A stretch of DNA of 64,000 nucleotides from an uncultured Bacillota bacterium (lineage in GTDB: Bacteria > Bacillota > Dehalobacteriia > UBA7702): contig CAKUYE010000001.1 of the NCBI GenBank assembly GCA_934702375.1, positions 11,275-75,274 of the forward strand, written 5' to 3'. Positions 1 to 64,000 of this stretch are shown here, piece after piece. The notes below the pieces were generated by a model, which saw nothing but the letters and a program-made list of their open reading frames with translations, searched no databases and was not told the origin of the DNA. Numbering within the stretch: position 1 is the stretch's first letter; every line of letters starts with the position of its first letter. The translations under genes were made by a program, and so were the position numbers.

Positions 1-300
1 GCTAACAATAGCTTTTCGAATTCCATCGGGAAAGCTGCCGATTTTAACCCTGGGCGGCTTCACTCTCGGAGCGGATCTGCCATAAAGCTCCCGATACAAC
101 CCTCGCAGTATTTTTTCATGGCAGCCTTCCTCATCGGCAATGGCAAAAATCCTTTTGCGGTCACGCTCTTTTATTGCCATCCGCGCCAGCTGACGGTATT
201 TCTCCCGATCCGTCACTTCATCCTCAAGTGCAACTTTAATCATTTCCTCTAATACCCAATCACCTCTCAGGAATTCATGCTCACCATTGGTTTTGCCCAC
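1..300 (-). CDS. hypothetical protein, 5' part only (gene continues beyond the window start); GTG start at 300 preceded by AAAGGAGG RBS
   Basis: Minus-strand ORF reading GKTNGEHEFLRGDWVLEEMIKVALEDE...; RBS AAAGGAGGC 6 nt upstream of GTG; runs off the window edge. Confidence 0.4.
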   Translation of the reverse strand, partial: MGKTNGEHEFLRGDWVLEEMIKVALEDEVTDREKYRQLARMAIKERDRKRIFAIADEEGCHEKILRGLYRELYGRSAPRVKPPRVKIGSFPDGIRKAIVS

Positions 301-495
301 GCAGATGCCTCCTTTAATATAGCTCTTCAAAATCGATGATGATCGTCATCAATAAAAAACAGCCAATAGATCAAAAAGCTCCCCATAAAAAAGAAAAGGA
401 TAACAGGAAAACTCACGCCAATCTCTCCCTTGGGTGAACTCCTATTACCCTATCCTATGAAAGATGATATAAAGTTGCTACTCTTTTTCGCCGCT

Positions 496-987
496 TCAAC
501 GCAAAGCCAATGTTGTCAATTCAATTCGTTCATTGCCATCGTAGTCGGCAAAAAGCTGTCGTACCGTACCACAACCGGGAACTTCCCAGTCCGGGACAAT
601 ATCCATCAACGGCTGCAAAACGAAAAGCCGCTGACCAATCCGGGGATGCGGAATCGTAAGACGTTCGCTTTCCACCACAACATCTTCATAAATCAAAATA
701 TCCACATCAATATTGCGAGGGCCGTTGACAAAAAGCTTTTTTCGACCCATGCCCTGTTCAATGCTTTGGGTCAATTCCAAGAGAGCAGCCGGTTCACGAT
801 CGGTCTCAATGAGAATGGCACCATTCAAAAAATCCTCTTGATCGGCATATCCCCAAGGCTCTGTTTGATACAAACGAGAAACCGCCTTTACCACACACCC
901 GTTTTCCTCCAAAAGAGCCACGGCCTCTTGCAAATTACCCAAAGTATCGCCAATATTGCTGCCCAAAGCCAGTACGACCTTTTTCAT
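496..987 (-). CDS. folK: 2-amino-4-hydroxy-6-hydroxymethyldihydropteridine pyrophosphokinase (HPPK)
   Basis: 163 aa; N-terminal VVLALGSNIGD, TEPWGY and PHPR motifs typical of HPPK; overlaps folB stop by 4 nt. Confidence 0.85.
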   Translation of the reverse strand: MKKVVLALGSNIGDTLGNLQEAVALLEENGCVVKAVSRLYQTEPWGYADQEDFLNGAILIETDREPAALLELTQSIEQGMGRKKLFVNGPRNIDVDILIYEDVVVESERLTIPHPRIGQRLFVLQPLMDIVPDWEVPGCGTVRQLFADYDGNERIELTTLALR

Positions 988-1346
988 TTCCGTTCCCTCC
1001 GCAATTCTACCGCAGCAGGGAAAAGGCAGGTTGTTCCCGGTGCTTTTGGCTTATCCACTCGCACCGTTACCGCCTGTACCGTAGAAAAGGCAGCCAAAAG
1101 ACGTTCAATGATTTCATAGGCCAGCTTTTCAATGAGATCAAATTTATGGTTCAATGTGACGTCAGCAATCATATCGTAAACCTCGCCGTAATTTACCGTT
1201 GCTTCAAGATCATCGGTTTTCCCTGCTTCAGTCAGGTCAAGTTCCAAAGTTGCAGAGACATAAAAGGTCTGCCCATTTTTCTTTTCCTCTTCAAAACAAC
1301 CATGGTAGGCAAAAAATTCCAGATGCTCCAAATATATTTTATCCAT
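984..1346 (-). CDS. folB: dihydroneopterin aldolase
   Basis: 120 aa; IYLEHLEFFAYHGCFEEEK...TVRVDKP pattern of FolB; sits between folP and folK. Confidence 0.8.
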   Translation of the reverse strand: MDKIYLEHLEFFAYHGCFEEEKKNGQTFYVSATLELDLTEAGKTDDLEATVNYGEVYDMIADVTLNHKFDLIEKLAYEIIERLLAAFSTVQAVTVRVDKPKAPGTTCLFPAAVELRRERK

Positions 1347-1349
1347 GGA

Positions 1350-2564
1350 TTAATACTCCTCTCTTACAATAGCATCGGCCATTTTGGCGACTTGTGCCAT
1401 TTCCTTCACATCATGAACACGAATCATATCCGCACCATTGGCAATGGAAATGGCAACGACGGCGGCATCTCCCATCAATCGCTGATCGGCCGGGGCATCC
1501 AAAACAAGACCCACCGTCTTTTTCCGGGAAGCCGCCATCAATACAGGGCATCCCAACGAAGTTAATTCTCTTAATTTATTGGTGAGCAATAGATTGTGTT
1601 CCATATCTTTGCCAAACCCAAAACCCGGATCGACAATAATTTGGCTGCGCTCACAACCGGCGGCCACGGCAATATCAATGCTGCGACGCAAAAATGCCGT
1701 CATTTCCGCCATGAAGTTATCATAAACGGCCTCGGTTTTATTGTGCATCAAAATGGCAGGACAACCGTATTTTCCGGCAACCGCCGCCATTTCTCCTTGG
1801 TCAAACTGGAAGCCCCATACGTCATTGATGATATGAGCACCGGCACTCAAAGCCGCTTCTGCCGTTACCGCTTTGTAGGAATCAATAGAGATCGGCACCT
1901 TTAATTTTCCCTTGAGCTTTTCGATGACCGGCAGCACTCGTTCCATCTCTTCTTCGGCGGAAACCACTTTGGAACCGGGCCGCGTGCTTTCACCGCCAAT
2001 GTCGATAATATCGGCGCCATCGGCTTCCATTTCCAAAGCATGCTCTGCGGCACGGTCTACATCAAACCATTGCCCGCCATCGGAAAAAGAATCCGGTGTG
2101 CAATTCAAAATTCCCATTACCAGGGTCTTTTTTCCGAAAACCAGTTCACCGCCGCGATAAGGCAAAACCCGCTCTTTTCGCAGCCCCACATCATTCAGCA
2201 ATGCGGTCAGCTCCTCGGCAAGCTGAGGCAATCCAAATTGCTGTAATTTCAATCGCTTTATAGCAGATTGAAACTGCGCTTTCGTTGCCATCATTACCAC
2301 GGCAGAGGTACCGGTTTGATGAATCAATACATCCCGATTTGTCACCAGCTCCCCGCCGCAGGAAAGCAGTGTTTCCTTTAAAATCTGCACGGCAGGATCC
2401 CGCAGGTTTTCACCATAAACATTATAATAACCGGCTTTGGCTGCCATATAACTGCTGCCATATTCCGTGGGATGAATATAGCGGCCAAAGAAACGGCAAG
2501 CTTCGGCAAGCTCATCAAGGGAAAGGATACGTAAATTAAAATTCTGCATATCAAAGCACCTCAC
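1350..2564 (-). CDS. folP: dihydropteroate synthase with an N-terminal extension of about 125 aa of unknown function
   Basis: MGILNCTPDSFSDGG pterin-binding signature begins near residue 145; total 404 aa, against about 270-280 aa for a typical DHPS. Confidence 0.8.
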   Translation of the reverse strand: MRCFDMQNFNLRILSLDELAEACRFFGRYIHPTEYGSSYMAAKAGYYNVYGENLRDPAVQILKETLLSCGGELVTNRDVLIHQTGTSAVVMMATKAQFQSAIKRLKLQQFGLPQLAEELTALLNDVGLRKERVLPYRGGELVFGKKTLVMGILNCTPDSFSDGGQWFDVDRAAEHALEMEADGADIIDIGGESTRPGSKVVSAEEEMERVLPVIEKLKGKLKVPISIDSYKAVTAEAALSAGAHIINDVWGFQFDQGEMAAVAGKYGCPAILMHNKTEAVYDNFMAEMTAFLRRSIDIAVAAGCERSQIIVDPGFGFGKDMEHNLLLTNKLRELTSLGCPVLMAASRKKTVGLVLDAPADQRLMGDAAVVAISIANGADMIRVHDVKEMAQVAKMADAIVREEY

Positions 2565-3067
2565 ACTGTAATCACCGGCGGTTTTTCCGGCGAGAATTTT
2601 TTACATTCGCTCAAAACAGGACAATCATAACAGGGACGGCTCTCTTTATCGGCACGATAAATCAGCAAATCAAAACCTTCGGTCCCTTTGGTGCGATGCA
2701 TGGCAATGGCGTGCAAGATCAAAGAGACCTCGGCATCGGAAAAACCCGCCTCGACTAAAAGCGGGCGGGCAAGCACTGCACTTTCTTTGCTGTGATCCTT
2801 CGAGGCGTCCTCATATTCCAGAAAACGGCCGATATCATGCAAAAAGGCGGCAGCATAAATCATTTCCTTTACCGCAGTCGGAGAAAAAGCTTCAAATTCC
2901 GGACAAACAACTTCTCCGGAGAGATAGAGAATATACCCGGTCCTTGCCACTTCCCACATATGGTTGCGATCATGGCGGCAAAAACGGCGCGTTTTTTCCC
3001 ACTGGCGGATATTTTCCATATAAGATTGATAGGAGGTGGAGTTCAAAAGGAACTCCACCCGTTTCAT
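2561..3067 (-). CDS. HD-domain metal-dependent phosphohydrolase
   Basis: HD motif in AAFLHDIGR and downstream H...D residues; start placed at internal ATG (MKRVEFLL...) just below the ftsH stop; the 238-aa track ORF overlaps ftsH. Confidence 0.6.
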   Translation of the reverse strand: MKRVEFLLNSTSYQSYMENIRQWEKTRRFCRHDRNHMWEVARTGYILYLSGEVVCPEFEAFSPTAVKEMIYAAAFLHDIGRFLEYEDASKDHSKESAVLARPLLVEAGFSDAEVSLILHAIAMHRTKGTEGFDLLIYRADKESRPCYDCPVLSECKKFSPEKPPVITV

Positions 3068-3074
3068 TGCATTT

Positions 3075-5069
3075 TTATTTTGTTTCATCGGAATCATCGC
3101 TGCCTGTGGTTTCCACGGTTTCCGCTTTGATTTCTCCGGCAACTCCTTCTTCTTTTGTTTCGGTGACATTTGCACTTTCTTTGGTATCGGCAAGATCCGG
3201 TTCTCCGGCGGCTTCGGCGGGAGCATCGGCATCAACGACGATTTCATTTGCTTCCGGGGCAGAGAGGGTGCGGCCATTCATGATATCAAGGAATTCCTGA
3301 GCTTCCATAGTTTCCTTTTCATAGAGAAGCTTGGCAATGACATGAAGTTTATCGATATGCTCCGTAAGGATTTCCGTGCAGCGTTCGTAAGCGGCATCCA
3401 TCATTTTCCGGGCTTCCCGGTCAATGGCGGCGGCAACTTCTTCGGAATAACCGCGATTCTGGCCCAACTCACGACCAAGGAATACCTGCTCTTCGTTATG
3501 ACCAAAGGTCAAAGCGCCCAATTCCTTGGACATACCATAGCGCATAATCATTTTCCGCACCAGCTCCGAAGCACGTTCCAGGTCATTTTGAGCACCGGTG
3601 CTGACATCCTTCAGAATAATTTCTTCGGCAATGCGTCCGCCGAGGAACACCACAATTTCGTCTTCCATATGGCTTTTGGTCATATAGTTGCGATCTTCTT
3701 CGGGAAGCATCAGCGTATAGCCGCCGGCACGTCCCCGGGGAATGATGGAAATTTTATGAACAGGATCCGAGGTGGGGCTGTAAAAAGCAGCCACAGCGTG
3801 TCCGGCTTCGTGATAGGAAGTCAATTTCTTTTCATTGGGACTTACCACCTTGCTCTTCTTTTCCGGACCGGCAATCACACGTTCGCTGGCATCTTCCATT
3901 TCCTGCATATTGATTACTGTTTTCCGCTGACGGGCAGCAAGAAGTGCGGCTTCATTCACCAGGTTTGCAAGGTCCGCCCCGGAGAAACCGGGAGTACGGC
4001 GAGCAATTACCGCAATATCAACATCGTTGCCAAGGGGTTTTCCTTTGCAATGAACACGCAGGATTTCTTCTCTGCCTTTCACATCGGGCATCCCAACGCT
4101 GATCTGGCGGTCAAAACGACCGGGACGCAGCAATGCAGGGTCAAGAATATCGGGACGGTTCGTTGCTGCAATTACAATAATACCGGAATTTTCGGCAAAA
4201 CCATCCATTTCAACAAGAAGCTGGTTCAAAGTCTGTTCACGTTCATCGTGACCACCGCCGACACCGGCACCGCGCTGACGGCCAACGGCATCGATTTCAT
4301 CGATAAAAACAATGCAGGGAGCATTCTTTTTCGCTTCGCCAAAGAGATCACGCACACGAGAAGCCCCAACACCGACAAACATTTCTACGAAGTCCGAACC
4401 GCTGATACTAAAGAATGGAACACCGGCTTCACCGGCAACGGCTTTGGCAAGAAGGGTTTTCCCTGTACCGGGATAACCGTAAAGCAGCACGCCTTTGGGG
4501 ATTTTAGCCCCTAAAGCATTGTAGCGGGTACCGTCTTTTAAGAAATCGACGATCTCTTCCAGTTCTTCCTTTACTTCGTCCACACCAGCAACATCACGAA
4601 AGGTGACCTTTTTATCGCCGGGGGCCTGCATCCGAGCTTTGCTTTTCCCAAACTGCATCACTTTGCCGCCACCACCCTGGCTTTGGTTCATAATGTAAAG
4701 GAATACCGCAAGAATGATGATGGTAGGCACCAGCATGATCAGGAGACTCTGCCACCAAGGCTCACCGGCCTGCTCCGAAAAGGAAACATTGACGCCTTTT
4801 TCATCCAGCTGGGTAATAAAATCATTATCCGGCGGCAGGGTTGCTTTATAAATATTATCTTTTTTATCCGTACCCGTAGCTTCCCAGGCATTGTCGGCCG
4901 CAACGATCACGACCTCTGTATATTCTCCGTTAAGAGCATTGTTCAAGAACTCCGTCGCGGATAAATCCGAAATATCCTGACGATCCCTGTTCATCATTTG
5001 GAAAACCGCAACGCAGCCCAAAACGATGAGAAGGTAAATCATGATGTTCTTTAAAAAATTCTTCTTCAA
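3075..5069 (-). CDS. ftsH: ATP-dependent zinc metalloprotease FtsH
   Basis: 664 aa; N-terminal TM segments, Walker [17 protein letters not shown] region, HEAGHA zinc motif, acidic C-terminal tail. Confidence 0.97.
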
Positions 5070-5181
5070 GGTATCCTCCTTCGAGCATCTTATCTCAATA
5101 TGTTATAACTATATTCTTCGCTATTATAGCACAAAAAATAAGGAGAGAAAAGGGGTATTTATCAAATGAAAAAAGATTTTT

Positions 5182-6537
5182 TCAACCCATTTTCTCGATT
5201 TCCACAATAACGCCTTTTTCCTCTGCGGAACCAAAAACGCGATACCCCACAACCCAAAGGATTTGGGAACCGATGGACAATAAAGGGATCGAATCACGAA
5301 GATGTTTCGGAATCTTTTCATCGATAAAATAATCACTCAGTTTTTTCCGGTTTCCGTTGGGCAGTACCGCAAAATCACCTTGCCGGCGATATCGAAACTG
5401 CGGCAGTCCATTTTCAAAAAGAGAAGCTCCAAAAACCCCTGATTTTTCAGGGTCTGCCTTTCTTTTTTCAAAACAAACAGAGGTTGTAATCTTCCACCCT
5501 AATGCCGGGATATCCGTTTCTCCGGGAAAATTCAGATCCCAACTTAAATCATTGGAAAAAGCTTTGTGCAGAGGTCTTTTTTCCGTAAACAGCAGGGATT
5601 CCCCGGTATGCATCACAACAAGAGAGGAAGAAAGAGATATTTCCTTGCCGGTCTGTAAAGCCAAAAGCACTCCTATGCGCTCATAAGAAGGCACAATATC
5701 CCACATTCCCGCGGCAATTCGCAACACACGCCGCATCACTGAAATATCCTGCTCCGGTTTTAAAGGCCAGGTCAGAATCAAATCTTTCCCTTTTCGGCAG
5801 CTGTTTGCAGCAAAAACTTTCCCGGCGATTTCGTTTAAAAAACGGTCATCCTCTCCCGCAAGGCTCCCAAAACGACTCAACGCCGCGGAAACCGCCGGAT
5901 TGATCTCCGTCATTTTCGGCAATACCTCCAACCGAATCTTATTTCTGGTGTAGACCGTGTCATAATTGGTGCTGTCCTCATGATAAGAGATCCTTTTTTC
6001 ATGACAATAAGAGATCAGTTCCTCTTTGCTGCAACAAAGCAAAGGACGCCCCAGATCCCTCTCCCGGGGGAGCATACCCCTCGCCCCTTCGGCACCACAC
6101 CCTCGAATCAAATGCAAAAGGATCGTTTCCGCCTGATCATCCATATGATGCGCCGTCAAAATCAGCTCTCCGCCCAAAGAGCGAAAAAAGCGATACCGCT
6201 CCTCCCGACCGGTTTCTTCAATCCCCTGTCCTCGCTCTTGAGCCAAAGTCCCAATATCCAAATGAGTGCAGCGAAAACCCAAGCCATGCTCCGCCGCAAA
6301 CCGTTTCACAAGAGCTTCATCCTTATCGGCATCACTGCGAAGCCCATGATGCACATGAGCCGCAACATACCGATACTGTGGGTAGCACTCCACCATCAAA
6401 TGTCCCAATGCCATGGAATCACTGCCCCCGGAAAGGGCGAGGATCACGGTTTCAGTACCGACCAGAATATGCTGTTTTTCAATAAAATCCATTACCTTTT
6501 GTTCTATCGCCTTCATCACACCTGCACTCTGTTTCAA
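5182..6537 (-). CDS. tilS: tRNA(Ile)-lysidine synthetase
   Basis: PP-loop SGGSDS motif near N-terminus; 451 aa; canonical position upstream of ftsH. Confidence 0.9.
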   Translation of the reverse strand: MKQSAGVMKAIEQKVMDFIEKQHILVGTETVILALSGGSDSMALGHLMVECYPQYRYVAAHVHHGLRSDADKDEALVKRFAAEHGLGFRCTHLDIGTLAQERGQGIEETGREERYRFFRSLGGELILTAHHMDDQAETILLHLIRGCGAEGARGMLPRERDLGRPLLCCSKEELISYCHEKRISYHEDSTNYDTVYTRNKIRLEVLPKMTEINPAVSAALSRFGSLAGEDDRFLNEIAGKVFAANSCRKGKDLILTWPLKPEQDISVMRRVLRIAAGMWDIVPSYERIGVLLALQTGKEISLSSSLVVMHTGESLLFTEKRPLHKAFSNDLSWDLNFPGETDIPALGWKITTSVCFEKRKADPEKSGVFGASLFENGLPQFRYRRQGDFAVLPNGNRKKLSDYFIDEKIPKHLRDSIPLLSIGSQILWVVGYRVFGSAEEKGVIVEIEKMG

Positions 6538-6669
6538 ACAACATGCTTGATACCGTTAATAAGTCGCTTATTCTTTCTATCAGTATATCACATCCACGCC
6601 TTCCCTTAAAGCAAAAAACAGCAAAGAATCTTTTGTCCAAAAAGATTCTTTGCCGAAATTTATCATTTA

Positions 6670-9030
6670 TTATACGACCTTTGCCACAGTTACCGTGATA
6701 TCGTCCTTTACCTTGCCCCCTCCTGCCAATACGGCATGGTTGGCAATGCGTTCTCCAATCGCCTTAGGCGTATCACCGCAACAATCCGCCAATAGAGGGA
6801 TCAACCATTCATCCGGCCCATTTCCGACGGAAACCGCTTCTTCCAAGCCATCGCTGGCCAAAATAAGAATATCACCGGGATTCAAGGGCTCCTTGGAACG
6901 TTTGGCCGGAGCAGAAAAGAAAGTGTTTCCGTCAAAGGCAACACCGCCGATCACTTTTACCCCCTTTCCCGGTGTACACAGGTAGGATGCACCGGCGCCA
7001 AGCTTCACGAACTCCGCTTTTTTTCGAATGCGATCAATCAAACAAAGATCAAGGGTAGCATAAAGTTCCGCCTCTCTTTCCAATAATAATCGGTGTCGAG
7101 CCAAAGCCGCAACAAAATCCTGCTCAAAACCACAATCCAGTATCTTACGAATAAACTCCACTGTATTTTGAGATTCTTTTTTCGCTTTCGCACCGGAACC
7201 CATACCATCGCTGATGATCAAAGCTTCTTTTGCGTCAGGCAACAACAACGCTGCATCGGTATCACCACAAACGGTGCTGCCCTCTTTCGTCAATTGTACG
7301 GAGCTGACTTCCATGGAAATCGCATCGCCGGAGATCAAACGGCAGACACAGGCTTCGCCCCGGCTGCCGCAACAACAATCCGAAACGGTATAATGCAAAC
7401 CGGAAAGATGATTGATTGCTCCGGCGATCTGGCGTCCGCAGGGGCGTTTTCCATCACAATGACGGGTTTTGAGCCGCAACCGGATCTCATTCATATCAAT
7501 GTTATCGAAAAGAATTTTATCAACGCGAAAACCGTTTTTTCGTAATTCACCGCCGAGCTTGGTATAAAGGGTTTCCTTCATCGTTTTCAACCCTTCCATA
7601 TTTTCCGCCAATTCCGTTAAGATTCGGGCGGTATGCTCCATTTGACTTACAGCCAAAGTGCGGCTGGCATCAACTTGCCGCTGCCAATACTCATTTTTCC
7701 GAAAAAGCTCATAAAGACAATTTACGGCAGTCACCATTTCTTTGCTATGACAGCATTTACGCCGAAAGGTTTCGGGAAGATCCTTTGTGGTGATACCGTC
7801 GTTGGCATCGGCTAAGGCAAAAACCCGCATCAGATCTTTATAGGTCACATCAAAATCACTTTTCCAACATAACCCCTTTAACGTACAACCATTACAAATT
7901 TTTGCAGAGATATGCTCTAAAATTCCATTGGCATTTTTTCCGCTTTGAATAGACGATTCCTGATACACACCGTTCATCGCCGTTTTCAGAGCGGAAAGAC
8001 TTTGCCCGGTCTCTTTCAGACGATTCAAAGCATATTCCTCGCTTTTGGAAGAGGTATCGGCCTTTGCCGCCGGAGTTTTCAATCCAAACACTTCAGAGAT
8101 ACGAAAAAGAATGCCATTGGGTATTGCCAGGAAAAGTACTGCCCCGATCAAAGTTTCCAGAGCAGATGATGATAAAAGAGTTGTGTCAAGGAGATATAGA
8201 GATAACAATATCTTTCCCAGCAAATACCCAACAATAATCCCCGGTCGGCGAAAACGGCGGAATAGCCCTGCCGATAAACCGGAGAAAGCATACATTCCGA
8301 TGGCTGCCGGACTGACCAACGCAGAAAGCGATGGCAGAATACCAAGGACCGCCCCGGCGGCGGCACCGCTTCCGGCACCGCCGATAAAGGCAGCAGAAAG
8401 GATCAGGAAACACATCACAACATTTGCAGGAGATACGGAATAGACTGCAAAGCTATCCATGCCCAGTAACAAACCACCGGCAAAAATAAATATGCATAGG
8501 ATATCTCCCCGTCCCGGTTTTTCCATACTGCCTAAAAGATGCCATACCTCAGAAGCTCGATGCAGTACAAGAGAAAATCCGGCAGCTAAGATGCTCTCAG
8601 TCAAGGTGATAACGAGGAGCATATCCGATATGCCTTGAAAAACAAGAAACAGGCCGCGTATGACCAAAACTGCCGTAAAGACAGTGATCACCAAATACGA
8701 TTGACTTTTACTCCCTAAAACAGGATAAAACAAAAAACAAAAGAAGGATGCCACCAAAATCACGGCATAAACGGCAAATTGAGACGGTACAAAATAATAA
8801 TACCCGGCGGCGGCAAAAATCAGCCAGAGAAAACTCCGGCGCCGATCTGCAGCGGAAGCCGAAGCAAACCAGGCAATGCCAAAGGGATAAACAGCACCGA
8901 GAAAACCCGCACCGGCCATAAAAAAGCCGCAGATCCCCAAGAGAAGAGTCGGTAAAGAAAACCAGCATCGTACCATAGATTTTACCGGATGTTCTTTTTT
9001 CATTTTAGGCAAAGCCATTCTTTTTGGCAT
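6670..9030 (-). CDS. spoIIE: stage II sporulation protein E (PP2C phosphatase with polytopic membrane domain)
   Basis: About 10 hydrophobic segments in the N-terminal half; C-terminal PP2C-type domain with DGMGSG and ASDG motifs; about 790-846 aa depending on start (ATG at 9030 chosen; TTG at 9210 possible). Confidence 0.85.
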   Translation of the reverse strand: MPKRMALPKMKKEHPVKSMVRCWFSLPTLLLGICGFFMAGAGFLGAVYPFGIAWFASASAADRRRSFLWLIFAAAGYYYFVPSQFAVYAVILVASFFCFLFYPVLGSKSQSYLVITVFTAVLVIRGLFLVFQGISDMLLVITLTESILAAGFSLVLHRASEVWHLLGSMEKPGRGDILCIFIFAGGLLLGMDSFAVYSVSPANVVMCFLILSAAFIGGAGSGAAAGAVLGILPSLSALVSPAAIGMYAFSGLSAGLFRRFRRPGIIVGYLLGKILLSLYLLDTTLLSSSALETLIGAVLFLAIPNGILFRISEVFGLKTPAAKADTSSKSEEYALNRLKETGQSLSALKTAMNGVYQESSIQSGKNANGILEHISAKICNGCTLKGLCWKSDFDVTYKDLMRVFALADANDGITTKDLPETFRRKCCHSKEMVTAVNCLYELFRKNEYWQRQVDASRTLAVSQMEHTARILTELAENMEGLKTMKETLYTKLGGELRKNGFRVDKILFDNIDMNEIRLRLKTRHCDGKRPCGRQIAGAINHLSGLHYTVSDCCCGSRGEACVCRLISGDAISMEVSSVQLTKEGSTVCGDTDAALLLPDAKEALIISDGMGSGAKAKKESQNTVEFIRKILDCGFEQDFVAALARHRLLLEREAELYATLDLCLIDRIRKKAEFVKLGAGASYLCTPGKGVKVIGGVAFDGNTFFSAPAKRSKEPLNPGDILILASDGLEEAVSVGNGPDEWLIPLLADCCGDTPKAIGERIANHAVLAGGGKVKDDITVTVAKVV

Positions 9031-9316
9031 TGCTTTTTCTTCAAAGGGATAAAACTTTACCGACTCACTCACTGGATCACATCCTTTCCTGGGGCTTTTC
9101 TTTTGTTTTCTATCGCATCTCGCGATTCTGATACAATTATAGCTCTTTGCCGCTGTAAACATTGTCACAATACCGAAGCCAAACAAAGAATTTTCCGACG
9201 GTATCTGCAAGTATCCGGCAAAATACCCATAGCATTTTCGTCACATTTCCATTGACAAACCCATCTTCCCTGTTCAGGGCAGAGTCAAGGAACGACATTA
9301 TTTCAAAATGCGAAAA

Positions 9317-9754
9317 TCAGTGCAATACCAGTTTTGTACCGATAAGCAAAAGGACCACACCGCCAATACGACTCCAGGCAAAGGGAATTTTCTCTGCTCC
9401 AAAAAGGCCAAAACAGTCAATGATCAAAGCCATGGAAATCTGAAACAAAATGATTACTGCCGTGGCATTGCCCACTCCGGCTTTTCCCATTGCAGCGATA
9501 ACGCCAAATACGATTACCGCAGAAAGAACACCTCCCAGATAACCATACCAAGGGATTTCCGAAAAGCGGGAAAAATCTCCTTTGCCAATGCCGCACAAAA
9601 GAAGAATTCCAATGGTAAGGGCACCGATCAAATGAACAACCAGCGTATTTTCTGCCGTACCGATGACCTTGCCCGCAGCAGTATTAAAGGTCCCCTGCAG
9701 CGCCATGGCGGCTCCGGCAACGGCAGCAAAGATATAACAGGAGAATTGCTGCAA
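9317..9754 (-). CDS. DMT-superfamily small membrane protein (DUF606/YdcZ-like)
   Basis: 145 aa, four predicted TM helices, Gly-rich helices typical of DUF606. Confidence 0.55.
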   Translation of the reverse strand: MQQFSCYIFAAVAGAAMALQGTFNTAAGKVIGTAENTLVVHLIGALTIGILLLCGIGKGDFSRFSEIPWYGYLGGVLSAVIVFGVIAAMGKAGVGNATAVIILFQISMALIIDCFGLFGAEKIPFAWSRIGGVVLLLIGTKLVLH

Positions 9755-9878
9755 ATGATCTCACCTCCTCTCCCTGCCGAAACTTTCGGCATTTCTTATA
9801 GATAGACTACCCCAAAGTGCAATAAAAAACCATATTCTTATCCATACTACAACAAAGACGAAAAAGGAGCTTGCACAA

Positions 9879-10547
9879 ATGCCCATATTGTTACTGATGA
9901 CATTAAAAACCGGCGCTCTGTTCTTACTCACTCTGGGATGTTTTCGTCTGATGGGCTATCGCTCCCTGGGAGATATGGAACCTCTGGATTACGTGATCGT
10001 TTTGGGGATCGGCGAAATCATGGGATCACCATTAAGTGCCCCGGAAGATCCCATTTACGGCGCGGCCATTGCCATTGTTACACTCACTCTTCTCCAAATG
10101 ATCCTTTCCGCCCTTTATTCCAAAATTCCCAAACTGGGTAGAATGATGGAAGGCGGACCGATTCCGGTGATTCGTGACGGCAAGATCATCGAAAAGAACC
10201 TGAGCCGCAATCGCATTGACACCGATTCCATTATGGAGGAGCTGCGCATCAAAGGCTGCCGGGATGAAAGAGATGTAGACGCAGCTTATCTGGAGCCAAG
10301 TGGACGTTTTAGCGTGATTTTAAAAAACGAAGCATCCCCCATTACCCCGCGCTATCTGGGAGAAAACGCATCTTTGCTCCTAGTGGAACATGGGGAAATC
10401 CGCACCGCCGATTGGGAACGATGTGATGCTCCCAAAGAAGAGATCCTTCGCTTTTTAGAAGGCGAAAAAATAGAATCCTGGCAAGAAATCAAGACTCTTC
10501 TTTACAAAAACGGCGCTTTTTACATGGAACGAAAAAAAAATTCGTGA
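9879..10547 (+). CDS. DUF421 (YetF-like) membrane protein
   Basis: 222 aa; N-terminal TM segments then soluble domain, YetF-family pattern; RBS AAAGGAGC upstream. Confidence 0.55.
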   Translation: MPILLLMTLKTGALFLLTLGCFRLMGYRSLGDMEPLDYVIVLGIGEIMGSPLSAPEDPIYGAAIAIVTLTLLQMILSALYSKIPKLGRMMEGGPIPVIRDGKIIEKNLSRNRIDTDSIMEELRIKGCRDERDVDAAYLEPSGRFSVILKNEASPITPRYLGENASLLLVEHGEIRTADWERCDAPKEEILRFLEGEKIESWQEIKTLLYKNGAFYMERKKNS

Positions 10548-10576
10548 TTTTCTGATTTTTTTTCGTAAAACCTATT

Positions 10577-10605
10577 GACTTTTCGGCAAATGTATGCGAT
10601 AATTA
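10577..10605 (+). promoter_or_regulatory. sigma-A type promoter for the tRNA genes (TTGACT-17-GATAAT)
   Basis: TTGACT and GATAAT hexamers separated by 17 nt, about 10 nt upstream of the tRNA-Met 5' end. Confidence 0.55.
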
Positions 10606-10615
10606 GTATCACTGT

Positions 10616-10691
10616 GGCGGTGTAGCTCAGTGGTTAGAGCACTCGGTTCATACCCGGGGTGTCAAGGGTTCAAATCCATTCACCGCTACCA
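10616..10691 (+). tRNA. tRNA-Met (anticodon CAT), CCA encoded
   Basis: Cloverleaf by eye: acceptor GGCGGTG/CACCGCT, D-arm GCTC-AGTGGTTA-GAGC, anticodon loop TTCATAC, T-loop TTCAAAT, 3' ACCA; one G-A mismatch in T-stem; Met versus initiator versus lysidine-Ile not resolved. Confidence 0.8.
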
Positions 10692-10694
10692 CAT

Positions 10695-10771
10695 GGCGCG
10701 TTGGAGAAGCGGCTGAACTCACCAGCCTTTCACGCTGGCATTCATGGGTTCGAATCCCATACGCGTCACCA
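10695..10771 (+). tRNA. tRNA-Glu (anticodon TTC), CCA encoded
   Basis: Acceptor GGCGCGT/ACGCGTC, anticodon stem CCAGC/GCTGG with loop CTTTCAC, T-loop GGTTCGAATCC, 3' ACCA. Confidence 0.85.
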
Positions 10772-11040
10772 TATAAAAAAAGCTCATCGTCAGATGGGCT
10801 TTTTTTATATGATACACTTAATCCGGAGGGGATTCGAAGTTTATGCCCTTCAGGGTAAATCCCATACGCGTCACCATATAAAAAACACTCATCTCATGAT
10901 GAGTGCTTTTTTGTTTATGATACACTTGATCCAAAAGGGATTCAAAGTTTATACCCTTTAGGGGAAACCCCACACGCACTGATGATAAAAGGGGCTGTTG
11001 CAAAATAGATGAGAAGTCATCTATAGAGCAACAGCCTCTT
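10750..11040 (+). repeat. tandem array of three about 105-bp units, each a degenerate tRNA-Glu 3' end (T-arm and acceptor) plus hairpin terminator plus ATGATACACTT..GGGATTC.AAGTTTAT.CCCTT.AGGG spacer
   Basis: AATCCCATACGCGTCACCATATAAAAAA from the genuine tRNA-Glu 3' end recurs at about 10857 and, degenerated (AAACCCCACACGCACTGATGATAAAAGG), at about 10961; each copy is followed by its own hairpin and T-run. The third hairpin (10990-11040) is a bidirectional terminator for hisIE. Confidence 0.7.
10773..10808 (+). terminator. rho-independent terminator after tRNA-Glu
   Basis: A-run, 8-bp hairpin AGCTCATC-GTCA-GATGGGCT, then TTTTTTT. Confidence 0.75.
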
Positions 11041-11043
11041 TCG

Positions 11044-11685
11044 TTATCTCTTTTGACGGGAAAGCATTTTTTTTGCCACATCATCCCAATTCATACCCTG
11101 TTCATAGAGGAGAACGGTCATATGATAGATAAGGTCAGCGGCTTCCCATTGAAGTTCATCGTAGGCGTGGTTTTTAGCGGCAATGACACATTCCGTGGCT
11201 TCCTCACCCACCTTTTTACAAATTTTATCGACACCCTCGGTAAGGAGATAGTTAGTATAAGAACCTTCCACCGGATTCTTTGCCCGTTCGGCCACAACGC
11301 TGTATTCCTGAGCCATGGCCGGTCCGATAGTGAGAGAATCTTCCGCCGGCTGCAAAGCACCATCTTTCCACTGCCGATAGAAGCAAGTTTTATTTCCGGT
11401 ATGGCAAGCCGCACCGGTCTGTTCAATCTCCAACAGAATCGTATCTCCATCGCAATCCAACTTCAAGGATATCAATTTTTGTTTATTGCCGCTGGTCTCC
11501 CCTTTTTGCCACAGGCATTGGCGAGAACGGCTAAAGTAGGTGCAGTATCCTGTTTCCAGGGTTTTCGTCAAAGATTCTGCATTCATATAGGCCATCATTA
11601 CCACCTGACCACTGCAAACATCATAGGCAATGGCGGGAACCAGGCCTTTTTCATCCCATTTAATTTCATTTATCAATGCATTCAT
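11044..11685 (-). CDS. hisI: bifunctional phosphoribosyl-AMP cyclohydrolase / phosphoribosyl-ATP pyrophosphatase
   Basis: 213 aa; N-terminal HisI cyclohydrolase region and C-terminal HisE MazG-like region. Confidence 0.85.
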   Translation of the reverse strand: MNALINEIKWDEKGLVPAIAYDVCSGQVVMMAYMNAESLTKTLETGYCTYFSRSRQCLWQKGETSGNKQKLISLKLDCDGDTILLEIEQTGAACHTGNKTCFYRQWKDGALQPAEDSLTIGPAMAQEYSVVAERAKNPVEGSYTNYLLTEGVDKICKKVGEEATECVIAAKNHAYDELQWEAADLIYHMTVLLYEQGMNWDDVAKKMLSRQKR

Positions 11686-12406
11686 CGGTTTCTCCTATCA
11701 CATTTTCCAGCTTTACGGCTCCGGTATAAAGGGCCTTGCCAATGATGGCTCCGGCCACACCGGTTTCCTTTAAAGCGGGAATATCACTTTCCTTTGCCAC
11801 ACCGCCAGAAGCAATTACCGCAGCATCTACCGCCTCGGCCATCGTTGCCATGGCGCTAAGATTGGGGCCGGAAAGCATACCATCCCGGGAAATATCCGTA
11901 TAGATGATTGTTGCCACACCCAGGTCCGCAACGGCCTTGGCAAATTCCACCGCTTCCAAAGTGCTGCTTTCGGTCCAGCCCTCAATGGCAACCATACCAT
12001 CCTTGGCATCGATCCCCACGGCAAGACTTTTACCGTATTTCTTTGCAGCTTCGGCCAAAAGCTTTCGATCCCGCACCGCCGAAGTGCCAAGAATCACTCG
12101 GTCAAGACCGGCTTCTAAATAAGTCTCAATATCGGCCATAGTACGAATACCACCGCCAACTTCGGTAAAAAGGCCGGTTTCCGCTTTTACGGCTTTGATA
12201 ATCTTATCGTTGACAGGACAACCGGCTTTGGCACCGTCCAAATCTACCAAATGAATGGAATCAGCGCCGAGCTGCAAAAATTCCCGGGCTTTGGCCACCG
12301 GATCGGCGGCAAACACAGTCTTTTGAGCATAATCCCCTCGAACCAGGCGCACACACTGGCCATCGATCATATCAATGGCAGGCAAAATCTGAAAAGTTCT
12401 CATCAC
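11666..12406 (-). CDS. hisA: 1-(5-phosphoribosyl)-5-[(5-phosphoribosylamino)methylideneamino]imidazole-4-carboxamide isomerase
   Basis: ILPAIDMIDGQCVRL, HLVDLDGA and VGGGIR motifs typical of HisA, not HisF; overlaps hisIE by 20 nt. Confidence 0.8.
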   Translation of the reverse strand: MMRTFQILPAIDMIDGQCVRLVRGDYAQKTVFAADPVAKAREFLQLGADSIHLVDLDGAKAGCPVNDKIIKAVKAETGLFTEVGGGIRTMADIETYLEAGLDRVILGTSAVRDRKLLAEAAKKYGKSLAVGIDAKDGMVAIEGWTESSTLEAVEFAKAVADLGVATIIYTDISRDGMLSGPNLSAMATMAEAVDAAVIASGGVAKESDIPALKETGVAGAIIGKALYTGAVKLENVIGETDECIDK

Positions 12407-12981
12407 AGCACCCCCTTGGTAGAAAGAATCTCCGTCCCTTCTACGGCAACGGCGGCTTTCAGCCCATGACCAAAGGCTTTAAACAACCCCTCGGCCATAT
12501 GATGATTGTTTTTTCCATAGCGTAAATTAAGATGTAGCGTCATCCCGGCCTGATCCGCCAAAGCCCGGAAAAATTCCTCCGTCATTTCCGTGGGATATTC
12601 CCCGATCCGCTCTACGGTAAAATCAGCATGAAAGACAAGATAACTGCGACCGGAAAGATCGATTACCGCTTCGGCCAGAGTCTCATCCATGGGAATCAAA
12701 GCACTGCCATAGCGGTGAATCCCGGCTTTATCACCGAGAGCCTCTTTCAATGCACAACCCAAAACAATACCGGTATCTTCAATGGAATGGTGAGCATCCA
12801 CATAGAGATCTCCCCGACATTGCAAAGAAAGATCAAAACCGCCGTGACGGGCAAAAAGGGTCAGCATATGATCAAAAAAACCAATGCCGGTATTCACTTC
12901 CGCCTTGCCGCTGCCGTCCAGATTCAAGGTCAGAGCGATATCCGTTTCCTTTGTTTTACGGTTTACCGATGCTGTTCTCAA
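12403..12981 (-). CDS. hisB: imidazoleglycerol-phosphate dehydratase
   Basis: 192 aa; RKTKETDI start and DxHH metal motifs of IGPD. Confidence 0.88.
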   Translation of the reverse strand: MRTASVNRKTKETDIALTLNLDGSGKAEVNTGIGFFDHMLTLFARHGGFDLSLQCRGDLYVDAHHSIEDTGIVLGCALKEALGDKAGIHRYGSALIPMDETLAEAVIDLSGRSYLVFHADFTVERIGEYPTEMTEEFFRALADQAGMTLHLNLRYGKNNHHMAEGLFKAFGHGLKAAVAVEGTEILSTKGVL

Positions 12982-14051
12982 TCAAACCGCCCCTTTCCGT
13001 CCACGTATTCCTCTACCACATCAAGGAAAATACGCATTTCTTCTTTGGTGCCGATGGTCACCCGAAGGTAATCTTCGATCCGGGGTTGATCAAAATGGCG
13101 CACCAGAATATTTTTACTGCGCAAATGGTCAAAAAGATCTTTGGCCTTGCAATTCCAGTAATGAATCATAATAAAATTTGCCGAAGAAGGTAAGACATCA
13201 AAGCCAATCATCCGCAAAGCAACACTGACCCCTTCCCGGGTAGCACGAACGGTATTGATATTTGCCTCCACGGTACGTTTGTTTTGAAGAGAAGCAATAG
13301 CCCCGGCTTGAGCAATACGGTCTACCGGATAAGAATTAAAGGAATCCTTCACCCGATACATGCCTTCGATCAATTCGGGACTGCCGATAGCAAATCCCAC
13401 CCGCAGACCGGCCAAAGAGTGAGATTTCGACATGGTTTGTACCACAAGGATATTGGGATATTTCCGTACCAACGGAATGGCCGTTTCCCCACCAAAGCGC
13501 ACATAGGCTTCATCGACAATAATCACATGATCCGGATTATTCTTTACGATAAACTCAATTTCCCGACGGGTGAGTGCAATGCCGGTAGGCGCATTGGGAT
13601 TGGCAAGAACAATGCCGCCGTTTTTCCGACGGTAATCCCGAAGATTGATGGAAAAATCATCCTTTAACGGCACTGTTTCGTAAGTCAGCCCCAAATGATT
13701 GCAGTATACCGGATAGAAGCTGTAAGTAACATCCGGAAAATAAACAGGCTCTTCCGGCGAAAAAAAGGCATCAAAGGCAAAGGAAAGGACCTCATCGGAA
13801 CCATTCCCAACAAAAACATTTTCCGGGGATACCTTATTATACTTGGCAAAAAGACTTCTTAATTCCAAGGCCTCAGGATCGGGATATTTGCGCAGGTCGC
13901 CATTGGCGGCCTTACGCATAGCCCGAAGGACTTTATCGCTGGGGGGAAAGGGATTTTCATTGGTATTTAATTTTACCATTTCTGTTTTGGGCTGTTCCCC
14001 GGGGGTATAGGGCTTTAAATTACGGGTACGTTCATTCCAAAATCGACTCAT
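12978..14051 (-). CDS. hisC: histidinol-phosphate aminotransferase
   Basis: LKPYTPGEQP...NENPFPP N-terminal pattern and PLP-lysine region (SKSHSLAGLRVG); start placed at internal ATG (MSRFW...); the track ORF start at 14126 overlaps hisD. Confidence 0.85.
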   Translation of the reverse strand: MSRFWNERTRNLKPYTPGEQPKTEMVKLNTNENPFPPSDKVLRAMRKAANGDLRKYPDPEALELRSLFAKYNKVSPENVFVGNGSDEVLSFAFDAFFSPEEPVYFPDVTYSFYPVYCNHLGLTYETVPLKDDFSINLRDYRRKNGGIVLANPNAPTGIALTRREIEFIVKNNPDHVIIVDEAYVRFGGETAIPLVRKYPNILVVQTMSKSHSLAGLRVGFAIGSPELIEGMYRVKDSFNSYPVDRIAQAGAIASLQNKRTVEANINTVRATREGVSVALRMIGFDVLPSSANFIMIHYWNCKAKDLFDHLRSKNILVRHFDQPRIEDYLRVTIGTKEEMRIFLDVVEEYVDGKGRFD

Positions 14052-14070
14052 GGTATTGGGATCCTCCTGA

Positions 14071-15363
14071 TTATTTACGGATTGCTGCGCTTCTGGCATG
14101 GCCGGTAAGGCCTTCGGAATTGGCAAAGCGAATCACATCATCCTGGACTTTCATAAAAGCTTCTTTGTTGTAACAAAGCACTGTGGTTTTTTTCATAAAG
14201 TCAATGGTATTCAAAGGAGAAGAGAATCGTCCGGTACCAATGGTAGGCAAAATGTGGTTGGGACCGGCCATGTAATCCCCAAGAGCTTCGGGGGTGTAGT
14301 GACCAAGGAACAATGCTCCGGCCGTTTTGGGTTTGTGAATGTAATCCAGAGGATTATCCACGGCGATTTCAAGGTGCTCCGGAGCAATGATATTGGCAAC
14401 GTCAAAACACTGGTCAAGATCATCACAAAGGATCACCGCACCGTAATCATCCCAGGATGCTTTGGCAATGTCATAGCGTTCCATGGGCTTCAAAGCTTTT
14501 TCCACTTCAGCTTCGGTAGCTTCGGCCAAAGCAGCATCGGTAGTTACAAAATAAGATGCAGCAAGGCGGTCATGCTCGGCCTGAGAAAGAAGATCCGCCG
14601 CAAGCCATACCGGATCGGAGGAACTATCGGAAACAACGCAAATTTCACTGGGGCCGGCAACCATATCAATACCGCACTCACCGAATACCAGCTGTTTTGC
14701 AGTGGCAACAAAAGCATTGCCGGGGCCGGTGATTTTATCTACCGCAGGAATGGTTTCGGTACCGTAAGCCAACGCAGCAATGGATTGAGCGCCGCCAACC
14801 TTATAAATTTCGGTAACACCGGCAATCTTGGCAGCCACCAAGGTAACGCCGGGAATGGTGCCATCGGCAGCAGGGGGTGTGACCATCACAATTTGTTTTA
14901 CTCCGGCAACCTGAGCCGGAACAGCGTTCATCAAAACCGAGGAGGGCAACGGTGTTTTACCGCCGGCACCACCGGGAACATAGATCCCCACATTGCGCAA
15001 GGGCTGAATCAACATCCCCAGAGTTGTGCCGTCATCTTTCTGTTCAAACCAACTGTTTTCCAGTTGTTTTTTGTGGAAATAGGCAATATTTTCCGCAGCT
15101 TTCTCAATCGAGCCTAAAAGCTCCTTGTCAATCTTGGAAAAAGCATCCTCGATTTCTTCTTCGCTGACCTTAAGGTTTTCCACGGTGCAGCCATCAAATT
15201 TGGCATTGTAAAAGCGCAAGGCATCATCACCTTCGGCACGAACTTTGGCAATGATATCCTTTACGATATCCTCTACATCAGCGCTGTTGTTATCCTTGCG
15301 GACATTGAGATAAGCCTGCAACTCACTGTAATCGGTGCTGTTTCTAAAATCAAATTTTTTCAT
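14071..15363 (-). CDS. hisD: histidinol dehydrogenase
   Basis: 430 aa, HisD family Zn/NAD-binding motifs (QAEHD, GPxHxLPT). Confidence 0.9.
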   Translation of the reverse strand: MKKFDFRNSTDYSELQAYLNVRKDNNSADVEDIVKDIIAKVRAEGDDALRFYNAKFDGCTVENLKVSEEEIEDAFSKIDKELLGSIEKAAENIAYFHKKQLENSWFEQKDDGTTLGMLIQPLRNVGIYVPGGAGGKTPLPSSVLMNAVPAQVAGVKQIVMVTPPAADGTIPGVTLVAAKIAGVTEIYKVGGAQSIAALAYGTETIPAVDKITGPGNAFVATAKQLVFGECGIDMVAGPSEICVVSDSSSDPVWLAADLLSQAEHDRLAASYFVTTDAALAEATEAEVEKALKPMERYDIAKASWDDYGAVILCDDLDQCFDVANIIAPEHLEIAVDNPLDYIHKPKTAGALFLGHYTPEALGDYMAGPNHILPTIGTGRFSSPLNTIDFMKKTTVLCYNKEAFMKVQDDVIRFANSEGLTGHARSAAIRK

Positions 15364-15378
15364 TTTATATCGACTCCT

Positions 15379-16017
15379 TTATTCCAATTCTTTTTTAAAA
15401 TCGCGGATCAATTTCACAATCATTTCATTTTTCGTTTTCATACTGACTTTGTTCACCACCATCCGGGCGGAAATATCCCGGATCACATCCTCATAGATCA
15501 CAAGGCCGTTAGCATCCAAAGTTGCACCGCTCTGAACAATATCAACGATAACATCGGCAAGGCCGGTGATGGGAGCCAATTCCACGGATCCGTTGATCTT
15601 GATGATTTCCACACGCTCCGAGCGCTCCTCACGAAAATATTTCTCAGCAATATGGGGATACTTTGTAGCTACTTTCTTTCGCTGGTTTTTCTCCCAAAGC
15701 TCCTGTTTTCCCACAGGTCCGGCCACACACATACGGCAACGACCAAAACCAAGATCAAGGACCTCAAAGAGATCTCGTTCTTCTTCCAACAAAGTATCCT
15801 TACCTACAATGCCGATATCGGCGGCACCGTATTCTACAAAAGTAGGGATATCCGAAGGCTTTCCCAGGAAAAAGCGGACGCCGCCGCTTTCATCGGTAAG
15901 AATCAGCTTGCGCTTGGGATCATCAAATTCCGGACAGACAATACCGCTTTTACGGAAAAATTCCATGGAGAGATCGGCCAGGCGGCCCTTGGCCAAAGCA
16001 ACATTCAATGTTTTCAT
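15379..16017 (-). CDS. hisG: ATP phosphoribosyltransferase, short form
   Basis: 212 aa, the short HisG form that requires HisZ; overlaps the hisZ stop. Confidence 0.85.
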   Translation of the reverse strand: MKTLNVALAKGRLADLSMEFFRKSGIVCPEFDDPKRKLILTDESGGVRFFLGKPSDIPTFVEYGAADIGIVGKDTLLEEERDLFEVLDLGFGRCRMCVAGPVGKQELWEKNQRKKVATKYPHIAEKYFREERSERVEIIKINGSVELAPITGLADVIVDIVQSGATLDANGLVIYEDVIRDISARMVVNKVSMKTKNEMIVKLIRDFKKELE

Positions 16018-17012
16018 GACGACATTCCCTCCTCTCCGTTACCGGCTAAGATGTCCAATAAAAAGTTGATATTTACCGAAAAGCCCGTAGCCGGCGTGGC
16101 CGGGCCGAATTTTTCTACCAGGTGGTCATAACGCCCCCCAGAGAGTATCGGCGTGCCAAAGCCGGAAACAAAGCCCTGAAAGATAATGCCGGTATAATAA
16201 GATAACGCGCTAACCATGCCGAGATCAATGGCCAGATAGCGGCCGTAGCCTGCTTTTTGCAACCGTTCTACCACATCGGAAAGATTATCAATGGCTTCCC
16301 GAGCCTTGCCCCCAAAACGATAGTCCTTTAATCGGGTCAGGATTTCAATACCACCGTAAAGTGCCGGCAACTCCGTTAATGCAGATTTCAAATCTCCGCC
16401 AATGCCCAAAGCTGCCACCTTCTTTTCCAGTCCAAGAAAATCCTTTTTATCCACAAGATGGCGTAAAGCATCTTTTTCGGCAAAGGGCAGCGATGTTTCG
16501 TTCATCAATCCCTTAAAATATTTCACCTGCCCCAGCTCTACGGTAAATTCATTTAGCCCGGCAGCAATAAGAGCTTCAATGGCGGTAGCTATCATCTCGG
16601 CATCTGCCGCCGAAGAGCCGTCGCCAATGCTTTCGCAGCCGGCCTGGGTGATTTCCTTTAAATCCAGGTACCGATCTTTTTTGCTGCGAAATACATTCTG
16701 ACAATAGCACAATTTTAAAGGCAGTCGCTCCTTAAGCTTCGTTGCAGCCAACCGGGCACAGGGCACGGTAAGATCGGGGCGAAGAACAAGAATACGTCCC
16801 TGCTCATCGACAAACTTAATCATATCCTCTTCGGGGATGATATCCCGCTGGCCGCTGAAGGAATCAAAAAATTCCAATGTCGGCGTAACGATCTCGGAGA
16901 AACCACCGTGTCGAAAGACCTCGATCATAGCATTTTCAATTTTTCGCTTGCGATAGCTTTCGTCTGCAAGAAGATCCTGCTCGCCATCGGGGACATAAAG
17001 CTTCCAGGTCAT
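16014..17012 (-). CDS. hisZ: ATP phosphoribosyltransferase regulatory subunit (HisS paralog)
   Basis: Class II aaRS-like catalytic core without anticodon-binding domain; start taken at internal ATG (MTWKLYV...) with GAAAGGA RBS, because the longer track ORF would overlap the attenuator terminator. Confidence 0.8.
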   Translation of the reverse strand: MTWKLYVPDGEQDLLADESYRKRKIENAMIEVFRHGGFSEIVTPTLEFFDSFSGQRDIIPEEDMIKFVDEQGRILVLRPDLTVPCARLAATKLKERLPLKLCYCQNVFRSKKDRYLDLKEITQAGCESIGDGSSAADAEMIATAIEALIAAGLNEFTVELGQVKYFKGLMNETSLPFAEKDALRHLVDKKDFLGLEKKVAALGIGGDLKSALTELPALYGGIEILTRLKDYRFGGKAREAIDNLSDVVERLQKAGYGRYLAIDLGMVSALSYYTGIIFQGFVSGFGTPILSGGRYDHLVEKFGPATPATGFSVNINFLLDILAGNGEEGMSS

Positions 17013-17051
17013 AGAACGATCATCCTTTCTGAGATATTCCGGGGAACCCGG

Positions 17052-17086
17052 GAAATAAAAACGCAGCCACAATTGCGTGACTGCGG
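17052..17086 (-). terminator. intrinsic terminator of the his attenuator (between leader peptide and hisZ)
   Basis: On minus strand: CCGCAGTCAC-GCAATT-GTGGCTGCG hairpin (9 bp including one G-U) followed by TTTTTATTT; lies 40 nt upstream of the hisZ ATG. Confidence 0.7.
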
Positions 17087-17135
17087 AACTTACTATAAAG
17101 AAATATACCCTACCTACGGGTAATTTTGAATGACA

Positions 17136-17240
17136 TTACCCGCAAATAAAGGAAGGTGCTTTCGGAGAACACGCACACGCCACAAAAATATTTTTTTCTG
17201 CACAATGGTGATGGTGGTGGTGGTGAAGATGCATGCGCAT
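17136..17240 (-). CDS. hisL: his operon leader peptide with 7 consecutive His codons (MRMHLHHHHHHHCAEKNIFVACACSPKAPSFICG)
   Basis: Minus-strand mini-ORF ATG CGC ATG CAT CTT CAC CAC CAC CAC CAT CAC CAT ... TAA, preceded by GAAAGGAGC RBS; absent from the ORF track because it is only 34 codons. Confidence 0.7.
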   Translation of the reverse strand: MRMHLHHHHHHHCAEKNIFVACACSPKAPSFICG

Positions 17241-17292
17241 TTTAAAAGCTCCTTTCTTATGGATAGATCACGATTTCTTGATGTTGTTTGAT

Positions 17293-17321
17293 ATTATACT
17301 ATGATAATCCGGGAAAATCAA
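17293..17321 (-). promoter_or_regulatory. sigma-A type promoter of the his leader transcript (TTGATT-17-TATAAT)
   Basis: Minus strand: -35 TTGATT (17316-17321), 17-nt spacer, -10 TATAAT (17293-17298), about 50 nt upstream of the leader ATG. Confidence 0.6.
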
Positions 17322-17433
17322 GTATAATTTTACATTTTTTCTCAAAAAAATTAGTAAAAATTAGGACAAGACTTTTCACCCATTTTTCATTTTCGCATAG
17401 AATGAAAGAAGAATCAAAGAAAGGAACTTTACT

Positions 17434-18228
17434 ATGACCTGGTTTTTATCACTCCCCACGTTGCTCCAGGGGCTGCTGGCCGGTTTACTGGCGTTGCTCC
17501 CTGCGGCAGGCGGCGCAGCGATGGTATTTCCCCTTCGTGATCTCAACCAGAAATATCTGGACGGTTGCCTTGGCCTGGCCGGCGGAATTATGGTAGCGGC
17601 ATCCTTTTATTCATTGCTGAACCCTGCCTACGATCAGGCGGTAGCGCTGCATTTCACTCCGATCTGGCCCATCGTTTCCGGTTTTATTTGCGGTGTGCTT
17701 TTTCTGCTTTTTGCCGACAAGGTGCTGCCCACCGACGGCAGAGAAACCAAGGCAGGAAAATTCCTTCAACGCTCCTTTGGCAGCAACACACTTCTCTACC
17801 TCGCCATGACGGTACATAATATCCCCGAAGGCCTCGCTATCGGGGTTGCCGTTGGGGCTGCAGCCGATGGCAGCACCATGGCGGCAGCTCTGGCACTGGC
17901 TCTGGGCATCGGCATTCAAAACTTCCCGGAAGGCGCTGCGATTTCCCTTCCTCTGCGCCGAGACGGTCTTTCTCCGGCAAAAGCCTTTGGCTTTAGCCAG
18001 CTTTCGGCCACAGCAGAAACCATCTCCGCCATGATCGGCGCAGCTCTTACCATCTTTGCCGAACCGATCCTTCCCTTTATCCTGGCCTTTGCCGCCGGAG
18101 CAATGATTTTTGTGGTTTTTGCCGAGATCATTCCCGAGGCTCATATCAACGGCAACAAAAAAGCGGTGTCGGTGTTGGCGGCGGTGGGGTTTGTTGTAAT
18201 GATGTTCTTCGACCTCTTCTTCAGCTGA
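17434..18228 (+). CDS. ZIP family divalent metal (zinc) transporter
   Basis: 264 aa; 8 TM pattern; HNIPEGLAIG signature of ZupT/GufA-type ZIP proteins. Confidence 0.75.
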   Translation: MTWFLSLPTLLQGLLAGLLALLPAAGGAAMVFPLRDLNQKYLDGCLGLAGGIMVAASFYSLLNPAYDQAVALHFTPIWPIVSGFICGVLFLLFADKVLPTDGRETKAGKFLQRSFGSNTLLYLAMTVHNIPEGLAIGVAVGAAADGSTMAAALALALGIGIQNFPEGAAISLPLRRDGLSPAKAFGFSQLSATAETISAMIGAALTIFAEPILPFILAFAAGAMIFVVFAEIIPEAHINGNKKAVSVLAAVGFVVMMFFDLFFS

Positions 18229-18235
18229 TTTTGGC

Positions 18236-18347
18236 GCGCTAAATGCACAGAACTCGGCAAACCTGTTCAAAGTCGAGCTTACGGGTACATTAAGTACACC
18301 GCAAACTCAACTCCGAACCTGTTTACCGAGTTCTGCACATTTATTGC
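18236..18347. repeat. REP/MITE-like long imperfect inverted repeat (29-bp arms, 24/29 paired, about 46-nt spacer with nested hairpin) between convergent genes
   Basis: Left arm TAAATGCACAGAACTCGGCAAACCTGTTC versus right arm GAACCTGTTTACCGAGTTCTGCACATTTA; the same CAGAACTCGG(C/T)AAA core recurs at 60.7-60.9 kb. Confidence 0.65.
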
Positions 18348-18370
18348 CGTCTTAGTTATTTTTTTCTCTT

Positions 18371-19549
18371 TTAAAATCTTTTGGCGTACTTTTCCAAATA
18401 GAAGGTGCGCATGATGCTGCAATCCTCTTTTTCCAATGCGTGGAGCTTCCTTTCCGGATCGTTGGCAGTAAAAAATTCGGAAAGCAGCCTTGTCCGAGCA
18501 TTTTTTTCGGTTATATCCGCCAAGGCAGCGGCATCCTCCATGGTTTTGCCGCAACAAAGTGCGCCGCATTTTTCCACCAGAACGCCATGATTTTCTCCCA
18601 AAGCAGCGGCAATGCCATCGGCATAGAAAGCCGACCACTCCATTTTTTCCCCGTTAATCTGAGCAAAATCATCCAGATACGCCGCCAAAGGCTCCCGCAA
18701 TACGGAGCAAGCCAACGTTGCAGGAGAAAAGGACTGGCGGATTGCATGGATATCCGGCCGCTTTTTGTATATCAATAAATGAGTCCGTTGCTCTTCGCTG
18801 ATCACCGGATGATCCAGTTCCATTTCAGATCCATCGGGATAATACATTACCGGCGTGCCATCGGCTTTGCGTTCACTGGTGCATAATTGACGCACTCTTT
18901 CCGGCATGGACTCTCGATAAAAACAGGTAAGCACATCCTGATAGATATTATCCTCCATGGTCATAGCGCGCTGCATAAAGCTTTCATAAGCCATGCGGAT
19001 ATGGTGGCTGCACAACATTTCCAATCCCACAGCAGCACGGAAAGCATCGGCACTGTTCCCTCCAAGACAAACAGCGCCATGATGCGCCATTAATGCTGCA
19101 GCATGAAGGTCATCGTGAAGCACTGCAACAACATGATCCTTGAGGGCATCGCTACCGGGAAGACCATAAGCAGCACAGGGCATGCCGTTCAGCTTAACAT
19201 TTCCAATCTTGAGACCGGGAATATCCGCATCAAAAGCACCCAAAACCGAAGCATCGGTTTGATGCGTATGAATAATAAAATTTGCTTTGGGATTGGAGCA
19301 ATACAATGCCCGGTGCATCTCAACCTCCGAAGAAGGCAAGCCATCCCCCCAGGAGCGTCCGTCCGTAAGATTCACAATCACAAGATCCTCCGGACGTAAA
19401 GAACGATAATCCTTACCGCTGGGGGTAATCACAAAATGACCGCGATCCACACGGCAGCTGAGGTTGCCCCAGGTACGCACAATCAGACCGGCACTCAGCA
19501 ACCGCATACTCATATCCAGAATATCTTCTCTTGCCTTCGCAAGTTCCAT
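18371..19549 (-). CDS. class II aldolase/adducin family protein with two tandem aldolase-II domains
   Basis: ITPSG motif and His-rich metal site in the first half, second aldolase-II-like half; start at internal ATG (MELAKARED), because the longer track ORF overlaps the upstream gene. Confidence 0.55.
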   Translation of the reverse strand: MELAKAREDILDMSMRLLSAGLIVRTWGNLSCRVDRGHFVITPSGKDYRSLRPEDLVIVNLTDGRSWGDGLPSSEVEMHRALYCSNPKANFIIHTHQTDASVLGAFDADIPGLKIGNVKLNGMPCAAYGLPGSDALKDHVVAVLHDDLHAAALMAHHGAVCLGGNSADAFRAAVGLEMLCSHHIRMAYESFMQRAMTMEDNIYQDVLTCFYRESMPERVRQLCTSERKADGTPVMYYPDGSEMELDHPVISEEQRTHLLIYKKRPDIHAIRQSFSPATLACSVLREPLAAYLDDFAQINGEKMEWSAFYADGIAAALGENHGVLVEKCGALCCGKTMEDAAALADITEKNARTRLLSEFFTANDPERKLHALEKEDCSIMRTFYLEKYAKRF

Positions 19550-19562
19550 TTTTTCCACCTCC

Positions 19563-20822
19563 TCAAGCTTTTTGACAGTAAGCAGCCATGGCCTTTCCGG
19601 CCTGATAGCCGGAGCAAAGAGCCGCCTGAATATTAAATCCACCGGTATAACCATCAATATCCATCACTTCACCGGCGAAAAACAGACCCTGTTTTTTCTT
19701 GGACATCATCGTCTTGGGATCAATCTCTTTAACCTTTACACCGCCGCCGGTCACAATGGCTTCCTCTGCTTTGTGGCAGCATTTCACGGTAAAGGGAAAA
19801 TGCTTCAGCAAGGAAAGAACTTTTTTCCGCTCCTCTTTATTGATCATACATCCTTTTTTAAAGGGATCCACCCCGGAAAGCTCCAGAAATACCGGGATCA
19901 TTTTCCTTGGGAGCAAACCTTCAAGGATATGGCGAAAATCCTTTTTGGAGAGGGCTTCAAAGTCCCGTTGCAAACGGTCGTCCAACTGCTTGTCGCTAAG
20001 AGCCGGTTTCAAGTCGATTTCCATAGCCAAAGGTGCGCGGTCTTCAATAAAATGCAGCGAAACACTGCGGCTGGCAGAAAGGATTACCGGACCGGACAAG
20101 CCATCGGCAGTGAAAACCATTTCTCCAAAGCGATGCTCCAGTACCTTCCCTCGGTGATAAATGGTAACGCCCACATTCCGCAGGCTCAGCCCTTCCATTT
20201 TACCGGCATAGTCTTCAACCACCGTCAACGGTACTAAAGAGGGAAACAGCGGCGTTACGGTGTGGCCGGCATCCTCAGCAAAGGTATAACCATCTCCAGT
20301 GGAGCCGGTCAAAGGATAAGAAATCCCACCGGTAGCCACCAACACGGCTGAAGCCGCCAAAGTGCGCCCCTTTACCTCCACAGCACAAACGGCATCCCCG
20401 TTAAAAAGGATGGCATCGGCCTCAGCTAAAAATTCCACCTTGGTTCCGGCACGACGAAGCTGGCGTTCCATACAGCCTACGATGTCCCGAGATTGATCGG
20501 AAACCGGAAAAACCCGGTTTCCCCGCTCGGTTTTTAAAGGAACCTCCCGTTCCTCAAACCAGTTTTGCACCGCAGAAGAAGGGAAATTTTTGTAAGCACT
20601 GTACAAAAACTTGCCGTTGCCGGGCATATGCTCCATAAAGGCTGCAATATCACTGTCATTCGTCACATTGCACCGCCCTTTCCCGGCAATCAACATTTTC
20701 TTTCCTAATTTTGCATTTTTTTCCAGCAGCGTAACCGGTACACCGCTTTGGGCCAGGATATAAGAGGCCATCATCCCGGCGGGCCCTCCGCCGATGACGA
20801 TGGCATTTTTTACTTGATTCAA
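19563..20822 (-). CDS. NAD(P)/FAD-dependent oxidoreductase, HI0933/BaiN-like flavoprotein
   Basis: N-terminal Rossmann VIGGGPAGMMA motif; 419 aa; family-typical C-terminal GG..D region. Confidence 0.7.
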   Translation of the reverse strand: MNQVKNAIVIGGGPAGMMASYILAQSGVPVTLLEKNAKLGKKMLIAGKGRCNVTNDSDIAAFMEHMPGNGKFLYSAYKNFPSSAVQNWFEEREVPLKTERGNRVFPVSDQSRDIVGCMERQLRRAGTKVEFLAEADAILFNGDAVCAVEVKGRTLAASAVLVATGGISYPLTGSTGDGYTFAEDAGHTVTPLFPSLVPLTVVEDYAGKMEGLSLRNVGVTIYHRGKVLEHRFGEMVFTADGLSGPVILSASRSVSLHFIEDRAPLAMEIDLKPALSDKQLDDRLQRDFEALSKKDFRHILEGLLPRKMIPVFLELSGVDPFKKGCMINKEERKKVLSLLKHFPFTVKCCHKAEEAIVTGGGVKVKEIDPKTMMSKKKQGLFFAGEVMDIDGYTGGFNIQAALCSGYQAGKAMAAYCQKA

Positions 20823-21589
20823 TTGGAAACCTCTCTGATAACTTTATTCTTTAATGTGCCGATCCCCTCTATCGTTACCGCCACCTCATCGCCAATGTGA
20901 AGTTCTCCCACACCGCTGGGAGTCCCCATAAGAATGAGATCTCCGGGGTTCAAGGTCATCACCTTGCTCAAGTAGCTTACCACCTGGGGTACGGAAAAAA
21001 TCATATCCTCCGTATTGGCTTGCTGACGTACTTCTCCGTTGACACAAAGGGTTATTTCCAGATGCTCCGGATCCAGATTCGTTTCGATCCAGGGACCAAC
21101 AGGCAAAAACGTATCAAAAGACTTGGAAATCGTCCACTGACCGTGGATGGGCTGAAGATTTCGAGCGGTAATATCATTGGCAATGGTATAGCCAAGAATG
21201 TAGTGAGCCGCTTCTGCCTCCCCGATGTACCGGGCACGACGACCAATCACCACCGCCAATTCCCCTTCGTAATCCATTTGTGTTACCAGCTCATGAGGGT
21301 AAACAATATTTTCACCGTCTCCGATCAATGCCGAAGAAGGCTTCATGAAAAAACTGGGTTTTTCCGGAGTCGGAATGCCCATTTCTTCCGCATGGTTTTT
21401 ATAATTTAATCCCAGACAAATCGCTTTTGAAGCATCCACCGGACAAAGAAGCCGCACCTCAGATAAGGGGAAACCGATCCCCTCGCGGATCGGCTTTTGA
21501 AAGATCGTCCCTGCAAGGGGATATGCCTTTTTGTGATCAATCATGCCATATTTTGGCAGGCTGTTATGAACAAAACGCGTCAATTTCAT
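20819..21589 (-). CDS. fumarylacetoacetate hydrolase (FAH) family protein
   Basis: 256 aa; KIICLGLNY-like motif (ICLGLNYKNH) and FAH-fold metal-binding Glu/Asp pattern. Confidence 0.7.
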   Translation of the reverse strand: MKLTRFVHNSLPKYGMIDHKKAYPLAGTIFQKPIREGIGFPLSEVRLLCPVDASKAICLGLNYKNHAEEMGIPTPEKPSFFMKPSSALIGDGENIVYPHELVTQMDYEGELAVVIGRRARYIGEAEAAHYILGYTIANDITARNLQPIHGQWTISKSFDTFLPVGPWIETNLDPEHLEITLCVNGEVRQQANTEDMIFSVPQVVSYLSKVMTLNPGDLILMGTPSGVGELHIGDEVAVTIEGIGTLKNKVIREVSN

Positions 21590-21605
21590 CGTTCACGCCT
21601 TCTTT

Positions 21606-22409
21606 TCATTTTTTATAAAAGGGATATTTATCCTTACGGCCGGGGCGTTTTTCCATCACCACCGGGCGGGATTTGGGGCGCACCGGTTTTTCCTTTACAT
21701 CACCGAGAAGCCGGCGTACCTCTTCTTTTTTCAAAAACCGCCACTCACCGACTTTCAAACCTTTCAGACTTAAAAAATCAAAGTTAGTGCGAGTAAGTTC
21801 CTCCACCGGGCAGCCGATAGCCTGAAACATTCGGCGGATCTGACGTTTTTTTCCTTCGTGGATTACCACTTCCCACTGGGTAATTTTCCCTTTTTTTGCC
21901 AAAAAACGAATTTTTGCCGGAGCAAAGGTTTCTTCCTCCAGCTCTAAGCCGTTTCGCAGCAGTGTCAATTTTTCTTCACTGGGAGAACCCTTTACCGAGA
22001 CACGATAAACCTTGTTGATTTCCCGGGAAGGATGAATCATTTTATTGGTAAAGCTGCCATCGTTGGTCAAAAGAAGCAAACCGGTGGTATCCATATCCAA
22101 ACGTCCCACCGGATACATACGCACATGCCAATCCGGAAGCAAATCCAAAACCGTAGGGCGATCGTGAGTATCGGTAACGGTGCAAAGATACCCCTTGGGC
22201 TTATACATCAGAACGTATATCTTCCGTTCCTTGCGTTCGACGGGTTTTCCGTCAACGGCAATTTTATCTTTACCAAAATCGGCTTTAGAGCCAAGAGTCG
22301 TTACCACTTTCCCGTTGACCGTTACATGACCTCCGGTAATCAATTCTTCGGCTTTTCTTCTTGAGGCCACACCGGCGGCAGCCAATAATTTCTGTAATCT
22401 TTCTTCCAT
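21606..22409 (-). CDS. rluB: rRNA pseudouridine synthase, RsuA/RluB family
   Basis: N-terminal S4 domain (RLQKLLAAAGVASRR); catalytic GRLDMDTTGLLLLTNDG motif; basic C-terminal tail. Confidence 0.75.
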   Translation of the reverse strand: MEERLQKLLAAAGVASRRKAEELITGGHVTVNGKVVTTLGSKADFGKDKIAVDGKPVERKERKIYVLMYKPKGYLCTVTDTHDRPTVLDLLPDWHVRMYPVGRLDMDTTGLLLLTNDGSFTNKMIHPSREINKVYRVSVKGSPSEEKLTLLRNGLELEEETFAPAKIRFLAKKGKITQWEVVIHEGKKRQIRRMFQAIGCPVEELTRTNFDFLSLKGLKVGEWRFLKKEEVRRLLGDVKEKPVRPKSRPVVMEKRPGRKDKYPFYKK

Positions 22410-22463
22410 AATTTCCTCCAATTTAATTATAAGAGGAAAGGAACCAATATACAAGACCTTTCT

Positions 22464-22994
22464 TTAAAAAAAGAGCTTCGTCACATAAAAAGCCGTAAAA
22501 AAAGCAACGAAATCTCCGATAAGCCCTACCCAAAGAGCATAGCGAAAGCGTTTGATGGCCACAGCACCAAAATAAACGGTGAGAACATAAAAGGTCGTTT
22601 CAGTGCTGCCCTGCATGATCGAAGCCATACGGCCAATAAAGGAATCCGGACCGTAATGCTGGATCAGCCCGGCAGTAAGCCCCAGTGAGCCGCTGCCGGA
22701 AAGAGGCCGCATCAGCGCCAGAGGAATCACCTCTGAGGGAATCCCCAGTCGAGTACAGAGCGGAGCGCAAGCCTTTTGGAGCAGGGACATCCCGCCGCCA
22801 TTGATGAAAATGGATACCGCCGTCAGCATAGCGATGAGAAACGGCAGAAGATTCCAGGTGAGAAGAAGCCCCTCCTTGGCTCCGTCGATAAACTCATCAT
22901 ACACCGAAACACCTCGATAATAGGCATAAAGAGGAACCGCCAAAAGAATCAGAGGAATGATCCAATCGGAAAGAGAAGCCAAAGCTGCTACCAT
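22464..22994 (-). CDS. spmB: spore maturation protein B
   Basis: 176 aa membrane protein with nucleoside-transporter/FeoB-associated Gate fold; paired with spmA immediately upstream. Confidence 0.7.
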   Translation of the reverse strand: MVAALASLSDWIIPLILLAVPLYAYYRGVSVYDEFIDGAKEGLLLTWNLLPFLIAMLTAVSIFINGGGMSLLQKACAPLCTRLGIPSEVIPLALMRPLSGSGSLGLTAGLIQHYGPDSFIGRMASIMQGSTETTFYVLTVYFGAVAIKRFRYALWVGLIGDFVAFFTAFYVTKLFF

Positions 22995-23590
22995 TTTTTA
23001 CGCCTCCCCTTTGCAAAGAGATGGGAGGCAATGAGAGCCGCTGCCAACCCGGCACAGGAAGCCAGTAACGAGGGAATGATGATCTCCGCCGCATTGGCAC
23101 TGCCGGCTTCGGCACGAATCCCCAGAATCATGCCGGGCATCAAACTCACCGCCGAGGTATTCAACGCCAAAAAGGTAATCATTTCCTTTGTTGCCGTCCC
23201 TTTATTCTTATTGGTAGCCTCCAGCTCTTTCATGGCCTGAATGCCAAAGGGAGTGGCAGCATTGCCCAAACCGAGAAAATTCGCGGAGAAATTCATTACC
23301 ATCGGCGCCCAGGCTTTGTGCTCTCGTGGGAGATCTCGGAAAAGAGGACGCACCAAAGGATAGACCAACCGGGAAAAACGATCCAACAGCCCCGAGCCTT
23401 CTGCCAACCGCATGATGCCGGACCAGAGAGAAAGAAAAGCCGCAAGACCAATGATCATTTCAATGGCATTGGTGGCCCCCTCTAAAACCGAAGGAAATAC
23501 CACTGCCGTTTTACCCGTTACAATCGCAGCCAAAATACCGCCGCAAAGCAAAAACAGCCAAATCGGATTCATCATAGGAAAACACCTCAT
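22988..23590 (-). CDS. spmA: spore maturation protein A
   Basis: 200 aa membrane protein, SpmA family; canonical spmA-spmB order. Confidence 0.7.
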   Translation of the reverse strand: MRCFPMMNPIWLFLLCGGILAAIVTGKTAVVFPSVLEGATNAIEMIIGLAAFLSLWSGIMRLAEGSGLLDRFSRLVYPLVRPLFRDLPREHKAWAPMVMNFSANFLGLGNAATPFGIQAMKELEATNKNKGTATKEMITFLALNTSAVSLMPGMILGIRAEAGSANAAEIIIPSLLASCAGLAAALIASHLFAKGRRKKW

Positions 23591-23708
23591 CCCATCTTAC
23601 GGCAAAATATTTCAGAATATGTCCGAAAAGTTGCACCGATCCAATGAGACAAACATAGGATAAAGTATAGACAGGTACTTGCCGTACCAAAACAAAGGAG
23701 GTGTGCTT

Positions 23709-23849
23709 ATGTTCCCGTTCCTTTTCTGGCCCTTCTGGGGTCCCTGGGGCTGGGGTGGCTGGGGCTGCCGCGGCTGGGGATGGGGCAGCTGCGGCGGTTG
23801 CAACTGCGGCTGTAACTGCTGTAACAACCAATGCGGCTGCTGCCGTTAA
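23709..23849 (+). CDS. small Trp/Gly/Cys-rich peptide (46 aa: MFPFLFWPFWGPWGWGGWGCRGWGWGSCGGCNCGCNCCNNQCGCCR)
   Basis: ATG 7 nt after a strong AAAGGAGGTG RBS; ORF is in a different frame from the 174-aa GTG track ORF; followed by its own rho-independent terminator; candidate sigma-K-like -10 CATAGGATA upstream. Confidence 0.55.
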   Translation: MFPFLFWPFWGPWGWGGWGCRGWGWGSCGGCNCGCNCCNNQCGCCR

Positions 23850-23862
23850 CATAAAATATTCG

Positions 23863-23899
23863 GAGGCAGAGAAATTCTCTGCTTCCGTTTTCTGTTGTA
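23863..23899 (+). terminator. rho-independent terminator after the small Cys-rich peptide gene
   Basis: GGAGGCAGAGA-AAT-TCTCTGCTTCC (11 bp, one G-U) then GTTTTCTGTTGT. Confidence 0.7.
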
Positions 23900-23967
23900 T
23901 AAAAGCCAATGTATCACCGTTATCGGTAATGAGATTATTAAAGATAGAAAAACCTTTGATTTCCTCT

Positions 23968-24395
23968 TTAAAACACGTAAGGGGGTTCACCGGAAAAATC
24001 GGCAATCAAACCGTGGGCATCTTCCAGATAAAAGACTTCCAAAAGAGGATTGGTCGCTTCTCCATATTGCCCTTTTACAATCGGGTTTTGGATACACATT
24101 TCTTTGGCTGCCATATTATTTTCAAACACAGCCTTACCATGCAGACGGATCCATGCATATTCCGGACTGGAAACAGAGATTTCTATTTCCGGATTTTCCT
24201 GCATATCCCGAAAACCTCTTTCTGATTATTTGTACAAAACCACAATTTCCCCTCAAGTTCACCGGCAAACATAAAAGGACGGCATTTGGCCTTACCGTCA
24301 CGCCCAACAGTCGCTAAATACTGCACAGGATTTGCATTGAGAAATTCTATAACCTTTTTCATGAATGGCACCTCCAAAATACTTTTCAACAACAA
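23968..24395 (-). pseudogene. pyridoxamine 5'-phosphate oxidase-like FMN-binding protein (general stress protein 26 family), split by a -1 frameshift
   Basis: Track ORFs 24183-24395 and 23968-24204 together reconstruct one about 135-aa PNPOx-like protein; the break is at TTTTCGGG where TTTTCCGGG is expected. Confidence 0.6.
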
Positions 24396-24547
24396 GGATT
24401 GATTTTTCCTCTCGTTGATAGTATAATATCACCGTAAGCCCCATTCGTAAAGTAAGCACAATATTGTGCCGTAGTTACCCAAAAGATACCATTGCACCAT
24501 TTCATAGCTTTTATGTCCTTATACTCCAAAATATCGAGGTGATATAT

Positions 24548-24926
24548 ATGAATCAGACAGAGGTTAATAACGATCTCCCGGCTTGTCCCGTAGAAACAAC
24601 GCTGACTTTGATCGGAGACAAATGGAAGGTTCTTGATCCTGCGCGACTTAATACCCGGGAAAAAACGATTTGGAGAACTGAAAAAGTCCATAGGTAAAGT
24701 CTCTCAAAAGGTGCTGACGGCACAACTTCGATCTATGGAGAAAAGCGGCCTTGTCCACCGTAAGGTTTACGCCGAGGTTCCGCCAAGGGTGGAATACTCT
24801 CTCACCGATCTGGGTGAAAGTCTCAAACCCATTCTGGATTCCATGTGGACATGGGGTGAAGAATACAAAAAACAACACGGTTTACCCAACAGGCAAACCG
24901 AGGAAACTTCTCCTCAAAATATATAA
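24548..24926 (+). pseudogene. HxlR-family transcriptional regulator, split by a +1 frameshift
   Basis: MNQTEV...CPVETTLTLIGDKWKV in one frame continues as ILRDLIPGKKRFGELKK... in the next; junction GGTTCTTGATCCTG where GGTTCTGATCCTG would be in frame; divergent from the PNPOx-like gene, a common pairing. Confidence 0.6.
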
Positions 24927-24949
24927 AGCAAAACACAAAGAACGGTTCT

Positions 24950-25030
24950 ATAAAAAACACCGTGCAGGATTCCTGCACGGTATCAAACAACAGGCGGATA
25001 AAGAGATTCTTTATCCGCCTGATTCATTTC
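24950..25030. terminator. two tandem perfect hairpins forming a bidirectional terminator between the HxlR gene (+) and purA (-)
   Basis: CCGTGCAGG-ATT-CCTGCACGG and CAGGCGGATAAAGA-GATT-CTTTATCCGCCTG, flanked by A-run and T-rich sequence. Confidence 0.65.
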
Positions 25031-25050
25031 ATAAAAACTCTGTGGGCAAA

Positions 25051-26340
25051 TTATTTACATTGGGAACAATCGCGAATAATCGTCTGATGCCGTTCCGGCC
25101 CAACCGCAACAATACCTACCGGAGCACCGGTCAACTCTTCCACACGGCGAATATAGGCTTTGGCATTTTCAGGCAATTCATCGTAAGAGCGACAGCCGGT
25201 AATATCCTCGTTCCAACCGGGTAACGTTTCGTAGATCGGTTCACATTTTTCCATGCGAATCAACGATGCAGGGAATTCCGAAAGGTTTTCTTCCCCATAG
25301 CGATAACCGACACAAACCTTAATTTCATTCAGATCATCCAGAACATCCAGTTTTGTCAAAGCAAGTTCCGTTACACCGCTTACCCGCACGCTGTAACGAA
25401 GCATCACAGCATCAAGCCATCCACAGCGGCGAGGACGTCCTGTCGTTACGCCATACTCTCCACCGGTCTTGCGAAGCTGCTCACCCATTTCATCGAAAAG
25501 CTCTGTGGGGAAGGGGCCGGCTCCTACTCTCGTAGTATAAGCCTTTGCTACACCGACAACGCTGTCGATCTTTGTAGGCCCTACACCGGTGCCGGTCAAA
25601 GCACCGCCGGCACAAGGCGAGGAGGACGTTACAAAAGGATACGTTCCGTGGTCAATATCAAGATGCACAGCCTGCGCTCCTTCAAAAAGAATATTCTTTC
25701 CGGCTTTGATGGCTTCATCAAGAAGCAACGAAGTATCCGCAACATAAGGACGAATCCGATCCGCCAAAGCTTCGAATTCCACAAGAATATCTTCTTCCTT
25801 GAAAGGTTCTTTTTCGTATACTTTTTCTAAAATGATATTTTTTTGAGGAAGCACATTTTTCAGCTTTCTTTTGAATTCGGAAAAATCCATAAGATCGCAA
25901 ATGCGAATCCCCACACGATTTACTTTATCGGAGTAAGCAGGACCGATCCCACGTTTGGTCGTACCGATCTTGGCATCTCCTTTTGCCTCTTCTTCCAGTC
26001 CGTCAAAAAGCTTGTGATAAGGCATGATCAAGTGTGCACGATCAGAAATACGGAAGTGATCGAAAGAAACACCGCGTGCCTTTAACTGACCCATTTCGTC
26101 AAGAAGCACCGCTAAATCAACGACAACACCATTACCAACGACATTCAGGCTGTCTTTATTAAGGATTCCTGACGGTATCAGATGAAGCTTATACTCCTCC
26201 CCCTCACTGATCACGGTGTGACCGGCGTTGTTACCGCCTTGAGAGCGAACGACCACATCAGAGCGTTCTGCCAGGAAATCTGTGACTTTACCTTTGCCTT
26301 CGTCCCCCCACTGGGAACCGATCAAAATAATAGCAGGCAT
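25051..26340 (-). CDS. purA: adenylosuccinate synthetase
   Basis: 429 aa; N-terminal GSQWGDEGKGK P-loop and GNNAGHTV motif. Confidence 0.95.
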   Translation of the reverse strand: MPAIILIGSQWGDEGKGKVTDFLAERSDVVVRSQGGNNAGHTVISEGEEYKLHLIPSGILNKDSLNVVGNGVVVDLAVLLDEMGQLKARGVSFDHFRISDRAHLIMPYHKLFDGLEEEAKGDAKIGTTKRGIGPAYSDKVNRVGIRICDLMDFSEFKRKLKNVLPQKNIILEKVYEKEPFKEEDILVEFEALADRIRPYVADTSLLLDEAIKAGKNILFEGAQAVHLDIDHGTYPFVTSSSPCAGGALTGTGVGPTKIDSVVGVAKAYTTRVGAGPFPTELFDEMGEQLRKTGGEYGVTTGRPRRCGWLDAVMLRYSVRVSGVTELALTKLDVLDDLNEIKVCVGYRYGEENLSEFPASLIRMEKCEPIYETLPGWNEDITGCRSYDELPENAKAYIRRVEELTGAPVGIVAVGPERHQTIIRDCSQCK

Positions 26341-26443
26341 GAAATAAGACCGCCTTTCTTCTTAAACCTGTGCGTACGCGCACAGATTAATTATATCGAA
26401 TATATGTAATGATGTCAACGACTATATCGCATTTTTATCATTA

Positions 26444-27523
26444 TTATTCATCACCGAAACTGATACCCACAGCCCGTGCCGCCGCGACGATATCACCATC
26501 GGGATCAACCTTTTTCAACACCCGGATAGAATCTTCAATGGGCACACGTTCAATCCGATCATTACGAAGGCAAACAAGAACATCATTTTCCCCGGCCAAA
26601 GCCGCTTGGGCTGCGGCAACTCCATATCGAGTCGATAAAATCCGATCAAAAGGCGCCGGACTCCCGCCACGCTGCAAATGTCCCAAAACGGTACAACGAG
26701 TTTCGCACCCGCCGCTTTCGGCAAGAAGCTTTGCCACAGCATTACCGATACCACCCAATTTTTCCGGATTATAAAGGTTGCCTTCATTTTCCCCTTCGGT
26801 AACGATTTTTCCGTTTAATTTCGCTCCCTCAGCAACAACCACAATGCTAAACGCAGTTCCCCGGGCTTTACGTTCTTCTATTTTTTTCAGGATACCATCT
26901 ATGGTAAAAGGGATCTCCGGAATCAGGATCACATCGGCACCGCCGGCCAAACCGGCATAAAGGGCAATAAAACCGGCATCACGTCCCATCAACTCTAAAA
27001 CCATTACCCTGTGGTGGCTTTCCGCCGTGGTATGAAGCTTATCAATGGCATCGGTTGCTGTATTTACCGCTGTTTCAAAGCCAAAGGTACGGTCAGTTGC
27101 CGAAAGATCATTGTCAATGGTTTTGGGAACGCCGATCACCCGCAGCCCCTTTGCCGCCAATTCATGGGTGATGGCCATGGTTCCGTCACCGCCAATCACG
27201 ATAAGACAATCAATGCCTAAAGATCGGGTGTTGGCAATGATTTCATCACTTACATCTTCATAAGTAACATGACCATCCTTTTCCACGCGATAATGGAAAG
27301 GATTATCACGATTTGTCGTTTTTAAAATCGTACCGCCCTTGGGCAGAATTCCCCGAACGCTTTCCGGCGTCAAAATGCCGTAATCCAATTCCTTCAACCC
27401 TTTATAACCGCTGAAGAAACCATATACCTCCGCACCTTCCCGACATAGGGTTTTCACCGCACCGCGTATCACCGGGTTCAAACCGGGGCAATCTCCGCCG
27501 CCGCACAGAATACCTATCTTCAT
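26444..27523 (-). CDS. pfkA: 6-phosphofructokinase
   Basis: MKIGILCGGGDCPGLN N-terminus and PFK family GGDGS/MGR motifs; start at internal ATG with GGAAAGGTGG RBS. Confidence 0.85.
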   Translation of the reverse strand: MKIGILCGGGDCPGLNPVIRGAVKTLCREGAEVYGFFSGYKGLKELDYGILTPESVRGILPKGGTILKTTNRDNPFHYRVEKDGHVTYEDVSDEIIANTRSLGIDCLIVIGGDGTMAITHELAAKGLRVIGVPKTIDNDLSATDRTFGFETAVNTATDAIDKLHTTAESHHRVMVLELMGRDAGFIALYAGLAGGADVILIPEIPFTIDGILKKIEERKARGTAFSIVVVAEGAKLNGKIVTEGENEGNLYNPEKLGGIGNAVAKLLAESGGCETRCTVLGHLQRGGSPAPFDRILSTRYGVAAAQAALAGENDVLVCLRNDRIERVPIEDSIRVLKKVDPDGDIVAAARAVGISFGDE

Positions 27524-27761
27524 CCGGAACACCACCTTTCCTTATTATCATATTTTATCATAAATCAACAAAAAAGAGTTGCGATTTTATGTCTATTTCC
27601 CAAAAATCATTTCTTGCAAAAATAATTTTTGAGATATTTTCCAAGCATTTCTTTTTGTCATTGCCCCTGCTTGAGTTGAAATTTTAACATTTCCTCAGCT
27701 TTTATGCCATCAAAATTACTTCAATACCGATAAGATTTTCTTATTTATGCTGTTGAAAGCA

Positions 27762-27790
27762 TTGACAACAAGAGCTTTTTTCTATATAAT
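27762..27790 (+). promoter_or_regulatory. consensus sigma-A promoter of nhaA (TTGACA-17-TATAAT)
   Basis: Perfect hexamers with 17-nt spacer, about 80 nt upstream of the nhaA ATG; the 5' UTR carries a 12-bp direct repeat TTCTTAACAAAG (27815 and 27839). Confidence 0.6.
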
Positions 27791-27872
27791 ATTCAGCAAA
27801 CATCTTTTGTTAAATTTTCTTAACAAAGCCATCATATTTCTTAACAAAGAAATAAAAGGAGGAAGCTTACAT

Positions 27873-29102
27873 ATGCGTCAACACACAAAGAAAATACTGA
27901 GTATCGTAAAAACATATTCGCTGCCTCTGTTTTTAGGGATCCTCATGGCTCTTATTTGGGCAAATACAGCTCCCGAAAGCTACCGCCATTTTGTTGAACT
28001 GGAGGTATTTCATGGAATTACCATCCACTTCATAGTAAAAGAAATCTTTATGCCTCTTTTCTTTGGCATTGCAATGGCAGAGATCGTTGTCGCGATACGC
28101 CCCGGAGGCGCCATGTATCCCCTGCAAAAAGCAATCAATCCCTTAATGGCTACCGCAGGCGGAGTGATTGGCCCTATCGTAATCTACTTTATACTGGCAG
28201 TACTTTGCAATGGTCTTGCCTATCGCCACGGTTGGGGGATCGTTACCGCAACAGATATCGCCATTGCCTGGCTTGGGGCAAAACTGATTTTTGGAGAAGA
28301 TCATCCCGCCGTTAAATACTTGTTGCTTTTGGCGGTAGCGGACGATGCCATAGGTCTTGTGATCATCGGCGTATTTTATCCTTCCGCTCCGGTAGAACTC
28401 CCTTATTTGACACTTTGTCTATTGGGTATGGTCATTGCCTATCTGCTTCGCCGTTTCCACATTTTAAATCATCTTGCTTACCTTTTGCTGGCAGGAATCC
28501 CATGTTGGTTCGGTCTTCACCTTGCCAATATTGAACCGGCATTGGCTCTCGTTTTTGTTGTACCGTTTATGCCCTCCCACCATCAAAAAAAGGCATGGGA
28601 AAAAGAAAACAAATGCCCCGCAAATGCAGAAATTTTCACATTGGAAAGCTTCTATCAAAACTGGAAACCCGTCGTCGATTACGGACTATTCTTTTTTGGT
28701 CTGGTCAGCGCCGGAGTACATTTTTCTCAAATCAATATCGTAACGATTCTCATTATCCTTTCACTGTTGCTGGGAAAAGCATTGGGAATCACAACTTGCG
28801 GCATTCTTGGCGTCAAATTAGGATTTGCACTTCCCCAGGGGATGACAAAAAAAGATCTTTGCCTGGTAGGGATCGTAGCCGGGGCAGGACTTACCGTTGC
28901 ATTGTTCATCTGCGACGCCGCTTTTGAAAGTTTATTTATCATTAATGCAGCAAAAATGGGTGCACTGTTCAGTTTGGCAGCCATTCCTCTCGGTTACGCT
29001 GCATCTCGAATACTGAGACGGAAAGAAAATAGAAAAATGGCTTCCTTGAAGGAAAAAGAAACAATCCGCAAAATCCCGGCAAAAGAAATATACGAAAACT
29101 AA
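27873..29102 (+). CDS. nhaA: Na+/H+ antiporter NhaA
   Basis: 409 aa; NhaA family TM topology and conserved DD pair (LLLAVADDAIG); GGAGGAAG RBS before the ATG at 27873. Confidence 0.85.
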   Translation: MRQHTKKILSIVKTYSLPLFLGILMALIWANTAPESYRHFVELEVFHGITIHFIVKEIFMPLFFGIAMAEIVVAIRPGGAMYPLQKAINPLMATAGGVIGPIVIYFILAVLCNGLAYRHGWGIVTATDIAIAWLGAKLIFGEDHPAVKYLLLLAVADDAIGLVIIGVFYPSAPVELPYLTLCLLGMVIAYLLRRFHILNHLAYLLLAGIPCWFGLHLANIEPALALVFVVPFMPSHHQKKAWEKENKCPANAEIFTLESFYQNWKPVVDYGLFFFGLVSAGVHFSQINIVTILIILSLLLGKALGITTCGILGVKLGFALPQGMTKKDLCLVGIVAGAGLTVALFICDAAFESLFIINAAKMGALFSLAAIPLGYAASRILRRKENRKMASLKEKETIRKIPAKEIYEN

Positions 29103-29247
29103 ACTAATTGAAATAAAAAAGAAAGAAGCAAATCATGCAATAGCGCATCTTCATGCAGCATGATTTGCCTTTTTATTAAGAAAATGTTAAGATACAAAGA
29201 AATAAAATAAAATTGAGAATGTCAATTGACATTGATATTCCCATTAT

Positions 29248-29285
29248 ACTATAATTATAGTAATTTTTATCTCAATACAAAAGAG
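29248..29285 (+). promoter_or_regulatory. perfect 16-bp palindrome AATGTCAATTGACATT overlapping the -35 (TTGACA) of the promoter for the downstream permease; -10 TATAAT at 29280-29285
   Basis: Self-complementary 16-mer at 29248-29263 containing TTGACA; 18-nt spacer to TATAAT; operator-like geometry. Confidence 0.5.
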
Positions 29286-29298
29286 GCGTGAAAACAAT

Positions 29299-30570
29299 AT
29301 GAGTACACTACAAATTTTTTCAATTATCGTTTTCGTCCTCGTCATGGCAGTGATTATCAGTGAAAAGCTGCACAGAGCAACCGTTGCTCTGACCGGCGGC
29401 ATCATTCTGATCCTCACCGGAGTATTAACCTTTGACGAGGGCATCGAGGCCGTGGACTTCAATACCCTTGGCGTGCTTTTGGGCATGATGCTCTTTGTTG
29501 GCGTAGTAAAAGAATCCGGGTTATTTGAATACCTTGCCATCCGGTCAGCAAAAGCGGTAAAGGGTAATCCATGGAAAATCATGGTTGCGTTTACGATCAT
29601 TACGGCAGTTTGTTCCGCATTTCTTGATAACGTAACGACCGTTTTGCTTGTAGGCCCTATGACAATCACCATCTGCGAAATGATGAAGACCAACCCGGTC
29701 CCCTTCCTTCTGGCAGAGATCCTTTCTTCCAATATCGGCGGTACAGCAACGCTTATCGGTGACCCGCCCAACATTATGATCGGCAGCGCCGCCAACCTCA
29801 GTTTTGTAGATTTTGTGATGGTAGATGCCCCTGTAATCATTGTCATTATGGTGGTATTGATTCTGTTCTTCCGTTTCAAATTCAAAAAAAATCTTATCGT
29901 ATCCGAACAGGATCGGGCAGAAGTGCTGCAAATGAATGAAAAAGAAGCCATCAAAAACCCGGCACTTTTCAAAAAAAGCGTCGTAATGATCTTCCTTGTG
30001 GTTTTAGCTTTTATGCTCCACGGTGTTTTGGGCTTGGAATCCTGTGAAATTGCCCTGACCGCCGGCTTGGTCATGGTCATCCTGGGCCATGCCGATTTCG
30101 AAAAAGTGGTTCATCATGTAGAATGGCCGACCCTGCTCTTTTTTATCGGTCTTTTCATCGTTGTCGGCGGTATGGAGGCTACCGGCGTCATTTCCATGTT
30201 GGCCGATTTTATTATGGAAGCTACCGCAGGCAATATGGTCTTGACCATGCTGGTGATTCTCTGGGTATCGGCTCTGCTCTCTGCAATTCTCGATAACATT
30301 CCCTTTGTCGCCACCATGATTCCGCTGGTCATTGCCATGGGAGCCGACGGCATGGATGTAACCCCCCTCTGGTGGGCAATTTCCCTCGGGGCTTGTCTCG
30401 GCGGCAACGGAACCTTAATCGGCGCTTCCGCCAACGTTGTCCTTTCCGGTATCAGCAACAAACACGGCTACCCCATCACCTTTGTGGAATTCCTGAAAAT
30501 CGGGATGCCGGTGATGCTCATAAGCGTAGCCATTGCCACAGTCTATCTGGTGTTACGCTTTGCCCTGTAA
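29299..30570 (+). CDS. ArsB/NhaD-superfamily ion permease (YbiR/citrate-transporter-like)
   Basis: 423 aa, about 11-12 TM, duplicated-half architecture typical of the ArsB/NhaD superfamily; followed by a hairpin terminator (30576-30625). Confidence 0.6.
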   Translation: MSTLQIFSIIVFVLVMAVIISEKLHRATVALTGGIILILTGVLTFDEGIEAVDFNTLGVLLGMMLFVGVVKESGLFEYLAIRSAKAVKGNPWKIMVAFTIITAVCSAFLDNVTTVLLVGPMTITICEMMKTNPVPFLLAEILSSNIGGTATLIGDPPNIMIGSAANLSFVDFVMVDAPVIIVIMVVLILFFRFKFKKNLIVSEQDRAEVLQMNEKEAIKNPALFKKSVVMIFLVVLAFMLHGVLGLESCEIALTAGLVMVILGHADFEKVVHHVEWPTLLFFIGLFIVVGGMEATGVISMLADFIMEATAGNMVLTMLVILWVSALLSAILDNIPFVATMIPLVIAMGADGMDVTPLWWAISLGACLGGNGTLIGASANVVLSGISNKHGYPITFVEFLKIGMPVMLISVAIATVYLVLRFAL

Positions 30571-30644
30571 AACTTAACAAAAAGATAAAATGCAGAGTAT
30601 GCTCAAACAAGCTACTCTGCATTTTTTTCAGATTCATTTAGCTG

Positions 30645-31121
30645 TTATTCTTCCGAAGGAGCCTCTTCCTCCGGTTTTTCTTCCGCAGGAGCATCCTCTG
30701 TTTCTTCACAACCGCAACCGCAGGTTTCTACCGTAGGTTCGTCTTCGTCATCATAACGAATGGTGTACTCGACAACAACTTCCTCTTCTCCGTCACCGTA
30801 AAATTTGTCTTTGATTTTATCAACGACATCATCGGCGGTTTCCTTGATCTTATCCGCAACACGACAGGAAGTTTCCTTTACACCGTTCACCGCAGTATCT
30901 TTCTTATCGCAGATGTTCTGCCGTGCTTCCGCACCGGAACGGGGTGTTGTAAAAGCGGTAATGCCGGCACCGACAACCACACCGGCAGTAAAGCCGATCA
31001 AAAGACCGCCAAGCATCATCAGATTCTCACGAACCTCGGCCTCTTTTTTGGAGATAACGGGGATCTGTTCTTTCACATATTTTTTTGCGGCAGGACTGAA
31101 GGAGCATTTACAAAAACTCAC
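30645..31121 (-). CDS. YtxH-like (DUF948) membrane-anchored protein with acidic Cys-containing C-terminal tail
   Basis: GTG start with AAGGAGGTG RBS at 7 nt; single TM helix with G..G...G..P.SG.E.R pattern of YtxH proteins; C-terminus TCGCGCEETEDAPAEEKPEEE. Confidence 0.45.
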   Translation of the reverse strand: MSFCKCSFSPAAKKYVKEQIPVISKKEAEVRENLMMLGGLLIGFTAGVVVGAGITAFTTPRSGAEARQNICDKKDTAVNGVKETSCRVADKIKETADDVVDKIKDKFYGDGEEEVVVEYTIRYDDEDEPTVETCGCGCEETEDAPAEEKPEEEAPSEE

Positions 31122-31193
31122 TTACAGCACCTCCTTTCTTAAATTGGCTATATTATATTCCATTAAAACCAGTTTGTCAAATCAATGAAAACT

Positions 31194-32567
31194 TTATTCC
31201 TCTTCATCCTCCTGAGGAGGATTTTCTTCTTCATGATCAAAATCCATATCGCAAAACAGCGTAAATTCATGGAGAAAACCGAGGTAGGCCGTACCCACCG
31301 CACCGCTTCTGTTTTTAGCAACGATGGCTTTTGCAAGATACTGATTTTCCGTTGGGTCATAGTAATGGGGACGATGAATAAAGATAACAATATCCGCATC
31401 CTGTTCCAAAGCCCCGGATTCACGCAAGTGGGAAAGATCCGGTTCTTTTACCTTTCCCTCACTTTTTACCGAAGCACGGTTCAACTGAGAAATCACGATG
31501 ATGGGGACATCCAGCTCCTTTGCTAACCCTTTCAACTGCCGGGAAATTTCCGAGATCTGCTGCTGACGGCTTTGGTTCATCTGCAATGCCGAGGACTGCA
31601 TCAAACCGATATAGTCCACAACCACCAGATCCAATCCTTTTTCCCGTTTCAAACGCTTACATTTCCCGCGAATTTCAGCCACGGTAATCATAGAAGTTTC
31701 GTCAATGTAAAGATTGGAGCGACTGATCTCCTCCATGGCTTCGGCCAATTTCGCAAAATCCGCATCGGTCAATTCATTGGTCTTTTTAGCCCGCTCCTGA
31801 CTAACCTTAGCCTTGGAGAAAAGCATGCGGGATGCCACCTGAACCGAGGTCATTTCCAAAGTAAAAAAAGCAACGGTGAGATCGTATAACGTCGCGGCAC
31901 GCTCGGCAATATTCAAACAGATCGTTGTTTTTCCCATCCCGGGGCGGGCTGCAACAATAATCATTTCCCCCCGTTTGAAGCCGCCGATATATTTATCCAG
32001 TTCAATAAAGGTGGGAACCCCCTTTTCTTCCTTGCCGATATGGTCATAGGCTTCGGCAACAAACTCTCCGACTTGCTGCAAGGAGGTAGGCTGGGTAGCC
32101 TGATTCAACTGGTAAATTTCGGCTTCAGCCTCATCCAGCAAAAGGGAGGATGCTTTTTCCTCGGCCTGGGCTTCCCGGGAAATCCGGTCGGAGATGGCAA
32201 TCAGCTTCCGCTTCACCGACTTATCCTTTACGATTTGGGCATAGCTCACCGCGTTTGCCGCCGAAGGCACAGCATCGTAAAGCTCCGTTAAATAAGCTGT
32301 ACCGCCAATCACATCAAGGATTCCTTCGGTTTTCAACACATTGGCAACAGTCACAAGATCCACGTCTTTCCCTGCCTCATGGAGAGAAAACATTGCCGTA
32401 TAGATTTTTTTATGGCTGTCTTTATAGAAATCCGCAACGCCGATCACCTGAGATATCTCATAAAGCAGACCCGGCTCCAAAAGAATCGAGCCCAGCACTG
32501 CCATTTCGGCAAAATCACTGTGCGGCATGCCCATATCTGTCGGCAATCCCATCTGTTCCATCGCCAT
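31194..32567 (-). CDS. dnaB: replicative DNA helicase
   Basis: 457 aa; Walker A GARPGMGKT, RecA-like core, N-terminal DnaB helical domain. Confidence 0.95.
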   Translation of the reverse strand: MAMEQMGLPTDMGMPHSDFAEMAVLGSILLEPGLLYEISQVIGVADFYKDSHKKIYTAMFSLHEAGKDVDLVTVANVLKTEGILDVIGGTAYLTELYDAVPSAANAVSYAQIVKDKSVKRKLIAISDRISREAQAEEKASSLLLDEAEAEIYQLNQATQPTSLQQVGEFVAEAYDHIGKEEKGVPTFIELDKYIGGFKRGEMIIVAARPGMGKTTICLNIAERAATLYDLTVAFFTLEMTSVQVASRMLFSKAKVSQERAKKTNELTDADFAKLAEAMEEISRSNLYIDETSMITVAEIRGKCKRLKREKGLDLVVVDYIGLMQSSALQMNQSRQQQISEISRQLKGLAKELDVPIIVISQLNRASVKSEGKVKEPDLSHLRESGALEQDADIVIFIHRPHYYDPTENQYLAKAIVAKNRSGAVGTAYLGFLHEFTLFCDMDFDHEEENPPQEDEEE

Positions 32568-32708
32568 GCACCACTTTCCGTCATAATAGAGTCAAAATAA
32601 ATTACTTTACTCTGAACTTAAATTATACCAATTTAAGGCCTGGATGGCAAGAAGTTTACGCCGAAAAATAAGAGAATTCACCATCCGTCAATGGAACCAC
32701 CAAAAATG

Positions 32709-34333
32709 CTAATCCAAGCAAATCTCCTTCGTAAAGCCCATTGCCGAAGGATCTTCATGGGAAACGACCATTAAGATACCGCTATAATGCCAACGTTCCA
32801 GAATTTTTGTCAACAAATCCCGGGTCGATTCGTCCAAGTTCGAGAAAGGCTCGTCCATAATAACCACTTCCTTACCGGATAAAATCGCCCGAACGATGGC
32901 AATCATTTGCATTTGCCCGCCGGAGACACCGGAAAGGTGCTGCTGAATATCGGTATCCAGCCCTTGGGGAAAGGTTTCAAAATAGGCCGTTAAGTCCAGC
33001 TCTGCCAAAAGCTTTTGAACATCGGCACGGGTTTTTCCGTGCAGTCCGATGAAAAGATTATCAAGTACAGAGCCTTTGAATAAAAAGATGTGTTGAGATA
33101 CCACGGCAATATGCTCTCGGATGCTTTTCACCGCCAGCTCCGTTGCATCCACCTCATTATAGAGGATTTGCCCGGACACAGGAGCATATAACCCCAGCAT
33201 CAATTTTACCACCGTAGATTTTCCGGAACCGTTCTTCCCGCGGAGCAAAACCCGGTCACCGGAATGAAGCGCAAAGCTGCACCCTGTCAAAACCTCATGT
33301 TCATCGTAGGAAAAGGAAACATTCTCAAAAGAAATATTGGAGATTTTTTCGGAAACCTCCCTGCCCTTTTCATTTTCACTGTCCCTGGAGAACAAGGCAT
33401 TGATCCGCTCCATACTGCGAAAAGGCTGTTCCAAAGCAATCCGCAAATTGCCCAGACAGAGGATTCCGCTGGTAACATAGGAGAGATACATAGCAAAAGC
33501 CGTATACAAACCAATAGTAACCTGTCCTTGAAGGATCAAGGCACCGCATAGGAGCAGCACAAAAACAGATTCCAGATTGCAAAGAAGGTTGATAAATTCA
33601 TCGTAACAAACAAAGCGGCGCTTCATTTTAATTCGGCTTAAAGCAAGATCAGCGGATTTATCGACGAAAGAGGAAAATCCCTCTTCACGACGGTTTAAAA
33701 CCTTAAAATCCTCTACTCCGTTAAGAATCTCATAGCCCTCACCGCTCAAGATACCATTCTTCTCCAAGGTTGCTTCAATGTCTCGTGCAATATGCTTTTC
33801 GTTATTTTTGGTAATAAAGAAAACCACGGGCAGAAAAACCAAGGAGATCAACGCCAACTTCCAGTGCAGCAAAAACATAACAATCAAGGCAAACATGGCA
33901 ATGACGATCTGACAAACGGTACTGATGGAATCCGAGGAAAACAGCGATTCCAATTCCGAACACTCTTCCATGCGGCTCAATAAATACCCCTTTTCATTTT
34001 TACGCAAATAATCCATAGGCAGGGAAACGATCTTTTCCATCAGCTTACAGCGCAGCTCATGGGCAAAATTCACGTTGATTGAGATAAGCAGACGATTCAT
34101 AGCTAAGGAAACAACGCATTTTAACAAATAGGCTCCCACCGTAACACCAATCAACAGCAAAAAGGTATGATAATCCCCGCCGCTATTTAAAACATCAATG
34201 GCTTGACCGATCAAATACGGCGTAACCGCCACCAAAGAGGAAAACAGAAAAAACACCAACAACCCAACGAGAATACTCCCTTTTTCACCGCCACAATACG
34301 ATCAAGCTTCTTTAATTCTTCCCATACCTTCAT
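32709..34333 (-). CDS. ABC exporter, fused permease/ATPase (type I half-transporter); N-terminus disrupted by an apparent -1 frameshift near 34265
   Basis: Six-TM domain plus NBD with Walker A GKNGSGKST, signature LSGVSGGQ, Walker B VVIMDEP; the track ORF starts at TTG (34262), but an upstream mini-ORF MKVWEELKKLDRIVAVKKGVFSLG in the -1 frame is a typical ABC exporter N-terminus. Confidence 0.75.
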
Positions 34334-34496
34334 GTCAATATCTCCCATACTCTCAATAAAAATACAATTGTTAAGCTATATCTATATTTTACAAAATTTG
34401 GCGGAAGTTGTAAAGCCAAACCTTGGCAATATCCCTTCAAATGCACTCCCTTATTTTTATAAAAATCCAAAAGATTGCGAAACTTTGAGAAAAAAC

Positions 34497-34524
34497 TTGA
34501 CAACAAGGGAAAAAAGCGTATAAT
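34497..34524 (+). promoter_or_regulatory. consensus sigma-A promoter (TTGACA-16-TATAAT) of the aromatic amino acid supraoperon
   Basis: Perfect -35 and -10 hexamers; about 200-nt leader follows before the first CDS. Confidence 0.6.
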
Positions 34525-34553
34525 GTAGAAAAAATGAAAGGGGGAGAAAAGAA

Positions 34554-34628
34554 GTGTTATTGAATTTACATCGATTTTATTATTTCAGCACGGACTTTCT
34601 GACTACCCTTTCAAATAGCCATCGCTAA
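34554..34628 (+). CDS. candidate aromatic leader peptide (GTG start; MLLNLHRFYYFSTDFLTTLSNSHR)
   Basis: GGGGGAG RBS 7 nt upstream of GTG; four consecutive aromatic codons TTT TAT TAT TTC plus another TTT; sits between promoter and leader terminator. Confidence 0.35.
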   Translation: MLLNLHRFYYFSTDFLTTLSNSHR

Positions 34629-34653
34629 GGTCGTATTTTAAAGAGTACGGAAA

Positions 34654-34710
34654 GCCCGCAATTCTACGTGCCCGAAAAAGGCAGTATTTGGATTGCGGAC
34701 TTTTTTATTT
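34654..34710 (+). terminator. intrinsic terminator in the leader of the aromatic operon (candidate attenuator)
   Basis: Interrupted hairpin CCGCAAT..TAC.TGCC-CGAAAAAG-GGCA.GTA..ATTGCGG followed by ACTTTTTTATTT, 12 nt before the RBS of the aminotransferase. Confidence 0.55.
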
Positions 34711-34721
34711 GGAGGACTGAA

Positions 34722-35924
34722 ATGAAAATGAATTTATCGGAAGAAATGATGATGTTAGGTAAAAAAAGCTCTGTGATTCGGGAAATCTTTGAATACAGCA
34801 AGAAAAGAAAAGCAGAGATTGGCGCAGACAAGGTATTTGATTTTAGTATTGGGAACCCCAGCGTACCGGCACCGGAAGAAATTGGAGAAACCATTGCCAA
34901 GCTGGCCCGGGAGATGGACCCTGTTTTACTTCATGGCTACACTGCAGCAGTGGGAGATCCCGGCGCAAGGGCGAAAATCGCCGAGGGAATCCACCGGGAT
35001 TTTCACACACCCAACCGTCCGGATCTCGTTTACATGACCTGCGGAGCCGCTGCATCTCTTACCATTTCCCTCAATGCCATTTTACAACCGGGTGAAGAAG
35101 TTCTCGTTCCCACGCCCTATTTCCCGGAATATAAAGTATTTACCGAACATGCCGGCGGCGTTCTGGTAGAGATCCCCTGTGATAAAGATTTTCAGCTGGA
35201 TCTTAATGCCATTGAAAATGCCATCACAGCCAAAACCAGAGCCATTATCATCAATTCCCCCAATAACCCCACCGGAGCAATTTTCCGCACCGAGGATCTG
35301 AAAAAGCTCTCGGCTCTTTTACAACAAAAGGAAAAGGAATATGACCGCACCATCTACATCATTGCCGATGAACCCTACCGCAAGCTGGTGTGGAACGGAG
35401 AAGAGGTTCCCTTTTTGCCGGAGCTTTACCCCGATACCCTGGTATGCTACTCCTACAGTAAAGCCCTCTCCCTCCCCGGAGAACGTATCGGCTACATTTT
35501 CGTAAGCCCTTATATGGAAGCATGCGGCGATGTTTTTGCCGCTGTTTGCGGCGCCGGCCGCGCCCTTGGATTTGTCTGCGCTCCGAGCTTAATGCAATTT
35601 ATGATTGCAGAATGTGCCGACTGCACCGCAGATTTCCGTATTTACCGTAAAAACAGAGAACGACTCATGGAAATGCTCACGGACATCGGCTACGAAGTGA
35701 TTCCCCCCGACGGTGCCTTCTACCTGTTTGTGAAAGCTCTGGAACCCGATGCCCATGCCTTCTATGAAAAAGGGAAAAAACATGAGCTGCTACTGGTTCC
35801 CAGTGATTCCTTTGGCTGCACCGGCTATGTACGTATTGCATACTGCGTAACACCGGAACAGATTGAAGCTGCCAAACCGGCATTTGAAGCCCTGTACCGG
35901 GATTATCAGGAAGGGAATGATTAA
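34722..35924 (+). CDS. class I/II PLP-dependent aminotransferase (probable aromatic/aspartate aminotransferase)
   Basis: 401 aa; fold-type I aminotransferase motifs (NPSVPAP, INSPNNPTG, SYSKALSLPGERIGY with the Lys); first gene of the aro/phe/tyr cluster. Confidence 0.75.
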   Translation: MKMNLSEEMMMLGKKSSVIREIFEYSKKRKAEIGADKVFDFSIGNPSVPAPEEIGETIAKLAREMDPVLLHGYTAAVGDPGARAKIAEGIHRDFHTPNRPDLVYMTCGAAASLTISLNAILQPGEEVLVPTPYFPEYKVFTEHAGGVLVEIPCDKDFQLDLNAIENAITAKTRAIIINSPNNPTGAIFRTEDLKKLSALLQQKEKEYDRTIYIIADEPYRKLVWNGEEVPFLPELYPDTLVCYSYSKALSLPGERIGYIFVSPYMEACGDVFAAVCGAGRALGFVCAPSLMQFMIAECADCTADFRIYRKNRERLMEMLTDIGYEVIPPDGAFYLFVKALEPDAHAFYEKGKKHELLLVPSDSFGCTGYVRIAYCVTPEQIEAAKPAFEALYRDYQEGND

Positions 35925-35925
35925 A

Positions 35926-37020
35926 ATGAGTTCATTGGAGGATGCCCGCAAAAAGATCAATGAGATCGACCGCAAAATGGCCGATCTCTTTACCCAACGA
36001 ATGCACGCCGCAGAACAGGTTGCAAACTATAAAATGCAGGCAGGCTTACCCATTTACGATCAGGCAAGAGAAGATGAAGTGATCGAAAAAAACAGAGCCT
36101 TTGTTCCCGAGGAAGAGCTGCAATCCTATTACGTGAATTTTCTGAAAAGCAACATGATTATTTCCCGCCGTTATCAGCGCCGCCTTTTAGACGGTATGCG
36201 CGTTGCCTACAGCGGCGTTCCCGGAGCTTTTGCCGCTACGGCAGCCCAGCGGATCTTCCCCGACGGCACACCGGTCCCCCACAAAGACTTCGCCGCCGCC
36301 TACGAAGCCGTAACCAAGGGTGAATGTGATTGCGCCGTTTTACCCTTGGAAAACAGCTTTGCCGGCGATGTTTCTCAAGTAATGGATCTGGCATTTTTCG
36401 GCGATTTATACATCAACGGCATCTATGACCTGGAAATCACGCAGAACCTCATCGGCCTCCCCGGTACATCGTTAAAGGAGATCAAAAAGGTCATCAGCCA
36501 CCCCCAGGCATTGGCTCAAAGCGCTGCTTTTTTAAGAGAACATGGCTTTGAAACCGAGGAAGCCACCAATACCGCCGTAGCCGCCCAAAGCGTAGCGGAA
36601 AAAAAAGATCCTGCCTTTGCCGCAGTAGCCGGCGCCGAAACCGCTGCCCTTTACGGTTTACAGGTGCTGGAAAAGCGCATCAACGACCGCTCCGGAAATA
36701 CCACCCGGTTCGCCGTATTTTCCCGGCTGAATCATCAGGATCCTGCTCATGATAATTATTTCGTCATGAACTTCACCGTAAAAAACGAAGCCGGCTGCCT
36801 GGGGAAAGCGGTATCCGCCATTGGGGAATTGGGTTTTAATCTTCGCGCTTTAAAGAGTCGTCCCACCAAAGAACTGATTTGGGAATACTACTTCTATGCC
36901 GAAGGAGAAGGCAACATCAACAGCAAGGACGGCATCTGTTTGCAAAAACGATTACAGGAGCTTTGCAGCGATGTGCGCATTTTAGGCAGCTTCGACCGGG
37001 AACGCGTGCTGGATCGATAA
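35926..37020 (+). CDS. pheA: bifunctional chorismate mutase / prephenate dehydratase (P-protein)
   Basis: N-terminal AroQ-type chorismate mutase helix (LEDARKKINEIDRKMADLFTQRM); PDT domain with ESRP-like motif (ALKSRPTK) and C-terminal ACT domain. Confidence 0.85.
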   Translation: MSSLEDARKKINEIDRKMADLFTQRMHAAEQVANYKMQAGLPIYDQAREDEVIEKNRAFVPEEELQSYYVNFLKSNMIISRRYQRRLLDGMRVAYSGVPGAFAATAAQRIFPDGTPVPHKDFAAAYEAVTKGECDCAVLPLENSFAGDVSQVMDLAFFGDLYINGIYDLEITQNLIGLPGTSLKEIKKVISHPQALAQSAAFLREHGFETEEATNTAVAAQSVAEKKDPAFAAVAGAETAALYGLQVLEKRINDRSGNTTRFAVFSRLNHQDPAHDNYFVMNFTVKNEAGCLGKAVSAIGELGFNLRALKSRPTKELIWEYYFYAEGEGNINSKDGICLQKRLQELCSDVRILGSFDRERVLDR

Positions 37021-37037
37021 CACAAAGGAGAAAACCT

Positions 37038-38033
37038 ATGGAAATACAGGTAAAAGCTGGGAGTCCCTACCCTATTTATATCGAAGAAGGCGCTCTTTCT
37101 CAGGCCGGCGAGTTATTCGAGCTAAACCGCAAAGCCCTCATCGTTACCGACAACGGCGTACCCAAAAGCTACGCGGAAACCGTTGCCGCAGCCTGCAAAG
37201 AGCCTTACATCGAAATTTTTCCGGCCGGTGAAGCCTCTAAGAATCTTTCCACCTGGCAAACCCTTTTAGAACGGCTCAGCAAGGAAAAATTCAGTCGCTC
37301 CGACTGTGTAATTGCCGTTGGCGGCGGCGTAACCGGCGACATGGCCGGCTTTGCCGCGGCCTGCTATTTAAGGGGGATCGACTTTTACAACATCCCCACA
37401 ACGTTACTGGCCCAGGTGGATTCCTCCGTCGGCGGAAAGGTAGCCGTAGATTTTATGGGCTATAAAAACACGGTAGGCGCCTTCTACAACCCCAAAGGAG
37501 TGCTGATCGACCCAAAGGTTCTGGACACACTGGAATATCGGCAAATCGCCTGTGGCTTGGCGGAAGCAACAAAAATGGCAGCAACCTGCGACGCTAATTT
37601 CTTCCAATGGCTGGAAGGAAATGACCCCTTAAAGAACCGCACCGAAATGATTCTGCGGGCAATTACGATCAAAAAAGAAATCGTCGAAGCCGATGAAAAG
37701 GAATTGGGATTGCGGCGAGTATTAAACTTTGGCCATACCTTAGGCCATGCCGTAGAATCGGCAACAGGCCTTTTCCACGGCGAATGTGTAGCCATCGGCA
37801 TGCTGCCCTTTACCGCAGAAGCAGACCGGGAACGACTAAAATCCCTGCTGCAACGGTTTCAATTACCAACGGAAGCCGGCGGTCAAAAAGAAAAAATTCT
37901 GGAAAATATCAAAATGGATAAAAAGATCACCGGCAACGACATTACCGTGGTTCGCGTACCGCAAATCGGTCAATACACTCTGGAAAAACTCTCTCTGGAA
38001 GAGTTGATCGCGCAGGTAAAAGAAGCGATCTGA
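37038..38033 (+). CDS. aroB: 3-dehydroquinate synthase
   Basis: 332 aa; GGGVTGDMAGF NAD-binding motif and metal ligands of DHQS. Confidence 0.9.
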   Translation: MEIQVKAGSPYPIYIEEGALSQAGELFELNRKALIVTDNGVPKSYAETVAAACKEPYIEIFPAGEASKNLSTWQTLLERLSKEKFSRSDCVIAVGGGVTGDMAGFAAACYLRGIDFYNIPTTLLAQVDSSVGGKVAVDFMGYKNTVGAFYNPKGVLIDPKVLDTLEYRQIACGLAEATKMAATCDANFFQWLEGNDPLKNRTEMILRAITIKKEIVEADEKELGLRRVLNFGHTLGHAVESATGLFHGECVAIGMLPFTAEADRERLKSLLQRFQLPTEAGGQKEKILENIKMDKKITGNDITVVRVPQIGQYTLEKLSLEELIAQVKEAI

Positions 38034-38063
38034 ATATAAAACAGATTGGTCGGGTGAAATGAA

Positions 38064-39302
38064 ATGAAATACGGATGTATCGGAGAAAAGCTGGGACACA
38101 GCTTTTCCAAAGAGATCCACCACTGCTTTGCAGCATATCCTTATGAATTAAAGGAAATCCCTCCAAATAACCTTGAGGCCTTTATAAAAAACCATGATTT
38201 TTCCGGTATTAACGTAACGATCCCCTATAAACAGGCCGTGATGCAATACCTGGATAAAATCAGCCCCCAGGCCTTGGATATCGGTGCAGTAAACACCATC
38301 GTACAACGGGATGGACAGCTATGGGGTTACAACACAGATTTTGATGGCATGAAAGCACTGCTTGCCCATATCGGTATAATACCAAAGAACAAAAAAGTAC
38401 TGATTCTGGGCAGCGGCGGTACATCTCACACCGCCCGAACTTTAATGAAGGATATGGGAGCAAAAGAAATCCTTATCGTCTCCCGTTCAGGGGAAAACGG
38501 CATCACCTATAAAGAAGCTACGAAACAACACCGTGATGCTCAACTCATCATCAACACCACCCCCTGCGGCATGAGCCCCAATATTTGGGATTGTCCCATT
38601 GACCTTACCAATTTTCATGCCCTGGAGGGTGTTGCCGATGCCATCTATAACCCCCTACGTCCTCGGTTGATACAACAAGCTCTGTCTTTAGGGATCCCGA
38701 CATCCGGTGGCCTCTATATGCTGGTAGCCCAGGCGGTACGCGCTGGCGAGCATTTTACCGGCACCACATTTTCGCCGGAGACCATTGATACCGTTTATAC
38801 GAAAATCAAAACCGCCAAGGAAAATATCGTGCTGACAGGAATGCCCGGAGCAGGAAAAACCACCATAGGCAAAGCCCTTGCAACAGCCCTGCACCGTCCC
38901 TTCTTCGATACCGACGAAGAAATTCAAAAACATTTTGCCAAATCACCAGCGGAAATCATTTCCGAGGAAGGCGACGAAGCTTTTCGTCAAAAGGAAACAC
39001 AGGTGATTCAAAACAGCTTGGCAGGAAAAAACGGGTGTATTATCGCCACCGGCGGCGGTTGTATATTAAAACAGGAAAATGTAGATGCACTAAAGATGAA
39101 CGGAAAAATTCTGTTTTTGGATCGTCCGCCGGAATTGCTGACCCCAACAAAAGACCGTCCCCTTTCCAGCAATCGCAAGGATCTGTTTCAACGCTATAAG
39201 GAGCGCTACCAAACCTATATAGAAACAGCAGATAAGATGATAAAAAATCAGGGGGACATGGAAAAAGCTTGTAAAGAAATCCTGGGAGAATATAAACTAT
39301 GA
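38064..39302 (+). CDS. aroE: fused shikimate dehydrogenase (N-terminal) and shikimate kinase (C-terminal)
   Basis: N-terminal half with AroE motifs (INVTIPYK, GYNTD, LGSGG); C-terminal about 160 aa with Walker A GMPGAGKTTIGKALA typical of AroK; single 412-aa ORF. Confidence 0.85.
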   Translation: MKYGCIGEKLGHSFSKEIHHCFAAYPYELKEIPPNNLEAFIKNHDFSGINVTIPYKQAVMQYLDKISPQALDIGAVNTIVQRDGQLWGYNTDFDGMKALLAHIGIIPKNKKVLILGSGGTSHTARTLMKDMGAKEILIVSRSGENGITYKEATKQHRDAQLIINTTPCGMSPNIWDCPIDLTNFHALEGVADAIYNPLRPRLIQQALSLGIPTSGGLYMLVAQAVRAGEHFTGTTFSPETIDTVYTKIKTAKENIVLTGMPGAGKTTIGKALATALHRPFFDTDEEIQKHFAKSPAEIISEEGDEAFRQKETQVIQNSLAGKNGCIIATGGGCILKQENVDALKMNGKILFLDRPPELLTPTKDRPLSSNRKDLFQRYKERYQTYIETADKMIKNQGDMEKACKEILGEYKL

Positions 39303-39733
39303 AAATTTTAGTCATTAACGGACCAAACTTAAATATGCTGGGAATTCGGGAGCCGGGCATTTATGGAAAGGAAACCTACGAGGATCTCCTCACAATGATC
39401 CGCAGCCACGGTGAAAAAAACGGCACGGAAGTTTCTTTTTACCAATCCAATCACGAAGGTGATTTGGTCGATGCCATTCAGGAGGCAAGAAACACGGCAG
39501 ATGGAATCATCATCAATCCCGGCGCTTATACCCATACCAGCATCGCTCTGCTTGACGCCGTAAAAGCAATTTCCCTGCCGGTAGTCGAAGTTCATATTTC
39601 CGACCCCGACACTAGGGAACCTTTCCGTAAAACCAGCTACATTCGTCTGGGCTGCGTTCATACCATCAAAGGAAAAGGTTTTGCCGGATACACCGAAGCC
39701 ATGGATTGGCTGGAGGCCCACTATGGAAATTAA
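39299..39733 (+). CDS. aroQ: 3-dehydroquinate dehydratase, type II
   Basis: 144 aa; MKILVINGPNLNMLGIREPGIYG start typical of type II DHQase. Confidence 0.92.
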   Translation: MKILVINGPNLNMLGIREPGIYGKETYEDLLTMIRSHGEKNGTEVSFYQSNHEGDLVDAIQEARNTADGIIINPGAYTHTSIALLDAVKAISLPVVEVHISDPDTREPFRKTSYIRLGCVHTIKGKGFAGYTEAMDWLEAHYGN

Positions 39734-40922
39734 AATCAAACCGGGGATTGCCCGAGGAAAAATTACAGCGCCGCCCTCTAAAAGTATGTCCCATCGATTG
39801 CTGATTGCCGCAGCACTGGCCCAAGGCACCAGCACCCTTCACCATATCGGCGCATCTGAGGATATCACAGCAACCATTGACTGCCTAAAGGCTTTGGGCT
39901 ATGAACCGAAGCAAAAGGGCTCTACGATACAGATTTCCGGCGGAATGCCAAAGTATACCGGCGAAACGCTTTTTTGCCGGGAAAGCGGCAGCACCCTGCG
40001 ATTCATGATTCCCCTTTGTCTGCTCACCGGTGAGAAAATCACCCTCCGAGGCAGCAAACGACTGATGGAACGCCCCCAAACCGTCTATGAGAGCCTCTGC
40101 CGCGAAAGACATTTTACCTTTTCCCAAACAGAGAATACCATTACGGTACAAGGTCGGCTCACCCCCGGAGAATACCAGTTGGATGCCGGCATAAGCAGCC
40201 AGTTCATCACCGGCATGATGTTTGCCCTTTCCACCTTTGAAACACAAAGCAAAATCTGCCTGACCGGAAATGTCGAAAGCCGCTCCTACATTGACCTTAC
40301 GATAAAAACCCTCAATGCCTTCGACATGAAAACAAGCTGGATCAGTGAAAATGAGATCCTCCTCACCGGTGAAAAAGGAACCGGCAAAGAGCTGACCGTC
40401 GAGGGAGATTACTCCAATGCCACCTTCTTTGCCGCCTTAAATTACCTGGGCGGCAGCATTGAAATCACAGGACTTGCTCCGGATTCTCTCCAAGGGGACC
40501 GAATCTATCAGGATTATTTCAAACAAATCGAAAACGGCTGTCCCACTCTTTCTCTAAAGGACTGCCCCGATCTGGGGCCGATTTTAATGACCCTGGCAGC
40601 AATGAAAAACGGCGCCGTTTTTACAGACACCGCCAGGTTGAAAATCAAAGAAAGCGACCGCGGTGCCGTTATGGCCCAAGAGCTGAAAAAAGCCGGCGTA
40701 ACCTGCCAATTAGAAGAAAACCGCATCATCGTTCCTGCAGGAGTATCGGTACCCAAAGAAGCCTTTTGCGGTCATAATGACCACCGCATCGTCATGGCTC
40801 TGGCCGTTTTGGCCACACAGCTCGGCGGAAAAATCATCGGCGCTGAAGCCGTAGCCAAAAGCTTTCCGGACTTTTTCCGGGAGCTGCAAAACTTAAACAT
40901 TGAGGTAACAAAATGCAGTTAA
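39723..40922 (+). CDS. aroA: 3-phosphoshikimate 1-carboxyvinyltransferase (EPSP synthase)
   Basis: 399 aa; PPSKSMSHRLLIAAALA N-terminal signature; overlaps aroQ and tyrA ends. Confidence 0.92.
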   Translation: MEIKIKPGIARGKITAPPSKSMSHRLLIAAALAQGTSTLHHIGASEDITATIDCLKALGYEPKQKGSTIQISGGMPKYTGETLFCRESGSTLRFMIPLCLLTGEKITLRGSKRLMERPQTVYESLCRERHFTFSQTENTITVQGRLTPGEYQLDAGISSQFITGMMFALSTFETQSKICLTGNVESRSYIDLTIKTLNAFDMKTSWISENEILLTGEKGTGKELTVEGDYSNATFFAALNYLGGSIEITGLAPDSLQGDRIYQDYFKQIENGCPTLSLKDCPDLGPILMTLAAMKNGAVFTDTARLKIKESDRGAVMAQELKKAGVTCQLEENRIIVPAGVSVPKEAFCGHNDHRIVMALAVLATQLGGKIIGAEAVAKSFPDFFRELQNLNIEVTKCS

Positions 40923-41779
40923 AAGAAACAACCCATATCTTAATCGTTGGCCTTGGCCTGTTAGGGGGCAGCTATGCAATGGCCCTCAGCAAAAAGGGTT
41001 ATCATGTGGAGGCCATCACCTTAGAGCCTCGAGACATCGAATACGGAATCACTCACAATCTCATTGAATCCGGCACCACCGAGGTTGAACCGGAAAGGAT
41101 CGCCAGAGCAAATCTGATTATCTTTGCTCTGTATCCCCACGTTTTTGAAGAATGGATCGACCGTTACGGAAATCTGATACAACCGGGTACCCTCATCACC
41201 GATGTTACCGGGGTAAAAGGGGCATTGTTGAATCGCATCCAAAGCAAGCTTCCGGATCAGGTTGAATTTATTGCCGCTCATCCCATGGCCGGTCGAGAAG
41301 TCAGCGGTGTAGAAAACAGTGACGATCGTATTTTCAAAGAAGCAAACTATATTGTGGTGCCTACGGAAAAAAACACGCCGGAAGGAATTGAAGCCTGCAA
41401 AGAGCTGGGCGCTCTTATCGGCTGCCGTCATATTTCCGTTTTAGAACCGGACAAACACGATGAAATGATCGCATTCCTATCCCAGTTGGCTCACTGTATT
41501 GCCGTATCCCTGATGTGCTGTCACGATGAACATAAATTGGTGGATTACACCGGAGACTCCTTCCGTGACCTTACCCGCATTGCGAATATCAATGACGAAA
41601 TGTGGAGCGAGCTATTTTTGGTCAACAAGGAACATTTACTGAAAGAAATGGATCTCTTTGCCGAAAACTTTTCTGCCCTCCGCAATGCGCTGGCCGGAGA
41701 AGACCAAGAAGAAATGCGCCGCATGATGCGACTTTCCACGGAACGCCGCTCATGGTTTGATAAAAAAGGAGATAATTAA
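40913..41779 (+). CDS. tyrA: prephenate dehydrogenase
   Basis: 288 aa; N-terminal Rossmann IVGLGLLGGS and TyrA dimerization domain. Confidence 0.85.
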   Translation: MQLKETTHILIVGLGLLGGSYAMALSKKGYHVEAITLEPRDIEYGITHNLIESGTTEVEPERIARANLIIFALYPHVFEEWIDRYGNLIQPGTLITDVTGVKGALLNRIQSKLPDQVEFIAAHPMAGREVSGVENSDDRIFKEANYIVVPTEKNTPEGIEACKELGALIGCRHISVLEPDKHDEMIAFLSQLAHCIAVSLMCCHDEHKLVDYTGDSFRDLTRIANINDEMWSELFLVNKEHLLKEMDLFAENFSALRNALAGEDQEEMRRMMRLSTERRSWFDKKGDN

Positions 41780-41780
41780 C

Positions 41781-42812
41781 ATGAATATGAAATTTATCAG
41801 AAAGCTGCCAATCCCCATGGACATCAAAGCCCAATATCCCGTCACAAAGGAAATGATGGCCGTAAAAAAAGAGCAGGATCAGGAATTGAAAAGGATCTTC
41901 ACCGGAGAAAGCAACCGATTTCTCTTAATCATAGGCCCTTGCTCTGCAGATAATCAGGAATCTGTCTTGGAATATGTGGGCAAGCTTCGGCGTTTACAGG
42001 AGCAGGTAGCCGATAAAATTATGATGGTCCCCCGGCTCTATACCAATAAGCCCCGTACCACCGGTATCGGCTACAAAGGGATGCTGCATCAACCGGATCC
42101 GGTAGAAAATCCAGATCTTTTAAAAGGCATTGTGGCCATTCGGGAGCTTCATATGAGAGCCTTGGCCGATTACCACTTCAGCTGTGCCGATGAGATGCTT
42201 TATCCGGACAACCATCGCTACCTTTCCGACCTTCTTTCCTATGTTGCCGTTGGCGCTCGTTCTGTGGAAAACCAACAACACCGCCTTACCGCCAGCGGTC
42301 TGGATATTCCCGTAGGAATGAAAAATCCCACCTGCGGAGATCCCTCGGTAATGATGAATTCCATCATTGCGGCTCAACATACCCAAAGCTTCATTTACCG
42401 CGGTTGGGAAGTCGTAAGTGAAGGAAATCCTCTTACGCATGGAATTCTTCGCGGCTACACCGATGAAACCGGCCGTTCCGTTCCCAATTATCACTATGAA
42501 AATATTATGGGCATTGCCGATCTTTACGAAGAATCCGGCCTTGCAAACCCGGCACTCATCATTGATACGAACCATGCAAATTCCGGGAAAAAATATATGG
42601 AACAAATCCGTATTGCAAAAGACGTTTTACATAGCCGCAAACAAAACGAAACCATTCGTCATCTGGTAAAGGGTTTGATGATCGAAAGCTATCTTATCGA
42701 CGGCTGCCAAAAGCCGGAAGAATGCGTATACGGAAAATCCATTACCGATCCCTGCCTCGGCTGGGAAAAAACCGAAAAGCTCGTTTTGGACATTGCAGAT
42801 GCTCTGGATTGA
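41781..42812 (+). CDS. 3-deoxy-7-phosphoheptulonate (DAHP) synthase, class I alpha (AroG/F/H type)
   Basis: 343 aa; family pattern including KPRT, GARS and IDTNHANS motifs; AAGGAG RBS; start at internal ATG 41781. Confidence 0.85.
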   Translation: MNMKFIRKLPIPMDIKAQYPVTKEMMAVKKEQDQELKRIFTGESNRFLLIIGPCSADNQESVLEYVGKLRRLQEQVADKIMMVPRLYTNKPRTTGIGYKGMLHQPDPVENPDLLKGIVAIRELHMRALADYHFSCADEMLYPDNHRYLSDLLSYVAVGARSVENQQHRLTASGLDIPVGMKNPTCGDPSVMMNSIIAAQHTQSFIYRGWEVVSEGNPLTHGILRGYTDETGRSVPNYHYENIMGIADLYEESGLANPALIIDTNHANSGKKYMEQIRIAKDVLHSRKQNETIRHLVKGLMIESYLIDGCQKPEECVYGKSITDPCLGWEKTEKLVLDIADALD

Positions 42813-42946
42813 CATGATCACCGCTGCATTCAAACTATTTCATACCTTCAATAAAAAAAGGCCGCTGACAAATCTTTTTGATTTGCAGCAGCCTTTTTTA
42901 CGAAGAGAAATCCACCGGATTCATGGAAAATATGGGAAATACCATT

Positions 42947-43390
42947 TTATTCTCCCTGAACGTCTACGATAATTTCTGTTTTCACCTGAGGATGCATTTT
43001 GATCTTAACTTTGTACTGACCGGCAGTTTTAATATGATCTTCCAATTCGACATTGCGTTTATCAACTTTAATGCCATTTTCAGCCAATACGGCGGCAATA
43101 TCCATATTGGTAACGGAGCCAAAAAGACGATCGCCCTCGCCGGCTTTTGCCTTTAAAACATAGGTTTTTCCTTTAATAGTCTTTGCTGCAGCCTGAGCTT
43201 CTGCCAGCTTTTCAGCAGCAGCGGCTTCCTCTTTTGCCTTATTCCGTTTCCATGCTTTCATGTTAGTATCGTTAGCTTCCAAAGCCAATTTTTTAGGGAA
43301 AAGGAAATTACGTGCATAACCGTCAGAAGCATTAACCACTTCACCTTTTTTCCCGTGGCCTTTTACATCCTGTAATAAAATTACTTTCAT
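42947..43390 (-). CDS. rplI: 50S ribosomal protein L9
   Basis: 147 aa; [32 protein letters not shown] start. Confidence 0.95.
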
Positions 43391-44400
43391 ATTTCATGAC
43401 CTCCGTCTTTATTATTTTTTCTTTTATTTGCCATTGCCCGATAATTTACCGCGGTATCGGCTGCACCAAGGAGAATAAAGAAGATGACCGATATCGAAAG
43501 GAACAGCATTGTCGTGATCCACAACAAAATCTGTACACCGCTGCCCAGCCCCACACGAAGAAAGAAATAACGAACAAGGGATATGCCGGAAACAAGTAAT
43601 ATCGGGAAATAACAATACAATATATTTTTCGCAGCAGTAATAAAAAGTTCCGAATTAAGAAAATTACCGCCAACATAAAGCATCAGAGCAACCACAAGAC
43701 CCCACAGCAACCACCAGGGCAAATGCCACTGGGAAAAAGGCGGCAAAGCGGAAATCTTATAGCCTCTTTTTTTCAAAAAGCTCTGGGCAATGATATAGTT
43801 CAATGCAGTGATTGCCATGGCGGTAATAAAGAAAAAGGAAGGTAAAATTGCTTTCATAGCTGCGATCACTTCGTTTTTCAGCATTGCCACAGACATGCCC
43901 TCAGCCACTGCCGTTTCAAGTAAACCGGCATCATCATAAGCTCGAAAAACTTCATTAAGATAGTTTTCAAAGGAGCTTAAAAGCTGATCCAAAGTAACAC
44001 CGCCAATGTTTTTTGCCAGGATAAAATAACCACCGACAATAACAAAGGCAAATAAAACTCCGGCCAAAAGCGTATAGCCGGGATTTTTGTTGTTACGCAG
44101 GGAGATACCGTAAAAAAGCCCCAGTACCGCCATAACGCAGACGGTAACAAAGCCATCGAACACGCCCATAAAACAAACGGCAAGGGCTGTAAGCACTGCA
44201 GCAGCAACAACTCCGGGAACAATGCCATCCCTTACAACGATCAGAATCACCGGCAAAGCCCAGACAAACATCACAACGGTGCCCAGAACCGGAACAAATC
44301 GGCTGCAAAACAAAAAGACAATGCCCAACAACAAATAAAGCAGGCTATCCAATATTTTATTTCGTGAAGAAGGTGATTTTTCCATTCGTACACCTCGCAC
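43387..44400 (-). CDS. YybS-family (DUF2232) polytopic membrane protein
   Basis: 337 aa, multiple TM helices; conserved position next to rplI as in Bacillus; no gdpP between. Confidence 0.6.
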
Positions 44401-44499
44401 AGGAAAGGCCTCCGGGTTAAAGAAGCCTTTCTCAGGACAAAAAAAGCCCCGAAACTCGGGGCTTTTTGCAGACAGATACCGTAAAAGTATCCGTTTTCA

Positions 44500-44745
44500 T
44501 TACTCGGTAGTATAAGGCAGCAAAGCAACCTGTCTTGCTCTTTTAATAGCAGTAGTCAGGGCTCTCTGATGCTTTGCGCAGTTACCGGAAATTCTTCTGG
44601 GTAAAATTTTACCCCGTTCGCTGACATATTTTCTTAAGCGTTTTTCATCTTTATAGTCAATATGATCAATTTTGTCTACGCAGAAAGCACAAACTTTTCT
44701 TCTGACTCTGCGGCCGCCGCGAGGACGGGAAGTTCTTTCAGCCAT
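44500..44745 (-). CDS. rpsR: 30S ribosomal protein S18
   Basis: 81 aa; CAFCVDK...DYKD motif. Confidence 0.95.
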
Positions 44746-44762
44746 GATATGAGACTCCTTTC

Positions 44763-45167
44763 TTAAAATGGAATTTCATCCAGGGGAGTCATTTCCTCTC
44801 CCGGAAAATCGGGGGTATATCCACTGCCCCCACCGGAACTGCTGCCGTCTTTCGGAGAAAGAAATTGGACATTATCGGCAACGATTTCCGCTACCGTGCG
44901 TTTTGCACCGTCATTCCCTTCGTAGCTGCGAATCTGCAAACGACCTTCTACGCCAACCAGCTTTCCTTTGGAAAGATAGCGACCACAGGTCTCTGCCAAA
45001 CCACGCCAAACTACAACAGGAATAAAGTCCGTTTCTTTTTCACCGCGGCTATTGGGAAATCTTCTGTCTACCGCAACGGTAAAAGTTGCAACAGCAACAC
45101 CACTGCCGGTAGAACGGAGCTCCGGATCCCTGGTCAAACGACCAATTACAACGATTCTGTTCAGCAT
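44763..45167 (-). CDS. ssb: single-stranded DNA-binding protein
   Basis: OB-fold N-terminus ([15 protein letters not shown]), Gly-rich linker, acidic C-terminal DEIPF tail. Confidence 0.95.
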
Positions 45168-45191
45168 AATCTCACCTGAATTCTTTATTGA

Positions 45192-45479
45192 TTATTCGCC
45201 TTCGCGAATAACAAGAAAACGAATTACGTTGTCGGAAATTTTGAAGTTTCTTTCCAACTCTTTGGGAAGTTCTGTATCGCCATTGAAATAGCAAAGTACA
45301 TAGTAACCTTCCCGCAATTTCTGAACTTCATAAGCAAGACGGCGTTTGCCCCACTGTTCCACCTTGGTGACTTCACCACCGTTGGTAGCGATGATAGCGG
45401 AGAATCTTTCAATCGCTGCATTGACCTGTTCTTCATCTAATTCAGGACGGAGAACATACATAGCTTCATAATTGCGCAT
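45192..45479 (-). CDS. rpsF: 30S ribosomal protein S6
   Basis: MRNYEAMYVLRPELDEE start; 95 aa. Confidence 0.93.
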   Translation of the reverse strand: MRNYEAMYVLRPELDEEQVNAAIERFSAIIATNGGEVTKVEQWGKRRLAYEVQKLREGYYVLCYFNGDTELPKELERNFKISDNVIRFLVIREGE

Positions 45480-45620
45480 CGTACACGACACCTCCTTTCG
45501 GACTTTGGCCTCCCGATATCAGGAAGCAAGGAGCTAAGCGGAACACTATCGTTCCACAATAAGCCTAATTAGTATACCATAAAACAACGATAATTGCAAG
45601 GGAAACTTACCTCAAAATAA
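45480..45620 (-). promoter_or_regulatory. rpsF promoter (TTGCAA-17-TATACT) and structured 5' leader (candidate S6:S18-binding rpsF leader element)
   Basis: Minus strand -35 TTGCAA and -10 TATACT; leader has hairpin GGAACGATAGTGTTCC and CGGGAGGCCAAAGTCCGAAAGGAGG adjacent to the RBS. Confidence 0.4.
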
Positions 45621-46577
45621 GAAAATTCTCAAAGCAAAAGCAACCATGTGCCTAAGCTTTGAGAATATAACTTCAATATAACTTCATAAGAAAAATGCGT
45701 GAACCCCCTCGCCTCTTGATCTTATCATTTGTGTTTCTAAGTTTTTTTCATCAAAGGGATCTCTTTGCCAAACAGAACCAACCTGTCCGGCAGTGTTCCC
45801 TCCCGGCAATTTTTTTTGCCTAAGGAAACCGAGACCAAAGCGATCCAGAATACTATCGCCTCTGTGCATGGCACGATTCTGTTATCGCCAGCCGCAAAAA
45901 GCGAACGTTTCCTTTTTATGCCATCCGCCGTAGACAAAAGAAAACGAGCTATTTTGCAAAATACAGAGGGGATTCACCCATTTTTCCTATAAAGTTCTCC
46001 CGAAAAGAGAGATATACAGCAGCTCAAAACAATATACCTCTCCCCGGGGCCTTACATCTAATGCACGGCAATTCCGTACAAACTGCAAACAAAAGTATTA
46101 GCGTTCCGCTTAAAAATCGCATAAAGGAAAACGTATGAGCCTCCCTAATGCCGAAAGTTATAATAAAAAAATATCAGATCCTTCAGACTCCATTGAAAGA
46201 TCGGCATATTGTCTTTGTGAGTTGCCGCGGGGATATCCCATCACAAAGAAGCATTTTTTCATTACAACTTCCAGTGTGCGTGTCCTTGGCCCGGAGAGAC
46301 TCATACCTTTTCCCTTTGTTCTGCAAAACCCTTACGGGCGGCTTTCGGCAGGAGAGAATGCCGAAAGCCATTTGATACCATAGCAATATAAAGAGAAAGG
46401 AGGTAAAGTTACAAAAGCATTATGTTGTATGCGCGGTAAAAGAGTTCCGCAGCATCTGTTTTAGAAAGAGGTGCGGCACAAGGCCGCAAAATCCAAATAG
46501 TAAAAGAGATTAAAAAGAGATAAGTAAGGTTGAAAGGAGATGCAAAAAAAGATAACAGCATCTTATTTGGCAACTTG

Positions 46578-46863
46578 TAAATAAAAGAGCCCTGCTTCTA
46601 GAAAGCAGGGCATTTTCACAACGTAATTACCATGCTTCTTGCGCGGAAGCTAAGACAATAAAAGCACAAAACTCGAAATATCCTGACTTCACATCAACGC
46701 ACAGCTTCGTCTTCCCACCAATGGCAGTGACTGACAACGTCTGAAGCATGCTCCGTTTCACAGTGGCGCGACCGTTCGGGATTCTAACCCGATTTCTTCG
46801 CAGTTCCGTGATTCATTATTTATTTACTATATTATTTATACCACAATTCCAACAAAATTTCAA
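46578..46863 (-). ncRNA. candidate unclassified small RNA of about 250 nt bounded by an extended -10 promoter and an intrinsic terminator; contains a tRNA 3'-half-like segment
   Basis: Minus strand: -35 TTGAAA (46858-46863), 17-nt spacer, TGgTATAAA -10 (46835-46840); terminator GCCCTGCTTTCTAGAAGCAGGGC then TCTTTTATTT (46578-46611); no ORF; internal GGGTTAGAATCCCGAACGGTCGCGCCA resembles a T-arm plus acceptor plus CCA. Confidence 0.4.
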
Positions 46864-46953
46864 GAGAAAGTTTGCAAAAACTCATCAAATTTTTTTCGCC
46901 AAAACTACAATAATTTGTTTTACCCATAGGCAAACGAAAAATCATTCTCTGAT

Positions 46954-47139
46954 TTATGCTTTTTCTACGGCTTTTACCCGGCGCATCACTTCGTTACGAG
47001 GCAGCATTACCACATGGCCGCAGCAGCAGCATTTTAAACGGAAATCAGCGCCGATCCGCAATACCTCCCAGGTATAGCCGCCACAGGGATGAGGTTTTTT
47101 CAAACGTAAAACGTCACCTACATTCACTTCTGTTGTCAT
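46954..47139 (-). CDS. DUF951 family small protein
   Basis: 61 aa; VGDVLRLKKPHPCGGYTWEVLRIGADFRLKCCCCGHVVMLPR matches the DUF951 Cys-rich pattern; conserved partner of mscS. Confidence 0.7.
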   Translation of the reverse strand: MTTEVNVGDVLRLKKPHPCGGYTWEVLRIGADFRLKCCCCGHVVMLPRNEVMRRVKAVEKA

Positions 47140-47140
47140 G

Positions 47141-47977
47141 TTACTTCTCCTTTGTGATCACTTCTCTTACAGGGAACGGTATTTCGATACCTTCTTTCTG
47201 TAAAGCCTGTAAAATATTGGTTTTCAAATCTCGACTGATCTGCCATTTTTCCATTGGCAGCACATAGGCAAACAAACAAAGGGTCACACCGCTCTCACCG
47301 ATGGCATCCACCCCGTTTACTGTAGGTGCAGCAGAAAAAAGATCCTTGTGTTCGTTGTAATATGCCTTTGCCGTTCGACGGATCACCGCTTCGGCTTTGG
47401 AAATATCGCTGTCAAAGGAAACTTCAAAAACCTCCTTGATCCGGAAGTATCCCCGGCAGAAATTCACCACATCGGTGATGGTACCGTTGGGAACGATGAT
47501 CAATTCTCCATTATCGCCCCGAAGCCGCGTGGCACGTAAGCCAACCAACTCTACAACGCCGGTAAAACACTGATTGATGGTCACATACTCCCCAACGCCG
47601 TATTGATCTTCAAATATAATAAAAAAGCCGGCAAAAACATCTTTGATCAGGGATTGGGCACCAAAGCTCACTGCCAGACCAATAACCCCCGCGGCGGCCA
47701 TGATGGAAACAACGTTAATGCCGAGTCGGGAAAGGATCATCACCAAGGCCAAAAACGCAATCACATAGCGCACAACACTTTTCAGTACACGTTTCAGTGT
47801 GACCTGACGGTTGTTTTCTCCAATCTCCACCGTTGTTTTAAGAGCCTTATCAACGATATGAACGAAGATTTTATTTATAAGAAAGGCTAAGATCAGAATG
47901 ACCAAAACCCCTATCAACTTCACCAAAAGTCCATTGCCTTCGTACCACTGAATAAGGATATCCTGAATTTCAGTCAC
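47141..47977 (-). CDS. mscS: small-conductance mechanosensitive channel
   Basis: 278 aa; three N-terminal TM helices, then the MscS beta domain. Confidence 0.85.
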   Translation of the reverse strand: MTEIQDILIQWYEGNGLLVKLIGVLVILILAFLINKIFVHIVDKALKTTVEIGENNRQVTLKRVLKSVVRYVIAFLALVMILSRLGINVVSIMAAAGVIGLAVSFGAQSLIKDVFAGFFIIFEDQYGVGEYVTINQCFTGVVELVGLRATRLRGDNGELIIVPNGTITDVVNFCRGYFRIKEVFEVSFDSDISKAEAVIRRTAKAYYNEHKDLFSAAPTVNGVDAIGESGVTLCLFAYVLPMEKWQISRDLKTNILQALQKEGIEIPFPVREVITKEK

Positions 47978-48656
47978 CGTCTTTCACCTCCATTTTGGCA
48001 GCCAGAGTTAAAAGCCCCGCCTTTACCGTATCGTCACAGGTTTCGGCAGCAGCGCGAATAGCCGGTGCATAATCGTAGGCTTTGGCTTTTACCAGAGCAT
48101 GGGCTGCCTTCATCTTCCAGCGCCAATCCTCATTATCCAGATACTCTGCGATCAATGCACACCCCATGGGACAAGGCACAGAGGCCAGCACATCAAAGGC
48201 AGCCGTCCGTTCCTCATCATCCAAGGTTGGCAACATTTTCCCAACCTCGGCAGCGGTTTTTTCCGGGGCATCTTCACCGCAGACACTAAGATAGATAAGA
48301 CGCTGCGTAGGAGGCATATCATGAAAACATAACTTTAATAAGGCCGAAGTTTCCTCCGGATACTTTTGAAAGATTCGTTTCATATACGGTTGAATGCAGG
48401 GCTTATGCCCCATGGCAAAGGCATAAACTTCATTCTTGATCCGTTCCCAACCGTAGTCCAGGAACTCTTCTATCGCTGCTTCCGCCGTTAAGGGATCTGC
48501 TTTTCCGGCCAATGTATTCAATATTTTTTTATCAATCGGTGCGATATCTTCCGGAACACTCAGCTCCAGCCAAAGCAGCTCTTCCTTATCTTTTTTTTGC
48601 TCTTTGCGTTTAAAGAGGTTCCGAAACAACGATGTCATACCCATAAGCTTCCTCAC
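47970..48656 (-). CDS. hypothetical protein (alpha-helical repeat, HEAT-like)
   Basis: 228-aa ORF in operon-like tandem with the flanking minus-strand genes; no recognisable motif. Confidence 0.4.
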   Translation of the reverse strand: MRKLMGMTSLFRNLFKRKEQKKDKEELLWLELSVPEDIAPIDKKILNTLAGKADPLTAEAAIEEFLDYGWERIKNEVYAFAMGHKPCIQPYMKRIFQKYPEETSALLKLCFHDMPPTQRLIYLSVCGEDAPEKTAAEVGKMLPTLDDEERTAAFDVLASVPCPMGCALIAEYLDNEDWRWKMKAAHALVKAKAYDYAPAIRAAAETCDDTVKAGLLTLAAKMEVKDGD

Positions 48657-49072
48657 AATGTAATCACTTTATCAACAGAGTTCAATAATTCTATGATTTT
48701 ACCGGTAGATGCTGCGAAAAGCGGTGCAATCTCCTTTTCCCAACCATAAAGCCGCAAACTTTCTTCTGAGGCAAAAACCGTACTTCCATTTTTTTCCAGC
48801 TCTTGAAAAATCGGATTCAACACATGGCCGCGGCATAGAAAACCGGCAGCCCGATCCATCAAAATCACATACTTTGGATAACAGCGTTGATTCACCATGG
48901 AGGTAAAGAAATCAATCATCAGCTCCTTGCCTTTTTCGCCGCTGCCAATAGCATCTCCGGTAACGAAATAGCAAATACTGGGCGGAGCAGGTAAATCATC
49001 AATGGGCAAAAGATCAAAATCCTCTGCCGTTTCTTCCTGCCACTGCCGCAGCATGGGATCTTTAAAGGTCAT
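48653..49072 (-). CDS. DsrE/DsrF-like family protein (putative)
   Basis: 139 aa; CYFVTGDAIGSGE and conserved Cys pattern loosely resembling the DsrE/YchN fold; low certainty. Confidence 0.35.
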   Translation of the reverse strand: MTFKDPMLRQWQEETAEDFDLLPIDDLPAPPSICYFVTGDAIGSGEKGKELMIDFFTSMVNQRCYPKYVILMDRAAGFLCRGHVLNPIFQELEKNGSTVFASEESLRLYGWEKEIAPLFAASTGKIIELLNSVDKVITL

Positions 49073-49779
49073 GCGTTCTCATCTCCTTCAGTTTTCCCAC
49101 CTTTGCCATAACGGCATACGGCAATGCACCGACCACAGGTACGTTTACCAAAGGTCTGGCGTGTTTCCGTCAAAAAGGCATCGCAGCGTTTAAAATCAAA
49201 TCGTTGCGAAAGGTCATCCTTGGGGTTAAAGTTTTTCCCTAAAATGGCATGGGCCGGGCAGATATCCGTGCACAGGCGGCAGCTGCCGCATTGCTCCTCC
49301 ATGGGAGAATTGGCCTTCAACGGGGCATTGGTCAACACTGTACCCAATCGAAGCCGAGGGCCGGCCTCTTTCGTCACGAGAGCGCAGCTCTTGCCGATCC
49401 ATCCCAATCCACCGAGCTGAGCAGCCATGCGATGAGAGAAAGCACCGTTGTCCTTTGCTCCGGTACGCTGGGAAGCAGGGATAGGATAAGTATCGTACCC
49501 CATTTTCATCAACAGATTATTCAGCCGCAAACCGATCTCATTGATCAGAGCATTGGCAATATCGTAGTAAGCGAGGTAGGTATGTGTAGGATGCTCGATA
49601 ACCTCATCCACAACACGCTTGGGAAGATAAACACCAAAAGCAACGGCTCGCGTCAAACCATCAAAATGGTGTCCGTAAGCAGCCACAATATCATCATGCA
49701 CCGCTTCAAGATCTGCAACACCGCATAGATCTGCCCCCCATTTTTGCACATTTTCTTTTACAAGATCTGTAATATCCAT
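49069..49779 (-). CDS. 4Fe-4S cluster-binding protein, QueG/reductive-dehalogenase-related
   Basis: 236 aa; CGSCRLCTDICP and CGRCIAVC ferredoxin-type motifs in the C-terminal half. Confidence 0.45.
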   Translation of the reverse strand: MDITDLVKENVQKWGADLCGVADLEAVHDDIVAAYGHHFDGLTRAVAFGVYLPKRVVDEVIEHPTHTYLAYYDIANALINEIGLRLNNLLMKMGYDTYPIPASQRTGAKDNGAFSHRMAAQLGGLGWIGKSCALVTKEAGPRLRLGTVLTNAPLKANSPMEEQCGSCRLCTDICPAHAILGKNFNPKDDLSQRFDFKRCDAFLTETRQTFGKRTCGRCIAVCRYGKGGKTEGDENA

Positions 49780-51020
49780 CTTCTACACCTTCTCTTTTCT
49801 TCTTTTATCTTTTTTGTTTTTACGATTGACCGGGAAATCAAATATCCCAAAGGAACAGCGGAGATACTGAGCAAAGCACCCATTTTTGCGGCACCCAAAG
49901 CATCCTCCCCGGCAAAAGCAGCGTCACACATAAACAGAGAAACCGTCAACCCAACCCCGGCCACAATAGAGACAAGGAAAAGATCCCGGCCGGTCATGCC
50001 CTGAGGAAGAGGAAAACCCAATTTTCCGCCAAGAAGTCCGAAAAGAGAGATCCCAACGGTTTTTCCAACAAGAAGAGCGGCAACAATATACCAGGTCACC
50101 GGTGCCACGGAAGAAAGCAGCACACCGGCATTGACCAGCCCAAAGAAAAACAAACCGTAATCCACCACCGGCTTCCAGCTGCGATAAAAGGATTCCAAGG
50201 CAAAATAAGCCGTATCGGCAGGAACCGCCCCGGCAGAGACCATCAGCTCCTTGCGATGAACCGACGGCAAGAAAGGCACCACCAATACCAGAGCCAAAGC
50301 CGGCTCCAAATGGGCAAGATAAAGCCCCAGCCAGCAGGGAATACCGGCAAGAAGCAAATAAAATCCGTGATGAACCGTGTGCATGGATCGGAGCACATAA
50401 GCGATGATCATCCCCAAAACACACAGCGCCAGATAAGAAAGCTCCACCGTGGCGGCAGGATAGAAAATCCCGATAATCACCAGGCCCACAGCATCATCGG
50501 CTACGGCAAGAAGCAAAAGATACTTTACCCCGGGATGGTCGGCACCGAAAATCAGTTTTGCGCCAAGCCAGGCAATGGCAATATCCGTTGCCGTAACGAT
50601 GCCCCAACCATTGGCATAATCAAAGCCGTTAAAGACCCATAATAGCAGGAAAAAGACGAGAACCGGCCCTAAAACACCCCCGGCAGTAGCAAGGAGAGGA
50701 TTTACAGCCTTTGGTAAAGGATGCAGCGCCCCTCCGGGCCGCAAAGCCTCTACAATCTCGGCCATGGCAACGCCGAAAAACAGGGCCATAAAGACCTCTT
50801 TCACAAGGAAATGAATGGTAACATTGCCAAACAAAGAAAATTCAACAAAGTGATGGTAGCTGTCCGGGGCAAGATTTGCCCAAAACAGCGCAATTCCAAT
50901 GCCCAAAAGCAAAGGCAGGGAGTAAGCTTCCGCAAAAGCAAATATTTTTTTCACAGGCAGGTTCCTTTCGGTAAAATCAGTCCAATTGATTGATACGGCT
51001 GGCGGCACAAGCCGCGCCAA
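49758..51020 (-). CDS. nhaA: Na+/H+ antiporter NhaA (second paralog)
   Basis: 420 aa; recognisably homologous to the 27873-29102 product (YSLPLLLG, LLLAVADDAVGL). Confidence 0.8.
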   Translation of the reverse strand: MARLVPPAVSINWTDFTERNLPVKKIFAFAEAYSLPLLLGIGIALFWANLAPDSYHHFVEFSLFGNVTIHFLVKEVFMALFFGVAMAEIVEALRPGGALHPLPKAVNPLLATAGGVLGPVLVFFLLLWVFNGFDYANGWGIVTATDIAIAWLGAKLIFGADHPGVKYLLLLAVADDAVGLVIIGIFYPAATVELSYLALCVLGMIIAYVLRSMHTVHHGFYLLLAGIPCWLGLYLAHLEPALALVLVVPFLPSVHRKELMVSAGAVPADTAYFALESFYRSWKPVVDYGLFFFGLVNAGVLLSSVAPVTWYIVAALLVGKTVGISLFGLLGGKLGFPLPQGMTGRDLFLVSIVAGVGLTVSLFMCDAAFAGEDALGAAKMGALLSISAVPLGYLISRSIVKTKKIKEEKRRCRRWILQIL

Positions 51021-51732
51021 AGCCGTTATTGATATTTACTACCGTAACACCGGCAGCACAGGAATTGAGCATGGCAAGTAAGGCCGAGAGACCATGGAAG
51101 CTGGCGCCATAGCCCACATCGGTAGGCACGGCGATCAGGGGTTTTTTAACCAAGCCCCCCACAACGCTGGGCAAAGCACCATCCATACCGGCCACAACAA
51201 TCAGCACCCGGGCTTTTTCCAACTCTTCCTTATGGTGCAAAAGCCGATGAATACCGGCAACACCGGCATCGTAAATCCGCGTCACGGCATTTCCCATAAT
51301 TTCCGCTGTGAGGGCGGCTTCTTCCGCCACAAACAAATCCGAAGTGCCGGCGGATATCACAACAATATTACCTTTCCCTTCTTTCGGTTTTTTATAAATC
51401 ATCAGCAAACGGGAAAGAGCATGATACTCCGCTTCGGGAATCTGTGCGCAGATGCTGTCGGCAATTTCCCGGGAACAGCGGGTAGCCAAAACGTTTCCTT
51501 CAGAACGCTGCCAAAGCAATTTTATAATTTCCACCGCCTGCTCTGTGGTTTTGCCTTCGCAATACACCACCTCGGGGAAGCCGCCGCGGCGCTCCCGGTC
51601 GATATCCACCTTGGCAAAGCCCATATCCACAAAAGATGCTTTTTGCAAGTGCGATAGGATGATATCTTCTCCAATCTCACCGTTCTTAAACTTTGCCAAA
51701 AGAGCTTTCAATTCCTGATTTTCCATAACCAT
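50977..51732 (-). CDS. larB: nickel-pincer cofactor biosynthesis protein LarB (PurE-like carboxylase/hydrolase)
   Basis: 251 aa; C-terminal PurE/AIR-carboxylase-like fold (VVISAGTSD...VAGMDGALP), length and layout of LarB. Confidence 0.5.
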   Translation of the reverse strand: MVMENQELKALLAKFKNGEIGEDIILSHLQKASFVDMGFAKVDIDRERRGGFPEVVYCEGKTTEQAVEIIKLLWQRSEGNVLATRCSREIADSICAQIPEAEYHALSRLLMIYKKPKEGKGNIVVISAGTSDLFVAEEAALTAEIMGNAVTRIYDAGVAGIHRLLHHKEELEKARVLIVVAGMDGALPSVVGGLVKKPLIAVPTDVGYGASFHGLSALLAMLNSCAAGVTVVNINNGFGAACAASRINQLD

Positions 51733-51871
51733 ACCTCGAAAAAAATTTTCTACCTTATATTTTACATAAAATCCAAAGAATGTAAAGGCAAATCATTGTC
51801 AAAGCCGAAAAACTCCGCTATAATGAATAGAATATACCAAGTCAACATGACCATTTGCGAAAGGATACGCG

Positions 51872-52309
51872 ATGAAAGAAGTAACGATCTATACCGACGG
51901 CGCCTGCTCCGGGAATCCCGGCCCCGGGGGCTGGGGAGCCATATTGGAATTTAAAGGCATTGAAAAGGAGATTTCCGGTTTTGAGGCAAACACCACCAAC
52001 AACCGCATGGAGCTGACGGCGGCGGTAAAAGCCCTTTCCTTACTGAAGGAGGACTGCATCGTAAAGCTTTACAGCGACAGCGCCTACCTTGTAAACGGAT
52101 TCCAGCAAAAATGGATTCTGGGCTGGCAAAAAAACGGCTGGAAAAACAGTAAAAAAGAGCCGGTGCTCAACAGCGACCTTTGGAAGGAGCTGGTGGCACT
52201 GGATAAACGCCACCGCATCACCTGGATCAAGGTAAAAGGCCACAGCGACAATGTAAAAAACAACCGCTGCGACGAGCTGGCCACGGGAGAAATCAAAAAA
52301 CACCGCTAA
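51872..52309 (+). CDS. rnhA: ribonuclease HI
   Basis: 145 aa; IYTDGACSGNPGPGGWG start; DEDD catalytic residues pattern (TNNRMEL, DS.Y, D at C-term). Confidence 0.9.
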   Translation: MKEVTIYTDGACSGNPGPGGWGAILEFKGIEKEISGFEANTTNNRMELTAAVKALSLLKEDCIVKLYSDSAYLVNGFQQKWILGWQKNGWKNSKKEPVLNSDLWKELVALDKRHRITWIKVKGHSDNVKNNRCDELATGEIKKHR

Positions 52310-52419
52310 CGACAACCTCTGCCGATGAGGGAAATACCCAATACAACCGCAAAAAACCGGCCTCCGCAACATAACGGAAGCCGGTTCTTTTTATGCAACT
52401 GTAGGAAGCCCGGAGGCGA

Positions 52420-52869
52420 TTATTGAGAAAGGGAATGATCGATACCCTCCTGGTACACTCCAAGATCGTCAAAATAGGACCACCGACCATTGGTTCGCAG
52501 CATGGCCCAATGATTGACACATTCCTTTTCCGGCAGCAGATCCGATCCGCTGGCAACCTCACCACGATCGTACACGGCGGTGAGAATAAGGATATCTTCA
52601 TTGCCGGAGTCCTTTACGAAATCGGCATAGCGTTCCGGAGCCTCAAGGGTAAGCTCCTCTTCATAAATGATCTCCTTTAAGGTGCAATTTTCGGAGTGAT
52701 CGTAGAAATACTTCGTCAGAGCATCCATGGCTGCGGTAATTTCTTCTTCGGAATATACTTCCGAGGATGCGATGGTGTAAACCGGCTTTTCTTCCCCGGT
52801 TTTTTCTCCGCAGCCGCTGAGATAAACTACAGAAAGCAACAACAAAAGCAAGCAAATTCGTTTTCTCAT
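52420..52869 (-). CDS. lipoprotein, function unknown
   Basis: Signal peptide with lipobox LSGC; 149 aa. Confidence 0.55.
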   Translation of the reverse strand: MRKRICLLLLLLSVVYLSGCGEKTGEEKPVYTIASSEVYSEEEITAAMDALTKYFYDHSENCTLKEIIYEEELTLEAPERYADFVKDSGNEDILILTAVYDRGEVASGSDLLPEKECVNHWAMLRTNGRWSYFDDLGVYQEGIDHSLSQ

Positions 52870-53151
52870 CCTTCCACCTCCGGTTTCATTTCACCCATGG
52901 CTCATTCAAATTGTGTCAGTTCATCGGGGTCTGTAATGATTTTACTTGACGCCGCTACTTCCGACAGCACTTTTTCAACATCGTCTTTCAAGCTTCCTTC
53001 TGCAACAAACTGGAGAACATGAGAAGAGTTGTAATCTTTCATGTTGTTGCAATATACCTACAACGAAATCACAGTAATGTTCTATGCCGAATCGATAACT
53101 TTCATATAGCAAGAAAATTGTTTAACGATGCGAGAAAGGAACTTCAATCCA

Positions 53152-53796
53152 TCATAGGCCGGTATAAAAACCGCTAATCAAATAGTTTTCATCAACTTTA
53201 TCCACAACGACAATACAGCTAAAGGTCGTTTCATCCGGAGAAAGTGTACCATCCGGGGAGGGTTTCATATCAAATTGGCACGTATAGGCCAAAATTCCTT
53301 TTCCACTGTCAAAGGCAGATTCATCTAAAGTGCAGTCCGTAAGCTTTGCTTCGGCCATGCCAAAGACGCCATCCCGGAAATCCCATGCAGAGGTTTCGCC
53401 GGTGGAAAGGAGCTTCATTTCGTAAAAATCGCCGGCATTAAAATCGTCAAAAAAGGTTTCAATCACCTTTTTTCCGGCTTCGGCATCTTCCTTGGTGAGG
53501 CTGCCGTTATTCACCTTTAAGGTGCTGTTTTCGGCATCCCAATAGGCTTCCTTGCCCAGCTGCTCTGCAAAGGCACTTGCGGGGACATATACCACATCCT
53601 GATAAAGCACAGGATAAACCTCGTTGCCATCGGCATCGGTAAGCACTCTTTCTCCACCATCTACGATGATCTTCAGAGAAGATGCTTCGGTCACACCAGC
53701 ATCACTCTTTGCTGTTTCCGAAGAAGAGCAACCGGTAAAGGCCACCACCGCAATCAGAGATAAGGCAAGAGGAAACACACATTTTCGTAGCTTCAT
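53152..53796 (-). CDS. lipoprotein, function unknown
   Basis: Signal peptide with lipobox FTGC; 214 aa. Confidence 0.55.
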   Translation of the reverse strand: MKLRKCVFPLALSLIAVVAFTGCSSSETAKSDAGVTEASSLKIIVDGGERVLTDADGNEVYPVLYQDVVYVPASAFAEQLGKEAYWDAENSTLKVNNGSLTKEDAEAGKKVIETFFDDFNAGDFYEMKLLSTGETSAWDFRDGVFGMAEAKLTDCTLDESAFDSGKGILAYTCQFDMKPSPDGTLSPDETTFSCIVVVDKVDENYLISGFYTGL

Positions 53797-53951
53797 TTTC
53801 GAACCTCCTTTATTTCAAATATCTATAGGCATAATCCCTAGCCGCAATTCGATTATAAATACTCCAATTACAAATTGACAGTCAAATTAGATGAGAGCTT
53901 GTTTTTTATTTGAAGAGGTCCTTTTCGTTATTTAATCTCTTTGGAAAAAGA

Positions 53952-54455
53952 TTATTCTAACATAAGCAATTTTCTTATCCCAAATTTTTTTATCAAATAA
54001 CCAAAGCTAAAAGCGAAGAGAAAACAAAAAGAGTTTGCGATGATGCTAGTTGTTTCAGAATTCACCTCCAGCACTCCCATGATGTTAAACTTATCAATGT
54101 GAGAACCAATAAAATATTCAATAATCGGATAACTATTTTGATGCATTCCAAGTATACCAAAATAAATAATTTCGCCAATTGCATTGAAAAAAATAGGTAG
54201 ATTTCCCAGAAAAAAACTTTTTCTGAAATCATTTAATTCGCAGGCAAAACGATATCCAACAAAAGACCAATACGGAAGTATGGTAATAAAATACACAGCC
54301 AGGAAAAACACTATCAACTCAGTATTTCCTGCTGAAGATCCAGTATCAAAAGGAATCAGATAATCATCCCTATATCCAAAAGGAAAAAATGCAGGAATAA
54401 GCACAAGTACAGACAATCGCAAAATTTTAAAATTTTCACTAATATTGAAGATCAC
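53952..54455 (-). CDS. 4-TM membrane protein of unknown function (last gene of the agrDB transcript; candidate immunity or accessory protein)
   Basis: 167 aa; four hydrophobic helices; 18-nt gap to the upstream SLH-peptidase gene. Confidence 0.45.
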   Translation of the reverse strand: MIFNISENFKILRLSVLVLIPAFFPFGYRDDYLIPFDTGSSAGNTELIVFFLAVYFITILPYWSFVGYRFACELNDFRKSFFLGNLPIFFNAIGEIIYFGILGMHQNSYPIIEYFIGSHIDKFNIMGVLEVNSETTSIIANSFCFLFAFSFGYLIKKFGIRKLLMLE

Positions 54456-54473
54456 ATTATTGATCCTCCTTTG

Positions 54474-55772
54474 CTAAAACTTATATATTGCCGAAAATCC
54501 ATTATATACCCTATCATTCATTATATTTAGAGGCGTAATTATCGTCGGGTTTATATATCTAACAACACCTGTATTAGGATCTTTATAATATATTTTATAA
54601 TAAAATCCAGCTCCGTCGCGATAGCATTTGTATGCGAGTCCAGAACAATTTATTTTTTGCGTATTTGATAAGGGAGCCGTTGCACTCCAAGAATAGTTTC
54701 TACCTGCACCATTTACAAAATAAGTTTGACCATACCAAGCTGCGCTAACAGATACCTGACGGCAATTTGTATCGCCGTTGCAATATTCAGGAATTCTTCT
54801 TAAAACATACGTGTATCGATCACTATATCGATTAGCCCATGTTTGATATGAAACCTTTTGAACTCCCGAATCAACAATCTCAAGAATTCGGTCACCACAT
54901 GCCATCCCGATATGACCAAAATAGAATGTTCCATTAGTATACAGAATATCTCCATCAAGAAATTGGAATCCACCTCCAACAAAACCACTAGGAGAAATAA
55001 TGTTATTGAAAATTGGAGCATTCTTAAAATAATTGACAGAACTGGGATCATTTGCCAAATGCTCCATTTCATCCTGAGCAGCTTTAATTTCTGCATCTAA
55101 TTCTTCCTGATGTATTTCTATATATTGCTGCATTTCAAATCCTGATAAATAGAGGTAATAAATTGCGATCATTTTACATGCTTCGCTACGTTTTATGTTA
55201 CTTTTAGGATTGTAGTTTTGATTTTTGTCTCCACAAAGTATATCTGCAAGTTGTAGTTTTTCTATATCAATCTTCGCCCATTCCGAAATATTTGATTCAT
55301 CTTTAAAATGCATTTTTTCTTTAGGGTTGGGAAGTTGAAATTCATCAATCGTATTAACATGGCGTCCTAAAATAACCGCGGCTTCTTCGCGGGTTATTTT
55401 TTTGTTTGGCGCAAAAAAATTATTTCCCATACCTTGTACGATTTGACTATCATATGCCCATTGAACCGGTTTTGCATACCAGCTTTCATAGTTTACATCG
55501 TAAAAATCCGTTATGCCTGTGTACTGCGAGAAATCTATTTGCGAAACATTTGCCAAAATTTTTACAAATTCTGCCCGAGTAATATCATCATTAGGCATAA
55601 ATTCATTATTATTTACCCCAGATACAAAAAACCTTTCGGATAAAAGCGTAACATAATCGTAGAACCAATCTTGTTCTGTTACATCTTGAAAGGACGTAGT
55701 TTGAGCGAAAGTTGCAGATGAAAAGAAAGCGCAAAAGATAATTGCTAAAATAGAAATTGAAACTTTTTTCAT
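54474..55772 (-). CDS. secreted SLH-domain protein with C-terminal circularly permuted papain-fold (NlpC/P60-superfamily, YiiX/DUF830-like) peptidase domain
   Basis: Signal peptide; two SLH repeats (FQDV...W..YV and FPNDDITRAEFVKIL type); C-terminal region with His before Cys (GHIGMA ... NCSGLAYKCY), the order seen in permuted NlpC/P60 enzymes. Confidence 0.6.
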   Translation of the reverse strand: MKKVSISILAIIFCAFFSSATFAQTTSFQDVTEQDWFYDYVTLLSERFFVSGVNNNEFMPNDDITRAEFVKILANVSQIDFSQYTGITDFYDVNYESWYAKPVQWAYDSQIVQGMGNNFFAPNKKITREEAAVILGRHVNTIDEFQLPNPKEKMHFKDESNISEWAKIDIEKLQLADILCGDKNQNYNPKSNIKRSEACKMIAIYYLYLSGFEMQQYIEIHQEELDAEIKAAQDEMEHLANDPSSVNYFKNAPIFNNIISPSGFVGGGFQFLDGDILYTNGTFYFGHIGMACGDRILEIVDSGVQKVSYQTWANRYSDRYTYVLRRIPEYCNGDTNCRQVSVSAAWYGQTYFVNGAGRNYSWSATAPLSNTQKINCSGLAYKCYRDGAGFYYKIYYKDPNTGVVRYINPTIITPLNIMNDRVYNGFSAIYKF

Positions 55773-55822
55773 ATCTGTTCCTCCTAATTATAATATATTT
55801 TCTAAATTATATCAAGTTGATT

Positions 55823-56395
55823 TTACCAATATTTATTTTTGATATATCCCAAAATCAGCATTAAAACCATTGTAATAAACGCTGCAAAGATACATGTGCT
55901 GAGCGTGGTATAATTTATAAAGCATGCTATTATAAAAATGAATGTTTCGATGAATAAAAGATAACGTATTTGTTTTTTGAAAAAAAATTGTTCTTTTGTC
56001 GTAAAAGGTTTGTTTTTATCTTCCATTGGTGCTATGATAAAGATAACAGCAAAAGCAAGTATCATTCCGATACAGCAGACCACATCGCTTATCGCGAAAA
56101 AACGGATCGCCAACAGTATTGCTGTGATCAGAATTACAGAAAAAATGTAACATCTCCCGGGTGTTTCAGCATGGTATCCCCCTGCGTATATCCGAAGAGG
56201 AATATATGCCGCCAGATACAGTATCACCTCCATAACGGAATCAAGGAACAACCCGATCAACAGGGCGGTCAACAAATTGAAAAAAAGCACGACTCCCTGA
56301 TACATCCCATAACAATACAGATCCTTCATTTCCGATGTAATAATGCCGGTATCTATGAAACAATCACATAACTTAAGACACACTCTTTGAATCAT
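55823..56395 (-). CDS. agrB: accessory gene regulator protein B (AgrD-processing membrane peptidase)
   Basis: About 190 aa polytopic membrane protein; conserved PLRIYAGGYHAETPGRCYIFS block with the catalytic His and Cys of AgrB; ATGA start/stop overlap with agrD. Confidence 0.8.
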   Translation of the reverse strand: MIQRVCLKLCDCFIDTGIITSEMKDLYCYGMYQGVVLFFNLLTALLIGLFLDSVMEVILYLAAYIPLRIYAGGYHAETPGRCYIFSVILITAILLAIRFFAISDVVCCIGMILAFAVIFIIAPMEDKNKPFTTKEQFFFKKQIRYLLFIETFIFIIACFINYTTLSTCIFAAFITMVLMLILGYIKNKYW

Positions 56396-56544
56396 TTGCA
56401 ATTAATTTTGCTTAGCTTTTCTGCACCGGCAGGCAATTTGGGCTGATGCATAACAAATAAACATGCCGTGCTTGCATTAACGGCGGTTACAAAAAGTGCC
56501 AGACTTGCCATGATGCTACCGATTCGGTACATAAATTTTTTCAT
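56392..56544 (-). CDS. agrD: AgrD-like autoinducing peptide precursor (50 aa: MKKFMYRIGSIMASLALFVTAVNASTACLFVMHQPKLPAGAEKLSKINCK)
   Basis: Amphipathic N-terminal leader; central STACLFVM with Cys 5 residues before the HQP processing motif, the Clostridium perfringens-type AgrD pattern (SACLWFTHQPEEP); AGGAGG RBS upstream. Confidence 0.7.
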   Translation of the reverse strand: MKKFMYRIGSIMASLALFVTAVNASTACLFVMHQPKLPAGAEKLSKINCK

Positions 56545-56587
56545 TGTACAAATGCCTCCTGAACTTAGTTTTTCTGTTGGCATGTTC

Positions 56588-56654
56588 ATTATAAAGCATT
56601 TCTTTTCAGAAATGTCGGGAAATGTTGTGAATTGCAAATTTTTTGTTGAAATTT
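56588..56654 (-). promoter_or_regulatory. candidate autoregulated agr promoter: two LytTR-type direct repeats (TGTTGTGAATT / TGTTGAAATTT, 10-nt gap) upstream of a -10 TATAAT on the minus strand
   Basis: Imperfect 11-bp direct repeats at 56624-56634 and 56644-56654; -10 at 56588-56593 on the minus strand; geometry resembles the AgrA boxes of the staphylococcal P2/P3 promoters. Confidence 0.45.
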
Positions 56655-56675
56655 GTATGTTAGGAGGTAAAGCCT

Positions 56676-57380
56676 TTGTTTCATATTGCAGTTTGTGATG
56701 ACGAAAAAAATATTTGCGAGGAAATTCGCACTTTTGCTCAACGCTATGCTGAAGAAAAAACCTGTTCTGTAGATTGCAGCATATTCCTTTCCGGGGAGGC
56801 TCTTTATGAATCTCTGGCTAGAGGAAATTATTATGACGTAATCTTTCTGGACATTGAACTTTTTCACATCAGCGGTATTGAAATCGGGGAATATATCCGC
56901 CGGCAATTGAAGGATATGCTTTCCCAGATCGTATACATTTCCTCCCGTCCGGAATATGCCATGGAGCTTTTTGCAACGCATCCCTTGGATTTTTTAACAA
57001 AGCCGATTTCCTTTGAGAAATTTTCAGTCTGTTTAAATCAAACCGCAGAGCTAAAAAGTAAAAGAGGCGCATTTTTTTCTTATAACTGCCGGGGAGAATA
57101 TCGAAGAATCCCGTTATCCAATATCCTCTATTTTGAAAGCCAAAACCGCAAAATCTATGTAACAAGAATCAACGGAAAAGAAGAATATTACGGCAAACTC
57201 AACGATGTGGAAATGCAGGTAGATGATTATGGTTTTTTACGAATCCATAAATCTTTTATTGTAAACCCACAGTATGTAGATATTTACGGGAAAACAACCG
57301 TTACGATGAACAACGGAGATATCCTGCCTGTCAGCCGAGATAAACAAAAAGAAATTGCAGCTAAAATAATAGAAGTATAA
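56676..57380 (+). CDS. agrA: LytTR-family response regulator (AgrA-like)
   Basis: TTG start after AGGAGGT RBS; N-terminal receiver (CDDE, D at about 59) and C-terminal LytTR DNA-binding domain. Confidence 0.8.
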   Translation: MFHIAVCDDEKNICEEIRTFAQRYAEEKTCSVDCSIFLSGEALYESLARGNYYDVIFLDIELFHISGIEIGEYIRRQLKDMLSQIVYISSRPEYAMELFATHPLDFLTKPISFEKFSVCLNQTAELKSKRGAFFSYNCRGEYRRIPLSNILYFESQNRKIYVTRINGKEEYYGKLNDVEMQVDDYGFLRIHKSFIVNPQYVDIYGKTTVTMNNGDILPVSRDKQKEIAAKIIEV

Positions 57381-57395
57381 GTTTGGTGGTTTACG

Positions 57396-58691
57396 ATGGA
57401 CATCCTTTATTCTTGCTCTCTTACGGTGTATTCTTTTTTTAATGTGTATATTCTGCATCGATTTAATCGCTCTTTTTTTGGAACATGCATCACACCACGG
57501 TATATCGAATTAGGGTCTTATTTTTTCATATTCCTTTCAAATACAATCATTTCTTTATGGATCAATATACCGATAGTGATATTGCTATGCAATGTAATAG
57601 GGTATTATTTACTAACCTATAACTATCAATGCGATCAAAAGCATCGAGTTTTCTTACCTTTAATCTACATATGCATTACCACCTTGGCAGAATTGATTAT
57701 ATTCTTCTTGTCTACCTATACCCCAATTCAAATTTCGGAAATAAACTCGTACAATTTCGCTTTTGGACCGGTCTTTTCAGCAATTTTGTCTTATGCAATC
57801 GTAAAAATTCTTATTGCATTAAAATCATCAAGCGCCCAAATCAAGCTGCCGCTTACCCATTGGCTTCTTCTTTTAGTGATTCCTCTGGTTTCGTTTTACC
57901 TCATTCTGCTCATCATGAGCTTTGAAGATGCAGATCCGAAAACAGTGGCACTCTGCTGCATATTGGCATTGATAATCAATTTTGTGGCCTTCTATTTTTA
58001 CGAAGTGGTTACAGCTTATGCCATAAGCAAAATGGAAAAGCAGCGGGAGGAAGAAAAAAACCGTTACTATCTGCGCCAGCTGGAAACGATGGAGGCATTT
58101 TCCGAATCTATGCGCAGCTTCCGGCACGACTTAAAAAACCACACCATTGCCATGCAGGCATATCTAAAAAACAAACAGTACGACGCCCTGGAAACCTATC
58201 TGTCCGATACCTTTATTGAAAAGGCCTTGTCCGAAGAAAGCATCCATTGCGGCAACACCGTGATTGACAGTATTTTAAATTTCAAAATACACGAAGCGGG
58301 AAATAAGGGGATTACCCTTGAAGCAAAGGTTTCCATCCCGCCCCAACTGCACATTTCCGATTCTGATCTGACGGTGATTTTGGGAAATCTCCTCGACAAT
58401 GCCATAGAAGCAGTGGAACCTTTAACCGAAGAACGTGTAATCCAACTGACGATTTCCTATCAAAAAGGAAACTTGATTCTTTCGGTGAAAAATCCCTATA
58501 AAGGAGAATTGCTGAAAAAAGGAGACCGATGGATTACCTCCAAAAAAGATAAGGATTTACACGGCTACGGCTTGGGCAATGTGAAACATATTGTCGATAA
58601 AAACGGCGGCACCATGCGGATTCAAACGGAACAGCAAATCTTCTCCGTGACGATGATGCTATACGACACGAATACAGACGAAAGCCACTAA
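57396..58691 (+). CDS. agrC: AgrC-like sensor histidine kinase (HPK10 family)
   Basis: Six N-terminal TM helices; H-box FRHDLKNH; N-box LGNLLDNAIEA; G-box GYGLGNV. Confidence 0.8.
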   Translation: MDILYSCSLTVYSFFNVYILHRFNRSFFGTCITPRYIELGSYFFIFLSNTIISLWINIPIVILLCNVIGYYLLTYNYQCDQKHRVFLPLIYICITTLAELIIFFLSTYTPIQISEINSYNFAFGPVFSAILSYAIVKILIALKSSSAQIKLPLTHWLLLLVIPLVSFYLILLIMSFEDADPKTVALCCILALIINFVAFYFYEVVTAYAISKMEKQREEEKNRYYLRQLETMEAFSESMRSFRHDLKNHTIAMQAYLKNKQYDALETYLSDTFIEKALSEESIHCGNTVIDSILNFKIHEAGNKGITLEAKVSIPPQLHISDSDLTVILGNLLDNAIEAVEPLTEERVIQLTISYQKGNLILSVKNPYKGELLKKGDRWITSKKDKDLHGYGLGNVKHIVDKNGGTMRIQTEQQIFSVTMMLYDTNTDESH

Positions 58692-58929
58692 ACTGAGCCT
58701 ACTTCCATTTCCTGCCAAAAGTTCCACAAAACGTCCACAAAGAGATACAGAAAGAACACGTTTTTTCGGTAAGATAAATACTGTGAAAGCGATTTGGTGA
58801 TACAGGAATAAGCCAAAGAGCAAAAGATGGCGTATATTTTAAACGAGATGAAAGGTATCCCACCCTAAAAAAGATCCTCATGCAATGCATGGGGATCTTT
58901 TGATTTTCAAGAATTCCGTTGGAAGCAGG

Positions 58930-59769
58930 TTATTCCATATCATCAATGATTTCCACAGACAAAGCCCCTTCCTCCTGATAGCCATAGTCCATGATATGAA
59001 CGCAATCATCATAGCGAGCGGAACTGTTCAATGCCACGGCAAGATACCGCTTACCGTTTTTTTCAGCAGTAGCCATCAGACATTTTCCCGCCATACTGGT
59101 GGTGCCGGTCTTTAAACCCGTTGCACCGTCGTAAGAGTAGAGAAACTTGTTGATATTGGTGATATCCATGGATTTTTCCGGCTTCAGCCACATCAATTTA
59201 TGAGACGGAGCCGCAGGAAAAGAGGAAAGCCGGTCATTGTTCATATAAGCCGTGCCCAGCACTGCCAGGTCGTAGGCAGTGGTTTTTTGTGCTTCCTCGG
59301 AATAACCGTTCACATTGACCGAGGTCGTGTGCACCGCTCCCAAGGCCCAGGCCTTGGTATCCATAAGAATGGCATAAAAGGAGATATCCCCGGCAACGGC
59401 ATCGGCCATAGCAACGGCGGCATCGTTGGCGGAAAAAAGCATCATCGCGTAGATCAAATCTTCATTGCGGATCACATCCCCCTCGGCCAAGCCGATCAAC
59501 TGGCCGTTATAAACGGTTTGCGCCAAGGGACCGATGGTCACTTCATCGCGAAGTGCAATATACGGCTCTGCGGTAAGAAGGTTTAAAACCTTAATCAAGC
59601 TGGCAGGAGCCAAAGGACGGTCACAATCCTTTTCCCACACCACCTCATTGCGATCCATATCATAAAGGATGGCACCATCGGCCTTTACCTCCGGCGGCTC
59701 CTTTGCCGCATCCACACCGGCAGGGAAACAAAAAAGTAAAAATACGCATAGGCAAAAAATCTTTTTCAT
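58930..59769 (-). CDS. dacA: D-alanyl-D-alanine carboxypeptidase (S11, PBP5-type)
   Basis: Signal peptide; SLIK (SxxK), SAN (SxN) and KTG motifs in canonical order. Confidence 0.8.
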   Translation of the reverse strand: MKKIFCLCVFLLFCFPAGVDAAKEPPEVKADGAILYDMDRNEVVWEKDCDRPLAPASLIKVLNLLTAEPYIALRDEVTIGPLAQTVYNGQLIGLAEGDVIRNEDLIYAMMLFSANDAAVAMADAVAGDISFYAILMDTKAWALGAVHTTSVNVNGYSEEAQKTTAYDLAVLGTAYMNNDRLSSFPAAPSHKLMWLKPEKSMDITNINKFLYSYDGATGLKTGTTSMAGKCLMATAEKNGKRYLAVALNSSARYDDCVHIMDYGYQEEGALSVEIIDDME

Positions 59770-59906
59770 ATCACACCTCCCTTTACTATATCTTGAGAGG
59801 CTTAAAAAAATGTGCTAAAATAAAAAAAATTCGTTGAACGGACAATCTGATATTGCTCATGACCCAAGGTCATAGGATACCATGATACGATAAGGAGGTG
59901 AAGGCT

Positions 59907-60632
59907 GTGTCCAAATATTCCACCGGAGAACTGGCAAAGCTTTGCAATGTATCGGTGCGCACCGTGCAATACTACGACAAAAAAGGTTTGCTAAAGCCCT
60001 CAGAGCTCAGCGAAGGCGGAAGAAGGCTCTACACGGAAACCGACCGCCAAAAGCTACAGTTGATCTGTGTGTTAAAAACGATGGGCTTATCTCTTGATGC
60101 CATTGGCGGAGTCCTAACCAGTAAAAAGCCAAATAAAGTATTAAAGCTTCTGCTTCAGGAACAAAAAAAACAGATTGATGCAGCAATAAAAGCCCAACAG
60201 CAACAGCTTGACACTATCAAACTCGTAGAAAGCTATTTGCAGGAAAACGCACCGCTGCCGGAAACCCTTACCCACGGTGTGGACGCTATCATGGAAAGCG
60301 ACCGCAAATTAAAGCATACCCGAGGGATTTTGCTGGGTGTAGGTCTTGTTATGGATGCAATTGAGATCGGTACCCTAATCTACGGAATCATTACCGGCAC
60401 ATGGCTCCCCTTTCTGCTGGGAATGTTCATAGTGATCCTTTGCGGTATCGGGGTCTTTCGACTGTATTACCACTCCACCGCATACATCTGCCCCAACTGC
60501 GGCAGCATCTTCCAAACCGGAGCCAAAGAATACTTCTTCTCATATCACAAACCCAACACCAGAAAGCTAACTTGTCCGGAATGTCACGAAAAAGACTGGT
60601 GCGTAGAGATCTACAACGACAAAAAAGAATAA
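59907..60632 (+). CDS. MerR-family regulator with C-terminal TM segment and zinc-ribbon
   Basis: GTG start after GGAGGTG; N-terminal MerR HTH (YSTGELAKLCNVSVRTVQYYD), coiled coil, about 40-aa hydrophobic stretch, then CPNC...CPEC ribbon. Confidence 0.65.
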   Translation: MSKYSTGELAKLCNVSVRTVQYYDKKGLLKPSELSEGGRRLYTETDRQKLQLICVLKTMGLSLDAIGGVLTSKKPNKVLKLLLQEQKKQIDAAIKAQQQQLDTIKLVESYLQENAPLPETLTHGVDAIMESDRKLKHTRGILLGVGLVMDAIEIGTLIYGIITGTWLPFLLGMFIVILCGIGVFRLYYHSTAYICPNCGSIFQTGAKEYFFSYHKPNTRKLTCPECHEKDWCVEIYNDKKE

Positions 60633-60639
60633 AACAAAA

Positions 60640-60940
60640 AAACTCGACAAACTCGCCAAGCAACGGCAATAGGCTATACATAACGGTATGCCCATTGTCG
60701 GCGATTGGCGATTTTGCCGAGTATCAGCCATTCAGCGCCCGGAAAGGGTGCGATAAACGTTCAGAACTCGGTAAAACTCACCGGGCGGCGGCAATAAGTA
60801 TCAGCCAGCGCCCGGAAAGGGTGCGATAAACGTTCAGAACTCGGTAAAACTCCTTTGGCAGCGGCGAAGCACTATACTAAGACGTATGTGTTTCGTCGGT
60901 GGCAAAGGATTTTGCCGAGTTCTGTGCGTTTAGCGTGCCC
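60640..60940. repeat. cluster of REP-like repeats: two tandem about 70-bp direct copies and one inverted copy of the CGCTAAA.GCACAGAACTCGG.AAA family motif also found at 18.24-18.35 kb
   Basis: Direct repeat TATCAGCCA..CAGCGCCCGGAAAGGGTGCGATAAACGTTCAGAACTCGGTAAAACTC at about 60721 and about 60799; inverted copy TTTGCCGAGTTCTGTGCGTTTAGCG at 60912. Confidence 0.65.
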
Positions 60941-60942
60941 GC

Positions 60943-62721
60943 TTAGAAAAGTTTCTTAAATTTACTTTGCGACATATCCTGCGTAATCGTCTTCCGCTCC
61001 AGATGGAAGAGGTCGGTATCCAGTTTCAGATAACCATCGCCTTTTACAAAGGCTGCGGAGAAGCCGGCATTCTTTACGGCATCCACAAGGACATCCGAGG
61101 TTGCGCCAAAGGGATAGATAAAGAACGGCGTATTTTCTTCGCCAAGGTTATCACAGAGAACAGTAATCGCGGCGGTAACATCCTTTTTCACCCGGGCGGC
61201 ATATTCTTCATCGGTTTCAAGGCGATCTTCCCCTTCAACGGTGGTGGGAGCCGCAAGGAGAGGTTCTTCGCTGCCATAGCGATTGGAATCATAGCTTACG
61301 CAGCCAACTTCAAAGGTGCCGTCGGCAACCATTTCCTTGAGAGCCGCAAAGGTCACCGAGGGAAACCGGCAATCATCGTCAAAGGCATCCAATGCCTTTT
61401 CTGCACCGTCTTCACCGGCATTTACCGCATCCATTAGGGGGGAGCGATCCTCCACGGTTTTGACTACCGGCGCAATATTGGCTTTTAAACCGAGGTCTTT
61501 TAAGACCGGATAGGCCAAATCATAGGTGGATTCGTAGCCGTTCACAAAGAGAATCAGTACACTGTTTTTCGGCGGCATCACACCAGACTGCACATAGCTC
61601 TTGTACTCCGAAACCGTAAGGGTCTTAAAATCATTATCAGCAAGGTATTTCATTTCCTCTTTAAACTGATCCAAGGAAATAACCATATCGTCACCGTAGA
61701 AGGGACCTTTCACCAATTTATCCACTTTTTCCGTTGTCACGATTTCTTTGGTAGGATCTACCGGATCCGGAGTGCGTTTTTCTTTTTCCTCCGTCACAGT
61801 TTTCGAGATATTATCTTTATTTTTTGTAATGTAGAAATAGGCCAGTACCGGAACGCTTTCTGCCGCGTGGTACTCCCCTTCAATATGAATGGTTTTGGAA
61901 ATCGTTTCCGACCAATTGCCTTTGTAGTCCTTCACGGCATAGGAAATCGTCACATCGCCGGATTCAAAATACCAGTCAGCGCGGTTTTCCCATTTTTCTT
62001 CCACAATCTCATAGCCCTGGGGAGAGCTGCTTTCGACGGTATACTGGATCTTTTCGCCTACATTGTAGGTATCTTTATCCGTGGAAAAGGTTGCCGTAGG
62101 CGCTTTGTCATCTTTTGTAGGTACAAAGATATCAATACGCTTGCTGGAAGCCGTATATGTCACACCATAACCCAAGGCATCAAAAAAGCTGCGCACCGGA
62201 ACATACACGGTTCCATTGTCATCATAAACTTTCTGATCCAACTGGGAGCTGCCAAAGAGCCCCTGTTTCATGGCATCGCTATTAACGGTAAGCTTCACCC
62301 GTTTTCCGATGCCGTCAAATTTCACGGTACCTTTGTCTTTATCGTAATTTATCGTTCCGCCCATAACCTCGGCAATGCCGTCGGCAGGAAGATAGGCGAC
62401 ACCGTCTTTGGTAATATAAGCGCCGCTCATTTCATAGGTGGTACTTTCATCGGCAGATTCGGTGCTGCCTTCGATAAACCAGGCGTGAAGATCACCTTTT
62501 GCCGGAGCATTATTGGAATTGGAAGCGGTGGCGTTATCTGCAGAAAAGCCAACCACACCGATAATAACGACCATACAAAGGACGACCACGCTAATTACGA
62601 TCGCCGCCAAAGAAGCCGCCAATACTTTCGGATTTTTTGTTTTACCGTTTTGCGGTAATCGTCTTCTTTTTTCATAGGATCTGCGATTGGAATGTAATTT
62701 CATTTGAAACCTCTTTTGCAA
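60943..62721 (-). CDS. membrane-anchored polysaccharide deacetylase (NodB-type) with copper-amine-oxidase-N-terminal-like domain
   Basis: 592 aa; N-terminal TM; CuAO-N-like VPVRSFFDALGY segment; C-terminal NodB-type deacetylase region. Confidence 0.6.
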   Translation of the reverse strand: MQKRFQMKLHSNRRSYEKRRRLPQNGKTKNPKVLAASLAAIVISVVVLCMVVIIGVVGFSADNATASNSNNAPAKGDLHAWFIEGSTESADESTTYEMSGAYITKDGVAYLPADGIAEVMGGTINYDKDKGTVKFDGIGKRVKLTVNSDAMKQGLFGSSQLDQKVYDDNGTVYVPVRSFFDALGYGVTYTASSKRIDIFVPTKDDKAPTATFSTDKDTYNVGEKIQYTVESSSPQGYEIVEEKWENRADWYFESGDVTISYAVKDYKGNWSETISKTIHIEGEYHAAESVPVLAYFYITKNKDNISKTVTEEKEKRTPDPVDPTKEIVTTEKVDKLVKGPFYGDDMVISLDQFKEEMKYLADNDFKTLTVSEYKSYVQSGVMPPKNSVLILFVNGYESTYDLAYPVLKDLGLKANIAPVVKTVEDRSPLMDAVNAGEDGAEKALDAFDDDCRFPSVTFAALKEMVADGTFEVGCVSYDSNRYGSEEPLLAAPTTVEGEDRLETDEEYAARVKKDVTAAITVLCDNLGEENTPFFIYPFGATSDVLVDAVKNAGFSAAFVKGDGYLKLDTDLFHLERKTITQDMSQSKFKKLF

Positions 62722-62989
62722 TTAAAAATTTACCAAAACAGTCTTTTTTTCTGTTGTTTCGTAAAAACTACCAGCTTACGCCGATATAGTTATCCTTTTA
62801 TATTCTACCATATCCAACCGGAAAATCCAAGGGCGTTTTAAAATTTTCACTAAAAATTAAGATTTTGGCTACAAAAGACATAGAGAACCGCAGTTTTAAA
62901 AAAAGTGAAAACATGGTATAATAGAAGTAATGCGATGCTGCCGAATTCCAGGTCCATGCAGGCGCATAATTTATTTACGGAGGCATAAA

Positions 62990-64000
62990 ATGAAAGATCC
63001 CAGATCAAAAAAATTAGCAGAATTACTGATCCGATATTCCACAAATTTACAGCCGGGGGAAAAGGTTCTCATCGACTGCATCGGCAATTGCAGCGACCTT
63101 TGCATCGACATTGTAGAAGAAGCTTACAAAGCAGGCGGCATCCCCTTTGTAAATGTGGAGAACCCGGAGCTGGAAGCAGCATTGCTCAAAGATGCAACGG
63201 AAGAATCCTTCCTGCTGCGGAGAAAATGGGAAGAGTTGCGTATGAAAGAGATGGATGCCTATATCGGTGTTCGGGCCACCAACAACAGCTATACCTTTAA
63301 AAACATTCCGGCAAAGCAGCACGAACTCCAAAGCACCCTCCTCTGGGAGCCGGTACACGGCAAAATTCGCGTACCTCAAACCAAATGGGTCATTCTGCGC
63401 TACCCCAATGACTCCATGGCACAAATGGCAGAAATGCCCACCGCCGATTTTGAAGACTATTTCTTTGATGTTTGCACCGTAGACTACCGCAAAATGTCGG
63501 CAGCCATGGATCCTCTGGTCACACTGATGGAAAAAACCGATAAGGTGCGGCTGGTGGCTCCCGGAACAGACCTCACCTTTTCCATTCAAGGCATCCCGGC
63601 CATCAAGTGCGACGGCAAGTGCAATATCCCCGATGGCGAAGTATACACCGCTCCGGTGAAGGACAGTGTAAACGGCGTGATCCGCTACAATACCCCCTCT
63701 CCTTACGATGGCTTTGTATTCAAAGATATGGAGCTGACCTTTGAAAACGGAAAGATTGTAAAAGCTACCTCCAATAATACCGAGCGCTGCAATAAGATTT
63801 TCGATACCGACGAAGGCAGCCGCTATGTGGGAGAATTTGCCATCGGCGTAAATCCCCAGATTCACGATGCCATGGGCGATATCCTCTTTGACGAAAAAAT
63901 TGCCGGCTCCATCCACTTTACCCCTGGAGCCTCCTACGACGATGCCCCCAACGGCAACGACAGTGCCGTACATTGGGATCTGGTACTAATCCAAACACCG
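62990..64000 (+). CDS. pepS: aminopeptidase, M29 family (PepS/AmpS-like), 3' end beyond the window
   Basis: GGAGG RBS and ATG at 62990; ORF open to the window end; M29-family pattern (E..D metal ligands, HFTPGAS...HWDLV). Confidence 0.75.
   Translation, partial: MKDPRSKKLAELLIRYSTNLQPGEKVLIDCIGNCSDLCIDIVEEAYKAGGIPFVNVENPELEAALLKDATEESFLLRRKWEELRMKEMDAYIGVRATNNSYTFKNIPAKQHELQSTLLWEPVHGKIRVPQTKWVILRYPNDSMAQMAEMPTADFEDYFFDVCTVDYRKMSAAMDPLVTLMEKTDKVRLVAPGTDLTFSIQGIPAIKCDGKCNIPDGEVYTAPVKDSVNGVIRYNTPSPYDGFVFKDMELTFENGKIVKATSNNTERCNKIFDTDEGSRYVGEFAIGVNPQIHDAMGDILFDEKIAGSIHFTPGASYDDAPNGNDSAVHWDLVLIQTP

Follow-up and report, generated by a model that had tools for sequence, protein, structure and literature searches.

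The agr system of Staphylococcus aureus is organised as a single B-D-C-A operon with a divergent RNAIII effector, and its precursor peptide carries an acidic follower and gives rise to autoinducing peptides (AIPs) with exocyclic tails. The combination of operon and RNAIII belongs to staphylococci and is no defining trait of the agr family at large; the follower of C. perfringens AgrD is likewise acidic. In C. perfringens, agrB precedes agrD downstream of two other genes (PMC2706048), no agrCA is present and the receptor is VirS; its natural signal is probably a 5-mer thiolactone that has no tail (PMC7492741, PMC12312760). C. difficile agr1 has no adjacent agrCA, and its gene order is written both ways in reviews (PMC12312760 versus PMC3754575); its AgrD1 precursor runs on past the ring as ...CPWIIHQPK (PMC8534292). 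For agr2 of C. difficile R20291, all four components are present and the order was reported as "agrACDB", with agrD directly before agrB (PMC3754575); a 2025 primer writes agrB2D2C2A2 (PMC12312760), a C. difficile plasmid locus reads A-C-B-D and the phage phiCDHM1 locus reads C-B-D. An agrD-first order has been published for Agr system 1 of C. autoethanogenum, agrD1-agrC1-agrB1 (PMC8748961), in which agrC lies between agrD and agrB, agrA is absent and a lactone ring is described. Finally, Rc-AIP1, the AgrD/AgrB product of the clostridial species Ruminiclostridium cellulolyticum, lacks an N-terminal tail (PMC8251862); its chemistry has been demonstrated, and it regulates sporulation.

The DNA analysed here (the window, 64,000 nucleotides) comes from an uncultured clostridial bacterium and, as judged from its genes, contains an agr-type locus for peptide quorum sensing that is intact but unremarkable. 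The locus is very probably a complete four-gene agr module in two divergent units, agrD-agrB on the minus strand and agrA-agrC on the plus strand, with a CLFVM ring as its signal and AgrA feeding back on agrDB. Its genes and their junctions are as follows:

55823..56395, minus strand: agrB, a 190-aa membrane cysteine peptidase/cyclase that by homology would process AgrD (PF04647)
56392..56395, minus strand: ATGA overlap of the agrD stop TGA (56394-56392) with the agrB start ATG (56395-56393)
56392..56544, minus strand: agrD, the 50-aa autoinducing-peptide precursor MKKFMYRIGSIMASLALFVTAVNASTACLFVMHQPKLPAGAEKLSKINCK (supported by TIGR04223, a Shine-Dalgarno sequence and homologues), with leader residues 1-27, predicted ring C28-M32 (CLFVM) and follower H33-K50
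56555..56560, minus strand: Shine-Dalgarno sequence AGGAGG of agrD, 10 nt before the ATG; six aligned relatives all keep its core GGAGG
56676..57380, plus strand: agrA, a response regulator with receiver and LytTR domains (PF00072, PF04397), TTG start with AGGAGG upstream
57396..58691, plus strand: agrC, a 431-aa sensor histidine kinase (PF14501, 89.7 bits)

All four proteins matched their families in Pfam or NCBIfam profile searches, with the reading frames intact and full length against the profiles and the catalytic and phospho-transfer motifs present. An AgrC-type kinase (polytopic sensor and HATPase_c_5) and a LytTR regulator adjoin agrBD as its cognate pair, which bears out the proposal of the first-pass annotation that an AgrD precursor coupled to AgrB lies beside a LytTR/AgrC pair. 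The locus has the same four protein families as S. aureus agrBDCA, including the AgrB catalytic His/Cys and a LytTR activator, but the single agrB-D-C-A operon with divergent RNAIII was absent from it: the 131-nt spacer between the two units is too short for an RNAIII-like gene, and there was no Rfam match near the locus. Nor is the layout that of C. perfringens, with agrB-agrD and VirS/VirR signalling in place of a cognate agrCA, because here agrA and agrC adjoin and the order is agrD-agrB. Unlike C. difficile agr1, the window has agrD first, overlapping agrB, and a divergent cognate agrAC. It resembles R20291 agr2 in having all four components with agrD directly before agrB, but its agrDB unit is inverted relative to agrAC, the agr2 order being that of the published description. 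With C. autoethanogenum it has in common that agrD stands first, before agrB.

The AgrD peptide scored 43.6 bits on TIGR04223, the NCBIfam AgrD model, whose cut-off is 19 (E=2e-11, residues 8-40); with this score and AgrB as its neighbour, the reading frame stands far above chance. A Pfam scan that included the staphylococcal-type AgrD model gave no match, so that the NCBIfam model alone sees the peptide. At 50 aa and with a 4-nt overlap, agrD is a small ORF of the expected kind (about 40-60 aa, adjoining agrB), and a hydrophobicity plot revealed a hydrophobic span over residues 4-33. On the minus strand from 56544 to 56392 we read, as had been noted, a Cys followed by four residues and then HQP (C28-LFVM-HQPKLP). 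Homologues with 52-98% identity were found in metagenomes, and the conservation of the ORF in related agr loci extended to the family model, which all 17 clade AgrD peptides matched (17/17). Across these 17 aligned peptides Cys28, Gln34 and the x4 spacing were invariant. The rings CLFVM, CLFVL, CEFIL and CIGAM all occurred with the follower HQPKLPAGAEKLSK, and CQFIV (locus L031) occurred with HQPQLPAGAEKLSK. A variable ring joined to an invariant follower is, at the level of sequence, the pattern expected of a signalling peptide.

By homology, the predicted signal is a cyclic pentapeptide of Cys28-Met32 (CLFVM), for which we calculated an [M+H]+ of 594.278 in the tail-less form from standard residue masses. 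The same ring had been proposed from the letters of the DNA, and as a homology-based prediction it is upheld by the comparator rings [CLWFT] of C. perfringens and ANST[CPWII] of C. difficile AgrD1 (PMC12312760). The window shares with C. perfringens a five-residue, Cys-initiated ring followed by HQP, and its ...VNASTA-CLFVM-HQPK parallels ...LSANST-CPWII-HQPK of C. difficile AgrD1 (PMC8534292), with AgrB in PF04647 in both. Following S. aureus, C. perfringens and C. difficile, AgrD would enter the membrane by way of its hydrophobic leader, the follower HQPKLPAGAEKLSKINCK would be cut off after Met32 by AgrB (His75/Cys82), and the Cys28 thiol would close the five-residue thiolactone. The leader would be removed by a second protease, probably directly before Cys28 (...STA/C), the N-terminal site being a guess. 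If the cut falls there, the tail-less thiolactone could rearrange to a homodetic cyclopeptide as in R. cellulolyticum, since tail-less clostridial AIPs undergo an S-to-N acyl shift (PMC8251862). By analogy, Rc-AIP1 may serve as a model for the possible fate of CLFVM, although it differs in sequence and in its regulated trait.

Exocyclic tails occur in staphylococcal AIPs and in the 8-mer tested in C. perfringens. An agr-like locus whose mature signal is a tailed thiolactone (TACLFVM or STACLFVM), or mainly a rearranged lactam, is a second reading of the same genes. It draws on the four-residue tail listed for C. difficile AgrD1, ANST[CPWII] (PMC12312760), on the spontaneous rearrangement of tail-less thiolactones (PMC8251862) and on leader cleavage sites being unreadable from sequence. 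However, the AIPs detected from the native producers R. cellulolyticum and C. thermocellum have no tails, the likely natural C. perfringens signal is a 5-mer (PMC7492741), and the small residues at -1 and -3 (S-T-A before C) would fit a signal-peptidase-like cut right before Cys28. We regard a signal other than the tail-less ring as possible but rather unlikely, and keep the CLFVM thiolactone as the predicted product.

AgrB matched PF04647 at 120.1 bits against a cut-off of 23 (E=9e-35, profile positions 3-182 of 185). In BLASTP, H75 and C82 (GGYHAETPGRC), seven residues apart, aligned with H77 and C84 of S. aureus AgrB, and the motif was also present in L028 and L031. Several Kyte-Doolittle hydrophobic spans mark the protein as polytopic. 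The best AgrB relative in the genome collection was 37% identical, and a PDB sequence search with AgrB gave no match at E<=1.

The ATGA in which the agrD stop overlaps the agrB start was read from the sequence as had been described, and the identical junction was found in L018-L021 and kept in L031. In every one of 13 independent agrD-agrB loci that were checked (13/13), the two genes overlapped or stood no more than 7 nt apart. A TTG at 56401 was considered as an alternative agrB start but set aside; the ATG at 56395 was preferred, since homologue alignments start there and relatives keep the overlap. There was no Shine-Dalgarno-like motif for agrB within about 25 nt upstream of its start. 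Lacking its own ribosome-binding site and starting inside the agrD stop, agrB is probably translationally coupled to agrD, and such coupling would hold the enzyme below its substrate.

The order agrD before agrB had been called unusual and the basic peptide tail atypical. Order and tail are both present in the window, the tail HQPKLPAGAEKLSKINCK having five Lys and one Glu, but neither sets it apart from its relatives. We surveyed loci holding relatives of this AgrB and found agrD directly upstream of agrB in 12 of the 17 genome loci, as well as in metagenomic loci (L018-L021, L028, L029, L031, L033), among them six closer relatives and one further contig. A metagenome scan with the AgrD alignment was hampered by an unspecific leader pattern and yielded, among the matches listed, one new locus (L028); allele diversity was recovered through an AgrC protein search instead. 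Most genome relatives have an A-C-D-B layout (for example L002, L003, L005, L013 and L017), agrA is divergent from agrDB also in L018, L020, L029, L031 and L033, and Lys/Arg-rich ...KLRKF endings are common in AgrD peptides of the clade. C. difficile agr2 was dropped as proof of the order at the level of sequence, the accessible plasmid and phiCDHM1 loci being agrB-agrD; as the C. difficile papers disagree on nomenclature and order, our claim rests on the loci compared here. The agrD-first order, the ATGA junction and the basic tail are, in the loci compared, normal for this branch of the family.

These comparisons bear on the interpretation first given to the locus, namely an unusual C. perfringens-type agr variant with reversed gene order and a basic follower that is autoactivated through LytTR sites 10 nt apart. 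The Cys-x4-HQP junction does resemble C. perfringens [CLWFT] (PMC12312760), and the order is indeed neither that of staphylococcal agrBDCA nor that of C. perfringens agrBD (PMC2706048). The likeness holds for the peptide junction but not for the locus, C. perfringens having agrB-agrD and no cognate agrCA, whereas the window has its own agrCA (PMC7492741, PMC2706048); the HQPK junction is closer to that of C. difficile AgrD1 (PMC8534292), and the order, tight junction and basic tail are the norm among relatives. The remaining element, the 10-nt repeat, lies in the candidate agrDB promoter region:

56588..56593, minus strand: candidate -10 TATAAT of the agrDB promoter, called manually
56609..56618, minus strand: box 3, CCGACATTTC, the promoter-proximal copy of the 10-nt repeat, where a -35 would lie, 19 nt ahead of the -10
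56622..56633, minus strand: box 2, AATTCACAACAT, candidate AgrA (LytTR) half-site; ACAACAT is invariant in six sequences
56643..56653, minus strand: box 1, AATTTCAACAA, candidate AgrA (LytTR) half-site; AATTTCAACAAAAA is invariant in six sequences

Close relatives have TATAAT or TATACT as the -10 hexamer, and L031 has TAAGAT. A consensus promoter scan called no agrDB promoter, missing it because of the poor -35, which like the -10 was placed by hand, and no convincing -35/-10 pair was seen by eye for a plus-strand agrAC promoter. The overlong spacer of this candidate promoter has a parallel in S. aureus.

The 10-nt direct repeat is present, with GAAATGTCGG at 56609-56618 and GAAATGTTGT at 56619-56628 matching at 8 of 10 positions, as is the minus-strand TATAAT. 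An 8/10 repeat of this kind arose in 81% of dinucleotide shuffles of the 131-nt spacer, and in 33% of them a 7-mer recurred exactly, in direct orientation, 8-35 nt away; the 10-nt repeat alone is at chance level. Six related sequences retain its CAACAT and [G/A]ACAT cores, and CC[G/A]ACATTT of box 3 is conserved in six sequences including L031. However, its distal half changes in close relatives from ACATTTC to ACATCCTC or ACATCTTC, and its proximal copy sits where the -35 would be. Upstream of agrD, direct repeats of at least 10/11 with a period of 20-22 nt were found in 6 of 13 relatives, against 0-1 of 13 for other spacings; related loci repeat at 21-22 nt and not at 9-11 nt. The box-2 motif GTTTACAACAT is perfectly repeated with a 21-nt period in L002, and the box-1 motif ACGAATTTCAACATG with a 22-nt period in L005. 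The operator of the clade is best described as a putative direct repeat with a 21-22 nt period, and the candidate pair in the window is 56622-56653, with 21 nt from box 2 to box 1. This pair (TTTCAACA-N13-TTCACAACA, 56623-56651), one copy of which is common to the 10-nt pair, is imperfect, matching at 8 of 11 positions at a fixed offset, and about half of the shuffles were as good. The two-box pattern was unique in the 64 kb (0.23 matches expected per 64 kb), and the boxes persisted in relatives as distant as one with 72% identity in AgrA. Since the pair is imperfect and not significant on its own, the operator call rests on the comparison across loci. We rejected the 10-nt repeat as the LytTR operator and kept it just as a possible third box or -35 region, and the interpretation of the locus as an unusual variant autoactivated through sites 10 nt apart is, on these grounds, improbable.

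The N-terminal part of AgrC (about residues 1-210) is a polytopic sensor with hydrophobic spans; the protein also carries an H-box, FRHDLKNH, and a GHKL ATPase domain. It matched the AgrC model NF046015 partially, and AgrA matched the AgrA model NF046049 weakly, both far below the staphylococcal cut-offs. To the gene identities, catalytic residues, overlap, order and box conservation seen here, homology would add the peptide chemistry, DNA binding and autoinduction of a working circuit. AgrC would sense the peptide and phosphorylate AgrA; AgrA would bind the 21-nt-spaced CAACA boxes just upstream of the weak -35, which sits 19 nt before TATAAT; and this binding would activate agrDB, giving positive feedback.

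Searches with AgrC returned 408 homologues at E <= 1e-30, with near-identical proteins from metagenome sources only; sample names of related contigs suggest gut metagenomes. In two of these related contigs, L018 and L029, which stem from separate samples, agrB is broken by frameshift into identical fragments; this indicates that the system is dispensable in some strains, and agr-defective variants are common in staphylococci (PMC12312760). Both observations would fit a decaying or silent remnant with no working quorum-sensing circuit in this organism. In the window itself, however, the four ORFs are intact and full length with their catalytic and phospho-transfer motifs, the follower and promoter boxes are conserved, the L019 agrB is intact and 97% identical to that of the window, and the partial agrB of L033 (first 117 residues, to the contig end) is 95% identical without stops. 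We consider decay or silence of this locus highly improbable and prefer the intact module.

Between the metagenomic alleles the ring sequence varies, and so does AgrC over its first 150 residues. In this stretch (residues 1-150) identity with the divergent sensor falls to 37%, against 96-98% in the rest of the protein. S. aureus alleles likewise vary chiefly in the peptide core and in the sensor part of AgrC (PMC12312760). Unlike the contiguous hypervariable region of staphylococci, the variable pieces here are split by a conserved agrA and the shared promoter region. We asked whether sensor type simply co-varies with the AgrD ring, and rejected this on the strength of L029, which combines a divergent sensor (P0015) with the CLFVM core and a broken agrB. 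A strict one-peptide-one-sensor picture does not predict this combination, although the broken agrB complicates its reading. Tentatively, the window may represent one pherotype of a polymorphic agr system, in which AgrC sensor cassettes are swapped by recombination, agrB-null strains co-occur and the agrD-first overlap acts as a ratio device; we hold this to be conceivable rather than probable. CLFVM, CLFVL, CEFIL, CQFIV and CIGAM may then be ring variants of that system, agrB-null "signal-silent" strains may keep agrD, agrA and a different sensor type, and the conserved stop/start overlap may fix the ratio of substrate over enzyme.

Taken together, the features that had been flagged as oddities are typical of the clade, so the locus points to no new mechanism, and the standard annotation models PF04647 and TIGR04223 already recognise it. 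For annotation, agrD can be sought immediately upstream of agrB with stop and start overlapping or nearly abutting, (H/Y)QP(E/K)LP...KLRKF followers can be expected in clostridial AgrD, and 21-22 nt direct repeats can be looked for 60-105 nt upstream of agrD. The practical value is modest, in that the locus offers a concrete, testable peptide, cyclo-CLFVM, for an uncultured clostridial organism. Staphylococci are well known for agr group polymorphism and for loss of agr, and the sensor-cassette mosaicism and recurrent agrB pseudogene described here hint that both also operate in commensal Clostridia.

The agr locus of the window is an ordinary one and belongs to a large clade of clostridial agr loci. 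Its genes, which comprise the peptide precursor (agrD), the processing peptidase/cyclase (agrB), the LytTR regulator (agrA), and the sensor kinase (agrC), are as follows.

Genes of the window agr locus
ATG at 56544, TGA at 56394-56392, minus strand: agrD, 50-codon ORF, product MKKFMYRIGSIMASLALFVTAVNASTACLFVMHQPKLPAGAEKLSKINCK
56560-56555, minus strand: Shine-Dalgarno sequence AGGAGG of agrD, 10 nt before the ATG
ATG 56395-56393, ending at 55823, minus strand: agrB, 190-aa ORF
From TTG 56676, plus strand: agrA, 234-aa ORF with AGGAGG upstream, 131 nt from agrD
57396-58691, plus strand: agrC, 431-aa ORF, after agrA

The 50-aa AgrD precursor called in the first-pass annotation was upheld, as it passes the NCBIfam model TIGR04223 "AgrD family cyclic lactone autoinducer peptide" (43.6 bits, cut-off 19); the Pfam profile search returned no match for it. 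The 190-aa protein is a full-length AgrB (PF04647, 120 bits, E=9e-35), the 234-aa protein has receiver and LytTR domains, and the 431-aa protein is a HATPase_c_5 GHKL kinase with the H-box FRHDLKNH and about six hydrophobic spans within its first 210 residues. AgrB H75 and C82 align on the catalytic H77 and C84 of Staphylococcus aureus AgrB. Judged by the family matches of all four ORFs and this His/Cys alignment, no component is missing from the agrD-agrB / agrA-agrC module, and its gene call is secure. No second agr locus was found within the 64-kb window. An 81-aa version of agrD from the ORF finder was rejected, since it starts at a TTG without an AGGAGG-type site and is not needed; in related contigs, gene callers sometimes pick a 63-aa extension. 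Routine annotation pipelines would name the locus, and PF04647 and TIGR04223 are exactly the two models of published genome-mining studies (PMC12180512), one of which extracted 29,921 AgrD sequences from RefSeq genomes, with 4,704 precursors placed in Clostridia (PMC12180512).

The gene directly after agrB, read in the same direction (54474-55772, minus strand), encodes a 432-aa protein that carries three SLH domains and matches NlpC/P60 faintly. A promoter-like site of its own precedes this gene (TTGATA-17-TATAAT, 55815-55787), the interval from agrB yielded no terminator-like site, and the same gene follows agrB in the related locus L018 (L018:1544-1606); it could be a read-through or an agr-regulated target. 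Elsewhere, the window carries a cobalamin riboswitch aptamer (46658-46825, minus strand; RF00174, 59.6 bits) and adjoining tRNA-Met(CAT) and tRNA-Glu(TTC) genes (10616-10771, plus strand).

The ORF coordinates (56544-56392 and 56395-55823) confirm that agrD precedes agrB, with the agrB start codon (56395-56393) overlapping the agrD stop (56394-56392) as ATGA. This order had been called unusual, which the related loci contradict. The AgrB protein was scanned against one genome per species, giving 17 loci (24-37% identity), in which the small ORFs beside each agrB were listed and tblastn was run with the four window proteins. In 12 of the 17 (L002-L006, L009-L013, L015, L017; L015 also has a second agrD-agrB pair), agrB is directly preceded by an AgrD-like ORF on its own strand, and most of these loci are laid out agrA-agrC-agrD-agrB, all co-directional. 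The ORF lies downstream in L016, and none was found adjacent to agrB in four (L001, L007, L008, L014). agrD is also first in six closer metagenomic relatives, namely L018-L021 (AgrD 84-98% identical to that of the window), L033 (AgrD identical), and the more distant L031 (AgrA 72% identical), and likewise in L029 and in L028, the one new locus among the matches listed in a metagenome scan. Among relatives with upstream sequence, L018, L020, L029, L031, and L033 share the divergent agrDB | agrAC layout of the window. The agrD-agrB junction was tabulated in 13 independent loci.

Junctions between agrD and agrB
ATGA, overlap of 4 nt: L002, L010, window group
Overlap of 8 nt: L003, L012
TAATG or TGATG, overlap of 1 nt: L006, L011, L013, L028
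Gap of 1-7 nt: L004, L005, L009, L015, L017

L031, which stands outside this tabulation, keeps a 4-nt overlap. Given the order in the relatives and the overlap or small gap at the junctions examined, agrD-first order and tight coupling are, on these comparisons, clade traits and not a peculiarity of the window.

Non-staphylococcal agr orders are already on record, with agrD1-agrC1-agrB1 in Clostridium autoethanogenum (PMC8748961) and, in C. acetobutylicum, agrBD and agrCA as two operons (PMC12312760). For C. difficile, gene order cannot be read from the names because these conflict between papers (agrACDB versus agrB2D2C2A2; agrDB or agrD1B1 versus agrB1D1; PMC3754575, PMC12312760, PMC3901668). 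Since agrB comes before agrD in the annotated C. difficile plasmid (A-C-B-D) and phage phiCDHM1 (C-B-D) loci, the agrD-first argument rests on the loci of this analysis and not on the paper that reports agrACDB for C. difficile R20291 (PMC3754575).

A minority of relatives (L001, L007, L008, L014, and L025, the last being Lachnospira eligens NC_012780.1 65207-72653, where an ABC transporter precedes agrB) have agrB-agrA-agrC without a recognisable agrD beside agrB; there the precursor either sits elsewhere or is of an unrecognised type. On Paraclostridium sordellii plasmid ps1 (L026, NZ_CP080292.1 24112-24837), a 241-aa CDS annotated "AgrD family cyclic lactone autoinducer peptide" has an N-terminal part that matches AgrB, and the gene after it encodes a LanM-type lanthipeptide synthetase; the CDS probably reflects either a fusion of AgrB with AgrD or wrongly merged gene calls.

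All 17 clade peptides in the AgrD alignment pass TIGR04223, with Cys28 and Gln34 invariant, a constant four residues between the Cys and (H/Y/F/G)Q, and, in most, the follower (the residues after the ring) (H/Y)QP(E/K)LP....KLRKF. Follower net charge, counted from this alignment, runs from about -1 to +4, and the window follower (+4) lies at the top of this range in a group whose followers are mostly basic, so the basic tail is not atypical for the clade, contrary to what had been supposed. On this evidence, agrD-first order, ATGA coupling, and a basic follower are the normal state of the clade. The likeness to C. perfringens AgrD held for the five-residue ring before HQP, but among characterised peptides C. 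difficile AgrD1 (...LSANSTCPWIIHQPK; PMC8534292) comes closest, ahead of that of C. perfringens. By homology to C. difficile [CPWII] and C. perfringens [CLWFT], where the five-residue ring ends just before HQP (PMC12312760), we infer that the window ring is C28-M32, CLFVM. An exocyclic tail is absent from the likely natural C. perfringens signal (PMC7492741), from the R. cellulolyticum product (PMC8251862), and also from the C. thermocellum product; with these comparators and the small residues S-T-A directly before Cys28, our best guess is a tail-less product. The calculated [M+H]+ of tail-less cyclic CLFVM is 594.278 (standard residue masses), and tail-less thiolactones are able to convert into lactams by rearrangement (PMC8251862).

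In the mechanism we propose, AgrB would cleave AgrD after Met32 and cyclise it via Cys28, a separate peptidase would remove the leader, and AgrC would sense the peptide, whereupon AgrA~P would activate agrDB. Inspection of the junction sequence revealed no SD-like sequence before the window agrB, and its translation may rely on ribosomes that have just finished agrD, an arrangement that would keep the level of AgrB under that of AgrD. In L004, L005, L017, L028, and L006, the final LRKF of the follower is encoded ...AGG AAG TTY TAR, which thus places an SD-like AGGAAG a few nt before the agrB ATG. From this placement, we speculate that tail conservation is partly a nucleotide-level constraint and that the codons of the tail may also serve agrB as its ribosome-binding site. 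Unlike these relatives, the window agrB has no AGGAAG, only the ATGA overlap.

The LytTR-type repeat proposed upstream of agrD, with units 10 nt apart, exists (GAAATGTCGG / GAAATGTTGT at 56609-56628; CACAACATTTC / CCCGACATTTC in agrD orientation), but it is statistically unremarkable in a shuffle test, and the relatives show a different period. When direct repeats upstream of agrD were surveyed in 13 independent relatives, six had repeats of at least 10/11 matches at a period of 20-22 nt, located roughly 60-105 nt ahead of the start codon, which only 0-3 of 300 shuffles equalled in each case; a 9-11 nt period occurred in one locus, and periods of 14-16 and 26-28 nt in none. The repeat units GTTTACAACAT (L002) and AATTTCAACAT (L005) match boxes in the window, which are conserved in a spacer alignment of six related loci including L031, as is the agrD Shine-Dalgarno sequence.

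Conserved elements of the agrD|agrA spacer
56653-56643, minus strand: box 1, AATTTCAACAA
56633-56622, minus strand: box 2, AATTCACAACAT
56618-56609, minus strand: box 3, CC(G/A)ACATTT, the other half of the 10-nt repeat
56593-56588, minus strand: -10 element TATAAT

The CAACA cores of boxes 1 and 2 are 21 nt apart, and their combined pattern occurs once in 64 kb. The stretch 56620-56660, named in the first-pass annotation, takes in both boxes, and the proposed LytTR site needs re-drawing to this putative 21-nt pair. We read boxes 1 and 2 together as a putative AgrA site and box 3 as a -35 or auxiliary site. Box 3 stands at the -35 position, 19 nt before the -10, making a poor promoter that is consistent with activator dependence and explains why a consensus promoter scan missed it.

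The ring varies among relatives: it is CLFVM in the window (codons at 56449-56463), L033, and L029, CLFVL in allele P0001 (L018), CEFIL in P0002 (L019-21), and CIGAM in P0003, with the follower HQPKLPAGAEKLSK unchanged across all four. The CQFIV ring (L031:630-791) has the follower HQPQLPAGAEKLSK. We take a fixed follower with a changing ring as evidence of a signal under selection. Between the window and L019-L021, the DNA of the agrD leader and core has many differences and that from the HQP codons through agrB is nearly identical (AgrB 97-99% identical); this jump from about 84% to about 100% identity at the ring/follower boundary suggests recombination breakpoints inside agrD.

A protein search with AgrC gave 408 relatives, and three pairwise comparisons are notable.

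Identity between AgrC relatives, by residues
P0015 and the window: 37% (1-150), 98% (151-215), 96% (216-431)
P0016 and P0018: 40-47% (1-150), 100% (151-431)
P0020 and P0021: 57% (1-75), 99-100% (76-431)

Codons 1-150 of agrC correspond to 57396-57845. The pattern looks like sensor-cassette exchange as in the staphylococcal groups, and a mosaic of this kind is what agr specificity groups are expected to show. The conserved agrA stands between the variable agrC 5' end and the agrD and agrB genes, and the cassette is not contiguous with these two; in L029, the divergent P0015 sensor occurs together with a CLFVM AgrD. agrB is frameshifted or deleted into the same fragments in L018 (933-1500) and L029 (90-575), with agrD and agrA intact in both and agrC intact in L029. 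Because these short metagenomic or Logan contigs come from different samples, they probably represent a real agrB-null lineage and not an assembly error, a view we hold loosely. The modest upside of the locus is its pherotype and sensor-cassette polymorphism.
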